Assembly (NCBI GenBank): GCA_965215675.1
Contig: OZ244112.1
Span: forward strand, 1,626,336-1,690,335
Source: Dehalococcoidia bacterium
GTDB taxonomy: Bacteria > Chloroflexota > Dehalococcoidia > Lucifugimonadales > UBA3495
DNA: 64,000 nucleotides
Direction: 5' to 3'
Part shown: in pieces, positions 1 through 64,000 of the stretch
Numbering within the stretch: the stretch's first letter is position 1
How the letters are laid out: each line of letters begins with the position of its first letter
Notes under the pieces: generated by a model
Databases searched by the model: none
What the model was told of the DNA's origin: nothing
What the model saw: the letters and a program-made list of their open reading frames with translations, nothing else
Position numbers and translations under genes: made by a program

Positions 1-1907
1 ACAGGCGGCGCCAGAACTGGGTCGCTGTCCAGCACCATCCTGGTGGAAACGTCAATGTCGTGTGAAAGGACGGCAGTCGCGGCCGCAGGCTGCTGAAGAA
101 TAAAATGCTCCAGGGGGAATGGAGTAGCGGCAACAATACCGGCCACAGCCCCTGGATCGGATTTCGCTCTTTGAGCCATGATTTGGAACAGCTGCTCCAG
201 GAAGGGTGCCTCGATGCGGTAGTTTCCCGACGTCTCTTCCAGCAGCAGCGTAATTCCCAATTGCAGGTCCGCCTCCGGCTCTGCGTTTGAGATGCTGAGT
301 TTCTCGAGGAGTTCATCCGGCTCGAGGACTGCACGCAGTTGCGTGGGCACGGGCGACATCAGCTCTCGCACGCTCTCCCTGTTCATCTCTAGGAGGATCA
401 TTCGTGTGAGTTCCCGGTCATTGCCGATCAAGAGGTCGAAGTACAGTTTCAGGTCTTGCTCCGACTCAAAACCGGTCTCATCCAGCAAGATTTGCAGTTC
501 TGCAGCACCTTGGGCGGGCGACTTTCCGCCAGCGGCGAGGACCTTCTCTACTAGGCCCCCGAAACGTTGCAGTCGCTGCACAAAGCTGGCGGTGGCTTGC
601 AGCGTCCTCCCGTCCGGCAGAACGGGGTTGGCGGCGATGAGTTTCACAAGGGCGCGATCGTCGACCGCTGGAAGAAAGTTCACCAGGAATGGCTGGACGT
701 CTATTTGCCTTGCCAGTTCCACTACCTGGCTCTCTGGGTCGCCGTTCAGAGAGGCCAGAAAGGAAAGCGCCTCGGAGAGTTGCAGCGCCATTGGCAATGA
801 CAAAGACTCAAGGTATTCAGGGTGGGAACGGTGCAGGGCCACCTTGTCTCGCAGGTAGCCCCGCCAGAACCGGAAATTCGCTTCCAGCTGCGAATCGCCG
901 ATCAACAAGTCGAATTGTTCAACTAGGTCGGTCAGGCGCTGCCGCTCTTCGACATTCAGAGTTGCCTCAGCTTTGGACAAGAAGACCTCGTCGAGATGAA
1001 AGTGCGGTAGTGCACGATACTGGTCGAGGTTCAAATGGGTGAAACCGAGGAACTTGTCGGCGGTAGCTCGCTCGCCCGATGACAATGCCTGGTACCAACC
1101 GATGGCGTTCTCCCACGACCAGAACGGGCCCTCGTCCAGAAAATACCCCCAGTACTTGCGCAGAATCGGTGGGATTAATAGCAGGTCGCCCCCGGTCGTA
1201 TAAGGCATGTCCGCCTCGAGGCTGTGAAACAATGGGTCAGTGTTATCTCCGGACAGCCCAGGTAGATTGCGCAGCCGCTCTCTGAGAATTTCGTAGTCAT
1301 CCGGCGGCTGCCTCATGAAAGTAAGTATGTCCTCGTGGTAGGCCGACAAAGCCGGAGCGACGGAATCGCCGTCCCGAGTCCGCCACTCCAATTCCGGGTG
1401 GGCAATGACCGGGAATGCTCCCCAGTATGAGTGTCCAAGTTCGTGCATCGTGGGAATGGGTTTGGCTTCTCCAACGCCGGCCCAACTGTAATAGCCATAG
1501 CTGCCAAAATATCCCGGCTCGCCTTGCATCTGCCTTACGTCCAGGCTATGCAACAACTCCCGACCCAGGGCGGTTGGCTGGTACAGGGAAATGACCGCAT
1601 CCAGCCTGTGACTTACCCATTCCGTGTTGGCAGGGTGGGGAGTAGGCGCGGGGATCGGATCAAGCGTCGGTCGCAACGTGCTCATGTGCGTAGGGCTCGA
1701 CGGGGGAATCGTAGGCGCTGGCTGTGGAGTTGTCGGCGACGCCGAGGGCACCGGCACGGTATGAGCAGTTGGTGTTTTGGCTACAGGATTCTGGTCCCTG
1801 ACCGGCGCCAGAGACGGGATTTCCGACCCACACGCCGTGAGGAGCACGGAAATTCCTAGTCCAATGATGGAAATAACCAGCCAAATTCGCATGCGAAGCA
1901 GTGTCAT
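1..1907 (-). CDS. Putative lipoprotein with HExxH zinc-metallopeptidase-like motif (3' end lies beyond the window)
   Basis: Absent from ORF track because no stop lies in the window. Own minus-strand translation from ATG 1907 (alt ATG 1892): MTLLRMRIWLVISIIGLGISVLLTAC (signal peptide + lipobox), Pro/Thr-rich linker, PTMHELGHSYW (HExxH, ~1440-1475), then an uninterrupted frame to nt 1 (635 codons). Confidence 0.6.
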   Translation of the reverse strand, partial: MTLLRMRIWLVISIIGLGISVLLTACGSEIPSLAPVRDQNPVAKTPTAHTVPVPSASPTTPQPAPTIPPSSPTHMSTLRPTLDPIPAPTPHPANTEWVSHRLDAVISLYQPTALGRELLHSLDVRQMQGEPGYFGSYGYYSWAGVGEAKPIPTMHELGHSYWGAFPVIAHPELEWRTRDGDSVAPALSAYHEDILTFMRQPPDDYEILRERLRNLPGLSGDNTDPLFHSLEADMPYTTGGDLLLIPPILRKYWGYFLDEGPFWSWENAIGWYQALSSGERATADKFLGFTHLNLDQYRALPHFHLDEVFLSKAEATLNVEERQRLTDLVEQFDLLIGDSQLEANFRFWRGYLRDKVALHRSHPEYLESLSLPMALQLSEALSFLASLNGDPESQVVELARQIDVQPFLVNFLPAVDDRALVKLIAANPVLPDGRTLQATASFVQRLQRFGGLVEKVLAAGGKSPAQGAAELQILLDETGFESEQDLKLYFDLLIGNDRELTRMILLEMNRESVRELMSPVPTQLRAVLEPDELLEKLSISNAEPEADLQLGITLLLEETSGNYRIEAPFLEQLFQIMAQRAKSDPGAVAGIVAATPFPLEHFILQQPAAATAVLSHDIDVSTRMVLDSDPVLAPP

Positions 1908-2083
1908 CCAAATTAATGGTAAGGGAACATGTTTAGGCTTAGGGCAAGCTTGGAAATTCCGCGAATCGCCACTTGAATTGGTGCACGCCGAATGCACATC
2001 ACGGCGGCGAGGTTTCGTTGCGTGTGGCGGGATTCTGGTGATAGAGTAGCCCAATGGCGAACTCTACATAAATCGTACTGATT

Positions 2084-3922
2084 TTGTATCACTACGGGCT
2101 GATAGGCGATATGTCATCGGCGGCGCTAGTCGGAACCGACGGCTCCGTGGACTGGTATTGCCTGCCCCGATTTGATTCTCCCAGCGTATTTGCGGCCCTC
2201 TTGGACCAGGACATTGGCGGACGATTCCGCATCAGCCCGGTTGCCCCGTGCGTCGAAACCACCCAGACGTACGTCCAGGACACCAACGTCCTCGAAACGA
2301 CTTTCAAGACCGAATCGGGCGTCGTTTCCATAGTAGACTTCATGCCCATCTCCGATGACGACAAAGATGGCAGTCCGGACATCGAGCCCTTAAACCCTCC
2401 GGAAATCCACCGCATAGTAACCTGCCAGTACGGCCACGTGGAACTGCGCTGCGACTTCCAGCCGCGACACGACTATGCTAGGTCCCACCCGAACTTTCGG
2501 ATCCTGCGGAACGGAACGGGCGGTGCAGTCGAATCACAGGGGGGAGGGCAGACCCTCACCCTTGTGGCCAATGTGCCACTGACGTTCGACGAGCGGGGGG
2601 TTGACGCTCCCTTCCATCTCTCACAAGGCGAAAGCGCCACCTTCGTCTTGGCCTACGGGAATGACCGCCCAACCACACTCGGGCGATTCCGTACGCTGGA
2701 AAGGCTGGAGCAGACCAAGCGCTACTGGGAAGACCTAGTGGCGGCGATGGACTACGAAGGCCTCTGGCGGGAACAGGTTGTGCGCTCGTTCCTGGTGCTG
2801 CACCTGATGATGTACCGGCGCACCGGTGCGATTGTTGCGGCGCCGACCACCAGCCTGCCGGAGACCTTGGGCGGGTCGCGGAACTGGGACTATCGCTTCT
2901 CATGGCTGCGGGATACCAGTTTCACCGTGGACATCCTGTACCGGCTGGGAGATGACTATGGCGGAGACCGCTACATCCAGTGGCTGATTGACCAATGCAA
3001 GTTACGCCAGGGCAGAACACGAATCGTCTATGGCATCAGCCCGCACTCTTCGCTCAAGGAGGAGGTCCTGGAGCACCTGCGGGGATATGAAGACTCCCGG
3101 CCCGTCCGAATAGGCAACGGCGCGGCGTCGCATCTGCAACTGGACGTTTTCGGGGAGGTCATTCTCTCGATTCACTCCCTGCTGGTCCTGCACCGGCAGA
3201 TCCCGGATGAGGCTTGGGAGCTAGTGCAGTCCTTCGCCGAAACAGTCATGCAGAACTGGCATCGCACGGACCGAGGGGTATGGGAGGTCCGGGGGGAGCA
3301 GCAGCACTTCGTCTATTCCAAGGTGATGTGCTGGGTGGCCCTGGACTACGCCGCCTACATCGCTGCGGCAATGGGACGGCGTCGCCTCTACCGCCGCTGG
3401 TCGCTGGCCGCCGATGAGATCAAGGACCAGATCCTGGACATAGGGTGGACCTCAAGCAAGAACGCATTCCGCCAGCGATACGACAGCGATGCGTTGGATG
3501 CTGCGAACCTGGCGATTCCGTTCATGGGGATGCTGGACCGGGATGACCCTAGGATGCGGCAGAACCTGGACGCCATTGAGCGGGAACTGTGCGACGGGCC
3601 GCTGGTGTGGCGCTACCTGCCGCACGAGACGGACGACGGTCTGGAGGGACAGGAGGAGGGGGCCTTCACCCTGCTGAGTTTCTGGTTGTGCGGCAACCTG
3701 CTCTACACGGGCCAGAACGACAAGGCGTTGGACTATTTCCACGAGGTGCTGAGCAAGTGCACCAACCATCTAGGGCTGTTTGCCGAGATGTATGACAAGG
3801 CCACCGGCCGTCAGTTGGGCAACTTTCCGCAGGCCTATTCACACATAGGCCTGATACACACAGCGCTCAACCTTTCCGGCTACATCGCCGACACCCCGAC
3901 AAGGCGAGTCAGCGTGCCGTAG
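2084..3922 (+). CDS. Glycoside hydrolase family 15 (glucoamylase/glucodextranase-like)
   Basis: 612-aa ORF (TTG start). GLIGDMSSAALVGTDGSVDWYCLPRFDSPSVFAALL and GGSRNWDYRFSWLRDTSF are typical GH15 signatures. Confidence 0.85.
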   Translation: MYHYGLIGDMSSAALVGTDGSVDWYCLPRFDSPSVFAALLDQDIGGRFRISPVAPCVETTQTYVQDTNVLETTFKTESGVVSIVDFMPISDDDKDGSPDIEPLNPPEIHRIVTCQYGHVELRCDFQPRHDYARSHPNFRILRNGTGGAVESQGGGQTLTLVANVPLTFDERGVDAPFHLSQGESATFVLAYGNDRPTTLGRFRTLERLEQTKRYWEDLVAAMDYEGLWREQVVRSFLVLHLMMYRRTGAIVAAPTTSLPETLGGSRNWDYRFSWLRDTSFTVDILYRLGDDYGGDRYIQWLIDQCKLRQGRTRIVYGISPHSSLKEEVLEHLRGYEDSRPVRIGNGAASHLQLDVFGEVILSIHSLLVLHRQIPDEAWELVQSFAETVMQNWHRTDRGVWEVRGEQQHFVYSKVMCWVALDYAAYIAAAMGRRRLYRRWSLAADEIKDQILDIGWTSSKNAFRQRYDSDALDAANLAIPFMGMLDRDDPRMRQNLDAIERELCDGPLVWRYLPHETDDGLEGQEEGAFTLLSFWLCGNLLYTGQNDKALDYFHEVLSKCTNHLGLFAEMYDKATGRQLGNFPQAYSHIGLIHTALNLSGYIADTPTRRVSVP

Positions 3923-4343
3923 CAATCCCCGCCCGGGCGGTCTGCAGGAGCCTAGCGCCGTAAGGGCCAGCACCATTGGGGCCCGCTCCGTGAGTCCGAT
4001 GCGACTGAATTTGTCGGGGATGGTTATCGATTTCTAACCACCGTCGGGGCCGTAGAGTATACACGGCACCCTAGCCTGTCACAGGTGGCAAGTTCCGTCA
4101 CGGCTGAAGGAATCGTGGAGCATAGTGCCCCCGAGGTCCGGAACGCAGCCCGTTACCGTGCGATAATGTCTCAGCACACAGTCTATGATGTATTAGTCCT
4201 TGGGCAAGTCGGAAGGCCCCACTACAACGGTGAACACCCCGTGCTTGGGGTGGGGTGGCATCTCGATCTCAAAAACAAGTCGGGGTCATCGGCCTCGGCT
4301 TGGTCGAGAGCATTCTCTAAATCCCTCCTGACCGATTCTGAGG

Positions 4344-5166
4344 TCATTCCCGGGATTCAGCGGTCGTCGACAAGGACCGTGCAAGAGTTGGAAACGAAGA
4401 TGGGGCCGCGCAGGTCGAAGTACCTCCGCGCCGGCCGATGATAGCCACCAGGTTGAGCCGAGGTATAGCTGGCAGTTGTTCGCTCGGTGTGTATGTGAAA
4501 TTGCCTCCATCGATGGCGGGGACGGCCTTGCACGTTTTGGCGAAGGCGTCGACGTCTTCTTCCTTGCCGCTGAAGAGGCGTGAGTTACAGAGGACATGCA
4601 CGGCCATTTCCTTGACGCCGGCATGCGCATGAAAGATGTTGTTGGCGCCGGAGGGTTCGGGCACCAAGGCCATTTGTGTGAAAGGGCCGTTGCGGCAGAG
4701 ACATGTCGTAACCACACCGCCCTGCAATTCACTGGCTACACAGGCCAGAGCCAGGTCGCCCTTCAAAGCCGTGCCGGATTTCCGGACGGCTCATGGGCAG
4801 CATTTACAGAGGACATGCTGTTCTTCATGTTGCGGATGCCGGCGCCAAATATGAAATCACCCTCGATGCTGGTGGTGCTTGAATCGCGCTTCCACTCCAT
4901 GGCCATGGGATCGATGGCGACGTGGCTGTTGAGCATCAAGGACTTTCCTGTGCCGCCCCGCAGGGAGGCGACCGTCTGGAACCGCCCGGGCTTCGCTTCT
5001 TGCAACTCAACTTCTAGCCCCACTGGGAGAGGTAATCGCCCGGGTAGCAGGCGATGCTGCCTTCTTCAGTCTTGATGCCGGGTATCCTGATAGGGTTCAG
5101 GGCTAGGCGCAGCATTTCCTCGGTGTCGACGCTGTCTTGAATCAGTCGCTCCGTCTCTGAGTTCAT
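4344..5166 (-). pseudogene. Multiply frameshifted gene of unrecognised family
   Basis: Three minus-strand ORF pieces (5014-5262, 4763-5023, 4344-4766) in different frames read on from one another. SD GGGAGGTGG precedes ATG 5166. Frame breaks sit at short homopolymer runs (~5017-5022 and ~4759-4770). RGGTGKS / CRNGPF motifs only faintly recall PrpF-like isomerases. Confidence 0.5.
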
Positions 5167-5357
5167 AACCCCCACCTCCCATGAGACGGTTCGCCATTTG
5201 CTGCCAACGGGCAAAGCGCTGAATCCCACCTGCCAGAAACGTTTTCCGTAGCGCAATACCACCTTCCCGAACCACGGAGCGGGGAAGCGGTATGAAAAGA
5301 TGCGGGTTGCTTGGGTATCTGTCTCCTCCAGCCTCTTTCTGCAAGCCTCTGTCTCTA

Positions 5358-6617
5358 CTGACTAAACTAAAGCCAAGGTGGGATGTGCATATGGTCGGTG
5401 GTGGGGATCGGTACGAGGGTTACGCGGGAGCCCCTCTGCTCTTGATTGCAGGATGGTCCGGCAGCGGCGCTTGACCTCCTCTTTCCGCCCGGCCAGCCCA
5501 TCGAAGAAGTTCCCGACCCTCTCCTGAACCAGTTCCTTGGTCCCCAAGCACAGATTTCCGGTGGCCTCCTCTCTCGCCCAGCCCCAGATGGCCTCGTCAG
5601 CGTTGAAGTCCGGGCTGTATCCCGGCAGGTTCACCAGCCGCAGGTTCACTCCGGGCTTGCCCAGCCATTCCCGCACCGCGTATCCCCGGTGGGCCGGCGC
5701 GTTGTCCCAGATCACGTTCAGCCGACCGCTGTGCCTCTCCCTCAACTGCTCCAGGAAGGCTGCCGACGTTCCTGAGTTGCTGTTCCCCTCCAGTTCCATC
5801 CACTCCACCTGGCCGGTCTCCAGGCACACCGCCGAATAGTAGCTGGCCTTCTCTCCGTAGCGCGGGCTAGTCGAGTCCACCAAGGCTGGCTCTCCCCGGA
5901 GCACCCATTTGCCCCGCAGTTCGGCGTCCGCACGGAAATGGGCCTCGTCGGCGAAGAATATCTTTTCCCCGGATTCTTGAGATTGGAATGCCAAGGCGGC
6001 GTACTCCTCCACGAAGGCCTCCCGTTTCTCCGCATCAGCCTTGAGCAGACGCTTCTTGGGGCGCTTGAACGCGAATCCCAGACGGTGCAGATAGTCCAGG
6101 CAAGAGCTGCGGCTCAGGCTGATACTGAAGCGCTCCGAGGCAAACAGCCGCACCACCTTCCTCCTGAGCTTGCCGAGGGGTCCAGTTGGCCATGACGATG
6201 CCCGACTTGGCGGGCAACTCCTGCACCGCGGCACTCAACGCCGCCTGCTGCGCCTCTTCGAGGGCGGGGGGGAACCACCGGACTGCTCGAAGATCAGGGC
6301 CGCCGGACCTCCCTCGCTGAAGGCGGTGGCCCATCTGCCGATGGTGTGAGCATCCCGGCCCAGTGCATGGGCGGTGGCCGAGGCGGTCATGTTCCGGCAC
6401 AGGAGCCACAGAGCGTGCCACCGTTCTCTTTCCCGAGGCGTCGGCGCCAGGTACATCCTGCTGCGCACACCAGCCAAGTCCAACTGCCACCGTTCCAAGT
6501 CCGGTCTTATCCACCTCATACCCATCACCATCCCCACTCAGTCTGTTCCCCGTCCTGACGCTATACCTCCCTGATTCTAGCCAACGTATATGCAGGTTTC
6601 ACCTTGGCTTTGGTTTA
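5358..6617 (-). mobile_element. IS630-family insertion sequence no. 1 (its last 4 nt are displaced to 7856-7859 by the nested element)
   Basis: The left end CTGACTAAACTAAAGCCAAGGTG (5358-5380) matches the reverse complement of 6600-6617 plus 7856-7859 (CGACTAAACCAAAGCCAAGGTG). TA flanks lie at 5356-5357 and 7860-7861. It encodes a DDE transposase with IS630-type sequence. Confidence 0.75.
5362..6537 (-). pseudogene. IS630-family transposase, disrupted
   Basis: The HTH part (6235-6537) and DDE part (5362-6234) share a frame but are separated by TGA 6235-6237. The authentic sequence (..SGGSPPALEEAQQAALSAAVQELPAKSGIVMANWT..) detours into another frame between a G7 run (6266-6272) and a G4 run (6177-6180). 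That gives two compensating frameshifts. Confidence 0.7.
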
Positions 6618-6630
6618 GTACTCGGTCAAG

Positions 6631-7746
6631 TCAGGAATTGATGGGGTATAGGCGATGGAGTTTGGTTCTGGCGTCCTGGATGCTGAAGCGCCAGTTGATG
6701 CGGGCTTGAGCATCGTTTCGCTCCAGTTCCAGGGCGCGGACCTCCCGGCAGAGGGATTCCTCGTCCGGGAGACGCTGCCTGAGGCAACTGCGGGAGAAGA
6801 TGCTGAACTCGATCTCCGCCATATTGAGCCAACTGCCGTGCTTGGGCGTGTAGTGAAATTCCAGCCGCTTGGCAATGCGCCGGGCCTCGTCAGCTGGGAA
6901 CGCCTCATAGAGGGACGCCTTGCAATGGGTGTTCAGATTGTCCAAGACCACTCGAACCACCGCGATATCCGGATAGGCCTCATCCACCAGCCAGCGCATC
7001 TGGTGGGCAAAGTCCTCCTTGGTGCGCCGCTGGGTTACCTCTACGTGCCGCCAGCCTGCCAAGGGTTCGCAGGCCAAGAACAGGTTGCGGGTGCCCTCCC
7101 GCCGGTACTCGTAGTCCTCACGTCTGGGCTGTCCGGGTGTCGCCGGGATGGGCGGCCGGGCGTCGGCCAGCATCTGGGTGGATGTCTCATCGAAGCAGAC
7201 CACCGGCCTTTCGGGGTCATAGGGTTCGGCATAGAGGTCCAGGACATCCTCCATGTGGGCCACGAAGTCGGCACTCACCTTGGGAATGCACCACTGTTTC
7301 TTCTGCCACGGCTTGAGGATGTTTTTTTCAGATGCAGACGCACCGTCTCGTGGGACAGGGAGTCAACCACGCCCAGTTCAACCATCCGGTCCGCCAAAAG
7401 GCGCAGGTTCCAGTGGTCGTGGCCTTCGGGGGCCGGGCTGCAGGCCAGGGCGATCAGGTGGGCTTCGCCACGGTCATCCAGCTTGCGGTACCGGTGGGGC
7501 TGGGGTCCGGTCCCTGAGCGCCCCGTCCAACCCATCCTCGGCGAAGCGCCGCTTGAGGCGGAACACCGTGCCCTCGGACACATCCAGGGTTTGGGCTACT
7601 CTGGGAGCCGACCAGCCCTCGTCGGTCTTGAGCAGGATGCGGCCCCGGGTCGTAACCCTGGCCGGACTCTTCCCTGCCCGGACCATGTGCTCCAGTTGGT
7701 CGCGTTCCTCCGACGTCAGCCGAACTATAAATTTCTCTCTGACCAC
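6631..7746 (-). pseudogene. IS630-family transposase in three frames (possibly expressed by recoding)
   Basis: Pieces 7474-7746 (HTH: ..RRFAEDGLDGALRDR), 7275-7583 (..RKLDDRGEAHLIALACSPAPEGHDHWNLRLLADRMVELG..LKK) and 6631-7278 (DDE domain). After a -1 shift in the A7 run the text reads LKKNILKPWQKKQWCIPKVSADF, the canonical IS630 junction. The upstream shift lies at G4 runs ~7496-7505. Confidence 0.7.
7321..7328 (-). promoter_or_regulatory. A7 run (CUG AAA AAA ACA) at the transposase ORF junction; candidate -1 slippage site or simple 1-nt deletion
   Basis: T7 on the plus strand at 7322-7328. Re-reading one A gives AAC AUC CUC AAG CCG UGG (N I L K P W) in the downstream ORF frame. Confidence 0.3.
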
Positions 7747-7859
7747 ACCGCCACCTCACAACAACATCTTCCACGACTCAGATTCCATGACTCAGAATAT
7801 CATCGACATCCAAGCCTTTGAGTCTACCTATCGGACCAAGTTTGACCGAGTACTAGTCG

Positions 7860-8504
7860 TAATAGAAGTGGCAGTTCCAGTCGGCCTCGGTTACCCACGC
7901 CGGGTGCAACGGCACGTCACCCTGGATCAGCGCGCGAGGACGCCAAGACGCCCACGTGCCTCGGTGGTGTCCAAGAATGTGCAGAGCGCGTACCTATGGC
8001 ATTAGATCGGTGTCTGAAGTCAACGTGTCCAGCATTACACAACTGGCTATTGATTCCACGCATCACTCCATAAACGGAAAAGTGGACGCAGCCTGGCTGT
8101 CGGCCCTGCGGAACTGGTCGAGATCAGCTTGGTGGCATACGTAGTGCGCCTTGGGGTAAGCCGGCGTTGACTAAGAACCAGGTCCAATCACGTTCCAGCC
8201 CAAGTGGTCCGAATGCAGGTAAGAGATGAAGACAGTGTCTATCTCTTCTGCCTCGATTCCTATTGATGTGATGTTGGTCATCAATTCCCTTGCTCTCTGC
8301 AGACTGCCTCGATTGGACCGTTGAAGTACTCCGTATTTATTAAGAAGGTCCTCTTCGGGGAGTGAATCTAGCAACACCCGATTTCGGTCGGAATGTGATT
8401 ATGCTCAAATGCGTCGGCATACAGAGGCTTGTATGGTTCCCAGGAATTTCCCTGGAGGGCCGGGAAACAATTGAGTGAGTGATATCGCGGAAAAATAGTT
8501 TCAT
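7860..8504 (-). pseudogene. MBL-fold metallo-hydrolase (lactonase-like), shattered
   Basis: Own translation recovers the fragments below in different frames, with an in-frame TAG at 8171-8173: ..YADAFEHNHIPTEIG / LLDSLPEEDLLNKYG..IEAEEIDTVFISYLHSDHLGWNV / STPAYPKAHYV / ALHILGHHRGTW..ALIQGDVPLHPAWVTEADWNCHFY. The 3' end abuts the TA target of IS630 no. 1. Confidence 0.55.
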
Positions 8505-8858
8505 ATTGGCGAGGGCAACATTCTCAACGCCAGCGAACTTCGAGCAAAAGTCAGACGCAATCCCCCCAGATGCAACTTCTGAAATTGCGGCAATTGCGAG
8601 AGGAGGTGCCAGAATGCTCAGTTTTATTGGAGTTAAGGTTTTGCTTTTGTCCATATAACGACCTATTTAGTAACAAAGCTGAAAAAAGGACGATAGAATG
8701 GGGGACTTTCCGCTTTAGAATACTGAGACTGAGCACGTTGCTTTCTGGCATCGTTAGAGATAAGTTGACATTCACTGGCAGTTGATACATCAATTATAAT
8801 GGGTCAGTTTGGTTCCTTTGGCTGTGACCACACCACCTAGAAAAAAGGCACATACTCA

Positions 8859-9500
8859 ATGGACATAGATGTAGCAAGCCACCTTGGCAGGGTACTGCGC
8901 TCCGTCACGTCGCTGGACCGCGGAGGCCAATGCGCTCGGGCAGTTACACTTTCTCGAAGCTACGAATCGACGCTTGAGAACTTGTGGGAAGCCGTGACAA
9001 TAGCAGAGCGTATTCCACGGTGGTTTGCGCCGATTAGCGGGACACTGGAGCTAGGAGGTCGTTACCAGATTGAGGGCAACGCAGGCGGTGTAATCACTGC
9101 TTGCGAACTGCTATCACACTTCGCGCTTACGTGGGAGTTCGCCAGAGACGTTAGTTGGGTGGAAATCAGTCTCGCCAACGAAGGTGCTGACCGTACACGG
9201 TTGTTGCTCACACACACCTCACTCCTTTCGGAGCATTGGAACCAGTACGGACCCGGCGCGGTAGGCGTCGGGTGGGAGATGGGTTTTCTGGGGCTAGCGT
9301 TACATCTCGCGCATCCGGATGATCCAATGCCGGACGAGGCAGCCTTTGCCACGTCGCCGGACGGAAGGGCTTTCATTTCCGGGAGTAGCGAAGGCTGGGC
9401 ACAAGCTGCGATCGCCGCCGGGGAGGAACACGCGACAGCGCGGGCCCGTGCCGCTCGTACCACCGCGTTCTACACCGGCGAATCTCCTGAATTCCTCTGA
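8859..9500 (+). CDS. SRPBCC-superfamily protein (Aha1/polyketide-cyclase-like fold)
   Basis: 213-aa ORF with a pattern typical of SRPBCC family proteins: LWEAVTIAERIPRWFAPISG..GGRYQIEGNAGGVITACE..LTWEF..VEISL..TRLLLTH. Confidence 0.7.
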   Translation: MDIDVASHLGRVLRSVTSLDRGGQCARAVTLSRSYESTLENLWEAVTIAERIPRWFAPISGTLELGGRYQIEGNAGGVITACELLSHFALTWEFARDVSWVEISLANEGADRTRLLLTHTSLLSEHWNQYGPGAVGVGWEMGFLGLALHLAHPDDPMPDEAAFATSPDGRAFISGSSEGWAQAAIAAGEEHATARARAARTTAFYTGESPEFL

Positions 9501-12006
9501 CCAACCAGCGGTGTAGACCTTCGATGGTCGGATCTCAGTCAGGATATGCCTTTGGATTTTGACGATTGAGGTAACCCTCGCAGGTAATTGGCGGTTCCAT
9601 CCTCACGATGTAATGATAGGAATTTCCTGCCAGTAAGGTGGAGCATGTCAATGGACAACACTCTGGGCTGCTCCTTTAGCTCCACTCAAGGGCCCTCCAG
9701 GAACGTTAAGTCCCAGACCTGATTGGGCAGACGTTTTATCAACAAAGAGTCCAATTCTGCGCACGCTCTTCAACCATGGTTGGCACCCTTGGAGCCCGCA
9801 AAGCAGGCCTCGTTAAGCGGTTGTACCTTGGCTGCCCATTTCGACCGACGGCCACAATTAGAAAATTGCCCGCCGCGAATTCGAAATCGTCTATCCGACG
9901 ACAGAGCAGTCCGGAAATTCGGCGGCGTTGCCGCTAGCCCCTACCAGCACACCCTGTGAGTGCGCGAGTGTTTCCTGCACTACCTTCGTAGACGGCGTGT
10001 GTAGCGCAACGTATTCGAACTCCCTGAGCAGCGGTGGGGCGCACGACAGCGGGAGTCGGCCGTTGCCAGCGGAGTAAAGAACCCTGCAATCGGGAAAGCT
10101 AGAACAGCTGACTAATGCCAATCCGGTCAATCATGACCGAATTACTGTTCCTCCAGTGCCCAGGTCGGTTTCAGTCATTATTGATTTGGCCACCGAGGTG
10201 GTCATTTACACACTGCATGACAAGCAGGGCTGTCGCATTTGGCCCGTGGGATTCCCTGACGGGATGGCGAATGGGGCACACCATCAGCCGGTATTACTCC
10301 GGCGGCTCCAGTGAGGCAGCATTTCGCGTGGCAGAGGTTCTTGTTTCCCGTCCCATCAGGGGTTTTCGGTCCGGCCGTCAGAGAGGCAATGTTTCGTTCC
10401 AGATGGTATGGCCATTTTCTGAGGTCGCAGTTGGCGCCCTCAGACGTGATCGGCACATGGCCCTTGGTCTCCGCTCTTAAGGGGATTACGGATGGTTTAG
10501 CGGGCAGCGCAATAATACGAGAATTGACTTTTCTTACTGCACTGCTTTGCCATGTCAAGAGGGGCAAAAATGTGCAATAGTGGGCAATTTCGCCGCTCAT
10601 TGTGTGGTTTCGGGGGTGATGGAGACGGGGCAAGGAGTGGTTCGGCCCGTCCGGCCATGGTTCCTCCCTGTGCGTCGGTCGCTGTATTGGAACTGCAGAC
10701 ATCAGGGTTTGCCATACCCGATGGTACTGGGATGTCATGAGGCTTGGCTGGGCCAACTGTAAGCGTCGTAGCGTTTCGTCTCAGGTGGTCTGGTGATGGA
10801 GCATCATGCGGGAAATGGGTAGGGGTGGGCTTGAACCCGCCCTCACGGGACGGATGCGACCTAAATGGAACCATTCCCTGTCAGCGTGTAATTCAAATGT
10901 GATAGCCCTTTGGCAACGATGGGAAGTAGCAATCAAAGCACCTCACATTTGGCGGCAAACTTCTGTGGAGGTTTCGGGTCCACCCTGCTCGAACAGCTCC
11001 ATTCCCTTAGGTGGCAGAGGCGGCCGCAGTTGTCTCACAATGATCAGTGGAGGAGTGGGCGTTACGCGCCACTCGACTAAGCCTGTGCGTGCAATCCTGC
11101 GAATCGGTAGGACTTATGCCAAGGATGTTCTCCCCGCCAGATTTGGAAGGATGCGCCATCGGCGGGACACTCGTGTGGCTAGTCTTGCGGCGTGGCGTCG
11201 ACGAAGGACAGGCACCGGACGGTGCGCGCCAGCTTAACAGCAGATCCCAGGGGCAGTGTCGAGCAATGCAAGATCTCTCCGCACCTCCCGCCGGTCACGT
11301 CCCGAGTACTCGTTTCGGCGGGAACTCGAAAATGCAAGTTGTGATTTCCGGCTCGGAATGCGGACTTGGAATCATATTTCAAAACGGTGCATGCAGGGAG
11401 TAAATGGTGGATCGGAGTTGGTGGCAGGCTGTACCGTGCTCGAATTAGTGTTTAATTTGCAGACGCAGCCCTTGAGGCTTTGAGGGTTGAGCAGCACGAG
11501 GGCTGGACAGGAATATGTGGAAGTTATTCCTTAGTGGAGTCTGATTGTTCCGTGGCTAGTGTGCTTCTTGTGGGCGTGCCGTTGATTCGCTTCAGGTGGA
11601 TGCTCCGCTACTGGTGACGCAAACATCGTCAAAAACCTTTTGCTGGACCAGATACCACTGGCCCGCGTTCCCAAGATGCCGACGCCTAGCAGGAACGATG
11701 TTCCCCGCGCTCCCTGTCTGTCTCCTGGTGGTGCAATTGAATTGTAATCTCAGGCTGTCTTCAAATTCCCTTAATAATTTCCCAGTAGTCTCTGTGGGTG
11801 TTAGAAATTTAACTGCTACCTAGCCACCAAATGGTGAGCCGCCGTTGCATGTCTTTCACCGGATACGAGAGAGGGTACGGTTTCCGCATCGTCAGAGGTT
11901 TTATGGTGTCGCAGCTTTGATTTATCACAGAGAGGGCACACAGTGGTATGGATTGAACATACCCCACTACCGTCAGACAATCGCCCGGAGTGACCGGAGA
12001 TAGGGA

Positions 12007-14670
12007 ATGAACGAACCGGATATAGAGTCAATACTCCGTGGAAAGACGTCACGCCGACCCTGGATCGTCCTGGCGCTTGTCGCGGCGGTTGTGGTGATCG
12101 CGGGAGTGGCTGCGTTAATACTAACGTGGTCTGGGGAGGCCGACATTGTGGTCGAGCCGGAACGCGTGGAAGCCGTGCTGGGGAGACTGACCACCGAGGT
12201 GGCGTTATCTGGCTCAGCGCACCCAGAGCGGGAAGCAGAACTCAATTTTGAGGCCGCGGGAACGGTGGTCACCGTCGCAGTCAATGAGGGTGTCGCAGTG
12301 AGGGTGGGCGACGTCTTTGCTACCTTAGACGACTCCGATGCCAAGCGCCATGTGGAGACCACAGAAGTGCAATTGCGACTGGCGCAGTTGCGCCTGGACA
12401 GCCTGCTGGCTGGTTCGGAGGAGTCTGCCATCGCCTCAGCCAATCAGGCCATAGCATCGGCAAAGTCGCAGGCAATGAGCGCGGAGCTGGAACTTGAACA
12501 ATTGTCGGAGCCCCCCAATGCCGCCGACCTTGCCAGCGCCGAGCAAGCCGTGGCGAGCGCGCTGGGTCAACTTTCCAGTGCAGAGCAGGCGTTGGCTCTT
12601 CTGTCGGAGCCTCCGAACGCAGCTGATCTGGCCAGCGCGGAGCAGGTAGTGGCGAACGCCCTTGGTCAGCTCTCCAGCGCGGAGCAGGCGTTGGCCTCTC
12701 TATCGGAGCCCCCGAGCGCTGCCGATCTGGCCAGCGCGGAGCAGGCAGTGGCGAGCGCCCTGGCTCAGCTATCCGGTGCGGAGCAGGACTTGGCTACATT
12801 GATAGGGGGCCCCAGCGAGGCGGAGATCTCTGAATCCCGCTCGGCAGTTACACAGGCACAGGTAGTGCACGCTGACGCGACCAGGCTGGAGGAGGATTTG
12901 AACCTGGCACTGACTGAGGTTTACGAGGATTTCTGCGAAAGATTCAGTGGACTTATTTTCAGCGATGCAGTGATCACGTCGACGTGCCGAGGTACCCTGC
13001 CGATGTCGGACGCACTGATTGCTGACATGCGGGAAACATTTGAGGATGAGGACGTATCGGCCACATACGTGGAGCTTGGTAACACGCTGATCGAAGCCAA
13101 CGTAGCGTTTGTCGCATCTGCCGCCAACAGAAGTTCCGCTTTATCTGCGCTCACTACAACTGAAGAAAGCCTCCAAGAACTCGTCGCTCCTGTTTCAGAG
13201 GAGGATCTGTTCCAAGCTGAGCGGGATGTTGAGGCGGCGAGAGGAAGTCACTTGGCCGCGGTAGCAAGGCTCGAGGATCTGCGGGCGTTGCCCGGGAAAG
13301 ACGATGTGTTTCAAGCGGAGCAGGCCGTCAATGCGGCGAAGTCCAATCGCACCGCTGCGGTGGCGCGGCTAGAGGAATTGCGTGCGGTGTCAGACGAGGA
13401 GGAAATCTTCCAGGCGCAGCAGGGATTTGAGGCGGCGAAGGCGAATCACGCCGCTGCTGTTGCCAGGCTGGAGGAGCTGCTGGCGGTTGACGAGGTTGAC
13501 CTTGAGCAAGCGCGCACATCCCTTGAGAGCGCGCAAGCTGGTCTGGCCAGCGCCCTGGCCCACTACGATGAACTGATAGCGGGCCCCAGCGAAAACGCGA
13601 TCGAGCAACAGCAGCAGGACGTACGCCTAGCCGAATTCTCCGTAGAGGAGGCTCGTGAGGCCCTGGCTGAGTTGGCGTTAGTTGCCCCCTTTGATGGTGT
13701 TGTTGAGGCCGTGAACGTGAAGCCGGGCGACCGCATTGCCTCTGGATTCGCGGCGTTTACCCTCAGCACTTCCAATCGCATGTTCATTGCCCTGACCGTT
13801 ACCGAGGAGGAATTGCTTGATCTGGAAATCGGGCAGACAGGTTTGGCCTCCTTTGACGCCATCGATGGATTTGAGTACCCGGTGCGAGTGGACTCGGTAA
13901 GCCGGATGCCAAACGCGGAGCAGGGGGTTGTAACATACGATGTCGAGGCTCGAATTCTCCTCGAGGAAGAGGATGCGGATGCAGCGGAAACGAGGCTGGC
14001 AACCGGTTTCCGCCCGAGCGGGGGGTTCGGAGGCGGTCCGGCCGGCGGCCCGTTTGGAGGGTTCACGCTGCCGGAGGGGGTAACCATCCAGCAGGTGCGA
14101 CAAATGATGGCCTCTATCGAACTGCCCGAGGGGGTTACGATGCAGCAGGTGATGCCGGCGCTGGCCAGCGGCGGCCCACTCCCTGAAGGTGTGGTTCTCC
14201 CAGAGGCGTTGCAGGAATTGATGCAGACTTCCCGGTCTACGGCTGCGGAAGAGGAACAGGAACAGAGTGAGGACGAACAGAGCCGCCCAGCAACCGGGTC
14301 TCCGGGCAGGCTGGTAGCCAGACCCCTGCCGGCTCCAGGCATGAGCGCCAGTGTTACGATCCTGACGGAGATTCGGGAGGAGTCCGTTCTGGTACCGGTC
14401 TCCGCAGTGCGCCAGCTTGACGGCAACTGGTTCGTGAGCGTTCCTGACCCTACAAGAGAGGATGACGAGGTCCAGTTCAAACGCATCTTCGTGGTGGTCG
14501 GGGAATCCGATGGAGAAAGCGTCGAGATCGAGAGTGGATTAGAAGCCGGCGCAGTGGTGTTGATCGGCGCTGACGCAGCAGGGATCGCTTTCAGCGCAAC
14601 GCAGCGGCAACCGTCTGCGCTGCCCGGATTCGGCGGGTTCGGGCCCGGGAGTGGCGGAGGCCGCCGGTGA
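12007..14670 (+). CDS. HlyD/MacA-family periplasmic adaptor, unusually long (887 aa) with internal repeats
   Basis: N-terminal TM (IVLALVAAVVVIAGVAALIL). Barrel-sandwich/lipoyl-like segments (GTVVTVAVNEGVAVRVGDVFATLD; APFDGVVEAVNVKPGDRI). Long Ala/Glu/Gln-rich coiled coil. The stop overlaps the ABC ATPase start. Confidence 0.8.
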   Translation: MNEPDIESILRGKTSRRPWIVLALVAAVVVIAGVAALILTWSGEADIVVEPERVEAVLGRLTTEVALSGSAHPEREAELNFEAAGTVVTVAVNEGVAVRVGDVFATLDDSDAKRHVETTEVQLRLAQLRLDSLLAGSEESAIASANQAIASAKSQAMSAELELEQLSEPPNAADLASAEQAVASALGQLSSAEQALALLSEPPNAADLASAEQVVANALGQLSSAEQALASLSEPPSAADLASAEQAVASALAQLSGAEQDLATLIGGPSEAEISESRSAVTQAQVVHADATRLEEDLNLALTEVYEDFCERFSGLIFSDAVITSTCRGTLPMSDALIADMRETFEDEDVSATYVELGNTLIEANVAFVASAANRSSALSALTTTEESLQELVAPVSEEDLFQAERDVEAARGSHLAAVARLEDLRALPGKDDVFQAEQAVNAAKSNRTAAVARLEELRAVSDEEEIFQAQQGFEAAKANHAAAVARLEELLAVDEVDLEQARTSLESAQAGLASALAHYDELIAGPSENAIEQQQQDVRLAEFSVEEAREALAELALVAPFDGVVEAVNVKPGDRIASGFAAFTLSTSNRMFIALTVTEEELLDLEIGQTGLASFDAIDGFEYPVRVDSVSRMPNAEQGVVTYDVEARILLEEEDADAAETRLATGFRPSGGFGGGPAGGPFGGFTLPEGVTIQQVRQMMASIELPEGVTMQQVMPALASGGPLPEGVVLPEALQELMQTSRSTAAEEEQEQSEDEQSRPATGSPGRLVARPLPAPGMSASVTILTEIREESVLVPVSAVRQLDGNWFVSVPDPTREDDEVQFKRIFVVVGESDGESVEIESGLEAGAVVLIGADAAGIAFSATQRQPSALPGFGGFGPGSGGGRR
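12505..12801 (+). repeat. Three tandem 99-bp (33-aa) in-frame repeats inside the adaptor gene
   Basis: Units start at 12505, 12604 and 12703 (TCGGAGCC..). Each encodes SEPP[NS]AADLASAEQ[AV]VA[SN]AL[GA]QLS[SG]AEQ[AD]LA.. Confidence 0.9.
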
Positions 14671-15398
14671 TTGACCTTCGTAACGTTTCCCGTTCCTACT
14701 CAATTGGAGGAACGGCGGTGCATGCCCTGGCCGGCGTAGACCTTGAAGTCGGCCAGGGGGAGTTTGTCGCGGTCATGGGGCAGTCCGGCTCTGGCAAGAC
14801 GACCATGATGAATATCATCGGCCTTCTCGACCGTCCCAGCGACGGGCGGTACATCTTCGCGGGTAACGATGTTTCGAGACTCTCGGAAGATAACCGTGCC
14901 CGGCTGCGAGGCCGCGCATTCGGCTTTGTATTCCAGTCGTACAACCTGTTGCCGCGTCTGACGGCCCTCGAGCAGGTAGAGGTCCCGCTCATCTATCAGG
15001 GCGTTCGCAACAGGCGGCGACGGGCGGCAGAGGCGCTGAACCGTGTCGGCCTTTTGGACCGCCTCGCGCACCTGCCAACCGAGCTCTCCGGCGGCGAGCA
15101 ACAGCGCGTAACGATCGCGCGTTCCCTGGTATCCAGTCCATTCGTGTTGCTGGCAGATGAACCCACGGGTGCCCTGGATTCAGTAACAGGGCACGAGCTA
15201 ATGAATCTGCTGAAGGAACTGGTCGAAAGGGAAGGCCTGACCATCGTTCTGGTGACGCACGAGCAGGAGGTCGCGGCCTACGCGGAACGGGTCATCAGAA
15301 TGCGGGACGGTCGCATCATCGAGGACAGTGGCTCCGCGAGTATGAGCACCGCTGCGAGTGCCTCTGTACTTGAAGGACGAGAGGAACCTTCTCCGTGA
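14667..15398 (+). CDS. ABC transporter ATP-binding protein (MacB/LolD-type)
   Basis: Walker A GQSGSGKTT, signature LSGGEQQRV, Walker B LLADEPT. GTGA overlap with the adaptor gene. Confidence 0.9.
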   Translation: MIDLRNVSRSYSIGGTAVHALAGVDLEVGQGEFVAVMGQSGSGKTTMMNIIGLLDRPSDGRYIFAGNDVSRLSEDNRARLRGRAFGFVFQSYNLLPRLTALEQVEVPLIYQGVRNRRRRAAEALNRVGLLDRLAHLPTELSGGEQQRVTIARSLVSSPFVLLADEPTGALDSVTGHELMNLLKELVEREGLTIVLVTHEQEVAAYAERVIRMRDGRIIEDSGSASMSTAASASVLEGREEPSP

Positions 15399-16651
15399 GC
15401 GTGCTTGACACGTTGCGCATCGCTCTGCGGGCGATCCTTGCCAATCGGCTTCGGAGTGCGTTGACTTCGTTTGGCCTGATAATCGGCGTCTGTTCGGTCA
15501 TTGTGCTGATCGCGATCGGCCAAGGCACGCAGAAGGGCGTAACCGACCGGATACAAGGACTGGGCACTGATTTGATTTTCATCGAATCGAGCGCCGCCGC
15601 GACCACGTCGCAGGGCGGGGGCTTTGCAGGTCTTGTGTCTTCCACCCTGGTCCAGAGTGACGCAACGGCAATTGCGTCCAACGGGATTCCCGGCGTATCG
15701 TCGGTCGCCGCCCACGTTGCAATTGATGTTCAAGCTATTGCGGGTGCCAACAACGTCGGTGCTGAAATAGTGGCGACGTCAAGTGGATACTCCGATGTGC
15801 GAGATCTGGGGATCCACTCCGGGTCGTTCATAACCCCGGTTCACGACGAGGAGAGATCACAGGTCGCAGTATTGGGCGCACGGGTTGCCGAAACCCTGTT
15901 TCCCGGTTTCGATCCTGTTGGACAGCAGGTACGCCTGTCCTTCGCGGGAGGGCGAATAACCCTGGCGTTCGTCGTGATCGGTGTGTTGGAGGAAGAAGGT
16001 GGCGTAAGCGAAGCCAACGACCAGGTGTTTGTGCCGCTCAGTGCCACGGTAGGGCGCTTGCGATTCCTGTACACGCCCAGCGGCGACCTGCGTGTCACGC
16101 AGATTGACGTGCAGATGGAGAGCGAAGCCGACGGGGAGCGCGTTAAGGAGGAGATCACCGAGCTTTTGCTCTTTCTGCACGATACAACCGAGCCGGACTT
16201 TGTCATCCAGAGTCAGGATGACCTGATCAGCGCCGCCACTGAGGTCAGCAATACGCTATCGATTCTTCTAGGCAGTATTGCGGGAATCTCATTGCTGGTC
16301 GGTGGTATCGGTGTGATGAACATCATGCTGGTCTCGGTCACGGAAAGGACCCGTGAAATTGGCATTCGCCGCGCCGTTGGGGCTACTAGTCGCGATGTTG
16401 TGATGCAGTTTGTTGCTGAGGCGTTGATGCTCAGTATATTCGGCGGCATAGTTGGGATCGTCATCGGTGTAGGGGCTTCCCTCGCCATCAATGGGCGTGA
16501 GGTAGGCGGTCAGGAAATGGTTACGTTGATCCAGCCGTGGAGCATAGCCGCTGCCTTCCTTGTGGCGGCGGGAGTGGGATTTGCCAGCGGGAGTTACCCT
16601 GCCTATCGAGCCACTCTCATCGATCCAGTCGCTGCCCTGCGCAATGAGTAA
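15395..16651 (+). CDS. ABC transporter permease, FtsX/MacB family
   Basis: 418 aa. N-terminal TM, large extracytoplasmic domain, C-terminal FtsX-like TM bundle (ERTREIGIRRAVGAT..). 4-nt overlap with the ATPase gene. Confidence 0.85.
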   Translation: MSVLDTLRIALRAILANRLRSALTSFGLIIGVCSVIVLIAIGQGTQKGVTDRIQGLGTDLIFIESSAAATTSQGGGFAGLVSSTLVQSDATAIASNGIPGVSSVAAHVAIDVQAIAGANNVGAEIVATSSGYSDVRDLGIHSGSFITPVHDEERSQVAVLGARVAETLFPGFDPVGQQVRLSFAGGRITLAFVVIGVLEEEGGVSEANDQVFVPLSATVGRLRFLYTPSGDLRVTQIDVQMESEADGERVKEEITELLLFLHDTTEPDFVIQSQDDLISAATEVSNTLSILLGSIAGISLLVGGIGVMNIMLVSVTERTREIGIRRAVGATSRDVVMQFVAEALMLSIFGGIVGIVIGVGASLAINGREVGGQEMVTLIQPWSIAAAFLVAAGVGFASGSYPAYRATLIDPVAALRNE

Positions 16652-16869
16652 CGCTGGCAGACAGGGCGCCCATCCCGGACTTGCCGGCCAAAGTTGGCGG
16701 TACACCGCTTGACTTCTCCCTGGTGGGAAACCGTATCCTGCAATTGACCGAACGGCGGCCTTTGAGTGAATCTCCGCACGACAATCTGCGGGACAGGAGC
16801 CGAGCTTCAGCGCTGGGCGCCTAAACAGCATCACGCCAGAAGCCGTCCACTGCTACGCAATGGAGGCGG

Positions 16870-16946
16870 TGGTAGGCCGTGTGGGGCTCGAACCCACGAC
16901 ACCCGGATTAAAAGTCCGGTGCTCTGCCAAGCTGAGCTAACGGCCC
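16870..16946 (-). tRNA. tRNA-Lys (anticodon UUU), CCA encoded
   Basis: Minus strand GGGCCGTTAGCTCAGCTTGGCAGAGCACCGGACTTTTAATCCGGGTGTCGTGGGTTCGAGCCCCACACGGCCTACCA folds as a cloverleaf. Anticodon loop is CTTTTAA. Confidence 0.9.
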
Positions 16947-16981
16947 GAAAAGATAAGAGGTCTTAACTGCCTCTTACGAAT

Positions 16982-16990
16982 ATTGTAGCA
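16982..16990 (-). promoter_or_regulatory. Extended -10 element TGCTACAAT upstream of tRNA-Lys
   Basis: Reverse complement of attgtagca, 36 nt upstream of the mature tRNA 5' end. Confidence 0.35.
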
Positions 16991-17134
16991 CCGCCACCTT
17001 CTGCTCGCTGCGATTGCCAATAACAGGAAGCTTCCAGCGCTTGCGCCTATGGAGGGGCAGGCACTTCTTGCACCGCTTGGTTGCAGTGTGTTAGTTTTCC
17101 GATACGAAGTATTAGCAATAAGAGGTGGAGTGCT

Positions 17135-17647
17135 ATGGGATTCACACCCAGCTATCTCGGTCACGTGAACATTTACGTCCGCAATGCCGCCGCTGCCCGC
17201 GAATGGTACGAGTCCGTACTCGGCCTGCACACGTATGATTTCAAGGAAGGCCGCGCCGCCTTCATGTCGGCGGACCTGAACCAGTCCCACGAGATTGCCT
17301 TGATGGAGGTCGGGGAGAATGCCGAGGGCCCTCGAGCCGGGCAGGTGGGACTGAACCACATGGCCTGGCGTATGGGCAGCCTGGATGACCTGTCAGATTT
17401 CTATAACAACCTCAAAGACAAGAATGTGCCGATCCTTCGGGTTTCCGATCACGGCCTGTCGCTGGGCATATACCTCAAGGACCCCGACGGCAACGGTATC
17501 GAGGTCTACTACGAAACGCCTCGCGAGGACTGGCACCGCCAGGAGAACTTGTTCATGAGCGGCGACCGTCCCCAAGGTAACTTCCCAGGTCCGTGGGAAG
17601 CCGACCTGGTCCCTGACGGCGTTGCCGCTGCGGCCAGTCGCGGCTAG
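17135..17647 (+). CDS. VOC-family (glyoxalase/extradiol-dioxygenase-like) protein
   Basis: Start chosen at ATG 17135 behind SD GAGGTGGAG. LGHVNIYVRN..HEIAL..GLNHMAW..GIYLKDPDGNGIEVY is a typical VOC fold pattern. Confidence 0.8.
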   Translation: MGFTPSYLGHVNIYVRNAAAAREWYESVLGLHTYDFKEGRAAFMSADLNQSHEIALMEVGENAEGPRAGQVGLNHMAWRMGSLDDLSDFYNNLKDKNVPILRVSDHGLSLGIYLKDPDGNGIEVYYETPREDWHRQENLFMSGDRPQGNFPGPWEADLVPDGVAAAASRG

Positions 17648-17676
17648 CCCAACCAGGGCACCTGCCGGAATTCATT

Positions 17677-17710
17677 AAGGGGCGCACAACGGTGCGCCCC
17701 TTTCGCTTTT
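17677..17710. terminator. Bidirectional intrinsic terminator between convergent genes
   Basis: AAGGGGCGCA-caacgg-TGCGCCCCTT followed by TCGCTTTT. Confidence 0.65.
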
Positions 17711-17729
17711 ATGGGCGTCGAGTTGCCGT

Positions 17730-18125
17730 CTATTGAACGACGGCAATGGCCTCGATCTCGATCAGCATTTCGGGGTCGACCAGTCGGCTGATTTCCACGA
17801 GGGTGCTGGCTGGGTAGCCCGACGAGAAGAACTCGGCGCGGATTTCGTGAATGGCAGAGAAGTGTTCGGCCAGGTTGGTCACGAACACAGTAACCTTCAC
17901 CACGTCGTCCATGGTGGCGCCGGCCTCAGCCAGCACAGCCCGGGTGTTCTCCAGCACCTTGCGGGTCTGGGCGCGGATGTCGCCGCGCCCCACGAGCTGG
18001 CCGTCGACACCCCGAGCGACCTGACCCGAGACGAACACCATGCGTCCGGTGGGCACCGCCACGCCCTGGGACATAATGCCGGCCGGCGTGGCAACTTCGC
18101 TGCTTTGGAGAATCGTCTTCGCCAT
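17730..18125 (-). CDS. RidA/YjgF-family protein
   Basis: Start MAKTILQSSEVATPAGIMSQGV.. chosen at 18125. VFVSGQVA..TMDDVVKVTVFV..STLVEISRL..IEIEAIAV is typical RidA. Confidence 0.85.
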   Translation of the reverse strand: MAKTILQSSEVATPAGIMSQGVAVPTGRMVFVSGQVARGVDGQLVGRGDIRAQTRKVLENTRAVLAEAGATMDDVVKVTVFVTNLAEHFSAIHEIRAEFFSSGYPASTLVEISRLVDPEMLIEIEAIAVVQ

Positions 18126-18136
18126 CGCTGACCTCT

Positions 18137-18457
18137 CTACTTCCACTCGGAGTCGGGCGGCCAGACGTTTGTGCTGCCGCGAGCTGCGCCTTGGAGCACG
18201 GGGTCTGCCCGCAGCGGCCCCATGGCTTCGATGGCTTTCAGGTAGTGCTCGGACGATTGGTGGGCGTGAAAGGCGTCCTCGTCCACATAGATTTCGTAGA
18301 CCCACAGCCGGTTGGTGTCGCCCGCGTCCTGGATGACGTCGAAGCGGAGGCAACCGGGTTCGGTGTTGGCGGCTGCCTGGGCGTTGGGCAGGAGGGCCTT
18401 CACGAATTCGTCCTTGGCTCCCTCTTTAATCTGTATAGGGGCGATGATCACGTACAT
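18137..18457 (-). CDS. Antibiotic-biosynthesis-monooxygenase (ABM) domain protein, copy 1
   Basis: 106 aa from ATG 18457 (SD AGGAGA). MYVIIAPIQIKEGAKDEF..CLRFDVIQD..WVYEIYVDEDAFHAH.. Confidence 0.8.
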   Translation of the reverse strand: MYVIIAPIQIKEGAKDEFVKALLPNAQAAANTEPGCLRFDVIQDAGDTNRLWVYEIYVDEDAFHAHQSSEHYLKAIEAMGPLRADPVLQGAARGSTNVWPPDSEWK

Positions 18458-18467
18458 GTTGCGTCTC

Positions 18468-18785
18468 CTACTTCCACTCGGCGTCGGTGGGCCAAACGTT
18501 GGTGCTGCCTCGCGCTGCGCCCTGGATGCCCTCGACACGGATATCGGCAGTGGCGTCGCGGAATTTTATAAAGTGCGGTGCCTGAGTGTGGGCCTGGAAG
18601 GCGGCCTCGTCGTCGTAAACCTCGTAGAGCCAGACGCGGTTCTCGTCGCCGGCATCCTGGATGACGTCGAAGCGTCGGCAGCCGGGCTCGTCATTCACGG
18701 AGCCAATGGCGTCGGGGACGATGGCCTCCATGAATTGTTCCTTACAGCCTGGTTTGATCTGGATGGGAGCGATGATTACATACAT
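18468..18785 (-). CDS. ABM domain protein, copy 2 (tandem paralogue)
   Basis: 105 aa. MYVIIAPIQIKPGCKEQF..CRRFDVIQD..WLYEVYDDEAAFQAH..GSTNVWPTDAEWK. Confidence 0.8.
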   Translation of the reverse strand: MYVIIAPIQIKPGCKEQFMEAIVPDAIGSVNDEPGCRRFDVIQDAGDENRVWLYEVYDDEAAFQAHTQAPHFIKFRDATADIRVEGIQGAARGSTNVWPTDAEWK

Positions 18786-18977
18786 TGTTCAGTCTCCTAG
18801 TGACAGGCGGATTTGGCAGCAGTGGTCAATGGCTGTCGTGGGAATCGTACCCCATGGCATTTGGAATTGGAATCGGTGTTAAGGAGACTCGAACGCATCA
18901 GGCACAGGCCCTGGCATGCGCAGGGTGAAGTACGCCGTAATGGTCAGGGGTGCGGAATCGGGCGTGGCCAGTCATTA

Positions 18978-19025
18978 AATTTCCTAATTTTGCGCTCATA
19001 TCCTCTCAATTCCGCTCATTTCCGC
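18978..19025. repeat. Intergenic repeat element, copy A (two GCTCAT half-sites 20 nt apart)
   Basis: aaatttcctaattttgCGCTCATATCCtctcaattCCGCTCATTTCCgc. It shares identical 11-nt and 12-nt blocks with 57253-57274. Confidence 0.6.
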
Positions 19026-19390
19026 GGGGCTGGCGGTCTGGACACAGGAGAGGGGAAAATGGTTAGCGATAATATGTTCTAATTAATAGACTCAAGCATA
19101 ACGGAGTCGGTGTGACGGTGTCAAGGTTATGCTCAGGATATTCTGAACCGGGGATTATTCCGATTCCAGTACGGGCAGGACCAGGGTAGATGAACGGAAA
19201 AGAACCGGGGGAGATGGAACGATGCGCCAAGCATAGTCGGAGTTTGGGCTGCGCTGGAAGCGACAACTATCTGCGGCAGGGGTGCGTAGGGGAGAGCCTC
19301 TTTGTCATAGGGAGGCCCGAATGACGGCCTGTGCCCTGCGTGTTACCATTTCCAAAAGGCAGTAGATAACTGTACCTAGGGGGCGGGATC

Positions 19391-20845
19391 ATGCCAGCCA
19401 GAACCGGGGCGGAGTACATCACCAACCTGAAGGAAAACGGGCCGGAGGTCTACCTGCACGGTGAGCGGGTCAAGGATGTCACCACCCACCCGGCGCTGCG
19501 AGGTGGGGTGGAGTCGTTGGCACGCCTCTACGACATGCAGCACGATCCGGCCATTCGCGACGAGATGACCTACGTGTCGCCGACGACGGGTGACCGTGTG
19601 GGAACGTCGTTCATCATGCCGCGCACCAAGGCGGACCTTGATGCCCGCCGGGTGATGATGCGGCACTGGGCGCGGGCGACCTTTGGGATGATGGGCCGCA
19701 GCCCCGACTTCATGAACGTCAACATAATGGCCATGGCCGCCGCCGGTGACTACTTCGGCCAGAACCGTCCAGAATTCAAGGACAACATCAACAATTACTA
19801 CGAGCACGTGCGGGAGAACGACCTGGTGTTGACCCACACGCTGCTCAACCTGCAGCGCAGCCGGACACCGGGTTCGACGCCGCTGGAGGACCGCACCGAT
19901 ATCGCCCTGCGGGTCGAGAAAGAGACCGACGCTGGCATTATCGTGCATGGGGCGCGAGTGCTAGCCACGCTGGCGCCGCTATCTGAAGAGATCGCGCTGT
20001 ACCCGACCACTTCGCACCAGTTGCCGGGGCAGGCTCCCGAGCCCTACGCATTCGCCTTCGCGGTCGCCAACAACGCACCCGGCCTTCGATACCAGTGCCG
20101 CGAGAGCTTCGACTTCGAGCGCTCCCATTTCGATCACCCGTTGGGTTCGCGGTTCGAGGAAGTGGACGCCGTGGCCTTCTTCGACCACGTGTTTGTGCCG
20201 TGGGAAAACGTGTTCCTGATGGGCGACGTGGAGCTGTGCAACAACCTGCAACAGGCGACAAACCGGCACCTGCACTCGGGACACCAAGTGGTGACAAAGA
20301 ATGTGGCCAAGTGCGAGTTCGTGCTGGGACTGGCGACGCTGATGACCGAAACGCTGGGGTCGTCGACACAGCAGCAGGTGCAGCAGATGATCGCCGAGAT
20401 CATCGAAAACCTGGAGGTGACCAAGGCCTGCCTCCGGGCCGCCGAAGCCGACGCCGTGGTGGACCAGTGGGGCGTGATGGCCCCGGCTGAGCTGCCCCTG
20501 CAGGCCGCGCGCAACCTGTTCATACGGATGTACCCGCGGATGGGCGAGATCATCCACCTGCTGGGATCCAGCAGCCTGATGGCCCTGCCCACCGAGGCGG
20601 ACCTGGAGGGGCCGCTGGCCGAGGAGATCAACCGCTACCTGGAGACGGACACTGCCTCGGCCCGAGACCGGGTGCGGCTGTTCCGGCTGGCTTGGGACAT
20701 GTCGTGCAGCGCTTTTGGCGCGCGCCAGATACTGTACGAGCGATTCTTCCAGGCCGACTCGGTGCGCAACGCCGTTATCCTTTACAACATGAAAGACCGC
20801 CAGCCGCACGCCGACTGGGTGCGGCAGTTCCTGGAACAAGAGTAG
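19391..20845 (+). CDS. 4-hydroxyphenylacetate 3-monooxygenase (HpaB) family flavin-dependent oxygenase component, paralogue 1
   Basis: 484 aa with typical HpaB/PvcC-family sequence over the whole length. It lacks the Cys ligands expected for 4-hydroxybutyryl-CoA dehydratase relatives. Confidence 0.8.
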   Translation: MPARTGAEYITNLKENGPEVYLHGERVKDVTTHPALRGGVESLARLYDMQHDPAIRDEMTYVSPTTGDRVGTSFIMPRTKADLDARRVMMRHWARATFGMMGRSPDFMNVNIMAMAAAGDYFGQNRPEFKDNINNYYEHVRENDLVLTHTLLNLQRSRTPGSTPLEDRTDIALRVEKETDAGIIVHGARVLATLAPLSEEIALYPTTSHQLPGQAPEPYAFAFAVANNAPGLRYQCRESFDFERSHFDHPLGSRFEEVDAVAFFDHVFVPWENVFLMGDVELCNNLQQATNRHLHSGHQVVTKNVAKCEFVLGLATLMTETLGSSTQQQVQQMIAEIIENLEVTKACLRAAEADAVVDQWGVMAPAELPLQAARNLFIRMYPRMGEIIHLLGSSSLMALPTEADLEGPLAEEINRYLETDTASARDRVRLFRLAWDMSCSAFGARQILYERFFQADSVRNAVILYNMKDRQPHADWVRQFLEQE

Positions 20846-20922
20846 GGAGAAACCCAACGCCTAGTGCGCGGAGAGGAGCGATCAGTGCTTTCTGCGCGAG
20901 ATGAATGTCGAGGAGGATAGCC

Positions 20923-21285
20923 ATGCCGGAGCCGCGAGTTATCAGGTCCCACGAGGTCGAGCAACTGCAGCGGGCCGAGGGCGTAACCGTCGCCAACCAC
21001 ATCACCAAGGGGTTCGGGGCGACGGAAATTTCGAGCGGGATTACCAGCTTCGAGCCGAGCCGCTCGAACACCACGCACTATCACAACGCCGAGGAGTCGG
21101 TGATCGTCATAGAGGGCGAGGGTATCCTGTTGATCAACGGCGAGGAAAACCGAGTGGCGGTGGGAGATGCCGCGTTCATCACGCCGGGCACCCACCACCG
21201 GCTGATCAACACCGGGGACGGGCCGTTCCGGATCGCGTGGTCGTACGCGACGGTGGATGTGACGCGGACGCTGGTGGATGATTAG
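20923..21285 (+). CDS. Cupin-domain protein
   Basis: Start at ATG 20923 behind SD GGAGGA. Cupin motifs TTHYHNAEESVIVIEGEG and GDAAFITPGTHHRLIN. Confidence 0.8.
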   Translation: MPEPRVIRSHEVEQLQRAEGVTVANHITKGFGATEISSGITSFEPSRSNTTHYHNAEESVIVIEGEGILLINGEENRVAVGDAAFITPGTHHRLINTGDGPFRIAWSYATVDVTRTLVDD

Positions 21286-21315
21286 AGGGAGCTAAACCCC
21301 GGCACCGAACATGGC

Positions 21316-21352
21316 AGGACGGCAGTCGGATTCCGGCTGCCGTCCTTTGATT
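21316..21352 (+). terminator. Intrinsic terminator after the cupin gene
   Basis: AGGACGGCAG-tcggattccgg-CTGCCGTCCT followed by TTGATT. Confidence 0.6.
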
Positions 21353-21385
21353 GGGCCGTATTGGTTCGACTTTGGGGACGTTGCC

Positions 21386-21850
21386 CTACTCCACCTCCAC
21401 GACCATCTCCACCTCTACGGGGGCGCGCAGGGGGAGGCCGACCATGCCTACGGCGGAGCGGGCGTGGCGGCCCTGGTCGCCGTAGAGGCTGACCAGAAGG
21501 TCGGAGGCGCCGTTGCCGACGACGAAGTGCCGCTCGAAGTCGGGGTCGGCATTGACCATCACCAGCAGCTTTACCACCCGCTTGATGCTGTCCAGGCTAC
21601 CGGTCTCGGCCTTAACTGCGGCGAGGCAGTTGAGCATGCACTGGCGGGCCGACTCGTAGCCCTGCTCCTCGGTGACGTCGCGGCCCACCTTGCCTTGGTG
21701 CAGGATCGAGCCGTCGGGCAGGCGGCCGATGTGGCCGGCCACGAACAGCAGGTTGCCGGTGCGCACGGCGGGCACGAAGTTGGCCACGGGCGCGTTGGGG
21801 TCACTCAGGGAGAGCCCCATTTCGTGCAGCTTGTCTTCAACGGACATCAC
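21386..21850 (-). CDS. RidA/YjgF-superfamily protein (longer, YoaB-like form)
   Basis: 154 aa. NLLFVAGHIGRLPDGS..VKLLVMVNA..RSAVGMVGLPLRAPVEVEMVVEV. Confidence 0.75.
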   Translation of the reverse strand: MMSVEDKLHEMGLSLSDPNAPVANFVPAVRTGNLLFVAGHIGRLPDGSILHQGKVGRDVTEEQGYESARQCMLNCLAAVKAETGSLDSIKRVVKLLVMVNADPDFERHFVVGNGASDLLVSLYGDQGRHARSAVGMVGLPLRAPVEVEMVVEVE

Positions 21851-21882
21851 GGACCTCCTGATTCATCTGGGACAGAAGACAC

Positions 21883-21925
21883 GGAGAGCACAGAGTCCCC
21901 ACGCAAGGGGCCTTCTGTGCTCTCC
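21883..21925 (-). terminator. Long hairpin between the two RidA genes (terminator or processing/stability element)
   Basis: GGAGAGCACAGA ... TCTGTGCTCTCC (12 bp) with inner CCCC/GGGG pairing. It lies 15 nt after the stop of 21940-22320. Confidence 0.5.
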
Positions 21926-21939
21926 TGCATTGGAAGCAA

Positions 21940-22320
21940 CTAGCCGAGTTTGACGATGGCCTCAACCTCGACCACCAACTCCGGGCGAACGAGGGTCGAT
22001 ACTCCGACGGTGGAACTGGCCGGCGGATTGGCGGGCCAGGTCTCCAACCGGACCTTCGCGTATTCGGGGTAGTCGGCGATGTTGGTGAGGAAGCAGGTGA
22101 TCTTGCACACGTCTTCCATCCTGCCGCCCGCGGCCTCGACTACGGCGCGGATGTTGGCCATGACCTGGCGGGACTGGGCCTCACAGCCCTCCGCGATGTT
22201 GCCGTTGGCGTCGGTGCCAACGTGGCCCGACACGTAGAGCATATCGCCGACACGTATGCCGGGGGAGAGGTTGGGATTGGGAGCTACTCCGGGTGGAATT
22301 ATGGGCTGTCGCTCTGGCAT
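21940..22320 (-). CDS. RidA/YjgF-family protein
   Basis: 126 aa. LYVSGHVG..MEDVCKITCFL..SSTVGVSTL..VEVEAIVKL. Confidence 0.85.
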   Translation of the reverse strand: MPERQPIIPPGVAPNPNLSPGIRVGDMLYVSGHVGTDANGNIAEGCEAQSRQVMANIRAVVEAAGGRMEDVCKITCFLTNIADYPEYAKVRLETWPANPPASSTVGVSTLVRPELVVEVEAIVKLG

Positions 22321-22363
22321 AACGGTCTCCTTAACTTTCTTCCTTAATTTTTGAGGTTGGCAA

Positions 22364-22395
22364 AGAGCGCAGAGTTTCTATTATCTCTGCGCTCT
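22364..22395 (-). terminator. Intrinsic terminator after rel
   Basis: AGAGCGCAGAG-ataatagaaac-CTCTGCGCTCT followed by TTGCC on the minus strand. Confidence 0.55.
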
Positions 22396-22430
22396 CGTGA
22401 TATCCGGGAGTGATGGGGCGGACGCCCGAC

Positions 22431-24812
22431 TCAGTGGGCAGCAGTGGTCGCACCCGATCGTTCGCGGTGGACGGATATGCAGCCGCGGACGCCCTCCAGC
22501 TTTGAGAACAGCTTGCTCAACTGCTGCAGGCCGGTAGTATGCACGTTGAACGTGAGGTTGACCGTGCCGTTGGGCTGCTGGGCGGTGACGACGTTGGAGA
22601 TGTTGACGCCCTCTTCCGAGACGTTTTGGGTCAGGTCGCGCAGCAGGCCGACCCGGTCATAGGCAAGCATGGTCACGCGGACCGGGAAGAGTTCCTTGGC
22701 TTGTCCCCATTCCACTGGCACGAACCGTTCCGGCTCGTCCTCGTGCAAGACGCTGGGGCAGATGCGCTTGTGGACAGTTACGCCCCGGGAACGGGTGACG
22801 AAGCCGACGATCTCGTCTCCGGGGATGGGACCGCAGCAGCGCCCCATGCGGGTAAGCAGGTCTCCCACGCCCAGGACCTTGATGCCTGAGGTCGGGCTGG
22901 AAAGGGGCAGATCCGTCCTCTTGCGTGCAAGGGGGTGTTCCGGCTCCTGCCGGGCCTCGGCCAGTTTCTGCGCCAACTGGCCCTCGCCTACGCCACCGGA
23001 GCCGAGGTTGGCCAGCAGGTCGTCGATGTTGTCGTACCGGAAGAGGCCAAGGACTTCGCTGTCATCGAACTTGAAGTTTAGGCGCCGCATCTCCCGACGG
23101 AGGATCTCGCGGCCGCGCTGGATGTTGGCGCCGCGCTCCTGCCTCCGGAACCACTGGCGGATGCTCTGGCGGGCGTGGGCTGAGCGGACGTAGCCACGGT
23201 TGGAGTTCAGCCAGTCGAGGCTGGGGCCCCGCTCGGACTTGGTGTTCATGATTTCGACGGTATCGCCGTTTTCCAGCGGGGTGTCCAGCGAAACGAGCTT
23301 GCCGTTGACCTTGGCACCAACGCAGCGGTGTCCCAGCTCGGTGTGTATCTTGTAGGCGAAATCGATGGGTGTGGAGCCAGCGGTCAGCTCAACGATCCGA
23401 CCCTTGGGGGTGTAGACGAAGACCTGGTCGTGGAAGATGTCCTCTTTGACCGACTCGATGAACTCGGCGGTGCTGGTGACGTCCCGCTGCCATTCCAGGA
23501 GCTGCCTCAGCCCGCTCATCTTTTCTTCGAACTGCAGGTCCTTTGAGTTGCCCTCCTTGTAACGCCAGTGGGCCGCCACACCATACTCGGCGGTCTCGTG
23601 GTGGTCGAAGGTCTTGATCTGCACCTCGAGGTGGGTGCCGCCCTCGCACACAACCGTCGTGTGCAGAGCCTGGTACATGTTCTCCTTGGGGTTGGCGATG
23701 TAGTCGTCGATCTGGCCGGGGATGGGGTGCCAGAGTTGGTGAACTATGCCGAGGACGCGATAGCATTCGGCTTCTTGATCGACCAGTACGCGCAAGGCGA
23801 AGAGGTCGTAGATTTCACTCAGCTGCTTGCCCTGGGCTTCGTATTTCTGAATCTTGCGGTATGTGCTGTAGATGTTCTTGGGACGACCAGAGACATCCGC
23901 CCTGATGCCATCGGACTCCAACTTGGTCCGCAGCAGTTCCGATACCTGTGAGACGTAGGCTTCCCGCACGGCCCGCCTGGCAGCGAGGAGCCGGGAAATC
24001 TCGCGGTACTTCTCCTCGTTCAGGTAGCGGAAGGCAAGGTCCTCAAGCTGCCACTTGATTTCCCAGATGCCGAGGCGATGCGCCAGGGGCGAGTAAATGT
24101 CGAGGGTCTCCTGGGCGATGCGGCGCTGCTTGTCCGGGGGCAGAGCGCCGAGGGTGCGCATGTTGTGCAGTCGGTCGGCCAGCTTGATGAGGACGACTCG
24201 GATGTCCTCCGCCATGGCGACCAGCATCTTGCGCAGGCTCTCGGCGTAGAGGCTGTCGGGGTCGTCTGAACCATACGGCATCGCGCTGATGGGGTCGTGG
24301 ATGCGGCTGTCGAGCTGGGTCAGCTTGGTAACGCCGTCGACCAGCTTTGCAATTTCAGGCCCGAACTTTGCTGAAAGCTCGTCCAGGGACACGCCGCAAT
24401 CTTCGACCACGTCGTGGAGCAATGACGCTGCTATGGTCTGTTCGTCCAGGCGAAGTTCAGAGAGGAAAAGGGCGATCTCCAAAGGGTGGGCAATGTAAGG
24501 CTCACCTGACTTACGCATTTGCCCTTCGTGGCTGCGGTTCGCGAAAAGGTAGGCGTCCTTGATCAGCTCTGCGGAATCTCCCGGGAGGTATTCCTCCACC
24601 GATTCCAGTAGTCTGCCGACTCCGTCCGTAGCCGTTACCCCAAGGTCAACACCCCCGAGTGCAGTATTAGACCGGAAATTGGTCCACGTATTCCTGCGTT
24701 CGCCGTCAGAAAGGGGTTGAGGAGGCTCCCCATTCTGGTTGCCTGTATTCAGTGCCCCCTGATGCATGAACCCATCGGACAATTGGTCTGATTTTACTTT
24801 GTTTCTATTCAA
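22431..24812 (-). CDS. rel: Bifunctional (p)ppGpp synthetase/hydrolase, RelA/SpoT family
   Basis: 793 aa. HD domain (AHPLEIA..LLHDVVED), RelA/SpoT synthetase core, TGS and C-terminal ACT-like regions. Start uncertain (TTG 24812 or ATG 24767). Confidence 0.9.
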   Translation of the reverse strand: MNRNKVKSDQLSDGFMHQGALNTGNQNGEPPQPLSDGERRNTWTNFRSNTALGGVDLGVTATDGVGRLLESVEEYLPGDSAELIKDAYLFANRSHEGQMRKSGEPYIAHPLEIALFLSELRLDEQTIAASLLHDVVEDCGVSLDELSAKFGPEIAKLVDGVTKLTQLDSRIHDPISAMPYGSDDPDSLYAESLRKMLVAMAEDIRVVLIKLADRLHNMRTLGALPPDKQRRIAQETLDIYSPLAHRLGIWEIKWQLEDLAFRYLNEEKYREISRLLAARRAVREAYVSQVSELLRTKLESDGIRADVSGRPKNIYSTYRKIQKYEAQGKQLSEIYDLFALRVLVDQEAECYRVLGIVHQLWHPIPGQIDDYIANPKENMYQALHTTVVCEGGTHLEVQIKTFDHHETAEYGVAAHWRYKEGNSKDLQFEEKMSGLRQLLEWQRDVTSTAEFIESVKEDIFHDQVFVYTPKGRIVELTAGSTPIDFAYKIHTELGHRCVGAKVNGKLVSLDTPLENGDTVEIMNTKSERGPSLDWLNSNRGYVRSAHARQSIRQWFRRQERGANIQRGREILRREMRRLNFKFDDSEVLGLFRYDNIDDLLANLGSGGVGEGQLAQKLAEARQEPEHPLARKRTDLPLSSPTSGIKVLGVGDLLTRMGRCCGPIPGDEIVGFVTRSRGVTVHKRICPSVLHEDEPERFVPVEWGQAKELFPVRVTMLAYDRVGLLRDLTQNVSEEGVNISNVVTAQQPNGTVNLTFNVHTTGLQQLSKLFSKLEGVRGCISVHRERSGATTAAH

Positions 24813-24981
24813 AATTCCATTGTCCCAATGATGATAAAACTACACTTCGAGGGAATGGGCGCCAGCTGCGAGAACCGATTATTGGGCCTTGTGGCCAGTT
24901 TGACGGACGGAAAAACCCGTTGATACACTCGGCCAGCCCCTTTATCCCATAGTACCCTATTTTCAGGCAACTGGAGCGAGT

Positions 24982-25848
24982 ATGAGCAAGAGTACGAGCA
25001 GGGTAGGCATATTCTCTTTTGAGGTGGACAGTTCCGCCGATCCGGCGGTGCTGGCAAAGAGGGCAGAGGAACTGGGATTTGAATCCTTCTGGGTCCCAGA
25101 GCACGCCATCCTGCCGGTACGCACGTCATCTCCCTACGCTGGGTCTGCCGACGGTGCGATACCGGAGGAGTACGGACGGATCGTCGATCCCTTCATCGCG
25201 CTGGCCCGAGCCTCCGCGGTAACAAGTCGCATCAAGCTGGGGACCGGCATCTGCCTGGTTCCGGAGCGCAACCCGCTGCTGCTGGCTAAGGAAATTGCCA
25301 CTCTTGACAGGTACTCCGACGGCCGCTTCATTTTCGGCATCGGCGCCGGTTGGCTGCGGGAGGAGACGGAGATCATGGGGGGCGACTTCGAGCGCCGATG
25401 GACGCAGACCCGCGAATCCATCGAGGCCATGAAGCAACTCTGGACCCAAGACGAAGCGGAGTATCACGGTCAGTTCTACGACTTCCCCCCGGTAAAGTCA
25501 GTGCCCAAGCCGGTACAGACCCCGCATCCACCCGTGTACCTGGGCGGAAAAGCCCGCAACGTGTTCCGTCGTGTCGTGGCCTACGGGGACGGATGGATGC
25601 CCAACCGTACATCAGCCGCGGAAATACGCGCCGGACGGGCGACCCTTGACGAGTTGGCGGAGACCGCTGGCCGGGACCCCAAGTCAATAGACATCATGGC
25701 CTTCGGCTTCGGAAACCAGTTCCGCACCCGGGAGGAAATCGAAGAACTGGTTGACGCCGGCGCTGATCGTGTCACCATATGGCTGAACAATACGGAGGGT
25801 GACGACGCCATCGCCGAGATCGAGGAAATCGCCGCCGCAGTGCTTTAG
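24982..25848 (+). CDS. LLM-class (luciferase-like), probably F420-dependent, oxidoreductase
   Basis: 288 aa. GFESFWVPEH..ATLDRYSDGRFIFGIGAGW..GDGWMP is a pattern typical of this class. Confidence 0.8.
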   Translation: MSKSTSRVGIFSFEVDSSADPAVLAKRAEELGFESFWVPEHAILPVRTSSPYAGSADGAIPEEYGRIVDPFIALARASAVTSRIKLGTGICLVPERNPLLLAKEIATLDRYSDGRFIFGIGAGWLREETEIMGGDFERRWTQTRESIEAMKQLWTQDEAEYHGQFYDFPPVKSVPKPVQTPHPPVYLGGKARNVFRRVVAYGDGWMPNRTSAAEIRAGRATLDELAETAGRDPKSIDIMAFGFGNQFRTREEIEELVDAGADRVTIWLNNTEGDDAIAEIEEIAAAVL

Positions 25849-25955
25849 GCTGTGTTACCCGTCTTTCACACAATAGGTGCGCACGGCCCGCGCCCCTAAT
25901 CGGATTGTCGGCTCAGACTGGTTGCTGGTGTCGATGAAAGCACTGGAGAGTTTCA

Positions 25956-26378
25956 ATGTCACCAGGCTTTGAACAGGTGGAAGTCGACTTCATGCTGCTA
26001 GCGGACCGCGCCGAGGTGCTGAACGGCAAGCTGTACATGATGGGCGGCGCCTGGGACCGGAGGCATATCAAGGATATCAACACCCCGGTTTCGCTCACAA
26101 TAGTTATCGGGGTGCTGGTGCCGTGGAACCTGACCAATGAGCCACACCGGCTGCGGATCAGGATAGAAGATGAGGATGGCACCACGCTGCCTCCCGAGGT
26201 TGAAGCTACGGTAAATGTCGGGAGGCCGGTCAATGCCACCCAAGGACAGTCCTTCCGGGCGACAGCGGTCATCAACAACCGCTGGATGCTACCGCGCCAC
26301 GGTGTATACCGGGTGGTTGCCTCAGTGGCTAGTCAGACCGAGAGACGAGTTACCTTTTACGCAGTTGAGGGCGGATAG
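25956..26378 (+). CDS. Hypothetical protein
   Basis: 140-aa ORF with SD GGAGAG and protein-like composition. Family not recognised. Confidence 0.5.
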   Translation: MSPGFEQVEVDFMLLADRAEVLNGKLYMMGGAWDRRHIKDINTPVSLTIVIGVLVPWNLTNEPHRLRIRIEDEDGTTLPPEVEATVNVGRPVNATQGQSFRATAVINNRWMLPRHGVYRVVASVASQTERRVTFYAVEGG

Positions 26379-26428
26379 GACAATGTCCGGACCTGCGGCG
26401 CCTTAAACCTGACTCGTCCACGGTCCGT

Positions 26429-26989
26429 CTATACCGGCAGAGGCTTCTCGGTGATGTTCTCGGGTAACCCCACCTCGAAGGCGTTGATGTTAAAAGCCAG
26501 GCAGGCATAGTAACCCAGCAGAGTGGTCAGCTCGACCAGCCCGCGGGTCCCAAACTGGGCCATTGCGTTGTCGAAGTTTGTCTGGCTGACCCGGTGGGTG
26601 CGGAAGAACTCCCGACCGTATTCGACCACAGCAGTTTCTGCATCCGACAGTCCGGTCAGGTCCTTTTTGTCGCGCAGGCTGTCGACCAGGTCGTCACTCA
26701 GTCCGGACTGACGGCCCATGACGGCGTGGGCGTTCCAGATGAACTGGCAGTCCATTTCTCTGGCCGCCACGAGCATACCCAGCTCTCGAATGTTGGCGGG
26801 AAGGCTGGACTCGTCGCCACGCAGGTATGCTCTCAGGTGTTCGCCGCGCTTGATCAGCTCGGGCACGTGGACCATTACGGACAGGGGCCCAGTGTCGGGT
26901 ATCCCGCCCCTTCCGGCAACATATTCGTCCAGGGCCTCCAACTGGTCCTGTGGCACCGTGTCCCGGCTTGCAATTGGAATTCTTGCCAT
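26429..26989 (-). CDS. Carboxymuconolactone decarboxylase (AhpD-like) family protein
   Basis: 186 aa. ..RELGMLVAAREMDCQFIWNAH..LVELTTLLGYYA.. resembles CMD-family proteins. Confidence 0.6.
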   Translation of the reverse strand: MARIPIASRDTVPQDQLEALDEYVAGRGGIPDTGPLSVMVHVPELIKRGEHLRAYLRGDESSLPANIRELGMLVAAREMDCQFIWNAHAVMGRQSGLSDDLVDSLRDKKDLTGLSDAETAVVEYGREFFRTHRVSQTNFDNAMAQFGTRGLVELTTLLGYYACLAFNINAFEVGLPENITEKPLPV

Positions 26990-27146
26990 TTATTGCCTCC
27001 TCGCAGTTTAAGGTCAGTATCTCGATCCAGGATGATACTGGGCCAAGTATTGCCACGCGCGGATTAAAGTATAATGGCAAGCTGTGTGTTATGGATTGAG
27101 CACTAAATTCCGTTTCCCTTTGACAAGCCGAGGAGAGGGTAGTTTG

Positions 27147-27164
27147 ATGCCCGGCAGGCCGTGA
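27147..27164 (+). promoter_or_regulatory. Five-codon upstream ORF (MPGRP) whose stop overlaps the MFS start codon
   Basis: AGGAGAGGG (27131-27139), 7 nt, then ATG CCC GGC AGG CCG TGA. The TGA (27162-27164) overlaps the GTG start (27161-27163) of the transporter, which has no good SD of its own. Confidence 0.3.
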
Positions 27165-28627
27165 ACCAGGGCGGCAGCAACAAGTACGTGGTGTTTGGAG
27201 CGTTGGCGATCGGGCTCTTCGCCTCTGTCGTCGACCATGGCAGCGTCATAGTGGCGTTGCCCTCTATAGCTGAGGACCTGCAAATCGAGCTTCCCAGTGT
27301 GCAGTGGGTAGTTATCGGTTACGCGCTGACTATCAGCGCACTGCTACTGCCCATGGGCCGCCTGGCGGACATGTTGGGCCAGAAGCGGGTGTACATTCTC
27401 GGCAGCCTCGTCCTCATGGTTGGCGCCGCGGCTGCCGGGCTGGCTCCCAATATTGCGACCCTGTTGCTGGCGCGCCTCTTCCAGGGCGTTGGTGCTGCCA
27501 TGACGCAGGGCACCGGAATGGCCATCATGACCTCGGTGTTCCCCTCCCACGAGCGCGGCCGGGCCATTGGCCTGCTCATGACCACCGTTGGTGTCGGAGC
27601 CGTGATCGGACCGGCAATCGGCGGGACCGTCGTAGACTTTATTCACTGGCGGGCAGTTTTCTTCATCACCATTCCGCTAGGGCTGGTCGGTGTGGTCGCC
27701 ACGATGTTCGTGCTCCGCCACTGGGAGTCGGAACGGGCCTCCAGGGGCAGCAGATTCGACTGGACAGGCGCCTTCCTCTCCACCGGCGTGCTGGTGGCCC
27801 TTCTGCTGGGACTCACTCTGGCTGTCAACTTGGGTTGGATGGCTGCCCCCATTCTCGCAGCTTTTGTACTGTCGGCCGGCATGTTTGTAGCCTTCATCTG
27901 GTGGGAGCTGCGGACCGACGCTCCCATGTTCAACCTGCGATTCTTCCGCGACCGCGTATTTTCCTTCGGTATATCGGCAGGCTTCCTCACTTTCCTGGGC
28001 CAGTCGTCAGTGCTGTTCCTCATGCCCTTCTATATCCAGAATGTGTTGGGATACAGCCCGAAGATCGCGGGGCTGGTGGTGATGCCCGGGGCGCTGGTTA
28101 TGGCCATCATGGGGTCGGTCAGCGGCACCCTGTCCGACAGGTTCGGATGGCGCTGGTTTACCGTCGGCGGTATGTTATGTTCGACGATCGGGTTGGCTTT
28201 ACTTAGTCGTATTACCGATACATCTTCCCTCTGGGAGGTTGTTCCCGGCCTGATACTGGTCAGCGGCGGCATGGGAACATTTTATTCAGCCAACTCCAGT
28301 TCGGTGCTGAGCGCAGTGGGGCGGGAAAGCTACGGCGTTGTTTCGGGGTTCCTCAACCTTGTGCGAAACTCGGCCAACGTGATCAGTCTCGCCATTGCCA
28401 CCACAATCGTGACGGTGACGATGGGTTCGCTGGGATTCGAGCCAAGTCTGGAGGCGGTTCGCACCAGCTCAGTGGAGGGAGTGAGGGGCGCTTTCACCGT
28501 CGGGATGCGTTATGCTTTTTACGTGCTGATCGCGTTGGTCATCGCCTCGATGGCCGTATCGTTCCTGCAGGGCAAGCCAAAGACCGCGCCCAGCCAGGAG
28601 CAGCCCGCCCCTCAGCCCGGCGACTGA
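27161..28627 (+). CDS. MFS transporter, DHA2/EmrB-like (about 14 TM segments)
   Basis: 488 aa, highly hydrophobic. MFS motif A-like LPMGRLADMLGQKRVY. Confidence 0.85.
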   Translation: MNQGGSNKYVVFGALAIGLFASVVDHGSVIVALPSIAEDLQIELPSVQWVVIGYALTISALLLPMGRLADMLGQKRVYILGSLVLMVGAAAAGLAPNIATLLLARLFQGVGAAMTQGTGMAIMTSVFPSHERGRAIGLLMTTVGVGAVIGPAIGGTVVDFIHWRAVFFITIPLGLVGVVATMFVLRHWESERASRGSRFDWTGAFLSTGVLVALLLGLTLAVNLGWMAAPILAAFVLSAGMFVAFIWWELRTDAPMFNLRFFRDRVFSFGISAGFLTFLGQSSVLFLMPFYIQNVLGYSPKIAGLVVMPGALVMAIMGSVSGTLSDRFGWRWFTVGGMLCSTIGLALLSRITDTSSLWEVVPGLILVSGGMGTFYSANSSSVLSAVGRESYGVVSGFLNLVRNSANVISLAIATTIVTVTMGSLGFEPSLEAVRTSSVEGVRGAFTVGMRYAFYVLIALVIASMAVSFLQGKPKTAPSQEQPAPQPGD

Positions 28628-28630
28628 CGG

Positions 28631-29419
28631 TTACCTGACAGGGCGGGAATACCACCCGCCCCAGGCCAATTTCCTCCTTCTGAGCAGCGCGATGAAGAGA
28701 GGATTGGCCCAGATCAGGGACCTCCATACCGGCCATTGGTCAAACCGCCGAGAGGACTCCCGCACCCGGGGATTTCGAATCAGTTGAACCTTGCCTTGTG
28801 TTTTCCTGGCCAACCGCTTCAGTGCCCAGAAGAAATCCACATCCTCGCCAATCCTGGCCATCTCGTCGTATCCGCCAATTTCCTCAAAGACGTCCCTGCG
28901 ACAGAACTGGGTCGCGCCCTGGACCATTCCGAACGCCCTGCTGATCAGCCTCCAGCATCGCAGATAAATCCTGATGAAGGCGCGTTTGGGCCGGTAGTCC
29001 ACATCCACCCCGCCCCCTGCGCACGCGGAGTCGCTCATTGCTGAGTGAATCGCTAGGAGAATACCTGGCGGCACAATCACATCTGCATCGATAAAAACGA
29101 GCACCTCGTTCCTCGTATGTCTCGCTCCCGTGTTTCTCGCCCTGGAGATGCCCTGGACCAGCTCGTGAATTACGATCGCACCCTTGTCCAACGCCATGGC
29201 AGCGGTCTCGTCGTCGCTGTTGTTGTCAACCACCAGGATTTCGACGCAGGCGCCGGGGATTGAACGAAGTGTTTCCGCTGCCGCCACTATCGATTACAGC
29301 GTTGACGGAATGTAGGCCTCCTCGTTGTAGGCTGGAACCACGATCGAGAAGTTAATGAGTGGCGATGAGGCGGAAGGGAATCGTTGTCTTGGTTGCGAGG
29401 TGGGAGTCTGGCGCCGCAA
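28631..29419 (-). pseudogene. Family 2 glycosyltransferase interrupted by an in-frame TAA
   Basis: The ORF track starts at GTG 29287. The same frame upstream reads ..LINFSIVVPAYNEEAYIPSTL-TAA(29294-29296)-SIVAAAETLRSIPG.., which is the missing GT2 N-terminus. Possible TTG start at 29419. Downstream motif VFIDADV. Confidence 0.7.
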
Positions 29420-29444
29420 GCTTCCGCCCGCTGAGAGATCAGGT

Positions 29445-31202
29445 TCACACCTGACGGTAGCGGTTTACGATGGGGAGGCGGCGGTCGCGGCCGAAGGCGC
29501 GGGGAGTGATCTTGACGCCGGGAGGGGCCTGGCGGCGCTTGTACTCGTTGCGATCCACTGCGGTGATGACCTGGCGTACGACCGCCGAGTCGAAGCCCAT
29601 GTCCAGCATCTCGGCGTAGCTGCGGTCGTCTTCGACGTATGCCTGGATCACGGGATCGAGGATGTCATACGGAGGGAGGCTGTCTTCGTCCAACTGGTCT
29701 TCGCGTAGCTCGGCGCTGGGAGGCTTGTCGATGATGGCAGTGGGTATGACGTCGTCGCTTCCGCCGAACAACTCGCCGTGGGCGTTGCGCCAGCGGCTGA
29801 GGGCATATACGGTCATCTTGTGCACGTCTTTTAGTACAGCGAAGCCGCCGGCCATATCGCCGTAAAGCGTGGCGTACCCCATGGCCATCTCGGACTTGTT
29901 GCCTGTGGTCAGCACGATCCAGCCGAACTTGTTAGACACGGTCATCAGCACGTTGCCTCGGATGCGTGCTTGGACGTTCTCCTCGGCAACGTTGGGCGTG
30001 GTATCGGCGAAACGCTGCTCCAGCATCTCGGCGAATGCGGCGTGGGCAGGTTCGATGGGAATTTCCCAGAACTCGATGCCGAGGTTCCGCGCCAGATTCG
30101 CAGAGTCATCGACGCTGCCGGAGGAGGAATACCGCGACGGCATTGTAATGCCCAGCACGTTCTCGGGCCCCAGCGCATCGGCGGCGACCACCGCGGTGAG
30201 GGCCGAGTCTATTCCGCCCGACAGCCCGACGATGGCCTTGCTAAACCCAGTCTTTACGAGGTAGTCGTGGGTTCCCATCACGAGGGCCCGGTAGATTTCC
30301 TCGGTCTCCCCAGCTTCAGCGAAAGCAGGTGAGGATGGGACTGGTGGGCGTTCGCGATTCGCCGGGTAGCCGGAAACTCTGACAACTTTCGGAGAACCCA
30401 CCGCCTCCAGATCTGCATCACAGCTACTGTCTTCAAATTGGGGCGCGGGTTGTGTCGCAGAGTCGACTTGTATGTCTGCCAGTATCATCGCTTCCCGGAA
30501 GGCGGGACCACGGGCGACCAGTTCTCCCTGGGGGTCGCAGATCATGCTGTTGCCGTCGAAAACCAGCTCGTCCTGCCCTCCGACGGTGTTCAGGTATGCC
30601 ACGTAGAGCCCGTTTTCCACTGCCCGGCTACCCACGATGCTACCTGCGCGGTAGGCGCTCTTGCCGGCATGAAACGGCGAGGCGTTGATGTTGACGATCA
30701 GCTCCGCTCCCGCCCTGCGCTGGACCGAAGACGGCCCCATTTCGTACCAGATATCCTCGCAAACGTTGACACCCACCTGCACTCCGTTGATCTCGTAGAC
30801 GGGACAAGCGCTCCCCTTGACGAAGTAACGCTCTTCGTCGAACACACCGTAGTTGGGCAGGAAAATCTTGTCGTAGGTGTCAATCAGCTTTCCGTCGTAG
30901 CCGATAGCTGCTGAGTTGGCGACGCCAGTCCCTCGGGGGTGGACGTATCCGAGAACCACAGCCATTCCATGGGAGGCGGCAACCACTTCGTGCATGGCGG
31001 CGACGTTGGCGTCGACAAAGGACTTCTTGAAGAGGAGGTCTTCTGGTGGATAGCCCGTGGTGGCGAGCTCGGGGAAAGCCACGAGGTCAGCACGGGACTC
31101 GCGGGCTTGCTGCAGGCACTCCAGCATCCGTGAGGTGTTGCCGGGGATGTCTCCTACGGTTAGGTTGATCTGGGCCAGCGCCAAGCGAAACGTGCGGGCC
31201 AT
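29445..31202 (-). CDS. nadE: Glutamine-dependent NAD+ synthetase
   Basis: Start MARTFRLALAQINL at 31202. N-terminal CN-hydrolase domain plus C-terminal PP-loop GLSGGIDSA. Confidence 0.9.
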   Translation of the reverse strand: MARTFRLALAQINLTVGDIPGNTSRMLECLQQARESRADLVAFPELATTGYPPEDLLFKKSFVDANVAAMHEVVAASHGMAVVLGYVHPRGTGVANSAAIGYDGKLIDTYDKIFLPNYGVFDEERYFVKGSACPVYEINGVQVGVNVCEDIWYEMGPSSVQRRAGAELIVNINASPFHAGKSAYRAGSIVGSRAVENGLYVAYLNTVGGQDELVFDGNSMICDPQGELVARGPAFREAMILADIQVDSATQPAPQFEDSSCDADLEAVGSPKVVRVSGYPANRERPPVPSSPAFAEAGETEEIYRALVMGTHDYLVKTGFSKAIVGLSGGIDSALTAVVAADALGPENVLGITMPSRYSSSGSVDDSANLARNLGIEFWEIPIEPAHAAFAEMLEQRFADTTPNVAEENVQARIRGNVLMTVSNKFGWIVLTTGNKSEMAMGYATLYGDMAGGFAVLKDVHKMTVYALSRWRNAHGELFGGSDDVIPTAIIDKPPSAELREDQLDEDSLPPYDILDPVIQAYVEDDRSYAEMLDMGFDSAVVRQVITAVDRNEYKRRQAPPGVKITPRAFGRDRRLPIVNRYRQV

Positions 31203-31229
31203 TTCCAAGCCTGATGAAAGTTTCGCAAA

Positions 31230-31238
31230 AGTATAACA
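31230..31238 (-). promoter_or_regulatory. Extended -10 element TGTTATACT upstream of nadE
   Basis: Reverse complement of agtataaca, about 28 nt upstream of the ATG. Confidence 0.3.
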
Positions 31239-31537
31239 CTTGACTTTCCATACCTGCTTTACCTGCTTTTTAAATCGTGGGACCGGAACCCTGCGGGCTG
31301 TTGTGGAGGGCACTTAGTTGGCCCATAGGCAACCGGCCTTAAGAATGCCTGCCGCAAAGTCGTGACTGAACTCGCCGGAAGACCAGTTGTCATTGGTTCG
31401 CCAGTTACGCCGCCCACAGACCAAAAGAGCCAGAAACGAAAGCTATTGGGGCCGGACATTGATTCAAGAGATCAGATACAGATAGGCGTGATGATAAACT
31501 AGCGCGAATCTGAAACAGGAAAGATCTGCCTCAAAGA

Positions 31538-32851
31538 ATGTCCAGCGCCACCACCATCAAGGCTCGACTGGCGAGACGGCTGCCCGTCTACTACGGATGG
31601 GTTGTGTTTGCCGTCGCCAACCTGCCAAGCTTCGGCGCCCGGCCCGTGGCGTCCGTCGCGGTGCTGTCGGTCTTCGTGATCCCCATGACCGACGAGTTCG
31701 GATGGTCGCGCGGCCTCTTTTCCGGGGCGGTGAGCCTTGGCGCCGTCTTTGGGCTGGTGATGTCGCCGTTCGCGGGACGGCTGATCGACCGCTATGGCTC
31801 TGGCGTGATATTGGGCGGGTGCTCAGCGATTGTGGGAGCCTGCGCCCTGCTGCTGGCGTTGGTGTCCCAGGCCTGGTCGTTCTACGCCATCTACGTGCCA
31901 GGACGCGCAGTATTCTCCAGCCCGCTGGAACTGGGAACCACTACCGCAATCAGCAACTGGTTCATCCGGCGGCGCCCAATGGCACTGGCGTGGTTCGGAG
32001 CAGCCCAAGGTGTGGGGCTGGGGCTGCTGCCCCTGGCGGCTGCCATGTTCATCGAAGGATATGGTTGGCGGGCGGCCTGGGTTTCGCTGGGAGTATTCAC
32101 CGTTGCTACCGGCGTCCTGCCGCCGTTGCTACTGATGGCCCGCCGCCCTGAGGACATGGGGCTGGAGCCCGACCTGAGTGCGGAAGAGAGGCAAGAGCGC
32201 TCGGACGTAAATGCGGGCCTACGTGCTGCCCGACCTGTCCCCTGGCGGGATACGGACTACACTGTGCGGGAGGCGGTGCGTACCCCAGCTTTCTGGATAC
32301 TGGCGTTCTTTTCGATGGTGGGCTTTATGGCGCAAGCCGGCGTCAGCCTTCATCAGACGGCCCACTATGTCGACGCCGGGGTGTCTCACGGCCAAGCCGC
32401 ATTGGTCGCCACGTCTTTTGCCCTGGGCCAGATACCGGGCGGAATGATCTGGTCGGTGGTCGGACGGCGTATGCCGGTGCGACTCATGCTGGCGATTTCG
32501 GCGACCTGGCTGACGGGTGGCGTGTTCGGTATCGCCTTCAGCGATCAACTGGGATGGGGGATATGCTTCGCATTCCTGTTCGGTTCCGGAGTCGGCGGTC
32601 TGCACACACTGCTGCGCCTGGCATGGGCTGACTACTATGGACGCATCCACCTGGGTGCGATCCGGGGATTGACACTACCGGCGCAGATTGGCGGTCAAGC
32701 AATAGGGCCGGTGGTCTCCGGGTTCATGTTCGATGCCAGCGGCGGCTATCGAGCACCCTTCGTCATATTCGGCACGGCGGTAGGCTTGGCGGCGCTGCTT
32801 GTGTTGGCTGCAGTGCCGCCAAGAAAAGAGGACAGGGCATCCTTACCTTAG
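31538..32851 (+). CDS. MFS transporter (12-TM type)
   Basis: 437 aa, hydrophobic throughout. Central loop with RRPEDMGLEPD. Confidence 0.8.
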   Translation: MSSATTIKARLARRLPVYYGWVVFAVANLPSFGARPVASVAVLSVFVIPMTDEFGWSRGLFSGAVSLGAVFGLVMSPFAGRLIDRYGSGVILGGCSAIVGACALLLALVSQAWSFYAIYVPGRAVFSSPLELGTTTAISNWFIRRRPMALAWFGAAQGVGLGLLPLAAAMFIEGYGWRAAWVSLGVFTVATGVLPPLLLMARRPEDMGLEPDLSAEERQERSDVNAGLRAARPVPWRDTDYTVREAVRTPAFWILAFFSMVGFMAQAGVSLHQTAHYVDAGVSHGQAALVATSFALGQIPGGMIWSVVGRRMPVRLMLAISATWLTGGVFGIAFSDQLGWGICFAFLFGSGVGGLHTLLRLAWADYYGRIHLGAIRGLTLPAQIGGQAIGPVVSGFMFDASGGYRAPFVIFGTAVGLAALLVLAAVPPRKEDRASLP

Positions 32852-32890
32852 CGCGCCTGGTATATAGCGACGGGCCCCGCCTCGCCTGTC

Positions 32891-33559
32891 TCACTCGGAC
32901 TGTCGAAAAACGGGGGCATCTGAACCTGCCACCGCCTTCCTGCTGACCACGGCAAACAACGGATCTCCGGGTGGGCTGTCTTGAGGATTGAGGAACAGCC
33001 CCTGGATGTCCTCGAAATTTCCTGCCGATTCCATGTAGGTACCCACCAGGTCCACCCGTCCCCGATCGCTGGACGCGCGCCAGATATAGACTGCCTTGGT
33101 GGCGAACATCCGGTTGGAGAAGCTGACGATGAACACGCCGGAGGGTTTCAGGATGCGGTTGACTTCCTGAAACGTTTCCACAGGGTGAACCAGATATTGG
33201 GCCGAAACTGTTATCAGGACTGCGTCAAAGGTCCCATCTTCGAAAGGTAATTCCGTGTTCCGGTTGACATCGTGGACCACAACCTCGTCCAGGTCGGGGT
33301 TGTCCACCATCTCCTCGCGGTTCAAACCCAACCCAACCAACCGCGTCTTGGCATGCCCCTTGGGCCAGTGGGAGCGCCAACTGCTCATAAGATCGAGAAC
33401 GATTGAATCCGGAGAGACCATTTCCTCGATGAGGCGGCTGACTGCCGCAATGGCGCCGGCATCGATATGCACCACCTTGCGGGCCTGCAGATAGAATTGG
33501 CGGTCATCTCCCTCGTCCATCCGTTCAAAGTTCTGGGGTGTAAACTCAGTCATCGCCAT
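32891..33559 (-). CDS. Class I SAM-dependent methyltransferase
   Basis: Start at ATG 33559 behind SD GGGAGGAGG. ..IVLDLMSS..FDAVLITVSAQYLVHP..LKPSGVFIVSF.. is a methyltransferase-type pattern. Confidence 0.6.
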   Translation of the reverse strand: MAMTEFTPQNFERMDEGDDRQFYLQARKVVHIDAGAIAAVSRLIEEMVSPDSIVLDLMSSWRSHWPKGHAKTRLVGLGLNREEMVDNPDLDEVVVHDVNRNTELPFEDGTFDAVLITVSAQYLVHPVETFQEVNRILKPSGVFIVSFSNRMFATKAVYIWRASSDRGRVDLVGTYMESAGNFEDIQGLFLNPQDSPPGDPLFAVVSRKAVAGSDAPVFRQSE

Positions 33560-33794
33560 ATCCTCCTCCCGGCTTGCGCCGGATTTTAACACGCGGTCCG
33601 GCGATTCCCGCTGCCCGATTGAAGCAGACCGGCTCATTAAAGACAGGATAATCAGAGTGACAATGCAGATATAGGCCAGTGGGGCTAGGCAAGGGCGAAA
33701 TTTACGTTAAAATTCCGACTTTAACAGTGGTTGGAAATTCGCGCTCACCCTGGCCCTCTTCGAGCGATAGAGGGTACATGTCGGGGATGGAGAA

Positions 33795-34901
33795 ATGACG
33801 CAACAGCAGGAAACACGGCAGGGGCACCCGTACTTGATGTACGACGCCATAATGCGTCAGCCAGCAGCGATGGAGGAGATGCTGAAAAAGCACTCCAATA
33901 CCGTGCAGCCCGTGGCGGCAGAACTGGCCAGGAGGCGTCGTGTCTTCATCGTAGGCATTGGCACTTCATGGCACGCCGCCCTGGTCGCGGGACACTGGTT
34001 TCGCAAGTTCTCCGAAGATGGTCCGGTGATCGAAGTTCTCCACTCCTTTGAGTTCTGCGCTTACCCGCCTCCTTTGACCGAAGATGACGGGGTTGTGGTA
34101 ATCAGCCATCGGGGTACCAAAACCTATTCTTACCTGGCCCTGGAGATGGCAAAGAGCAGCGGGGCATACACCGTTGCCATCACGTCCACCGACCCGGGCC
34201 CCAGGATCACCGTTGCCGACGTGCAGCTCCAGACAGTGGGACAGGAACGCTCGGCGGCTTTCACCATCAGCTACACGGCGGGCCTGATGGTTCTGGGGAT
34301 GCTGGCATCGGCCATGGGTGGCTGGACGGACAAGAGCGGCGACGTTGCCCAGATGCGGGCCCGCCTTGACGAGATTCCTGCGGCCATGGAGCAGGTGACG
34401 GCTCGGCTGTCTGAATTGCAGCGGGCGACAAGACGGTTCCAGAGCCGGGAACGTTTTATTTGCGCAGGATGGGGCCCCAACACCGCTTCGGCCTACGAGG
34501 TGGCCCTCAAGATCAAGGAGACCAGCGCGTGCGACAGTGAGGGTCTTCAGATCGAGCAATTACTGCATGGCCCGTTCTGCTCTGTCGACCAGAAGTGCCT
34601 GGTAACGCTGGTGGCTCCGCCCGGTCCTGGCTACGAGAGGGCTATGAACGTCGCCCGGGCGTCTGCTGACGTGGGCGCACCGGTCTGGGGGTTGGTACAG
34701 GAGGGAGACACCCTCCTCTCCGCCCTTTGCACCGAGCGTTTCACCCTGCCGGTTGTGGCCGAGTTCTGGAGCCCGCTGTTGTATGTGCTGCCCCTGCAGC
34801 TTTTCACTTACTACCTGGCGCTGGCCCGTGGCGCCCACCCGGACCTGTTCCAGCAGAACAATCCGAGGCAGGCTGCGGCCCGACGCCACTACGAACTCTA
34901 A
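33795..34901 (+). CDS. SIS-domain sugar-phosphate isomerase/aminotransferase-like protein (GlmS C-domain / FrlB-like)
   Basis: 368 aa with two SIS-like halves (VFIVGIGTSWHAA; FICAGWGPNTASAYEVALKIKE). Confidence 0.75.
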   Translation: MTQQQETRQGHPYLMYDAIMRQPAAMEEMLKKHSNTVQPVAAELARRRRVFIVGIGTSWHAALVAGHWFRKFSEDGPVIEVLHSFEFCAYPPPLTEDDGVVVISHRGTKTYSYLALEMAKSSGAYTVAITSTDPGPRITVADVQLQTVGQERSAAFTISYTAGLMVLGMLASAMGGWTDKSGDVAQMRARLDEIPAAMEQVTARLSELQRATRRFQSRERFICAGWGPNTASAYEVALKIKETSACDSEGLQIEQLLHGPFCSVDQKCLVTLVAPPGPGYERAMNVARASADVGAPVWGLVQEGDTLLSALCTERFTLPVVAEFWSPLLYVLPLQLFTYYLALARGAHPDLFQQNNPRQAAARRHYEL

Positions 34902-34986
34902 TTAACGTCCTCACCTTTGCCCTTTTGCATTGGGACTGCGAAGTGGAGAAAACTGGCAAATAGCCAATGGCATGACGGGAGAAAAA

Positions 34987-35364
34987 ATGGCGTCAAACGA
35001 ACAGCAGGAAGTACTGGCCGGTATCGCCGAAAGTCGGGGCTACACCTTGGAAATGCACGGAATAATGGCCGCCGCAGATCCGGCATGGGTCGAAAAATAC
35101 AATGGGTTCATCGAGGCCACCTACACCGGCGAGCGCACCCTCGACCGCAAGACAAAGGAGTTGCTCCAAGTGGCTGTGGAGGCCGCTCTGCGTGCCGACG
35201 TCGACCAGATCCAGGCCCACGTCCGCGTCGCCCTCCGCGAGGGCGCGACCCCCACCGAAATCCTGGAGGCGCTCCAGTGCGTTGCCATGCCAATGGGAGG
35301 CTTGGCATTTCGCCGTGGACTCCAGGCCTGGGCCGCCGAGACGGGGTTTAACCCTGAGGGTTAG
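34987..35364 (+). CDS. Carboxymuconolactone decarboxylase family protein (no CxxC)
   Basis: Start MASNEQQ at 34987 behind SD GGGAGA. ..LDRKTKELLQVAVEAALR..HVRVALREGATPTEILEALQ.. is typical CMD. Confidence 0.7.
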   Translation: MASNEQQEVLAGIAESRGYTLEMHGIMAAADPAWVEKYNGFIEATYTGERTLDRKTKELLQVAVEAALRADVDQIQAHVRVALREGATPTEILEALQCVAMPMGGLAFRRGLQAWAAETGFNPEG

Positions 35365-35387
35365 GAACTAGCCGCGGGACAAGAAAA

Positions 35388-35430
35388 GGCCAAAGGACTG
35401 CTGTGAACGTTGACGGACAATCCTTTGGCC
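35388..35430. terminator. Bidirectional hairpin between convergent genes
   Basis: GGCCAAAGGA ... TCCTTTGGCC (10 bp). Confidence 0.5.
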
Positions 35431-35458
35431 CGATGGCTTTCAGTCGTTAGCCCCTAAC

Positions 35459-36241
35459 TCACTTTTGCCAGTTGACGCGGTTGCTCAGCGTACCGATCTC
35501 GCTGATCTCGATGTCGCAGAGGTCGCCGTCCTTCATGTTCTCAGTGGCACCCTCGGTGCCCATCCACAAGACATCGCCCGGGACAAGCGTCAGGTACTTG
35601 CTCATCTCACTGATGTAGTGCCGGACGCCGAATAGCGCAGTCGCCACATCGTACTCGCCCACAACGCGGTCGTTGACGCGGATGACCACGTGAAGGTCGT
35701 CGGGGTTCAAGTCAGTAACGATCCACGGCCCCATGGGCTTGAAGGTATCCGTGTTTTTGGCCCGCCACATGGTCCGGTCGTTGCGCTGCCAGGTGCGCTC
35801 GCTGACGTCGTTGCCTATCGTGTACCCCAGGACGTAGTCCAATGATTCGGTCTCGGTGACGTTGCGGCAGGTCTTGCCGATTACGACCACCAGCTCCCCC
35901 TCGTACTGTAGCTGCTCGGTGGCGTCGGCTGGCACGATGATGTCGTGGCCATGAGGCACCAGGGCGTTAATGGCCCGGTAGCCGACATCGGCCCTCTTGG
36001 GCAGGTCCGGCTCCTGACCACGCATTTGAGCCGCCCAGGTAACGTGTTCGGGATAGTTGATGCCGGCGGCATAGAACGTGGGCGGGATGACAGGCACTTC
36101 AAGCTGGATGGAGTCGAGACCGTGGGACTTGCCAGTTTTTGAGTGTTCGCCAAAGGGAGTTCCGGATACCTCGTGCACCGATTCCCCTTCGATGATGCCG
36201 TAAGAGGTCGATCCATTGGCGGTAAATCTGCACCACTGCAT
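35459..36241 (-). CDS. Fumarylacetoacetate hydrolase (FAH) family protein
   Basis: 260 aa. ..PTFYAAGINYPEH..YEGELVVVIGK..GYTIGNDVSER..KPMGPWIVT.. is typical FAH family. Confidence 0.85.
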   Translation of the reverse strand: MQWCRFTANGSTSYGIIEGESVHEVSGTPFGEHSKTGKSHGLDSIQLEVPVIPPTFYAAGINYPEHVTWAAQMRGQEPDLPKRADVGYRAINALVPHGHDIIVPADATEQLQYEGELVVVIGKTCRNVTETESLDYVLGYTIGNDVSERTWQRNDRTMWRAKNTDTFKPMGPWIVTDLNPDDLHVVIRVNDRVVGEYDVATALFGVRHYISEMSKYLTLVPGDVLWMGTEGATENMKDGDLCDIEISEIGTLSNRVNWQK

Positions 36242-36347
36242 AGGCTTGCCTCCTCAATTTGCGGGCATTTTGTCTGTGTTATGCTGACCGGAACAGCGGA
36301 TAACAGGACTACATTGTCGAAACAATTTTAATTCAAGGGAAGCGAAT

Positions 36348-37118
36348 ATGCGATTGGAAGGAAAGGCGGCGCTAATTACCGGTGCCAGCCGCAATATCGG
36401 CAGGGAGATCGCCCTGACCTTTGCCCGTGAGGGCGCAGACCTGGTGCTGAACACCCGGCAAAGCGCGAAGGAACTCGATGAGGTGGCGGCCCAGTGTTTG
36501 GAGCTTGGCGTCCGGACCGTCACCGCCGTAGCAGACGTCGGCGATCCGGGCTCGGTGCGCCAAATGGTGTCCGAGGGCATCTCCGAGCTCGGCAAGATCG
36601 ACGTGCTTGTGTCCAACGTCGCCATCCGGCCTCATAAGCCGATAACCGACGTTTCGGACGACGAGTGGCTGCAGGTGATGAACACCAACCTGAACTCGGC
36701 GTTCTACCTCAGCAAGGCTGTGCTGCCGGGAATGCAGGAGCGACGCACCGGCAGCATTATTGCGCTGGGCGGGCAGTCGTCCATCACCGGACGGCCGAAC
36801 ACGACGGCTGTGACGGCGGCCAAGACCGGACTGCTCGGGCTTATTCGTGCCATTGCCGCCGAGGCTGCGCAATACAACGTGCGGGCCAACATGGTAAACC
36901 CAGGTGCTACCGATACCAGCCGCGAACACCCTGAGTGGTATCCCGAGTTTCAGAGTGGTACGGCTCGTGGTTCCGCAGAGCACCTTCGAGACCTGCCTAT
37001 GGGACGGCAGGCCACAGTGCAGGATGTCGCCAATGCGTGCCTGTTCTTTGCCAGCGACGAGTCGGCGTATATCACCGGCGACAGTGTGAATGTTATGGGA
37101 GGCCGCTATATCGTCTAG
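36348..37118 (+). CDS. SDR-family oxidoreductase
   Basis: 256 aa. GKAALITGASRNIGREIA Rossmann motif, ..NMVNPGATDT... Confidence 0.85.
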   Translation: MRLEGKAALITGASRNIGREIALTFAREGADLVLNTRQSAKELDEVAAQCLELGVRTVTAVADVGDPGSVRQMVSEGISELGKIDVLVSNVAIRPHKPITDVSDDEWLQVMNTNLNSAFYLSKAVLPGMQERRTGSIIALGGQSSITGRPNTTAVTAAKTGLLGLIRAIAAEAAQYNVRANMVNPGATDTSREHPEWYPEFQSGTARGSAEHLRDLPMGRQATVQDVANACLFFASDESAYITGDSVNVMGGRYIV

Positions 37119-38122
37119 AGGTTGTCCGTCAGCTCCCAGGCGGCGGCAGCTGCGCCCAGCAGGCCGGAGTTGTCTCCCAGGACAGAGGGCACGAGGTCGA
37201 ACACCTTGTGCAATTCGCTCATAAGTCGCTCGTGGATACCCTGCCTTATTCGGGGGAGCAGGTTGAGCTGGGTCAGTCCCTCCGAAACCCCTCCGCCCAG
37301 GATGATCAGGTCCGGGTTGAACAGGTGGACGACGTTGGCCAAACCGATCGCCAACCCCTCCACCGCGCGGGCGATGACCGCATGGGCGAAAGTGTCGCCC
37401 TGCACCGCTGCGGCCACGACCGCTCTCGCCGAGAGATCTTCCGGCGACAGCGCGGCGAGCGCCGAGTCCCGGTTTCGGCCTTCTGACAGCCTGGCCCTTG
37501 CGTAGGCCGCGATGGCCGTGCCCGATGACACCGCCTCCAGGCAGCCCCGTTTTCCGCACTGGCAGGGCGGCGCGCTGGTCGTTGTGTCAATGGTGGTGTG
37601 GCCCACTTCGGCCGTAAGCCCGTTGGCCCCCAGGAGGAGCGAGCCGCGCTCCACCACCCCGCCGCCGATGCCAGTGCTTACAGTGACGTAGAATAGGCTT
37701 CGGTGAGGCCTGCCTGCCTGGGCCGCGTCTCTTCCGGCTCCGAAATGAAATTCGCCAATGGCAGCCATGTTTGCGTCGTTGCCCAGGGCCACGGGCAGGC
37801 CGTACCTCTCGTGCCAGATCTGTTTCAGTGAGATGCCGTCCAGGGGCATCAGGTTCGGCGGCTGGTAAAGCGTGCCGCTCTCCGGGTCCACTGGTCCCGC
37901 CACCGCAATTCCTATGCTGTCGGCGTGGATTCCCTCGAGCCCGAATGCCTCTGCCAGCAGCGTATCTGCCAACGCGAGGTACTGGGCAGTGCCTCCGCCC
38001 CTGGGGTTTGGGCGGCGAGCCTGCCACAAGACCTCGCCTTGCCGGTCTATCAAGCCTGCCCTGCACCACGTTCCGCCCCAGTCCACGGCCAGCACGGCTG
38101 GGGTATTCGGCTGGTCTGTCAT
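37115..38122 (-). CDS. ROK-family sugar kinase/regulator
   Basis: 335 aa. LAVDWGGTW.., GIGGGVV, zinc motif CQCGKRGCLE. Confidence 0.85.
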   Translation of the reverse strand: MTDQPNTPAVLAVDWGGTWCRAGLIDRQGEVLWQARRPNPRGGGTAQYLALADTLLAEAFGLEGIHADSIGIAVAGPVDPESGTLYQPPNLMPLDGISLKQIWHERYGLPVALGNDANMAAIGEFHFGAGRDAAQAGRPHRSLFYVTVSTGIGGGVVERGSLLLGANGLTAEVGHTTIDTTTSAPPCQCGKRGCLEAVSSGTAIAAYARARLSEGRNRDSALAALSPEDLSARAVVAAAVQGDTFAHAVIARAVEGLAIGLANVVHLFNPDLIILGGGVSEGLTQLNLLPRIRQGIHERLMSELHKVFDLVPSVLGDNSGLLGAAAAAWELTDNL

Positions 38123-38194
38123 ATCAGTGCCCCTCGGTGAAGTAAGGGCTGGATTCCAGCTGGAGTCGTGATGTCGCTGGGTCGTCTGTCCCGG

Positions 38195-38830
38195 CTAGCC
38201 ACCCAGCATGGAATCCAGGATTTGACGCAGCCTCTCGGCGTCGACCGGCCCGGAGAACTTGCGTACAATCCGGCCTTCGGAATCGATGAAGAACTTTTCG
38301 GGAATTCCTCTCACGCCGTAGCTGATGGCGATTTCACCCCCATCGTCTATGCCGTTGGGGTATTTGTGGCCCTGTTCCTGTAGGAACAATTCAGCGTCTC
38401 CTGCATTGTCCCACAAGTTGACACCGACGAACTCCACGCCGAGGTCACGATATTCTCCGTACACCTGCGCCAACGCCGGAGCCTCCTCACGGCAGGGCGG
38501 GCACCATGAGGCCCAGAAATCAAGCATCACGACTTTCCCGCGCAGGTCCGTGCTGCCGATTTCGCCACCTCCCACCAGCGACATAACGAATGGTGGGGCG
38601 ATTTCTCCGTCGGTGTCCATCTCGATGGTGCGTTCGTTTACGGCCAGACCGCCCCTGGCGGGACCGGAAGTCGCAGAAGCCCAAGCCAGGATCGCCAGCA
38701 ACGCAAAGACCGGAACAGCCACGGCCGCAATGATGAGCGTGCGTCGTCCAAAGGGCAGGCTACGGCGCCGTTGTTGGTCCGGCACCTCACCTGCCGCGCT
38801 GACGCTCTGATATTCCGGGGGCGATGCCAT
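38195..38830 (-). CDS. TlpA/ResA/CcmG-like membrane-anchored thioredoxin
   Basis: 211 aa. N-terminal TM, then FWASWCPPCREE redox motif. The start overlaps the upstream stop (TAATG). Confidence 0.85.
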   Translation of the reverse strand: MASPPEYQSVSAAGEVPDQQRRRSLPFGRRTLIIAAVAVPVFALLAILAWASATSGPARGGLAVNERTIEMDTDGEIAPPFVMSLVGGGEIGSTDLRGKVVMLDFWASWCPPCREEAPALAQVYGEYRDLGVEFVGVNLWDNAGDAELFLQEQGHKYPNGIDDGGEIAISYGVRGIPEKFFIDSEGRIVRKFSGPVDAERLRQILDSMLGG

Positions 38831-40101
38831 TATTCTTCAGCCGTGGGATCATTGCCCAGCGCGCGAGTTACCAGCGGCGTGCGCTGGCGCTGGTAGTCTT
38901 CCTGGTCCATTTCACCGTGCTGGAAACGATCGTCCAAGGCCGCCAAGCGGGCGACAAGCTCTGCTCGCTCGTACGAGGCGGGCGCCCCGAACGTGCCAAT
39001 CACACTTGGGTCCCCACTATCCGGCGCCGTAGCAAGGCCTTGGCGTCGGAACAGGCCGAGCAACAGGAGCGCCAGGAGTACGGCCCCCATTGCGGAGGGA
39101 ATGGCGGTGATCCAGAAAGAGCCGTCGGACAATGCGGTGCCTACCCTCGCCAGAAGGCCAGGCTCGGGCAGGCCGCCGAATGACATCTGGATCCCTGGCC
39201 CAGGAGGGATGTCGCGCCCTTCCCAGGCACGATAGACCTCGTTTCCGATCCCAACCGGCGGACGGGGAGTTAACCCGTTGATCGCCAGTCGGTCCCAACG
39301 CTCCGGTACTAGCACCTGGAATATGTCGGCCCCTTGGGGCAGGCTGTTGCGGTATTCCAGGATGTCTCCCGCGTATGGAAAGTTGTATGCGAAGTCCACG
39401 CTGTGCTGCCCGGGTGGTACTGCAGCCGTCAAGGCAAATCCCGAGCCCACCGAAATGATCTCGCCACCCCGCAGATTCGACTGCACCGTGACGTCAGCGG
39501 CCTCTGGCGGGAGCGCGAACCGCATAAAGCTGAACATCCCTGGGCGAGCAGTTTCCAGGTTAGGGCGCAGGGTCATATCAGTGGGGTTGGTGAAACGCAC
39601 GAACTCGGTGGCAGTAGCGATTCTTCGAGCAACATCAAACCCGGATATGACCATTACCTGGCGCTCTACCCGAATGATCCCGGCGTCCTCCGTCGGCTCG
39701 TAAACCGTGATCACCACCTCGTCCGCTAGCTGTTCGTCAATAAGCGACTGCCCATAGAAGACGCTTTGATAGTCCACGCTTATGGTATAGCTGCCTCCTG
39801 CAACAGCCGAAACTTCGTCAAATAAAAAGCTGCCGTCTGGTTCAGCCACCGTTGACCCGGTGCCACTCAGGGTGCCGTCCGGTCCGGATACCAGCATCAG
39901 CACCGCAAGGTCCCCCTGAATTTCAGCACCGGCAGTTCCATTGGCCACCCGGCCACGAATAGTCAGGGTCTCCTGGGCCGGAGCGGACTGTGGGAAAGCA
40001 AGGATCGTTGCCGAAACCCCGCACAGGATCAGGGCCGCCAGCAGTAGCAAGCGAATGGAAGGCGCCCCGGCGGGTCCGCCTTTCAGCCTGGGTGGGGGCA
40101 T
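38830..40101 (-). CDS. Uncharacterised bitopic membrane protein with beta-sandwich-like exoplasmic domain
   Basis: Start MPPPRLKGGPAGAPSIRLLLLAALILCG at 40101 (TAATG overlap with the upstream gene). TIRGRVANGTAG..DGSFLFDEV resembles carboxypeptidase-regulatory-like domains. Second TM (AMGAVLLALLLLGLF) lies near the C-terminus. Confidence 0.6.
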   Translation of the reverse strand: MPPPRLKGGPAGAPSIRLLLLAALILCGVSATILAFPQSAPAQETLTIRGRVANGTAGAEIQGDLAVLMLVSGPDGTLSGTGSTVAEPDGSFLFDEVSAVAGGSYTISVDYQSVFYGQSLIDEQLADEVVITVYEPTEDAGIIRVERQVMVISGFDVARRIATATEFVRFTNPTDMTLRPNLETARPGMFSFMRFALPPEAADVTVQSNLRGGEIISVGSGFALTAAVPPGQHSVDFAYNFPYAGDILEYRNSLPQGADIFQVLVPERWDRLAINGLTPRPPVGIGNEVYRAWEGRDIPPGPGIQMSFGGLPEPGLLARVGTALSDGSFWITAIPSAMGAVLLALLLLGLFRRQGLATAPDSGDPSVIGTFGAPASYERAELVARLAALDDRFQHGEMDQEDYQRQRTPLVTRALGNDPTAEE

Positions 40102-40622
40102 TAAAGTTCCGTCATCTGCCGGGATGATGTGGAAGGACTTTCCGATTGCTCTTCGCCGAGCGTCACCGATGACAGCGATGCACTGCAATGTGGGCAAGTA
40201 GCGCCGTCTGGCTTGCTGGCGGCGTTCAATGTGAGCGGCGCGTCGCACTGGGGGCACGAACGCCAGACTTTCATCCCTCCTGCCCGAGCCCGGAGCACTT
40301 CCCGTTCCAGGAGGAGTTCGGGAGGAGCGTCCCCGTTCTCAAGCTGCTCCTTTATCAAAACCGCGATTTGCTGCCGGTAGGAATGCAGTTGCTGGAGGTA
40401 GTCTTCTTCAGGCACGTTCTCCAGCTGGTACTCCAGGTCCAGTGTGTCGATCGAATCGAACAGCGAGTCAATTCCAACGCCATTCTGATCTGGCAGCTTT
40501 GCAGTTGATGCCAATTCCCGCTGCGGTTCCCTGTTTCGAAGAAAGGAGTAGCCCACCATCACAAGGCTGAAGCAGGCGAGTGCTGACCCGACAAGAATGG
40601 CGAATATCGTTTGCGCGTCCAT
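40101..40622 (-). CDS. Uncharacterised membrane-anchored zinc-ribbon protein
   Basis: 173 aa. N-terminal TM (IFAILVGSALACFSLVMVGY), acidic helical segment, C-terminal CPQC..CPHC. Confidence 0.6.
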   Translation of the reverse strand: MDAQTIFAILVGSALACFSLVMVGYSFLRNREPQRELASTAKLPDQNGVGIDSLFDSIDTLDLEYQLENVPEEDYLQQLHSYRQQIAVLIKEQLENGDAPPELLLEREVLRARAGGMKVWRSCPQCDAPLTLNAASKPDGATCPHCSASLSSVTLGEEQSESPSTSSRQMTEL

Positions 40623-40675
40623 ACTCGCAGTCTAACAGCCTGGCTGCGGAAGAGGACTCAGTAGCGGTTTCAGGA

Positions 40676-42694
40676 TCATCGGCCCAGGGATGCAGCGGCC
40701 GTTACGCCTGAAGGAACCCGGGCCGGTAAACGGGAGGGTTCCGGCCACAGGGCGATAATTGTTCCCAGTACCATCACTGGACCGGCCACCCACATCCACC
40801 AGATCAGCGGATTCACGAGGAGACGGAAGCCCACGTCACCGTCCGGCAGGTTCTCGCTGGGCACCACGTAGAAGTCCTCGACCGGTGTAGAACGAATGGC
40901 AGCACGAGTGGAGGCCATGTTGAAGCTTGGGTAAAAGGCCCGGTTGGGGCTCAAGGTATCGAGCATCTCCCCGTCCCTGTACACTTCCACCGACGAAATG
41001 TACTCGGTGCGATTGCCAAAGGGGATCAGCGTTGTGCCCATGTACCTGATTTCGTAGTTCTCTATTGTAGCCGTCTCTCCTGGGGATAGGACCACGTCTT
41101 TCTGAGAGCTGAAGAACGATGTCCCCACAATCCCCAGTGCCACCATAAGCACGGACAGGTGCACGATGTAGCCGCCATAGCGCGGGCGGTTGGCCCATAT
41201 GAGCTGAACGAAAGCCGACGCGTGCTCCTGGATGTGCCTGGCCACGCTGCGGTCGCCGGACGAAAGGGCACGAGCCCTGGCCCTGGCTCCCCGGAACCAT
41301 TCCATAAGTATTCCCGTGGCCACGAATGCGGCCAGCCCATAGGCGACCAGGGCGTATTCCTTGCGCAGTCCTACTGCCAGCAGGACAACGACAGCAATCA
41401 CGGCCACGCCCGCCGGTACCGCCAGGGCACGGCGAATGCTGGCCCAGTTGGCCCGGCGCCATGGCAGCATCGGCCCAATGCCCATCAGGAACAACAGACC
41501 CAGCATCAACGGCCCGTTTACCTGGTCGTAGAAGGGTCTGGCTACAGTTATCTCCTCGCCGCTGGTCAGGCGGGATATGAGCGGATAAACAGTGCCCCAA
41601 AGGGTCACAAAGGCTATCGCCAACAGCAGAAGGTTGTTGACCAGGAAAGCTGCCTCCCGCGACAGCATGGAGTCAAGGTTCTGCGCGCTTTTTAGGAGCG
41701 GGTAGCGCCAGAAGAAAACCACGAAGGGCACGATTACGCCGACCGCCAGGAATAACAGGAATACCCAACCCAGACTGGACGCACCGAAGGAGTGCACTGA
41801 TGGGACCGACCCACCCCGGTTCATGAACATTCCATACAGTGCCAGTCCGAAGGCGATGTTTATCAGGGCGATATTCCACATCCGGAACATTCCACGCCGC
41901 TTCTGCACCATGATGGAGTGGATAAACGCGGTCAGGGCCAGCCATGGCATGAATGCGGCATTTTCCACGGGGTCCCAGAACCAGTAGCCGCCCCAGCCCA
42001 GGATGGTGTATGCCCACCACGAGCCGAGTAACAAGCCGGATGCCAGCAGTGCCCAGGTAAAGATGCCCCACACCCGCCCGGGGTCGACCCATTCATCTCC
42101 CGTCTTGCGGGCCAGCAACGATCCAAGGGCGAAGGAAAAAGGTATGGTGATTCCCACCAGACCCGCCATCAGGGCCGGAGGGTGAAAGAACATACCGAAG
42201 TGGGTCAGCAGTGGGTTGATGCCTTCGCCGTCGGCTGGCACGAATGGCAGTTTCTCGAACGGATTGGCCATAACGGCGGTCACGGCAAGGAAAAACGTCA
42301 GGACGAGCATCATCACGCCGGTGGTATAGGGCAGTGCGTCCCGCACCTTCTCAGGCGCTCGCCATACGGCTATCGCAGCCATCGCGGACAGCACCATTGC
42401 GATGTACAGCAGCGACCCCTCGTTCCCGGCGTAAAAGGCCACCCACGTGAACTTGTCGGGCATCGCCAGGTCGCTGTGTCTCGCGACATAGGCGATCTCA
42501 AAGTCCCTGCCAATGAAGGCCACGACCAGGCTGAGGGTGGAAACGAACAGAACGACCATTGTGGCGTACATCGCGGCCTGGGCACTTTCCGCAAGTGCCG
42601 CCGACCCACGCATCTTCCCAGCCACGGAGCCGACGGATGAGTAGGCCGCCAGGGCCAGGGCCAGCCAGAGGCTGATTGCACCCAGGTCACCCAT
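40676..42694 (-). CDS. ccmF: Cytochrome c-type biogenesis protein CcmF (System I heme lyase)
   Basis: Start MGDLGAISLWLALALAAY at 42694. WWD motif WGGYWFWDPVEN. About 15 TM segments. Confidence 0.9.
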   Translation of the reverse strand: MGDLGAISLWLALALAAYSSVGSVAGKMRGSAALAESAQAAMYATMVVLFVSTLSLVVAFIGRDFEIAYVARHSDLAMPDKFTWVAFYAGNEGSLLYIAMVLSAMAAIAVWRAPEKVRDALPYTTGVMMLVLTFFLAVTAVMANPFEKLPFVPADGEGINPLLTHFGMFFHPPALMAGLVGITIPFSFALGSLLARKTGDEWVDPGRVWGIFTWALLASGLLLGSWWAYTILGWGGYWFWDPVENAAFMPWLALTAFIHSIMVQKRRGMFRMWNIALINIAFGLALYGMFMNRGGSVPSVHSFGASSLGWVFLLFLAVGVIVPFVVFFWRYPLLKSAQNLDSMLSREAAFLVNNLLLLAIAFVTLWGTVYPLISRLTSGEEITVARPFYDQVNGPLMLGLLFLMGIGPMLPWRRANWASIRRALAVPAGVAVIAVVVLLAVGLRKEYALVAYGLAAFVATGILMEWFRGARARARALSSGDRSVARHIQEHASAFVQLIWANRPRYGGYIVHLSVLMVALGIVGTSFFSSQKDVVLSPGETATIENYEIRYMGTTLIPFGNRTEYISSVEVYRDGEMLDTLSPNRAFYPSFNMASTRAAIRSTPVEDFYVVPSENLPDGDVGFRLLVNPLIWWMWVAGPVMVLGTIIALWPEPSRLPARVPSGVTAAASLGR

Positions 42695-43346
42695 TCGCGG
42701 TACCGCTTTCCGGTTGGCGTTCTGGCCCGCCCGTTGTACCTCGAGGCCGCTCGTCAGTTTCCTGCTCTCGGCCTGTCTCTGAAGGTTGTGATCGGCCAGC
42801 CGAAGACCCCCTGCGTGAGGCGAGCAGACGATCAGCAATTTCCAGGTAGGGAGCCAGTTCCGGATCGTCCGTCGATTGTGACGGCGACTGTGCCTGAGTC
42901 GCGGAGGCGGTTGCCGTCGCCGGCGCGGCCCGCTGGCGCCCCGTCATCGACCGGATTACCAGGAACACGCCAGCCAGCCCGGCAGCGACGCCGACGATGG
43001 GCAGAATCCAGGCCAGCAGGTTGGCCCCGGACTTTGGGGGCGCTGCCAGAATGTCAGGACCGTAGCGATCAACGAAATAACCCAAGATATCCTCGCGCGT
43101 CTTGCCCTCGGCAAGCATCTCCCGTACTACGGCCCTCATCTGGAAAGAGATTTCCACCTGGGCCTGGTCGATGGTTTCGGCAGGGCATACCGGGCACATG
43201 ATCATGCGATCTATCGATTGCGCCTCTTTCTCCAAGGCCTCGTCCGCGCTCTGTCCATGGACCGGAGCGGCCAAAATGAGGGCCAGGATGAGAGCCATAG
43301 AAAAAGCGCACATTGACCACAGAGAGATATTCTTGCTTACGTTCAA
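42687..43346 (-). CDS. ccmH: CcmH-like cytochrome c maturation protein with long low-complexity tail
   Basis: Signal peptide, MCPVCPAETIDQ (CxxC), TM (LAWILPIVGVAAGLAGVFLVI), then an Ala/Thr/Ser/Gln/Glu-rich tail. 8-nt overlap with ccmF. Confidence 0.75.
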   Translation of the reverse strand: MNVSKNISLWSMCAFSMALILALILAAPVHGQSADEALEKEAQSIDRMIMCPVCPAETIDQAQVEISFQMRAVVREMLAEGKTREDILGYFVDRYGPDILAAPPKSGANLLAWILPIVGVAAGLAGVFLVIRSMTGRQRAAPATATASATQAQSPSQSTDDPELAPYLEIADRLLASRRGSSAGRSQPSETGREQETDERPRGTTGGPERQPESGTANG

Positions 43347-43397
43347 GAATTCCCCGCGCCTATTGTGCGCTATTTGTTCGAAGGCGGTCAGCTGCCG

Positions 43398-44003
43398 CTA
43401 CGGGAGCGTGCCAACATACTGAATGATGGCTTGGCGTTCGTCCTCGTTGAGCAACTTCCCGAAGGGCGGCATCACGGAATTAGGGCCAAATGGCCGCACG
43501 GAACTCTTGAGATAACCTTCGATCACATTAGGTTCCAGCACTGTAAGGTCTGGCGGCCTGGGTTCATTCGTTTCGGGGTCAAAAATGTTGTACTGGTAAC
43601 CGTATCCACCATCAGCCGGGCTCTTGGTCATGCGCTGCAGCACCAGGCCGCTATCCTTGCCGTCGGTACCGTGGCACATCTGGCAGTTCACGTCGAAGAG
43701 ATGCGCTCCCGAATCATCGGTCGTGTTGGGCGGAGCGGGATAGAAGGCGATTGCACCGTCCACGCCGGAAAGACGCGGCGGTTCGTGTGACTTGAATGAC
43801 TGCTGGTAGTGCTGCTCGTAGAAGATATCCACGGGGTAGGCACCAGAGGTGCAGCCCGCCAACGCAAGGGCGGCAACCAGCGCAGCTCCGAAAAGCAGCA
43901 GGCTAATCAGCGACCTGTGCGCTCCGCCCTTCCGGGCAATAGAGCGTAAGTGGTCTTCCGACACGGCGGGTCGGCCTGGATTGTTTATGAACCGGCTGAA
44001 CAT
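43398..44003 (-). CDS. actE: Monoheme cytochrome c lipoprotein, ActE-like
   Basis: Lipobox LALAGC and a single CQMCH heme motif. It sits directly after the ActD-like gene. Confidence 0.7.
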   Translation of the reverse strand: MFSRFINNPGRPAVSEDHLRSIARKGGAHRSLISLLLFGAALVAALALAGCTSGAYPVDIFYEQHYQQSFKSHEPPRLSGVDGAIAFYPAPPNTTDDSGAHLFDVNCQMCHGTDGKDSGLVLQRMTKSPADGGYGYQYNIFDPETNEPRPPDLTVLEPNVIEGYLKSSVRPFGPNSVMPPFGKLLNEDERQAIIQYVGTLP

Positions 44004-44017
44004 CAGGACGCCGACCT

Positions 44018-44527
44018 CTAATTCTCGCGTACCACGTCGATGGCGCCCGCCTGCGTGAACAGCGTGGAAACCTGGGTCAGCTGTTCCTCTTCGACATTGG
44101 CCAGCACGCCGATATACCCTTCGGTGATTCGTGTGTCGTAGAGGCCTTGCTTGAAACTGGGCAGCCTCGATTCAAATACTATGCCGATGATCGTGAATAT
44201 GATTGCCGTCAGCATGGTGCTTTCGTACGTTACCACGGCCATCGGTGGGAGGGACAGAATTGGCTTACCCGCCTGCACCAGGGGGTAGGCCATCTGGGTC
44301 ATCGAGGTCAACAGTATTCCTATAGTCAACCCGACCAGCGCTCCACACAAGGGGAATATGTACAGGCGGTGCCCCTCGTGTCGCTCGCCGAAAGCTCCCT
44401 CAGGGTAGGGCGTGTCGGTCAAAAAGTCGTAGTCGGTGGGGGCCACGCCAGCGCCCTGCAAGGCGTCCCCAGCCTCGGCCGCGTAGTTCGCGTCCTCAAA
44501 CAGCCCCAGTATCGGTCGTTTAGCCAT
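44018..44527 (-). CDS. actD: ACIII subunit ActD-like (DUF3341-type) membrane protein
   Basis: 169 aa. ILGLFEDANYAAEAGDALQGAG.. N-domain plus two TM segments, typical of ActD. Confidence 0.7.
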   Translation of the reverse strand: MAKRPILGLFEDANYAAEAGDALQGAGVAPTDYDFLTDTPYPEGAFGERHEGHRLYIFPLCGALVGLTIGILLTSMTQMAYPLVQAGKPILSLPPMAVVTYESTMLTAIIFTIIGIVFESRLPSFKQGLYDTRITEGYIGVLANVEEEQLTQVSTLFTQAGAIDVVREN

Positions 44528-44576
44528 TGTTCAGTTCCCTCTTCTAGAATCCCGATATTATCGGGATAGCGGGGAG

Positions 44577-45974
44577 TTAGTCCTCCCTGTAGACGGCCGG
44601 AATGGTCACCCGGCCTACTTTTATCTCAGTGCGTAAGATCTCCGCTTCCTTGATGTCATATAGCGGGATCAGGGGCACTACCCGGGCGATGAGCAACATC
44701 AGCATGGAAACCAACGCGAATGTGGCGCCGATGATGGTCCACTCCACCGCACTGGGAGCGTAGACCGTGTACCAGCTGAAGGTGAACACCTGCTTGTTCT
44801 GCAGGCCGGGCACGATGATTATGAACCTCTCCAGCCACATTCCGATGTTCACCGAAATACAGGCGGTCGACATAATCCACAGGTTGCGTCGGAACGCCCT
44901 TGGCAGCCACAGCGCTACAGGCAGGAAATAGGTCGTAAACACGAAGATCATCATCCAGATGTTCCACGGGTTCTGCATGAACTGTAGATCGCGCACCGCC
45001 AGTTCATCCGCCTCCCTGCCGTAGAAGCCGAAGATTATCTCCATTACAAAGAAGTAGAACCAGCCGGTGGCTACGACAATGAGCAGGCGACCCAGGGCGT
45101 CGATGTGCTCGTGGCGGATGTAATTCTGCCAGCCATAGATGTAGCGCAGAATTATCATCACGAAGGCTACGGCGGAGACGCCGGAGTGCACCGCTCCAAC
45201 CACGAAATAGGGCGCGAATATGGTGGAGTGCCAAGTCTTTACCGACACAGCCATACCGAAGTCCCAGGACACTATCGAGTGCACCGAGACGAACACTGGC
45301 AGTATCAGTGCCGACAGCAACACGCCCGCAATAATCTGGAGCTTCCACTGCCTGGGATTGCCACGCCATCCCATGGCGAGAATCGTGTAGATGCGATGGG
45401 TCATTCCCGTGGTGCGGTCGCGAAGGACAGCGAAGTCAGGAATCAATGCCACCAGCACGAACAGGATGCTGGAGGTGAGGTATGTGTAGACCGCACTGGG
45501 GTCCCAAACCAGGGGAGACCGCACGTTGGGCCAGATACCCCGCGCGTAGTCGTAGGGCATAAACGGGATGGTGTAGATCCAGTAGATGGTACGCCAAGGA
45601 CGGCCCGTGTGAATCAGAGGCATCATCATGGCCGTCATCAGTGAGAAGACGGTCAGGATCTCGGCAGCCCTGGTGGCCGGGCGGCGCCACTCGGCCTTGG
45701 ACAAGCGCAGGATGGCGGAGAGCATCACGCCAGCGTGGCTGATGCCGATCCAGAACACGAAGTTGGTGATGAAGAACCCCCACATCACCGGGCGGTTCAG
45801 CCCTGTAACCCCGAATCCCTTGTTGACCAACAGACCTGCCGCACTGAACCCTCCCAGCACAATCAGGCCGAGGATGGTCACTGCAATTGCAAACCACTTC
45901 GGCGAGTGCAGAATTGATGTCAGCAACTCGCGGTTGATCTGCCGGTAGGATATGGGCGTCCTGCCTTCCTGCAT
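44577..45974 (-). CDS. NrfD/PsrC-like integral membrane subunit (ActF- or ActC-type)
   Basis: 465 aa polytopic membrane protein, paralogous in style to the upstream gene. Confidence 0.75.
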   Translation of the reverse strand: MQEGRTPISYRQINRELLTSILHSPKWFAIAVTILGLIVLGGFSAAGLLVNKGFGVTGLNRPVMWGFFITNFVFWIGISHAGVMLSAILRLSKAEWRRPATRAAEILTVFSLMTAMMMPLIHTGRPWRTIYWIYTIPFMPYDYARGIWPNVRSPLVWDPSAVYTYLTSSILFVLVALIPDFAVLRDRTTGMTHRIYTILAMGWRGNPRQWKLQIIAGVLLSALILPVFVSVHSIVSWDFGMAVSVKTWHSTIFAPYFVVGAVHSGVSAVAFVMIILRYIYGWQNYIRHEHIDALGRLLIVVATGWFYFFVMEIIFGFYGREADELAVRDLQFMQNPWNIWMMIFVFTTYFLPVALWLPRAFRRNLWIMSTACISVNIGMWLERFIIIVPGLQNKQVFTFSWYTVYAPSAVEWTIIGATFALVSMLMLLIARVVPLIPLYDIKEAEILRTEIKVGRVTIPAVYRED

Positions 45975-45977
45975 GTT

Positions 45978-47552
45978 CTAGCAATCTGGAGCTAGGAGTG
46001 AATCTTGGGCTCCGCTCAACTGGCCCGTTTGGACCGAGCGAGTCGAGGCCATGTTCCTCACTTCTCTCCGCTCTCTCCTTTTATTCGGGTTTCGCCAGCA
46101 CCAGGTACTCGCCCCTGATGAAGCGCGACATTTTCTGATATAGGCGCCTTCCTTGACTTCCCAGACGGAAAGGACCGGCAGTATGCGGGTGGCCAGCAGG
46201 TATATGAAGATGGCCCCGCCGATGCCGCCAACGACTATGAAAATATCCCAGATATCGGGGTACGCCGCGGGAGGGACGTGATCGAGGAAGGGGGCGAAGA
46301 TATTGCCCGAGTTAGCCCCGCCCACAAACACGCGGACGCTGAACATCAAGGCTCCCAGCGCAGCCGAAAGTCCGGCCAGTGGCGGACCCCAGGCACTGCG
46401 ACGCACCGGGTTCCACAACAAGAGGAGGAACGGGATGACAAAGCTGAGCGCTAGGTTGGCTACGAAAACTCCGCCGTAGGACTCGCCAAACAGGTACTTG
46501 ATTATGTTTTGTTCCACCACCAGCCGTCCGAACCAGAAGGTGATGAAAAAGGCGAACAGGTGGTATGCCCAAAGCAGCGTCAGTCCCAGCAGGACCTTAC
46601 TGGCGGACCAGAACACCGCCTTGCCATAGTACTCGTGGTAGCCTCCCCATCGCCGCATGATGTACAGGACGACGAGGCAGGTGCCGAGGGCAACCTGGAA
46701 TCCAGTGAGGCTGTAGATAACCGGAAAGATCGAGTCTTTCCAGCCAGGAATCATGCTCTGCGCATAGTCAGAACTGATGATGAAGTGCACGAATATCAGG
46801 AGCATGAAGTAGAAGGCGCCGAGCATGGCCAAGCCAGCCTTTTGCGCGTTCCACTGCCGCTTGGTGCCGTACCAGTGCCCCGCCAGCCTGCGATAGAGCC
46901 AGCCGCGGAAGCCGGCCGCGGTGTTCCGGGCCTCGGCCATGTCAGGCACCGCTGACAGCCACAGTATGAACATCGCGGTAACGGCCAGTCCTGCAATCCC
47001 CGCCATATCCCAGGCGTGTGGCGCACCGATGGGTCCCTCGAACCAGATCGTTCGGCGGATTTCCAACTCGTGTGCTCCGCCATGGGACGGGTTCGGGTTG
47101 GCGATTGGCGGGAGTATCATCATCATCGGAATGAAGGCGATGATGTTGAAAATGCCAACGACCGCAAAGAGCTCGGAGACGCGGGACAAGGGTCGGCGCC
47201 AGTGGCTCTTGGTGAACCTGAATGCCACCGCTGCCACCGGGGCGGCGCTGGTGACCATGAAAACGTACGAGAAGGTCGCCATGTAATAGCCCCACGGCGC
47301 TCGGTCGTCGAATCCATCGGCGGCAGCGCGGGCTACGAACCCAACCACTCCCAATACCAGCAAGGCAAAGGTCAAGACCATAGCAAGGGTCAGGGGCCCG
47401 GGCATGGCGGAGATCTTCGCCGCCATATCGCGGGTCATCACCCTGGGATTGGGGAATATCCACATCCCGGGATAGTGACCGCCCGAAATGCCCCCGTGTC
47501 CCTCGTCGTGGGCTGTGCCGTGGTGGATATGTTCGCTTTCGCTGGCTGCCAT
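45978..47552 (-). CDS. actC: NrfD/PsrC-like integral membrane quinol-interacting subunit (ActC-type); 3' end suspect
   Basis: 524-aa ORF. The last ~60 aa (RKCRASSGASTWCWRNPNKRRERRE..) are not membrane-protein-like. See the finding at 46081-46150. Confidence 0.75.
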   Translation of the reverse strand: MAASESEHIHHGTAHDEGHGGISGGHYPGMWIFPNPRVMTRDMAAKISAMPGPLTLAMVLTFALLVLGVVGFVARAAADGFDDRAPWGYYMATFSYVFMVTSAAPVAAVAFRFTKSHWRRPLSRVSELFAVVGIFNIIAFIPMMMILPPIANPNPSHGGAHELEIRRTIWFEGPIGAPHAWDMAGIAGLAVTAMFILWLSAVPDMAEARNTAAGFRGWLYRRLAGHWYGTKRQWNAQKAGLAMLGAFYFMLLIFVHFIISSDYAQSMIPGWKDSIFPVIYSLTGFQVALGTCLVVLYIMRRWGGYHEYYGKAVFWSASKVLLGLTLLWAYHLFAFFITFWFGRLVVEQNIIKYLFGESYGGVFVANLALSFVIPFLLLLWNPVRRSAWGPPLAGLSAALGALMFSVRVFVGGANSGNIFAPFLDHVPPAAYPDIWDIFIVVGGIGGAIFIYLLATRILPVLSVWEVKEGAYIRKCRASSGASTWCWRNPNKRRERREVRNMASTRSVQTGQLSGAQDSLLAPDC

Positions 47553-47603
47553 TGAGTTTATTCGCCCATTGCTGAATGAAATAGGCCGGTTTACCCCGGA
47601 TCC

Positions 47604-48443
47604 CTAGTGGGCTTCACCGCCGATGGGGTACTGGTCCACCTTCTTGAGGTAGATGACGTTGGGCTTGGTTCCCATTTCCTCCAAGAGCCGGTAAACCCGG
47701 GTCTCGGATTCGTCAACGTATTCGCCGTGATGCACTTTGTCGTACTGTTCGTTGGCCTTTTCGAAGTACTTGAAGACCGGTCCCGTGGGATCCCTCTGCT
47801 CTCCGAACATCAGGGCGTTGGTAGGGCAGGCCTGGGCACAGGCCGGCAGGAAATTGCCGTCCTTCATCCGCTGGTAGTTGAGGTACCGGTCCTCGCCAGC
47901 CGGGATACGCTCCCCGGTGAGAGGTTCCACTCCGCGGCGTTCCACCGTGATCTCCCCGCGCCTGATCCGCTGCACGCAGAAGGAGCAGCGTTCCATGATG
48001 CCACGGCTTCGTATGGTTACGTCAGGGTTGAGCTGGTTGCGAAGACGCTCCGGCCACTTCGGCTCCCACCAGTTGAAGAACCGGACCTGGTAGGGGCAGT
48101 TGTTTGCACAGTAGCGGGTGCCGACGCACCGGTTGTAGACCTGGACGTTGAGTCCCTCATCGTTGTGATAGGTTGCGTAAACCGGGCAGACGGGCTCACA
48201 CGGCGCATTCTCGCAGTGCTGACACATTATGGGAATGAAGCGCGCCTTGACGTTCGGGAATTCACCCTCCCAATAGCGCTCAATCCTGATCCACTCGTAG
48301 GCCCGGCGCTGCTGGAAGTATTCCTTGGTATTTATGGGCAGGTTGTTCTCTGCTTGGCAGGCAACTACGCAGGCCTGACAACCGGTACACCGGTCGAGGT
48401 CTACCACCATGCCCCACTTGTGATCGATTCGATTCGTTACCAT
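47604..48443 (-). CDS. actB: 4Fe-4S ferredoxin-type subunit (ActB2 / PsrB-NrfC-like)
   Basis: Cys clusters CTGCQACVVAC, CQHCENAPCEPVC, CVGTRYCANNC, CSFC, CAQACP. Confidence 0.85.
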   Translation of the reverse strand: MVTNRIDHKWGMVVDLDRCTGCQACVVACQAENNLPINTKEYFQQRRAYEWIRIERYWEGEFPNVKARFIPIMCQHCENAPCEPVCPVYATYHNDEGLNVQVYNRCVGTRYCANNCPYQVRFFNWWEPKWPERLRNQLNPDVTIRSRGIMERCSFCVQRIRRGEITVERRGVEPLTGERIPAGEDRYLNYQRMKDGNFLPACAQACPTNALMFGEQRDPTGPVFKYFEKANEQYDKVHHGEYVDESETRVYRLLEEMGTKPNVIYLKKVDQYPIGGEAH

Positions 48444-48506
48444 CTATGTGCCCTTTATGAACTACAGCGCCGTTTGAACTTGGCCCAACTGATTGTCGTT
48501 CCCGGT

Positions 48507-50825
48507 TTAGCCGTGACCGGGAGCGATGGTCTTGATAATTTCTTCGGCAGGACTCAGGCCTACCTCCACCGCACGGGCAGAGCCTTCGAACTTGGAGACG
48601 TTCACGCTTTCGCCGGTAGGGGAAATCAGTACCCGGGTCCCGGCCCACGCCAGCGTTTCCGGTCCGGCCACCCGGGTGGGCTCCAGAATTTCGGCCACGT
48701 TGGAACTCTCGGTGGCAGGTCGGTCGGTCGCGTAGGCCGATCCGTGTCGCCGTCCACCACCAAAGGGCACGCCAACTACTCCCGGAGGTGTCGCTGGTGT
48801 TGGATACGCGACTGCTCGGATGGAGCCCTGCGAAGACTCGATTCGTACGATATCACCCTCGCGGATTCCGAAGCGTTCTGCAGTGATATCGTTGAGCTCT
48901 ATCCATGTTTGCCAGGTGATCGAGGTCACCGGGTCCGGCGCTGCCTGCAGCCACGGAAGGTGGGCCAGGCTGCCGTCGTTAATCGAGTTATGTGCAAAGG
49001 GAGCCAGGTACAGGGTATTCCCCCCACCGTATCCCTGGAAAGATGGCGCCGAGGCCTTGTCCATTATTTCGCCCAGCAGTCCATCGCGAGGCAGGAGTCC
49101 TATTGGGCCGGTGGACGATTCGTCCCACCAACCACCGCGGCGCAGCAGAGTCGTCCAGAATTCGCCGGCCGTTGCTGCCTCAATCGAGCCCCGGTTCTCC
49201 TCAAACAGCGCGGTGGCGCTCTCTTTCAGCATGGCCTCGTAGTTGCGCCACGGCAACTCCTCGGCGCCAACGCCAAGGGTATCGGCTGCAGCCAGCAGTA
49301 CGTCGGGGAAGCTCCTCGGGTCCAGATCCCACAGCGGGTTCACCACGGGCTGCTGGAATCCGGCTACCTGGTACCCAGGCGCGGGGTCGGGTATGTCGTC
49401 GCCCCAGTCTTCCAGATACACCCTGTCAGGCAGCAACAGGTCGGCCATCACCGTAGTGTCGTCGATGAATGGCGAGAAACTTACAACGAACAGGTCCTGA
49501 GCGTTCAGAATGGCGTCCCGCAGCTTGAGGTAACCGGGAAGTCCGTGCACAGGGTCGACGCTGTGCAGCAGCAACATCCTTGTTTCACCGGTGCGAATCT
49601 GCTCAATCAGGCGCTCGAAGTCTTCCAGACTTGATGCGGCAGAAGTTGCAGGCACGCCTTGCCACGGGCCGTTGGGGTTGAGCCGCACGCCGCCCTTGGC
49701 ACCCACGCTGCCGACCAGCCAATTTAGCACAGCCGCCGCCTCGACGTTGAACAGACCGTTGCTGTGCGCTCCGGCTGACCCGCCCGCTATGGCGATGCTC
49801 GGGCCGTGAGTCGCAAAATTGCGGGCCAGCTTGCGAATGAATTCCGCCGGGTCGCCTCCTGCAATTTCCGAAGTCAGGCCGATATCGCTGATAACATTTT
49901 CGGGACGGTAGTTGTCCAGCCGATCCCGCCCGTTCGGGCCCAGCAGGGCGTCCACGTTGATGCCCGGAGCCTGCAGGTTCTCTTCCACGATCACCTGGGC
50001 GATGCTCAGGGCGAGATGCCCTTCCCAGCCGGGGTTTATGGGCACCCACTTGTCTGCATTGGCCGCGGTCATGGAGAATCGGGAATCAACCTGGTAAAGG
50101 GTCCCTCGTGATTCTCGTCCCTCACCCTGGCGGAATTCACCGTATCCCACCTGCCAGCGGGCCGGCGAAATCCAAGTTGACAGGAAATCCGTTCCGAACG
50201 AGATGACGATGTTGGCATTTTCCAGGTCGAGGTCGGGAAGGACGCTCTGCTGGAACACGTTCTTGGCCGCGTCCCGGTAGACGTTGTTATCGATGGCTTC
50301 GAAGGTCATGTGCTCGGCGCCCACCGCTTCAGCGAACCTGGAGGTGAGCTGACCCAGATGGCCCCTGGTAGGCTTGGTCAGCATTACTGTTCGGGAACCG
50401 CGGTCGGTCAATTGCCGGACCAGCGTTTCCATGGCCTCAGGTTCCCACTGGATGGGGTCAAACTGGCCTGAGTCCCGGTTACCGCCGCGCCGCATCGCTC
50501 CTGGTATGCGGTCGGGATGGTAAAGCGCCTGCACCCCGGCCTCGCAGCCGACGTGCGTCTTGCCCTGGTTCACGGGATACAGTGGATTGCCCTGGACCTT
50601 CTTGGCGCGGCCCTCCATTACCCTGACGAGGATTCCCTCGCAGGATGGGCATGTACGGCACAAGCTGGCGTACCAGTTGTCCTTGCCACGCACCAAGTCT
50701 TCGGGAAGGCTCACCGGGCTCTGGATGTTCAGCTCGCCCTCGCGGATGCCGAAGCCTTCACAGGCCACGGCGCCCAAGGCACCCAGACCGGCCCAAGCCA
50801 GAAAATGTCGCCTACTAAGTTTCAT
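48507..50825 (-). CDS. actB: Molybdopterin-oxidoreductase-like large subunit (ActB1) with Tat signal
   Basis: 772 aa. Twin-arginine signal SRRHFLAWAGLGALGAVA. N-terminal CRTCPSC..C cluster motif. Confidence 0.8.
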   Translation of the reverse strand: MKLSRRHFLAWAGLGALGAVACEGFGIREGELNIQSPVSLPEDLVRGKDNWYASLCRTCPSCEGILVRVMEGRAKKVQGNPLYPVNQGKTHVGCEAGVQALYHPDRIPGAMRRGGNRDSGQFDPIQWEPEAMETLVRQLTDRGSRTVMLTKPTRGHLGQLTSRFAEAVGAEHMTFEAIDNNVYRDAAKNVFQQSVLPDLDLENANIVISFGTDFLSTWISPARWQVGYGEFRQGEGRESRGTLYQVDSRFSMTAANADKWVPINPGWEGHLALSIAQVIVEENLQAPGINVDALLGPNGRDRLDNYRPENVISDIGLTSEIAGGDPAEFIRKLARNFATHGPSIAIAGGSAGAHSNGLFNVEAAAVLNWLVGSVGAKGGVRLNPNGPWQGVPATSAASSLEDFERLIEQIRTGETRMLLLHSVDPVHGLPGYLKLRDAILNAQDLFVVSFSPFIDDTTVMADLLLPDRVYLEDWGDDIPDPAPGYQVAGFQQPVVNPLWDLDPRSFPDVLLAAADTLGVGAEELPWRNYEAMLKESATALFEENRGSIEAATAGEFWTTLLRRGGWWDESSTGPIGLLPRDGLLGEIMDKASAPSFQGYGGGNTLYLAPFAHNSINDGSLAHLPWLQAAPDPVTSITWQTWIELNDITAERFGIREGDIVRIESSQGSIRAVAYPTPATPPGVVGVPFGGGRRHGSAYATDRPATESSNVAEILEPTRVAGPETLAWAGTRVLISPTGESVNVSKFEGSARAVEVGLSPAEEIIKTIAPGHG

Positions 50826-50958
50826 CTGGCAGCTAGTAAGGGAGGAGAAACAGTCGGAGCCTGTTGTCTGTTAGCGCACCAGCATCTAGCCGGTGCACTT
50901 CCGGCAGTGTAGCCCTTCCTGGTTATTCGCTCCTCGCTACTTTCTAATCACTCCTTAT

Positions 50959-51600
50959 CTACTTGTGGCAGATCGTGCAGTCGGTTGGCACGTTGTTTGC
51001 CCGGTGGCAGTCCAGGCAGGTGCCCATCTTGAGAGACTGCCCGGCCTTCGGCTGCACCTCGTCCATGTTACCCACGTCCCCGTGGCAAATGGAGCAGGTT
51101 TCTGCGATTGTAAGCGACTGGTTCACTTCACTGCGGTTGATGTCGAACCGCTGCCCCTCGACACCCTCGGTTCCCATATCGCTGGTGAAGAACCGTATGT
51201 GGGCCTCGTGGACGAACCGGACGTGGTCGGGCATTCGGTGGACCCGTTCCCAGTCAATCGGCTCCTCGTCTGCGAAGAACTGTTGCACTTTGGCGATCTC
51301 GGTCTCCGCCTGTACGTCCCGCCCTGCAATGTCCTTGTGGCAGAACAGGCACTGCTCAACTGCCGGCACCGTGGCCGCATCGCCCTTGGTCACGTTGCGG
51401 TGGCAGAATTCGCACTGGATCCCGTTTTCTTCCACGTGAACGGTGTGGGGGAAGGCCACGGGCTGGGCCGACGCATTGCCCAGGCCAAAGGGCGGATTGG
51501 AAAACCAGGAAATAAACAAGACAACCAGCACGAAGCCGATGATTACAGTGAAAATTCCACCCGCTACCATTAGCGGGATCAATTTGGATGAGGGTCTCAT
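50959..51600 (-). CDS. actA: Pentaheme cytochrome c, ActA-like
   Basis: N-terminal TM and five CxxCH motifs (CEFCH, CLFCH, CSICH, CLDCH, CTICH). Confidence 0.8.
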   Translation of the reverse strand: MRPSSKLIPLMVAGGIFTVIIGFVLVVLFISWFSNPPFGLGNASAQPVAFPHTVHVEENGIQCEFCHRNVTKGDAATVPAVEQCLFCHKDIAGRDVQAETEIAKVQQFFADEEPIDWERVHRMPDHVRFVHEAHIRFFTSDMGTEGVEGQRFDINRSEVNQSLTIAETCSICHGDVGNMDEVQPKAGQSLKMGTCLDCHRANNVPTDCTICHK

Positions 51601-51700
51601 TATTGGGTGGAACCGTTCATTTCGAGATGCCTGTCGCCCCCGCCTGCGGGCTTGACCGCCAAGCAGAGACGTGGGTCCGATGAAATTGAAACCGGCCTGC

Positions 51701-51991
51701 TTAGATCAGCAGCCGGCTCCAGAAGTTCCTTACATCAAGAGTCTGGTTGATCCCGATAATCAGGATGACGATTGTAGCGGCTCCTATCAGGAGGGCGAAC
51801 AATGTCAGCGGAAGCCGGAGCTTTGCGGCACTGGCCGGAAGGTGCCCTGTGCTTACCACAGATGGGATAAGGGCGTGCGCGGTGAGCATGGTCATGGCAA
51901 ACGTGACTACCAGTGGGAAATATATCCAGAACCACTGCAGAAAGAGGTGAATGTTGTGCCAGTCGGTGGTTGTTAGTGCTTTGGGGTCCAT
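51701..51991 (-). CDS. Small hydrophobic protein upstream of actA
   Basis: 96 aa from ATG 51991 (MDPKALTTTDWHNIHLFLQWFWIYFPLVV..) with 2-3 predicted TM segments. The upstream part of the listed ORF is Arg-rich and unlikely to be coding. Confidence 0.45.
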   Translation of the reverse strand: MDPKALTTTDWHNIHLFLQWFWIYFPLVVTFAMTMLTAHALIPSVVSTGHLPASAAKLRLPLTLFALLIGAATIVILIIGINQTLDVRNFWSRLLI

Positions 51992-52300
51992 GGAGTACCG
52001 TTCACCCTGAATCCGCCCGTCCGTTGAGCCATGCTTGCCGGTCTCTGGCAAAACTTGTCCCCGCCTTCGCGGGGATTTTTGCCCTGATTCCCGCCGAACA
52101 ACACGGCGGGTCGCAAACCGAGTGAAAATTATCACAACCATTTTGGAGTGTCAAGGGGATTTAGCTTGCTATTCCCGCCTCATGGCGACGCCCGAAGGAA
52201 AGGTCTGTCCGGTCCCGCGCAGCGTGGATTGATGATCGCGGGGTATTCATTTAAGAGTACTTGGGCCAAAATAAAGGGCAGAATTCCTAGGAGGGTCCCA

Positions 52301-53752
52301 ATGCCGGCCAGGAACGGGCAACAGTACATTGACGGGCTAAAAGAAAGGCCGCCGTCCCTGTATTTGCGTGGGGAAAAGGTCAAAGACCCCACTACGCACC
52401 CAGGGCTCAGCGGCGGAGTGAAGACGCTGGCCCGTCTCTACGACCTTCAACACGATCCTGCCGTAGGTTCTGAAATGACCTACACCTCGCCTACAAGCGG
52501 CGATAAGGTGGGTCTGTCCTTCATCACCCCCAGGACCAGCGAGGATATGGACGCCCGCCACAATATGATGCGCCACTGGGCCCGCGTCAGCTGCGGAATG
52601 ATGGGTCGCACGCCCGACTTCCTCAACGTGAGCCTGATGGCAATGGCCGAGGCGGGTGATTACTTCGGCGAAGACCGGCCGGAGTTCAAGCAGAACATCC
52701 GCAATTACTACGAGAAGGTGCGAGAGGAAGACCTGGTACTCACTCACACCCTGGTGAACCTTCAGCGTAGCCGCGTGCCCACCGAGACCATTCTGCACGA
52801 CAACACCGATATCGCCCTCTCTGTGGTGAAAGAGACCGACGCCGGTATCGTTGTTCACGGGGCAAGGCTGCTGGCCACCCTGCCCATTGCTGACGAAATA
52901 GCCGTGTATCCCGCCCGATCCCACCGCCTACCGACGGGCGCACCCGGCCGCACTTCGTTCGCCTTTGCCATTTCCTGCGATGCTCCCGGCCTCAGGTTTC
53001 TCTGCCGTGAGAGCATGGACCTGGGCCGTTCCCATTTCGATCACCCCCTGGGTTCGCGATTCGAAGAGATGGACGCCTTGGCCTTCTTCGACAACGTATT
53101 CGTCCCGTGGGAGCGGGTCTTCCTTCTGGGCGACCCGGACCGCTGCAACAACATGTCGCGGCGGACCCACCAGTACCTGCATTCGGGGCACCAGGTCGTG
53201 ACCAAGAACGTGGTCAAGCTGGAGTTCGTGCTGGGTCTGGCCAACCTGATGCAGCATACCCTCGGCTCAGGCCAGCAGCCTCAGATGATGCAGATGACCG
53301 CCGAAATCATCGAGAGCCTGGAGACAACCAAGGCACTGCTGCGGTCAGCGGAGGCAGATGCCGCTCTTGATGAGTGGGGAGTCCTCTGCCCAGCCGAAAT
53401 GCCGCTGACCGTGGCCCGGCACCTTTTCATCCGGATGTACCCCAGGATGGGCGAGATACTGCAGTTGATGGGTTCCAGCAGCCTGATGGCCCTGCCCACA
53501 GAGGCGGACCTGAAGGGGCCGCTGGCCGATGAGCTGGCCAGCTACCTGGACACCGACACGGCGACGGCCGAGGACAGGGTGCGCCTCTTCCGCTTGGCCT
53601 GGGACACCTGCTGCAGTGCGTTCGGATCTCGGCAGATCCTCTACGAACGCTTCTTCCAGGGCGACGTCTACCGAAATGTTGTGCTTCTCAACAGCTTGTA
53701 TGACAAGGAGCCCGCCACGGCCTTCGTACGCGAGTTCCTGGAAGGTGGCTGA
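52301..53752 (+). CDS. HpaB-family flavin-dependent oxygenase component, paralogue 2
   Basis: Start MPARNGQQYIDGLKE at 52301 behind SD TAGGAGGG. About two-thirds identical by eye to 19391-20845 over the N-terminal 60 residues and collinear throughout. Confidence 0.8.
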   Translation: MPARNGQQYIDGLKERPPSLYLRGEKVKDPTTHPGLSGGVKTLARLYDLQHDPAVGSEMTYTSPTSGDKVGLSFITPRTSEDMDARHNMMRHWARVSCGMMGRTPDFLNVSLMAMAEAGDYFGEDRPEFKQNIRNYYEKVREEDLVLTHTLVNLQRSRVPTETILHDNTDIALSVVKETDAGIVVHGARLLATLPIADEIAVYPARSHRLPTGAPGRTSFAFAISCDAPGLRFLCRESMDLGRSHFDHPLGSRFEEMDALAFFDNVFVPWERVFLLGDPDRCNNMSRRTHQYLHSGHQVVTKNVVKLEFVLGLANLMQHTLGSGQQPQMMQMTAEIIESLETTKALLRSAEADAALDEWGVLCPAEMPLTVARHLFIRMYPRMGEILQLMGSSSLMALPTEADLKGPLADELASYLDTDTATAEDRVRLFRLAWDTCCSAFGSRQILYERFFQGDVYRNVVLLNSLYDKEPATAFVREFLEGG

Positions 53753-53794
53753 ACGTCCAGTACCCTCTTAAAGAGGTCCGGGTCAAATAAAGCA

Positions 53795-53817
53795 GGGGGG
53801 CGCACATTGTGCGCCCC
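53795..53817. terminator. Bidirectional GC-rich hairpin between convergent genes
   Basis: GGGGCGCAC-att-GTGCGCCCC followed by AGTTTCTTC. Confidence 0.55.
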
Positions 53818-53850
53818 AGTTTCTTCACATGGTCGATGGCTCGGCCGCCA

Positions 53851-55287
53851 TCAATCGTTGCCGTCGCCGCCCGCTGGTGCGGGGGCTGCCACTCTAGGTG
53901 GTGCGGCCCTGATGGGCGTCGCCTTCTGTCGTGCCTCGTCGGGAAGCTCGCTCTCCCAGTCGGGGATCAGCACCTCCGAGTTGTTTTCCAGCAGGGAGAT
54001 TACGAGTACGCCGCCCAGGCTGTAGGCCATGGACAGGCCCAGGATGGCCATGTATGAGCCCGTTACGTACATGATGAGTCCAGCCAGGGCGGTTGCTACG
54101 AAGTGGCCCATGAGAGCCCCGGTCGTCTGCAGGCCGTAGAGCGTGCCCATCGGGCCGTCGCCGTAATACTGCCGGTTGATGATGAGATAGCCGGTCCACT
54201 CGCCACCGAACCCCAAGCCGAAAGTGACCGCGAACAGGTAGAAGAGCCAGGGCTCTGCGGGACCAAACATAATGAGGGGTACGGTGAGGCCCTGGACCGC
54301 CAGGCTCATCGCCATCATTCGCCTGGTTCCATAGATTTCGGCCAATACAGGGGTGCCGAACCTGCTGATGATGCTCACCAGCGAAATGATCGCGAGGATG
54401 AGTCCAGCCGTGGCGAGCGAGCTGAAAACGCCCGTGTCGATGGCGTACTTGGCGACGTAGATGAGTATGATGCCGTGGCCCGCGCAGCCCAGACCGTGAA
54501 TCAGGGGCAGATTCCAGAAAGGACGCGTGCCGCGTATGTGCCGGTTGAAGGTCTTTATCCGAAGCTGCTCCAGACCCTTTGCCAACCGCGCTGACGAAGA
54601 GTCTCCAGGCCGTGTGCCATAAGGCTCTATTCCCAAATCGGAGGGGCGGTTGCGCATAAATGGCACCAGGCACAGCATGGCAATGCCGCCAATCAGGCCG
54701 ATGACCATGAAGTTGGCCTGCCATCCCAGGGACTCGATGAGCCACCCAGCTATGGGCGCAAAGGCCGCTGTGCCGATGCCGCCTGCAGCCCACAGGATTC
54801 CGATTCCCAGACCAAGCCGACGGCGGAACCATCCACTGACCGACGCCATCAGCGGGACCATGCCCAGCGATTGCGTCAGGGAGAGGAGCACCCCGAAGAA
54901 GAGGAAGAATTGCCAGAGTTCAGTGATCCTGCTGAGCAGCATCATGCTTATGAGGTAAAGCGTTGCGGCTGCAAACAGCATGATTCGCGAGCCGAACCGG
55001 TCGCCCATCCAACCGGTGATGGGGGCGTAAAGGGCGCCGAACCCGTAGTAGCAGGCGATGCCAAGGGTTACAAGGCTCTCATTCCAGCCAAAAGCCCCGT
55101 TCTCGTCTGTAAGTGGGGGCAGCATGATGCCAGCGGCCATGCTGATGGAACTGGCAAAAATCTGGACCGTAGCAAGTATGGCAACGATGATCCAGCTGTA
55201 ATGGAAGGGGAGTCGCGCCGCCAGACCTCTGGCCTGTGGCTGGGTTACTTCGCTTCCTGAGGATTCCAGGTCGGTCCGCCTCTGCAA
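53851..55287 (-). CDS. MFS transporter
   Basis: 478 aa (TTG start), about 12 TM segments, hydrophilic C-terminal tail. Confidence 0.8.
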   Translation of the reverse strand: MQRRTDLESSGSEVTQPQARGLAARLPFHYSWIIVAILATVQIFASSISMAAGIMLPPLTDENGAFGWNESLVTLGIACYYGFGALYAPITGWMGDRFGSRIMLFAAATLYLISMMLLSRITELWQFFLFFGVLLSLTQSLGMVPLMASVSGWFRRRLGLGIGILWAAGGIGTAAFAPIAGWLIESLGWQANFMVIGLIGGIAMLCLVPFMRNRPSDLGIEPYGTRPGDSSSARLAKGLEQLRIKTFNRHIRGTRPFWNLPLIHGLGCAGHGIILIYVAKYAIDTGVFSSLATAGLILAIISLVSIISRFGTPVLAEIYGTRRMMAMSLAVQGLTVPLIMFGPAEPWLFYLFAVTFGLGFGGEWTGYLIINRQYYGDGPMGTLYGLQTTGALMGHFVATALAGLIMYVTGSYMAILGLSMAYSLGGVLVISLLENNSEVLIPDWESELPDEARQKATPIRAAPPRVAAPAPAGGDGND

Positions 55288-55437
55288 CTTCTAAACTCAG
55301 CCTTTGCCGTTTTATGGGCGCGCCAGATTATAGCTTCGCAATAGTATCACCTAATATGGTGCAGTTAAACCTGAACCGGCGCCGGGAAGGTGTCCCCAAA
55401 GGCGCCGGCTGTTCAAATTAACCCGGAAATCCACATA

Positions 55438-56256
55438 TCAGGGCATTATGTTCATCTGCCGGACGATGGACTCGCCCAATGCGATGTCGCCCGTTATGGA
55501 CACCCTGCCCGAGCTGATAACCTCGTCCGGATCCCAGCGCCCACACCCCAGGCAATTGAAAGTTTCCGCATCCAGGCTGATCCGGACCGTGGGGTCCTGG
55601 GGGGCTGCGTCCAATTCACGCCCGCGGCCTCCATCCACTCCGATGGGCATTACCCGGCCCGCTGCGCCGGAAACATCCAGCACCACCGTTGAACCGTCCG
55701 GGGCCTGAGCCCGGCGGGCAGCGACGAAGGGCATGGCGCGAATGATGCGGTTCACGGCATGGGCTGCGGCGGGGCTGTCCATGTGTCCGGGCCGGTTGAG
55801 AGCGCGCCGAATGTCCTGCTCGTGAACCCAGGCGTCCATAATGCGGATGCTGATGAACTCCGCCATTGGGGCCGGCCCGATGGGAGTCTGCATTTCGGCA
55901 GCGAAATCGTCGTCGGTCCGGCTTCGAAGGAACTCCAGTCGCTGCCTCGTATTCTGCCGGAACTCCTCCAGCACCTGCCTCCCGTCCCATGAACGCCGGT
56001 AGTCAACGATCATTTCGTTGTGCCGGCCCTGGTCGCTGCGGGTGTGGGAGACGTCGGCTGTTTCGTGGTCCGGGTCCGGATTGCCCAGGATGCCCGACTC
56101 CGACCCCGACATGTGGGATACCTGGTCCTGCACGGCCCACGCAGGACAGTCGGTGGGTGTCTTCCACTCTGATTCGGTCAGGCCGTCGCACAAGTCGCTG
56201 ATGGAACTCCACACGTGCTCCATCATGTCTACTAGCTGCTGATTGGACTCGTTCAT
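55438..56256 (-). CDS. DinB-superfamily / maleylpyruvate-isomerase-like (MDMPI N-domain) protein
   Basis: Start MNESNQQLVDMMEHVW at 56256 behind SD AAGGAAG. ..LTESEWKTPTDCPAWAVQDQVSHM..MDAWVHEQDIRRAL.. is typical of the family. Confidence 0.75.
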   Translation of the reverse strand: MNESNQQLVDMMEHVWSSISDLCDGLTESEWKTPTDCPAWAVQDQVSHMSGSESGILGNPDPDHETADVSHTRSDQGRHNEMIVDYRRSWDGRQVLEEFRQNTRQRLEFLRSRTDDDFAAEMQTPIGPAPMAEFISIRIMDAWVHEQDIRRALNRPGHMDSPAAAHAVNRIIRAMPFVAARRAQAPDGSTVVLDVSGAAGRVMPIGVDGGRGRELDAAPQDPTVRISLDAETFNCLGCGRWDPDEVISSGRVSITGDIALGESIVRQMNIMP

Positions 56257-56318
56257 CTTCCTTACTACCCTGTCACTACTCTCTCCGCATTCCCTTGGCG
56301 GTGGGTCGGTAACTGGGG

Positions 56319-56822
56319 CTACCCAGCGGCTTCGCCTTCTTCCTGGCGCCGACGGTTTTCCCGAGACTGTATTGCGTAAATCACCTCGTCCGAGGCCATT
56401 CGACCCACCGGGCCAGAGGCATACATCGAGCCGAGGACCACTCCGCCGCGACCCAGCAGGAATTCTGCTGGCTGGACAAACCCGCCCCGGTCGTCCGACC
56501 ACCAGGCGCCGATGATGTCGGCGTCGGCCTGGGTCGCCCCGTAGGCCACTGGGAAGGAAAGGCCCTTGCCCTGCACCTCCCGGGCATGCTCCTCATTGTC
56601 AGTGCTGACGGCGTAGACGGTCACGTCCAGCGCGTCCAGTTCCGCCTTGGCTGCCTCGTATGCGGCCAACTGCCGCTGGCAGTACGGTCACCAGTGGCCC
56701 CGGTAAAACAACAGTGCGGTGTAGCGGCTGGGCGCATCCCCCGGCAGCGAGATAGTCCCGCCTTCCAGCAGCTTCAAATCCAATTGAGGGAACCTTCCCC
56801 CCTGCTGCAACATTTCACCCAT
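56319..56822 (-). CDS. Redoxin/AhpC-TSA (Prx-like) thiol-disulfide oxidoreductase with in-frame UGA at the catalytic position (candidate selenoprotein, U-x-x-C)
   Basis: ATG 56822 lies behind SD GAGAGGG. The frame reads MGEMLQQGGRFPQLDLKLLEGGTISLPGDAPSRYTALLFYRGHW-TGA(56688-56690)-PYCQRQLAAYEAAKAELDALDVTVYAVSTDN.. in one frame to TAG 56319 (167 codons plus stop). The ORF track lists only the part after the TGA. Confidence 0.65.
56647..56687 (-). promoter_or_regulatory. Candidate SECIS-like hairpins immediately 3' of the UGA
   Basis: The mRNA reads UGA CCGU-ACUGCC-AGC-GGCAGU-UGG (6-bp stem extendable by CC/GG). It is followed by UUGGC-C-GC-AUACGAG-GC-A-GCCAA. Confidence 0.35.
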
Positions 56823-56850
56823 ATCAACCCTCTCGTCATTTAGTGTTGAA

Positions 56851-56859
56851 AGTATACCA
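56851..56859 (-). promoter_or_regulatory. Extended -10 element TGGTATACT upstream of the Prx-like gene
   Basis: Reverse complement of agtatacca, about 29 nt upstream of ATG 56822. Confidence 0.35.
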
Positions 56860-57235
56860 GCGCATCACGTAACGTCCGGCAGACAATCCGGTTCGCAGCT
56901 ATGGAAAGAAGGCTGTTGAGCCACCTGTCCCGCGAACAGGAGTGGTCTCAGAGTGTATTTGCGCACGTGGGTTAGATTCAAGCACCCCGGCAATTACGGC
57001 GGCGCACTGTTATGGGGGAGGTCCGGGCCCCGACTGTGCCGGAGTCTACAGCTTTCACCGGAGCGGCGGGTTGGCAGAGCCGCAACCCAGATCCATCCCG
57101 AAAAGGACACCCCCGTAAAATGTATGACATTCCGTGCCATTGTGAGACATTTTGCAAAAAATGAGGTCTCCATTGGACACTTTGCTGTCGCCGCAAGGCG
57201 CCTCAAGAGAGATGCTGGAGGGCCGTCTGTGAATA

Positions 57236-57275
57236 GGAAAATATTCAATTTCCCGCTCATATCCGCTCATTTCCC
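57236..57275. repeat. Intergenic repeat element, copy B (two GCTCAT half-sites 10 nt apart)
   Basis: ggaaaatattcaatttccCGCTCATATCCGCTCATTTCCc. It shares identical blocks with 18992-19023. Confidence 0.6.
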
Positions 57276-57398
57276 ACCAGAATTACAGAAATTGCAGATT
57301 CCGAGGGAAGTAGGAACGCCGAGGCACAAAAAGAGCATGGAGAGAACATACATTCGATTCTATCCGGCTGCCACCCCATTGGCAAGAATTGATTGTCA

Positions 57399-57409
57399 GG
57401 AAATGAGCG
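57399..57409. repeat. Inverted partner (GGAAATGAGCG) of the copy-B half-site
   Basis: Perfect 11-nt reverse complement of 57264-57274, located 124 nt away. Confidence 0.5.
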
Positions 57410-57578
57410 TTTCGTCGGGGCTGGTCGAACCATCCAGACGGCTCGCAGATGCTTCCTCTGGCTGTGGTTGGCACACTTCCGCAGAATTTCGCTCTCGGGC
57501 AGGTCGAAGGCGGCCTTGTCGAGCAAAAAAGAGTTACAAGCAGGTACTCCACCGAATTGAAGCGTTACCAGCCGCTGG

Positions 57579-58088
57579 CTAGACAGCCTGGTATACGCTG
57601 TTCCTGGCTTTGGCCGTCTTTCGCAGTCTCTTCTGGGATTCCAGAGAACGGACTGCCTGTTGCACCCGGGGATTTCCGTACCGCCGGAACTGCCCAACTA
57701 TCCTGGCCAGCGTTTTCGGCTGCTCGCAGTAGTCCCATACCAGTTCGCAAAGGGCGGCGTCCCCACCTGGCAGGGGAAACTTGGGAGTGACCATGGTGAA
57801 CCCGGGATTGACGCTGATCTTCTCCCCAGGCGTGAATTCCAGCCTGCCGTCGTGCTTCTCAAGGAACTTCCGGAACCTGGTGCGGAGAATTCCGGGCCCC
57901 CCGGTCGAGCCGTAGCCGTGGACTACCCTGAGAAGGCGGCAGGTGTGGCCGCCGGGCTGCACAGCCTTGTTGTAGGCGTCAACGAACTCTTGCAGGGCCT
58001 CGGGCCACGTCTTGCCGTGCAGGTCCAGTTCCTGGGTATCCAATGCTCCCCTCGTTCCGGTCAAGTACGAATTCCAGCACAGGCGCAT
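57579..58088 (-). CDS. Smr-domain protein with C-terminal winged-helix-like region
   Basis: ELDLHGKTWPEALQEFV..LLRVVHGYGSTGGPGILR is the Smr signature. Start uncertain (ATG 58088 or 58160). The longer listed ORF overlaps the divergent MBL gene. Confidence 0.6.
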   Translation of the reverse strand: MRLCWNSYLTGTRGALDTQELDLHGKTWPEALQEFVDAYNKAVQPGGHTCRLLRVVHGYGSTGGPGILRTRFRKFLEKHDGRLEFTPGEKISVNPGFTMVTPKFPLPGGDAALCELVWDYCEQPKTLARIVGQFRRYGNPRVQQAVRSLESQKRLRKTAKARNSVYQAV

Positions 58089-58178
58089 CCGCTGGAGCCG
58101 GTCAACGGGTGTAGAATGCGGTCGTTCCGGAATCCTGACCCGGCAATTTCCCGCCGGCATTTCCCGATGGAGGGCGCT

Positions 58179-59054
58179 ATGAAACAGCTGACCAGTAACG
58201 TCTGGGTGGAGACCGAAGTGCGTGGCTGCAACTACGGCTTCGTAACCACCTCGGACGGCATCGTTATGATCGACAGTCCGCACAAGCCCAGCACCGCAAT
58301 GTGGCTGAAGGCGGAGATCGAGAAACGCGGCCTACTGCGTTACATAATCAACACCGAGCCCCACGGCGACCATTGGACTGGCAACGCTTTCTTCGATGCT
58401 CCCGTCATCGCCCACGAGGGCGTCCGCACCCGGATCCTGAACACCGACATGGCCGAGCACGTCTCCCGCATCGGCACATTCGGCCCGGAGGAACCGGCGC
58501 TGCTGGAGGGATACACGGCCAACCCGCCGATTATCACATTCCAGGACGGCATGACTCTCCGCGTCGGCGACCACACCTTCGAGATGATCCACATGCCAGG
58601 CCACACCCTGTACCAGGCAGCGGTGGTGATCAAGGAAGAGGGCGTGGTGTTCACCAGCGACAACATATTCCACGGGGTGCAGACCTGGCTCCACGAGTCC
58701 AACCCCGACCTGTGGCTGGTGGCCCTGGAGTCTCTCCGCAAGCTGGACGAGGACATCTTCGTGCCGGGCCACGGCGCGCTCTGTGGCAAGGACTACCTGG
58801 ACGAGCAGGGCGAGTTCATCATCGAGTGGAAGGAATACGTCAAGGACGCCGTCGACCGGGGACTGACCCGCGAAGAGGCTGTGTCCACCCTGACCGCCAT
58901 GACCGAACGCTATCCCATGGACGTGGAGCAGGAAGGAATGGCCCCGATGGTGATGCGCATCAGCGCCGCCAACCTCTACGACTACCTCACCGGCAACTGG
59001 CCAACGCCCGGCATGGGCAGCGTCGCCACGCGCCTTCCGGCTGACCAGCGTTAG
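58179..59054 (+). CDS. MBL-fold metallo-hydrolase
   Basis: Start MKQLTSNVW at 58179 behind SD GGAGGG. NTEPHGDHWTGN, HMPGHT, VPGHG metal-ligand motifs. Confidence 0.8.
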   Translation: MKQLTSNVWVETEVRGCNYGFVTTSDGIVMIDSPHKPSTAMWLKAEIEKRGLLRYIINTEPHGDHWTGNAFFDAPVIAHEGVRTRILNTDMAEHVSRIGTFGPEEPALLEGYTANPPIITFQDGMTLRVGDHTFEMIHMPGHTLYQAAVVIKEEGVVFTSDNIFHGVQTWLHESNPDLWLVALESLRKLDEDIFVPGHGALCGKDYLDEQGEFIIEWKEYVKDAVDRGLTREEAVSTLTAMTERYPMDVEQEGMAPMVMRISAANLYDYLTGNWPTPGMGSVATRLPADQR

Positions 59055-59136
59055 GGAAACATCGGACCCAGGGAAAGGCCGCATCGGTAGGCTGCCAAGT
59101 CGCGACCTCCTAAAACTTTTCGCCCCTTAAATAAGA

Positions 59137-59170
59137 AAACCGCCGATTGTTGATACAACGTCGGCGGTTT
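59137..59170. terminator. Bidirectional intrinsic terminator
   Basis: AAACCGCCGA-ttgttgatacaacg-TCGGCGGTTT, with an A-tract on one side and a T-tract on the other. Confidence 0.7.
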
Positions 59171-59194
59171 GCCTTGTGGTGCAGGAGAGAGGGT

Positions 59195-59335
59195 TCAGTC
59201 GCGCAGGAAGAGCCACTGAATGATGGCCCCAAACACGCAACCCGGCATAACCAGGAAGGCTATAAAACTAGTTGTCTGGGAAAAGCCGTTCCCTTCCCCT
59301 TGGATCCAATCTTTCCGCCTGAGCCAATCCATCAT
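59195..59335 (-). CDS. Possible 46-aa hydrophobic small protein (below ORF-track size cut-off)
   Basis: Own translation: MMDWLRRKDWIQGEGNGFSQTTSFIAFLVMPGCVFGAIIQWLFLRD. SD-like AAGGA upstream. It ends 25 nt before the terminator hairpin. Confidence 0.3.
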   Translation of the reverse strand: MMDWLRRKDWIQGEGNGFSQTTSFIAFLVMPGCVFGAIIQWLFLRD

Positions 59336-59471
59336 GAGGGAGTCCTTATCGTGAAGACTCGCCTTGCGGGAGGCAATCGACCCTGCCAGTTTGACCCCAC
59401 GGCAACCGTTGTTAGAATATCAACGGCCTTACCGGGCTGTGGGTGTCCCCGCTACGGCGGTGCGCCTAAAC

Positions 59472-59508
59472 GTATTGACCCCTCCAGAAAACCTGAAGGG
59501 GTCAATAC
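59472..59508. repeat. Perfect 12-bp inverted repeat with 13-nt spacer
   Basis: GTATTGACCCCT-ccagaaaacctga-AGGGGTCAATAC. Confidence 0.8.
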
Positions 59509-59874
59509 ACATTAGCGGGCAAGCAGGTGCGGGAGATTGCGTCTTGTAGCAGGTAGAGAAATAAGGCGCGCAGTTACCATGCGAATTTCTCCTCGCAAAG
59601 GGAAAGGGCTGGGGATTTGCCACTGATACCACAACCCTAAAACCTTGGAGAAGAGAGCTCGGCGCTCAGGTCGCTTTCGCGCTTCAGGTTCGCAGTTTCG
59701 CTATGTGGATAGGCCCCAAGCATACCACGTTCTGTCAATCAACGGTTGTGCACTCAACTGACCGGCGCGGGGCCTCGACTTGTGCCCACAACATGGGAAT
59801 CAGGGGAGACGCGGGGCATAATTGAGCGACCCGTCCGTTCCGGTCGGATACGGGTGTCGAAATGACGCAACTGC

Positions 59875-59922
59875 GAAAGAAAAGAACCGGGGGAGATTCA
59901 CAAAAGGAACCCCGCCCGGTTC
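59875..59922 (-). terminator. Intrinsic terminator after the LLM gene
   Basis: Minus strand GAACCGGGCGGGG..CCCCCGGUUC followed by UUUUCUUUC. Confidence 0.65.
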
Positions 59923-59981
59923 TGAATTGAACCCTGAGGAAGCGTGTACTGGGTACTAATCAGATAATCGGCTGACCGCCC

Positions 59982-61160
59982 CTACTCTTCTCGCTGTGCC
60001 TCGTACTCTCGCAGGGCGGGGATGACCTCCTGCGTCATCAGGTCGATGCTGCGAACCGCAACGTCGTGGGACATCGGGCCCTCGCGGCCCCAGAAGATTA
60101 CATAGCCGGGGTCAATAATATCGATCAGGTGCTTCATCTTTTTGATGACCGTGTCCGGGTTGCCCGTCACTATCTGATAGGTCTCCTGGGCGTCGTCGTA
60201 GGGCAGCACCGGGCCGCCGGGTACGGCGGTCTGCACCGCTCGGCGGGCCTGCTCCCGGGGGCCGGTGGAGGCCGCACGGGTCAGGTAGCCCGGCGGTGCC
60301 AGCCAGTGGTTGGGAGTGACGCCGAAGGACGTGCCCAACTGCCAGTAGAAGTTCTTGCCTTCCTCGTAGGCCTTTTCGTCGGTGTCGGCCACGTTCACCC
60401 GCACCGCGTAGCCGCGATGCTGCGGCGTGGGCGACCACCCGTCGGCCTCAGCGGTGTTCTGGTAAAGCTGGTAGATGTCTGACAGCAACTGCAGAGGCGG
60501 AGCGAGGGCCACATAGGGATACTGGTGCTTGGCCGCCCAGATCACCGACTCCGGAGAGGCCACTCCCGGGATCCAGATGGGCGGGTGAGGCTTCTGCAGC
60601 GGCATCACCCAGGGGTTGACCACCCGGTAGTGGTAGTGCTTGCCCTCGTGGCGGAAGGGACCGGGCTTGGTCCACGCATCCACGATTACGTTGTGGGCTT
60701 CGTCGAAGCGCTCGCGATTGTAGAGCGGGTTGGTGTTGGTGGCCATGCTTTCCTGGCCGATGCCTCGCACGAAACCGCACACTACGCGCCCGCCCGACAG
60801 GATGTCGATCATCGCGATTTCCTCGGCGATGCGCAGGGGGTTTTCGTGGATGGGCAGCACGTTGCCCAGGAACACGATTTTGCCCTGCTTGGTGCGGGAG
60901 GCCAGCACGGAACCAATGACGTTGACCGACGGCATCATGCACAGCGGGTTGTTGTGATGCTCGTTGATCATCACGCCGTCGAACCCAGCCTCGGTGCAGT
61001 ACTGCAGCTCGTCGAAGTACATGCTGTACAGTTCCTGCGCCGTTTCGGGGCTGAAGTGCTCATTCGGATACATCAGGTTGTTGTAGCCGAGACGCTTTGC
61101 CTCGTCCTGCGGGTAGGCGGTGTACCCCATCTCGGTAAAGAAGAAAAACTCTCGATTCAT
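59982..61160 (-). CDS. LLM-class flavin-dependent (luciferase-like) oxidoreductase
   Basis: 392 aa with TIM-barrel LLM-like sequence (..GFDGVMINEHH..FLGNVLPIHENPLRIAEE..). Confidence 0.75.
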   Translation of the reverse strand: MNREFFFFTEMGYTAYPQDEAKRLGYNNLMYPNEHFSPETAQELYSMYFDELQYCTEAGFDGVMINEHHNNPLCMMPSVNVIGSVLASRTKQGKIVFLGNVLPIHENPLRIAEEIAMIDILSGGRVVCGFVRGIGQESMATNTNPLYNRERFDEAHNVIVDAWTKPGPFRHEGKHYHYRVVNPWVMPLQKPHPPIWIPGVASPESVIWAAKHQYPYVALAPPLQLLSDIYQLYQNTAEADGWSPTPQHRGYAVRVNVADTDEKAYEEGKNFYWQLGTSFGVTPNHWLAPPGYLTRAASTGPREQARRAVQTAVPGGPVLPYDDAQETYQIVTGNPDTVIKKMKHLIDIIDPGYVIFWGREGPMSHDVAVRSIDLMTQEVIPALREYEAQREE

Positions 61161-61226
61161 AAGGCGCCCCCGTGCGGACCATAGATGGCCGGATAGCTGA
61201 AATGAGGGGTCGAGGCCAGTATGTAA

Positions 61227-61925
61227 TCAGACCGGCGGGGTGTCAATCGTGGACTCGTCCTCCGCTTCCTCGGCGGAGAACTGTGCAGTCGCGGCGTCGA
61301 CGGCCGCCTGCTGCTGGCGCGCCGCCCAGTTCTGCAGCCAGCGACGGAACTCGTCCAGGGCCGGTGGCGAGACGTAAAAGACCTCGATGTCCGGTGGGAA
61401 CTGCACCTGGTGTCGTTCGCTGATCAGCAGCAGCCCAACACTGTCTTCCTCCAGGGTCGAGTCGACGCGGTCGGCGATGTGCTCGTATCGCCTGCGGTTG
61501 GCCTCGGCGTGCCACTCCTGCAGCCGGGACGCCACGGTGGAGCTTGCCATCGGCATCATCAGGCAGCGCTGCAAGTCCAGCGTCTCCAGCAGGATCTCGA
61601 TGTCCTCCGTGGCCTCCAGCATGGCTCCGGACTCGCACTTGAGCGAGACGAGGGCGTGGCTCCGCAGGTCACCCGACCGCAGCTGCTCAAGACCCTCGGA
61701 TTCCCCTGCCGTAACGCTTTCGTGGTAGACGCGTTGCAGGCCGCCAAGGGCGTTCTCGAGGGCCGACGCCTGCGTCTGTGCCTGGTCCCAGTAATTCTGC
61801 AGCGCGGCCGCTCCGTCAGGTTCATCCGGGGCCGGACTGTACACCAGCGGCAATAGGATCAGCTTTCGACGTCCTCGGTACTGCTCCACCGATGGTCGAC
61901 TGATGCGGCCCAGTTCCTGCGTCAT
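61227..61925 (-). CDS. Hypothetical protein
   Basis: 232-aa ORF with protein-like composition and an acidic C-terminus. Family not recognised. Confidence 0.5.
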   Translation of the reverse strand: MTQELGRISRPSVEQYRGRRKLILLPLVYSPAPDEPDGAAALQNYWDQAQTQASALENALGGLQRVYHESVTAGESEGLEQLRSGDLRSHALVSLKCESGAMLEATEDIEILLETLDLQRCLMMPMASSTVASRLQEWHAEANRRRYEHIADRVDSTLEEDSVGLLLISERHQVQFPPDIEVFYVSPPALDEFRRWLQNWAARQQQAAVDAATAQFSAEEAEDESTIDTPPV

Positions 61926-62520
61926 GGGAGTCCCCCCGATTCTGTGTGGATGGAGAAATATAGTGCAAGAATTCGGGCAGGGAACGCAAGAGCCGCCGGG
62001 TAACCCTAACGGCTATCGCATTCGTATATTTTGATGCCGCTTGCCAACCCCCTACCATCGAAAACGGCGGACCAATCGGACCGCTACTCCAACACCGCGA
62101 CCGACGCGCCGAGTGTATACATGCCCAACTACCACGACCTTAGCCCGTGCGTGTTTCACCTGCGGCAGGACCTTCTCCCCACTCCGACGGGAGCATTGGC
62201 CGACCACCCCAAGATCTCCAAAACTGCACACAATTGCACAGACTAGCCCCCCTCAATGGCATTGACCCGATATACGGCCCTCCCCAGCACAGCACCCCGG
62301 CCCGCCGTCCCTCCGGGGACCCGGAAATCCGGGGCCGGCCCCCATCGGTGTCCAAGCGATGTTGCCCGTGGGCGAACAGATGGCTCGACCACCTGAAATG
62401 GAGCGGCATCGGGTATGCCTGCCTATGCTTGCCGCCTCTTGGTGCGGTTGCTACACTTCCCGTAGTTTTGAATTGGCTTCTGAATAATAGAAGTGAGCGT
62501 CAAACATTGAAGGAGATCGC

Positions 62521-63138
62521 ATGATTTACGAAGTTCGTACGTACGACCTGAAGCCGGGAGCGGTGCCGCAGGCCGAGGAAGCCTTTGCCGAGGCCTTGCC
62601 ATATCGGGAAAAGTACTCGCCAATCGCCGCTTTCTGGCACACCGAAATCGGTCCGCTAAACCAGATTATCCACGTCTGGGGCTACGAAAGCCTGGAGGAG
62701 CGCGCCAAGGTTCGGGCGGCCGCCAGCAAGGAAGAGAACTGGCCTCCGAAGATCACCCCCGGCAACATACTGAACATGAACGCCGAGGTCTGGCAGCCTG
62801 CCCCCTTCATGCGCCCCATGGGCGGCGACCAGGCATTGGGAGCCATCTACGAGATGCGCACCTACACCTATCAGCCCGGATCCATGCCCGAGCTGCTGCG
62901 CCTTTGGGCTGATTCCATCCCTTACCGCGAGGAGTTCTCGCCCCTAGCTGCCGGTATGTACACCGAGTTCGGCGGATTGAACAAGTGGCTGCACATCTGG
63001 CCCTACAAGGACCTGAACCACCGCGCCGAGGTCCGCGCCGCCGCCAGCAAGATCCCGCAGTGGCCCAGCGGAGCCCCGGGCCGAGTCTCCCAGGAGAACA
63101 AGATAGTGGCCCCCGCCAGCTTCTCCCCGATGCACTAG
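62521..63138 (+). CDS. NIPSNAP-family protein (two NIPSNAP repeats)
   Basis: MIYEVRTYDLKPG..IIHVWGYESLEERAKVRAAA.. and ..IYEMRTYTYQPG..LHIWPYKDLNHRAEVRAAA... SD GAAGGAG. Confidence 0.85.
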   Translation: MIYEVRTYDLKPGAVPQAEEAFAEALPYREKYSPIAAFWHTEIGPLNQIIHVWGYESLEERAKVRAAASKEENWPPKITPGNILNMNAEVWQPAPFMRPMGGDQALGAIYEMRTYTYQPGSMPELLRLWADSIPYREEFSPLAAGMYTEFGGLNKWLHIWPYKDLNHRAEVRAAASKIPQWPSGAPGRVSQENKIVAPASFSPMH

Positions 63139-63156
63139 AAACTGGCTGAACCCACG

Positions 63157-63196
63157 GACGCAGAGACAATCGTTAATCTCTGCGTCCTTTTCTTTG
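63157..63196 (+). terminator. Intrinsic terminator after the NIPSNAP gene
   Basis: GACGCAGAGA-caatcgttaa-TCTCTGCGTC followed by CTTTTCTTT. Confidence 0.7.
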
Positions 63197-63226
63197 GGGA
63201 TGGACATTGCTGAAGGAGTATCAAAC

Positions 63227-64000
63227 ATGAAACTGCTGACTTACGACAACGGCACGGGGCCGCGCTGCGGCGTGCTGCAGGGCGACGGCGTGGTGGACGT
63301 AACCGCGCTGCTGGGGGAGCCGCGTACCATCCGGGACGTCGGCGCGCTGCTGGCCTTGGACGAATCGTCCGTTGACCGCGTGGGAGACGCATTGGCCGGT
63401 GGGGCCGCCGCCCCGGCAGTGGCCCTCGACGCCGTGCGCCTGCGTTCGCCGATCCTCCAGCCTCCCACGGTGCGCGACTTCATCGTCTACGAGGAGCACG
63501 CCAGTTCCCAGGGTACCCGCGAACCCAACGAGGTCTGGTACCGGATGCCGGTGTTCTATTTCTCAAACACTCTCTGCATCTACGGTCCGGATGACACGGT
63601 CCCGTTCCCGTCCACCTCGGATCAATACGACTACGAAATGGAGATCGGGGCCGTCATCGGCAGGAACGGTACCGATGTGGCGCAAAGCGACGCCCTCTCC
63701 CACATAGCGGGGTTCTGCATCTTCAACGACTGGAGTGCCCGAGACGTGCAGTTCGACGAGATGGCCTTCGGCCTCGGCCCGGCCAAGGGCAAGGACACCG
63801 CCAGCACCCTCGGGCCATGGGTGGTGACCACCGACGAGATGGCCCCCTACATCCGCGATGGGCGCCTGACCGTGAAGTGCCAGGTGCGGGTCAACGGGGA
63901 GTCGTGGCTCACCGACGGCGACGCCTCCATGGCCTACTACACTTGGGGCGAGATCGTTCAGCGAGCGTCCAAGGACAGCCGCATAGCCCCGGGAGACGTC
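63227..64000 (+). CDS. FAH-family hydrolase (3' end beyond the window)
   Basis: Absent from ORF track (no stop in window). ATG 63227 lies behind SD GAAGGAG. Reads MKLLTYDNGTGPRCGVLQGDGVVDV..YDYEMEIGAVIGRNG..GFCIFNDWSARD..AKGKD.. and stays open to nt 64000. Confidence 0.8.
   Translation, partial: MKLLTYDNGTGPRCGVLQGDGVVDVTALLGEPRTIRDVGALLALDESSVDRVGDALAGGAAAPAVALDAVRLRSPILQPPTVRDFIVYEEHASSQGTREPNEVWYRMPVFYFSNTLCIYGPDDTVPFPSTSDQYDYEMEIGAVIGRNGTDVAQSDALSHIAGFCIFNDWSARDVQFDEMAFGLGPAKGKDTASTLGPWVVTTDEMAPYIRDGRLTVKCQVRVNGESWLTDGDASMAYYTWGEIVQRASKDSRIAPGDV

Follow-up and report, generated by a model that had tools for sequence, protein, structure and literature searches.

A peroxiredoxin-like gene of Dehalococcoidia, split in annotation at an in-frame UGA, very probably encodes a selenoprotein with a U-x-x-C redox centre

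What does a UGA codon mean when it interrupts an otherwise continuous redoxin reading frame at a position where distant homologues carry cysteine? The question is raised by a minus-strand locus in the window, i.e., the whole 64,000-nt stretch of DNA analyzed here, which comes from a SAR202-like Dehalococcoidia bacterium of marine or sponge-type origin. The ORF list of the window shows at this place just a TTG-started ORF of 116 aa (56319–56669, −), as the initial annotation had reported. Reading the same frame from 56822 to 56319 reveals a complete gene of 167 codons plus TAG (56321–56319), which starts with ATG (56822–56820) 5 nt after the Shine–Dalgarno (SD)-like sequence GAGAGGG (56834–56828). 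Its sole internal stop is the TGA at codon 45 (56690–56688), which stands within GHW-U-PY-C as the first residue of a U-P-Y-C redox motif; the conceptual translation runs MGEMLQQ...ALLFYRGHW*PYCQRQL.... The ATG with a good SD sequence, the 44 residues ending in ALLFYRGHW, the single TGA followed by PYCQRQL, and the joined length of 167 aa were all present as first described. When the in-frame TGAs of the window were scored by the codon usage of both flanks, this one ranked first of all. We conclude with high confidence that 56822–56319 (−) is one intact gene for a 167-residue selenoprotein of peroxiredoxin (Prx) fold with a U45-P-Y-C48 centre, codon 45 being read as selenocysteine (Sec).

Profile searches agreed with the earlier assignment of the product to the redoxin/AhpC family. 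With Cys substituted for the stop, the product matches PF00578 (AhpC-TSA; E = 3.8e-18, 66 bits against a gathering cut-off of 26 bits, residues 9–129) as well as PF08534 (Redoxin). The placement of the UGA at the first Cys of a W-C-x-x-C motif also holds, with one refinement: the counterpart of the peroxidatic Cys is C48, not position 45. When phmmer aligns the protein to the solved Prx 6khx, the peroxidatic Cys of FVCPTE is matched by C48 and the Thr by position 45; in the alignment to a tryparedoxin-like thioredoxin, the motif falls on WCPPC instead. Sec45 accordingly stands at the first, thioredoxin-type Cys of CxxC, opposite the Thr of the Prx PxxxTxxC signature, and its partner Cys48 (codon 56681–56679, −) is invariant across all homologues. 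The AlphaFold model of a 58%-identical Cys homologue (P0014, pLDDT 91) displays a Prx/BCP fold, with a TM-score of ~0.8 to Bcp4, AhpC2 and Prx6 and the CxxC at the N-terminus of helix 46–57. The protein therefore combines a Prx scaffold with a thioredoxin-type U-x-x-C centre and does not belong to the TxxU selenoperoxiredoxins.

A scan of species-representative genomes yielded 35 loci (L001–L035), from Dehalococcoidia/SAR202/Chloroflexota metagenome-assembled genomes (MAGs), all of which share the full-length frame and the conserved MGEMLQQG... N-terminus. An SD-like motif (GGAGG-like or GGAG-like) is found at a similar place before the ATG in most of the orthologues. Codon 45 is TGA, never TAA or TAG, in the window and all of these loci (36/36), and two JGI contigs bring the count to 38/38. 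At the protein level the family is met largely in truncated form: dozens of the nearest database proteins (70–96% identical) are 100–120-aa fragments covering the last 68% of the query, with the truncation at 113–116 aa recurring among them, and the full-length database relatives are more distant than the fragments. Four JGI 'peroxiredoxin' proteins (P0001–P0004) read GHWWPYC. The DNA of the two examined (L073:462–956 and L074:841–1338) has TGA at this site, and the printed W is an artefact that stems from the translation table applied to them.

Distant homologues carry Cys. The motif GHWCP(Y/L)C occupies the aligned site in L036–L039, P0005, P0014, P0048 and others, whose carriers are other Chloroflexota, Thermomicrobiales and Hellea. 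The column thus holds either TGA (window, L001–L035, L073 and L074) or Cys, which is the outcome that the initial annotation had proposed to look for. In a neighbor-joining tree, the TGA forms all group in a single clade, and P0005 and P0014, both Cys forms, branch off successively as its sisters; this topology fits a single Cys-to-Sec change kept ever since. Selection was assessed on a codon alignment of 37 sequences, which served for both dN/dS and codon entropy. Synonymous sites are near saturation (pooled pS 0.54), and the median dN/dS is 0.161 over the 44 codons before the TGA versus 0.156 after it. The equality of the two values indicates that the upstream part is translated and selected like the downstream part. 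No further stops or frameshifts occur in 37/38 copies. A check for TGC in close relatives, or for signs of decay, had likewise been proposed; no TGC was found, and the dN/dS ratios on the two sides of the TGA speak for an intact gene.

The next line of evidence comes from the RNA. The 69 nt around the TGA were aligned across 36 sequences, with no indels, and columns 22–29 and 31–34 are invariant (CGGCAGUU-GCCG). RNAalifold finds a nested hairpin here that agrees with manual reading of the alignment, and on the grounds of its consensus fold, pair counts and frozen codons we predict it to be a bacterial SECIS element (56682–56651, −). The lower stem pairs CUGCC (56682–56678) with GGCAG (56655–56651), the upper stem pairs GCGGC (56676–56672) with GCCGC (56666–56662), and the apical loop AGUUG (56671–56667) is separated from the UGA by 16 nt. 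Across the 36 sequences, the upper stem is paired in 100% of the alignment cells. At its outer pair, 30 sequences have G-C and 6 have U-A, a compensatory change that may represent a single evolutionary event. The fifth upper-stem pair is mismatched in the two JGI sequences (G.A, A.C), which leaves a 4-bp stem.

Published criteria for bacterial SECIS elements (bSECIS) are a loop of 3–9 nt, an upper stem of 4–16 bp, a distance of 16–37 nt from the UGA and a minimum free energy of −7.5 kcal/mol or lower, with G occurring within the first two loop nucleotides and G or U usually coming next (PMC13188914). The hairpin agrees with all four constraints, having a 5-nt loop with G at position 2 and U next to it, a 5-bp stem, a 16-nt spacing that is the lower limit of the range, and energies of −9.7 kcal/mol (upper hairpin) and −15.1 kcal/mol (nested structure). 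A descriptor composed of TGA, spacing, stem and AGUUR loop matches the gene in 36/36 sequences and only one other site in ~0.8 Mb. The upper hairpin belongs to the local minimum-energy fold in 35/38 TGA forms and is stable in none of the four Cys homologues evaluated.

Codon choice within the element is equally constrained. R50 (CGG), Q51 (CAG) and A53 (GCC) are invariant in 37/37 sequences and are the only zero-entropy codons among ~95 conserved degenerate codons. L52 is exclusively TTG or TTA (the latter in 8/37), though the gene otherwise mostly uses CTG for Leu. In the Cys homologue L075, the peptide CQRQLAA is likewise present but is specified by TGT CAA AGG CAG CTC GCG GCG, with which the hairpin is impossible; the nucleotide constraint is therefore tied to the TGA and not to the protein. 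Conservation of a hairpin in orthologues, a further check suggested at the outset, was in this way obtained independently by RNAalifold, and the synonymous sites of the hairpin are frozen only where TGA is present. The element also bears on the annotation itself, since the TTG at 56669–56667, which encodes Leu52 and serves as the caller's start of the 116-aa piece, is the UUG of the apical loop, a detail that accounts for the split.

The initial annotation had noted stable hairpins starting within a few nucleotides 3' of the UGA, where it expected a SECIS. Hairpins are indeed present, but the window region folded alone shows no excess stability over dinucleotide shuffles (z = +0.06 and −0.24), and the real candidate is the nested hairpin whose loop begins 16 nt after the UGA. 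The evidence for the element is cross-genome comparison rather than thermodynamics. Rfam returned no SECIS or other credible match, either for the whole window at the gathering threshold or in a permissive search around the site. An alternative hairpin directly after the UGA, CUGCC-AGC-GGCAG with an extension, is ~95% paired and competes for the same bases. It has no two-sided changes and no excess over shuffles, and its loop, ~10 nt from the UGA, lies outside the bSECIS range; we treated it as a competing or incidental fold. The initial annotation had named four tests capable of refuting a selenoprotein. The three run here, concerning Cys or Sec at the column, the conserved hairpin, and TGC or decay in close relatives, were all passed, and the interpretation as a selenoprotein is strongly supported.

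Some orthologues depart from the common form of the gene. In-frame insertions lie in surface regions, PASDQTGR or PPSNETGR at codons about 110–117 (L008, L024) and PFGSGS or ESDQRHA at codons about 19–25 (L013, L024); the TGA and the SECIS are unaffected in all three. The orthologue in a complete-chromosome MAG (L035:10001–10469) keeps the TGA and the SECIS and carries a frameshift after ~codon 89 (...KGLSLSGSVRGDQ...), which is either real decay or a long-read homopolymer error.

Sec machinery was sought around the gene and in published surveys of the lineage. ARAGORN found no tRNA-Sec in the 64-kb window or the 35 loci. A tblastn search with the E. coli proteins found no selA, selB or selD in the window or the 20-kb flanks of the relatives (1.3 Mb), the only hits being two weak GTPase matches, both in unrelated alphaproteobacterial loci. 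Evidence for the lineage comes from BSepDB, a database that admits only species with SelA, SelB and SelD, whose ten most selenoprotein-rich bacteria include Dehalococcoidia bacterium UBA1141 with 49 genes and Dehalococcoidia bacterium 10f4566d-ab44-49ae-b774-fc9f760c6436 with 46 genes (PMC13326102). These two genomes are those of loci L034 and L033, respectively, the most divergent carriers of the TGA form. SelA, SelB and SelD COGs were also present in all five sponge SAR202 bins (Slaby et al. 2017, PMC5649159). Together, the BSepDB genomes and the sponge COGs provide good indirect evidence for a Sec trait in the clade.

Other selenoprotein genes were searched for in the window and the loci by conserved syntenic TGA, by the SECIS descriptor and by codon usage, and only the Prx-like gene stands out. 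The other conserved TGAs were ordinary stops or lay antisense or off-frame to real genes. A crude scan for CxxU/UxxC motifs returned 102 matches, the noise being too high in GC-rich DNA. The window also encodes a 772-aa molybdopterin oxidoreductase (48507–50825, −; PF00384, PF01568, PF04879), which has no in-frame TGA; its superfamily includes FdhA, the commonest bacterial selenoprotein.

Three other explanations for the TGA were weighed. It could be a single nonsense mutation, TGC to TGA, in a Cys-type redoxin gene, with the 116-aa ORF as a pseudogene remnant. Only one base separates TGC or TGT from TGA, gene callers and NCBI give only a truncated 'hypothetical protein', and the relative L035 is frameshifted further downstream. 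Such a lesion is, however, difficult to reconcile with a TGA kept in 38 sequences at near-saturated synonymous divergence, with the absence of other stops and frameshifts in 37 of these copies, and with an ATG and 44 N-terminal residues that are conserved in all copies, mostly behind an SD-like motif. The equal dN/dS on both sides of the TGA excludes a pseudogene, and we consider its probability negligible. Alternatively, the locus might make two products, a 44-residue leader peptide ending at the UGA and a separate 116-aa protein started from the TTG at 56669, exactly the call that ORF callers make in dozens of genomes. The TTG is Leu52, however, and the TTA that replaces it in 8/37 orthologues is no start codon; TTG 56669 is therefore not a conserved start. 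In Cys homologues the fold runs uninterrupted through the TGA position, and the resulting fragment would be without its three N-terminal beta-strands and its first redox residue; the upstream 44 codons align residue by residue with the N-termini of full-length Cys homologues. Two separate products are, in our view, extremely unlikely.

The remaining explanation is that the UGA is read as a standard amino acid, either Trp (near-cognate reading or an alternative code) or Cys (through a SelB-dependent, tRNA-Sec-like tRNA-Cys). In its favour, some bacteria are reported to use tRNA-Sec-like tRNAs to insert Cys at UGA, W is what the JGI gene calls show for this codon, and no Sec machinery was seen in the 64-kb window. 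Against global reassignment, 15 of the window's 38 long ORFs, the next two genes downstream among them, end at TGA as an ordinary stop, and the code is therefore not reassigned. A Trp would abolish function at this site, which in the CxxC centre holds the nucleophilic Cys. Moreover, a hairpin with the properties of a SECIS is selected only in TGA-bearing genes, and two genomes carrying orthologues are documented Sec users with 46–49 selenoproteins. We regard decoding as Trp or Cys as very unlikely and retain Sec as the meaning of codon 45.

The genomic context adds a conserved partner. As the initial annotation had proposed, a DinB/MDMPI-like gene comes next on the same strand, 62 nt after the selenoprotein stop; it encodes 272 aa (56256–55438, −) and belongs to the mycothiol-type maleylpyruvate isomerase family (PF11716, 83 bits; TIGR03083, 126 bits). 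It is found immediately downstream in 34/35 related loci, and the Cys-form loci have no DinB/MDMPI neighbour. No minus-strand terminator-like site was found in the 62-nt gap, and judging by this layout the two genes are probably co-transcribed. The usual gene order is Smr, PrxU-like, DinB/MDMPI, MFS transporter and HpaB-like monooxygenase. The only relative without the DinB/MDMPI gene is L026 (299–2312), which has an HpaB-like monooxygenase homologue directly after the selenoprotein gene.

In the window, the spacer between Smr and the selenoprotein gene (56823–57578) measures 756 nt, compared with roughly 70–190 nt in most relatives that keep Smr. The additional DNA resembles none of the 35 related loci and has a GC content of 0.50–0.56, versus 0.60–0.67 for the flanking genes; its longest ORF (56953–57582, +) has no Pfam match. 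It may be what is left of an insertion, or else a non-coding element. The locus is flanked by an HpaB-like flavin monooxygenase (52148–53752, +) and a luciferase-like monooxygenase (59982–61160, −). SAR202 genomes typically carry flavin-dependent monooxygenases of this kind, in agreement with the taxonomic placement.

How such a protein might be made and used can be sketched as follows. During translation, the UGA at codon 45 would be decoded as Sec, with the SECIS hairpin inside the coding sequence recruiting SelB and Sec-tRNASec in competition with release factor 2. The protein would most likely cycle between a selenol/thiol state and a U45-C48 selenenylsulfide, as its motif suggests, and could thereby act as a thiol-disulfide oxidoreductase or as a thiol-dependent reductase or peroxidase. 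It probably works with the adjoining DinB/MDMPI thiol-dependent enzyme, to which the conserved gene order points. A bolder and rather doubtful proposal is that the gene pair represents an uncharacterised Se-dependent low-molecular-weight-thiol pathway specific to SAR202-type Dehalococcoidia, and that the compact, minimal-spacing, AGUUR-loop SECIS represents a lineage-specific class of SelB recognition. One example would be a selenol reductase that recycles or deconjugates what a DinB-type S-transferase or isomerase produces. Its setting might be the oxidative breakdown of recalcitrant aromatic compounds, given the HpaB-like and luciferase-like monooxygenases and the MFS transporter nearby.

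The case exposes a recurring annotation error, a 100–120-aa fragment or a spurious Trp, in dozens of Dehalococcoidia/SAR202 genomes and metagenomes, where the sole named copy is labelled 'hypothetical protein'. With this gene, the number of selenoproteins rises by one in a lineage that is now reported to belong to the bacteria richest in them. The lineage also gains a well-supported SECIS example, in which 38 sequences and their frozen synonymous sites are set against a Cys-form control; this example could help to find further selenoprotein genes there. The conserved DinB/MDMPI link, in turn, offers a concrete, testable hint on function.

Comparison with known systems places both the RNA element and the protein. 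Like the bSECISearch consensus and the E. coli fdhF SECIS, the hairpin lies in the coding region after the UGA and has a small loop with G followed by U on a stem of at least 4 bp. It differs from the bSECIS archetype in its spacing at the 16-nt limit, its 5-bp upper stem and its asymmetric 1 x 6 internal loop, and it presumably has no sequence similarity to the fdhF element. Among proteins, PrxU (NF040737) shares the Prx fold and an active-site Sec. In PrxU, however, Sec replaces the peroxidatic Cys (TxxU), whereas the Sec of the window protein stands three residues earlier and the Cys at the peroxidatic position is kept; with 22.7 bits against a cut-off of 270, the protein is not a PrxU member. 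SelL-related NF040769 and eukaryotic SelL (UxxU) likewise have a Prx-like thioredoxin fold with a Sec redox motif, but the motif here is UxxC, not UxxU, and a score of 21.3 bits against a cut-off of 120 places the protein outside that family. The CxxC-type PRX_like2 proteins (CDD cd02970) are built on a Prx scaffold with CxxC in place of the PxxxTxxC triad, their second Cys being the counterpart of the peroxidatic one. Compared at the level of this description, the arrangement in the 6khx alignment is the same, except that the first Cys is Sec.

The closest counterpart is the group of Prx-like UxxC selenoproteins of PF00578, reported since 2004–2005 from marine metagenomes under the names 'Prx-like protein' (Sargasso Sea selenoproteome) and 'Prx-like 1' (GOS selenoproteome), and listed as 'predicted with high confidence' in a 2026 review; WP_010940744.1 is one of the published representatives. 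Shared features are PF00578 membership, UxxC replacing the TxxU of Sec-peroxiredoxins, occurrence in marine bacteria, common Cys homologues and a SECIS hairpin right after the UGA; the likeness is one of Pfam family, motif and description and makes the gene a putative member of the same subfamily. The gene is a real selenoprotein gene that annotation has split in error; its family has been known for two decades, and conceptually it offers nothing new. What sets its clade apart from that family is its restriction to Dehalococcoidia/SAR202, a conserved C-terminal basic-acidic helix (RENRRRQEEGE) and the link to the DinB/MDMPI gene.
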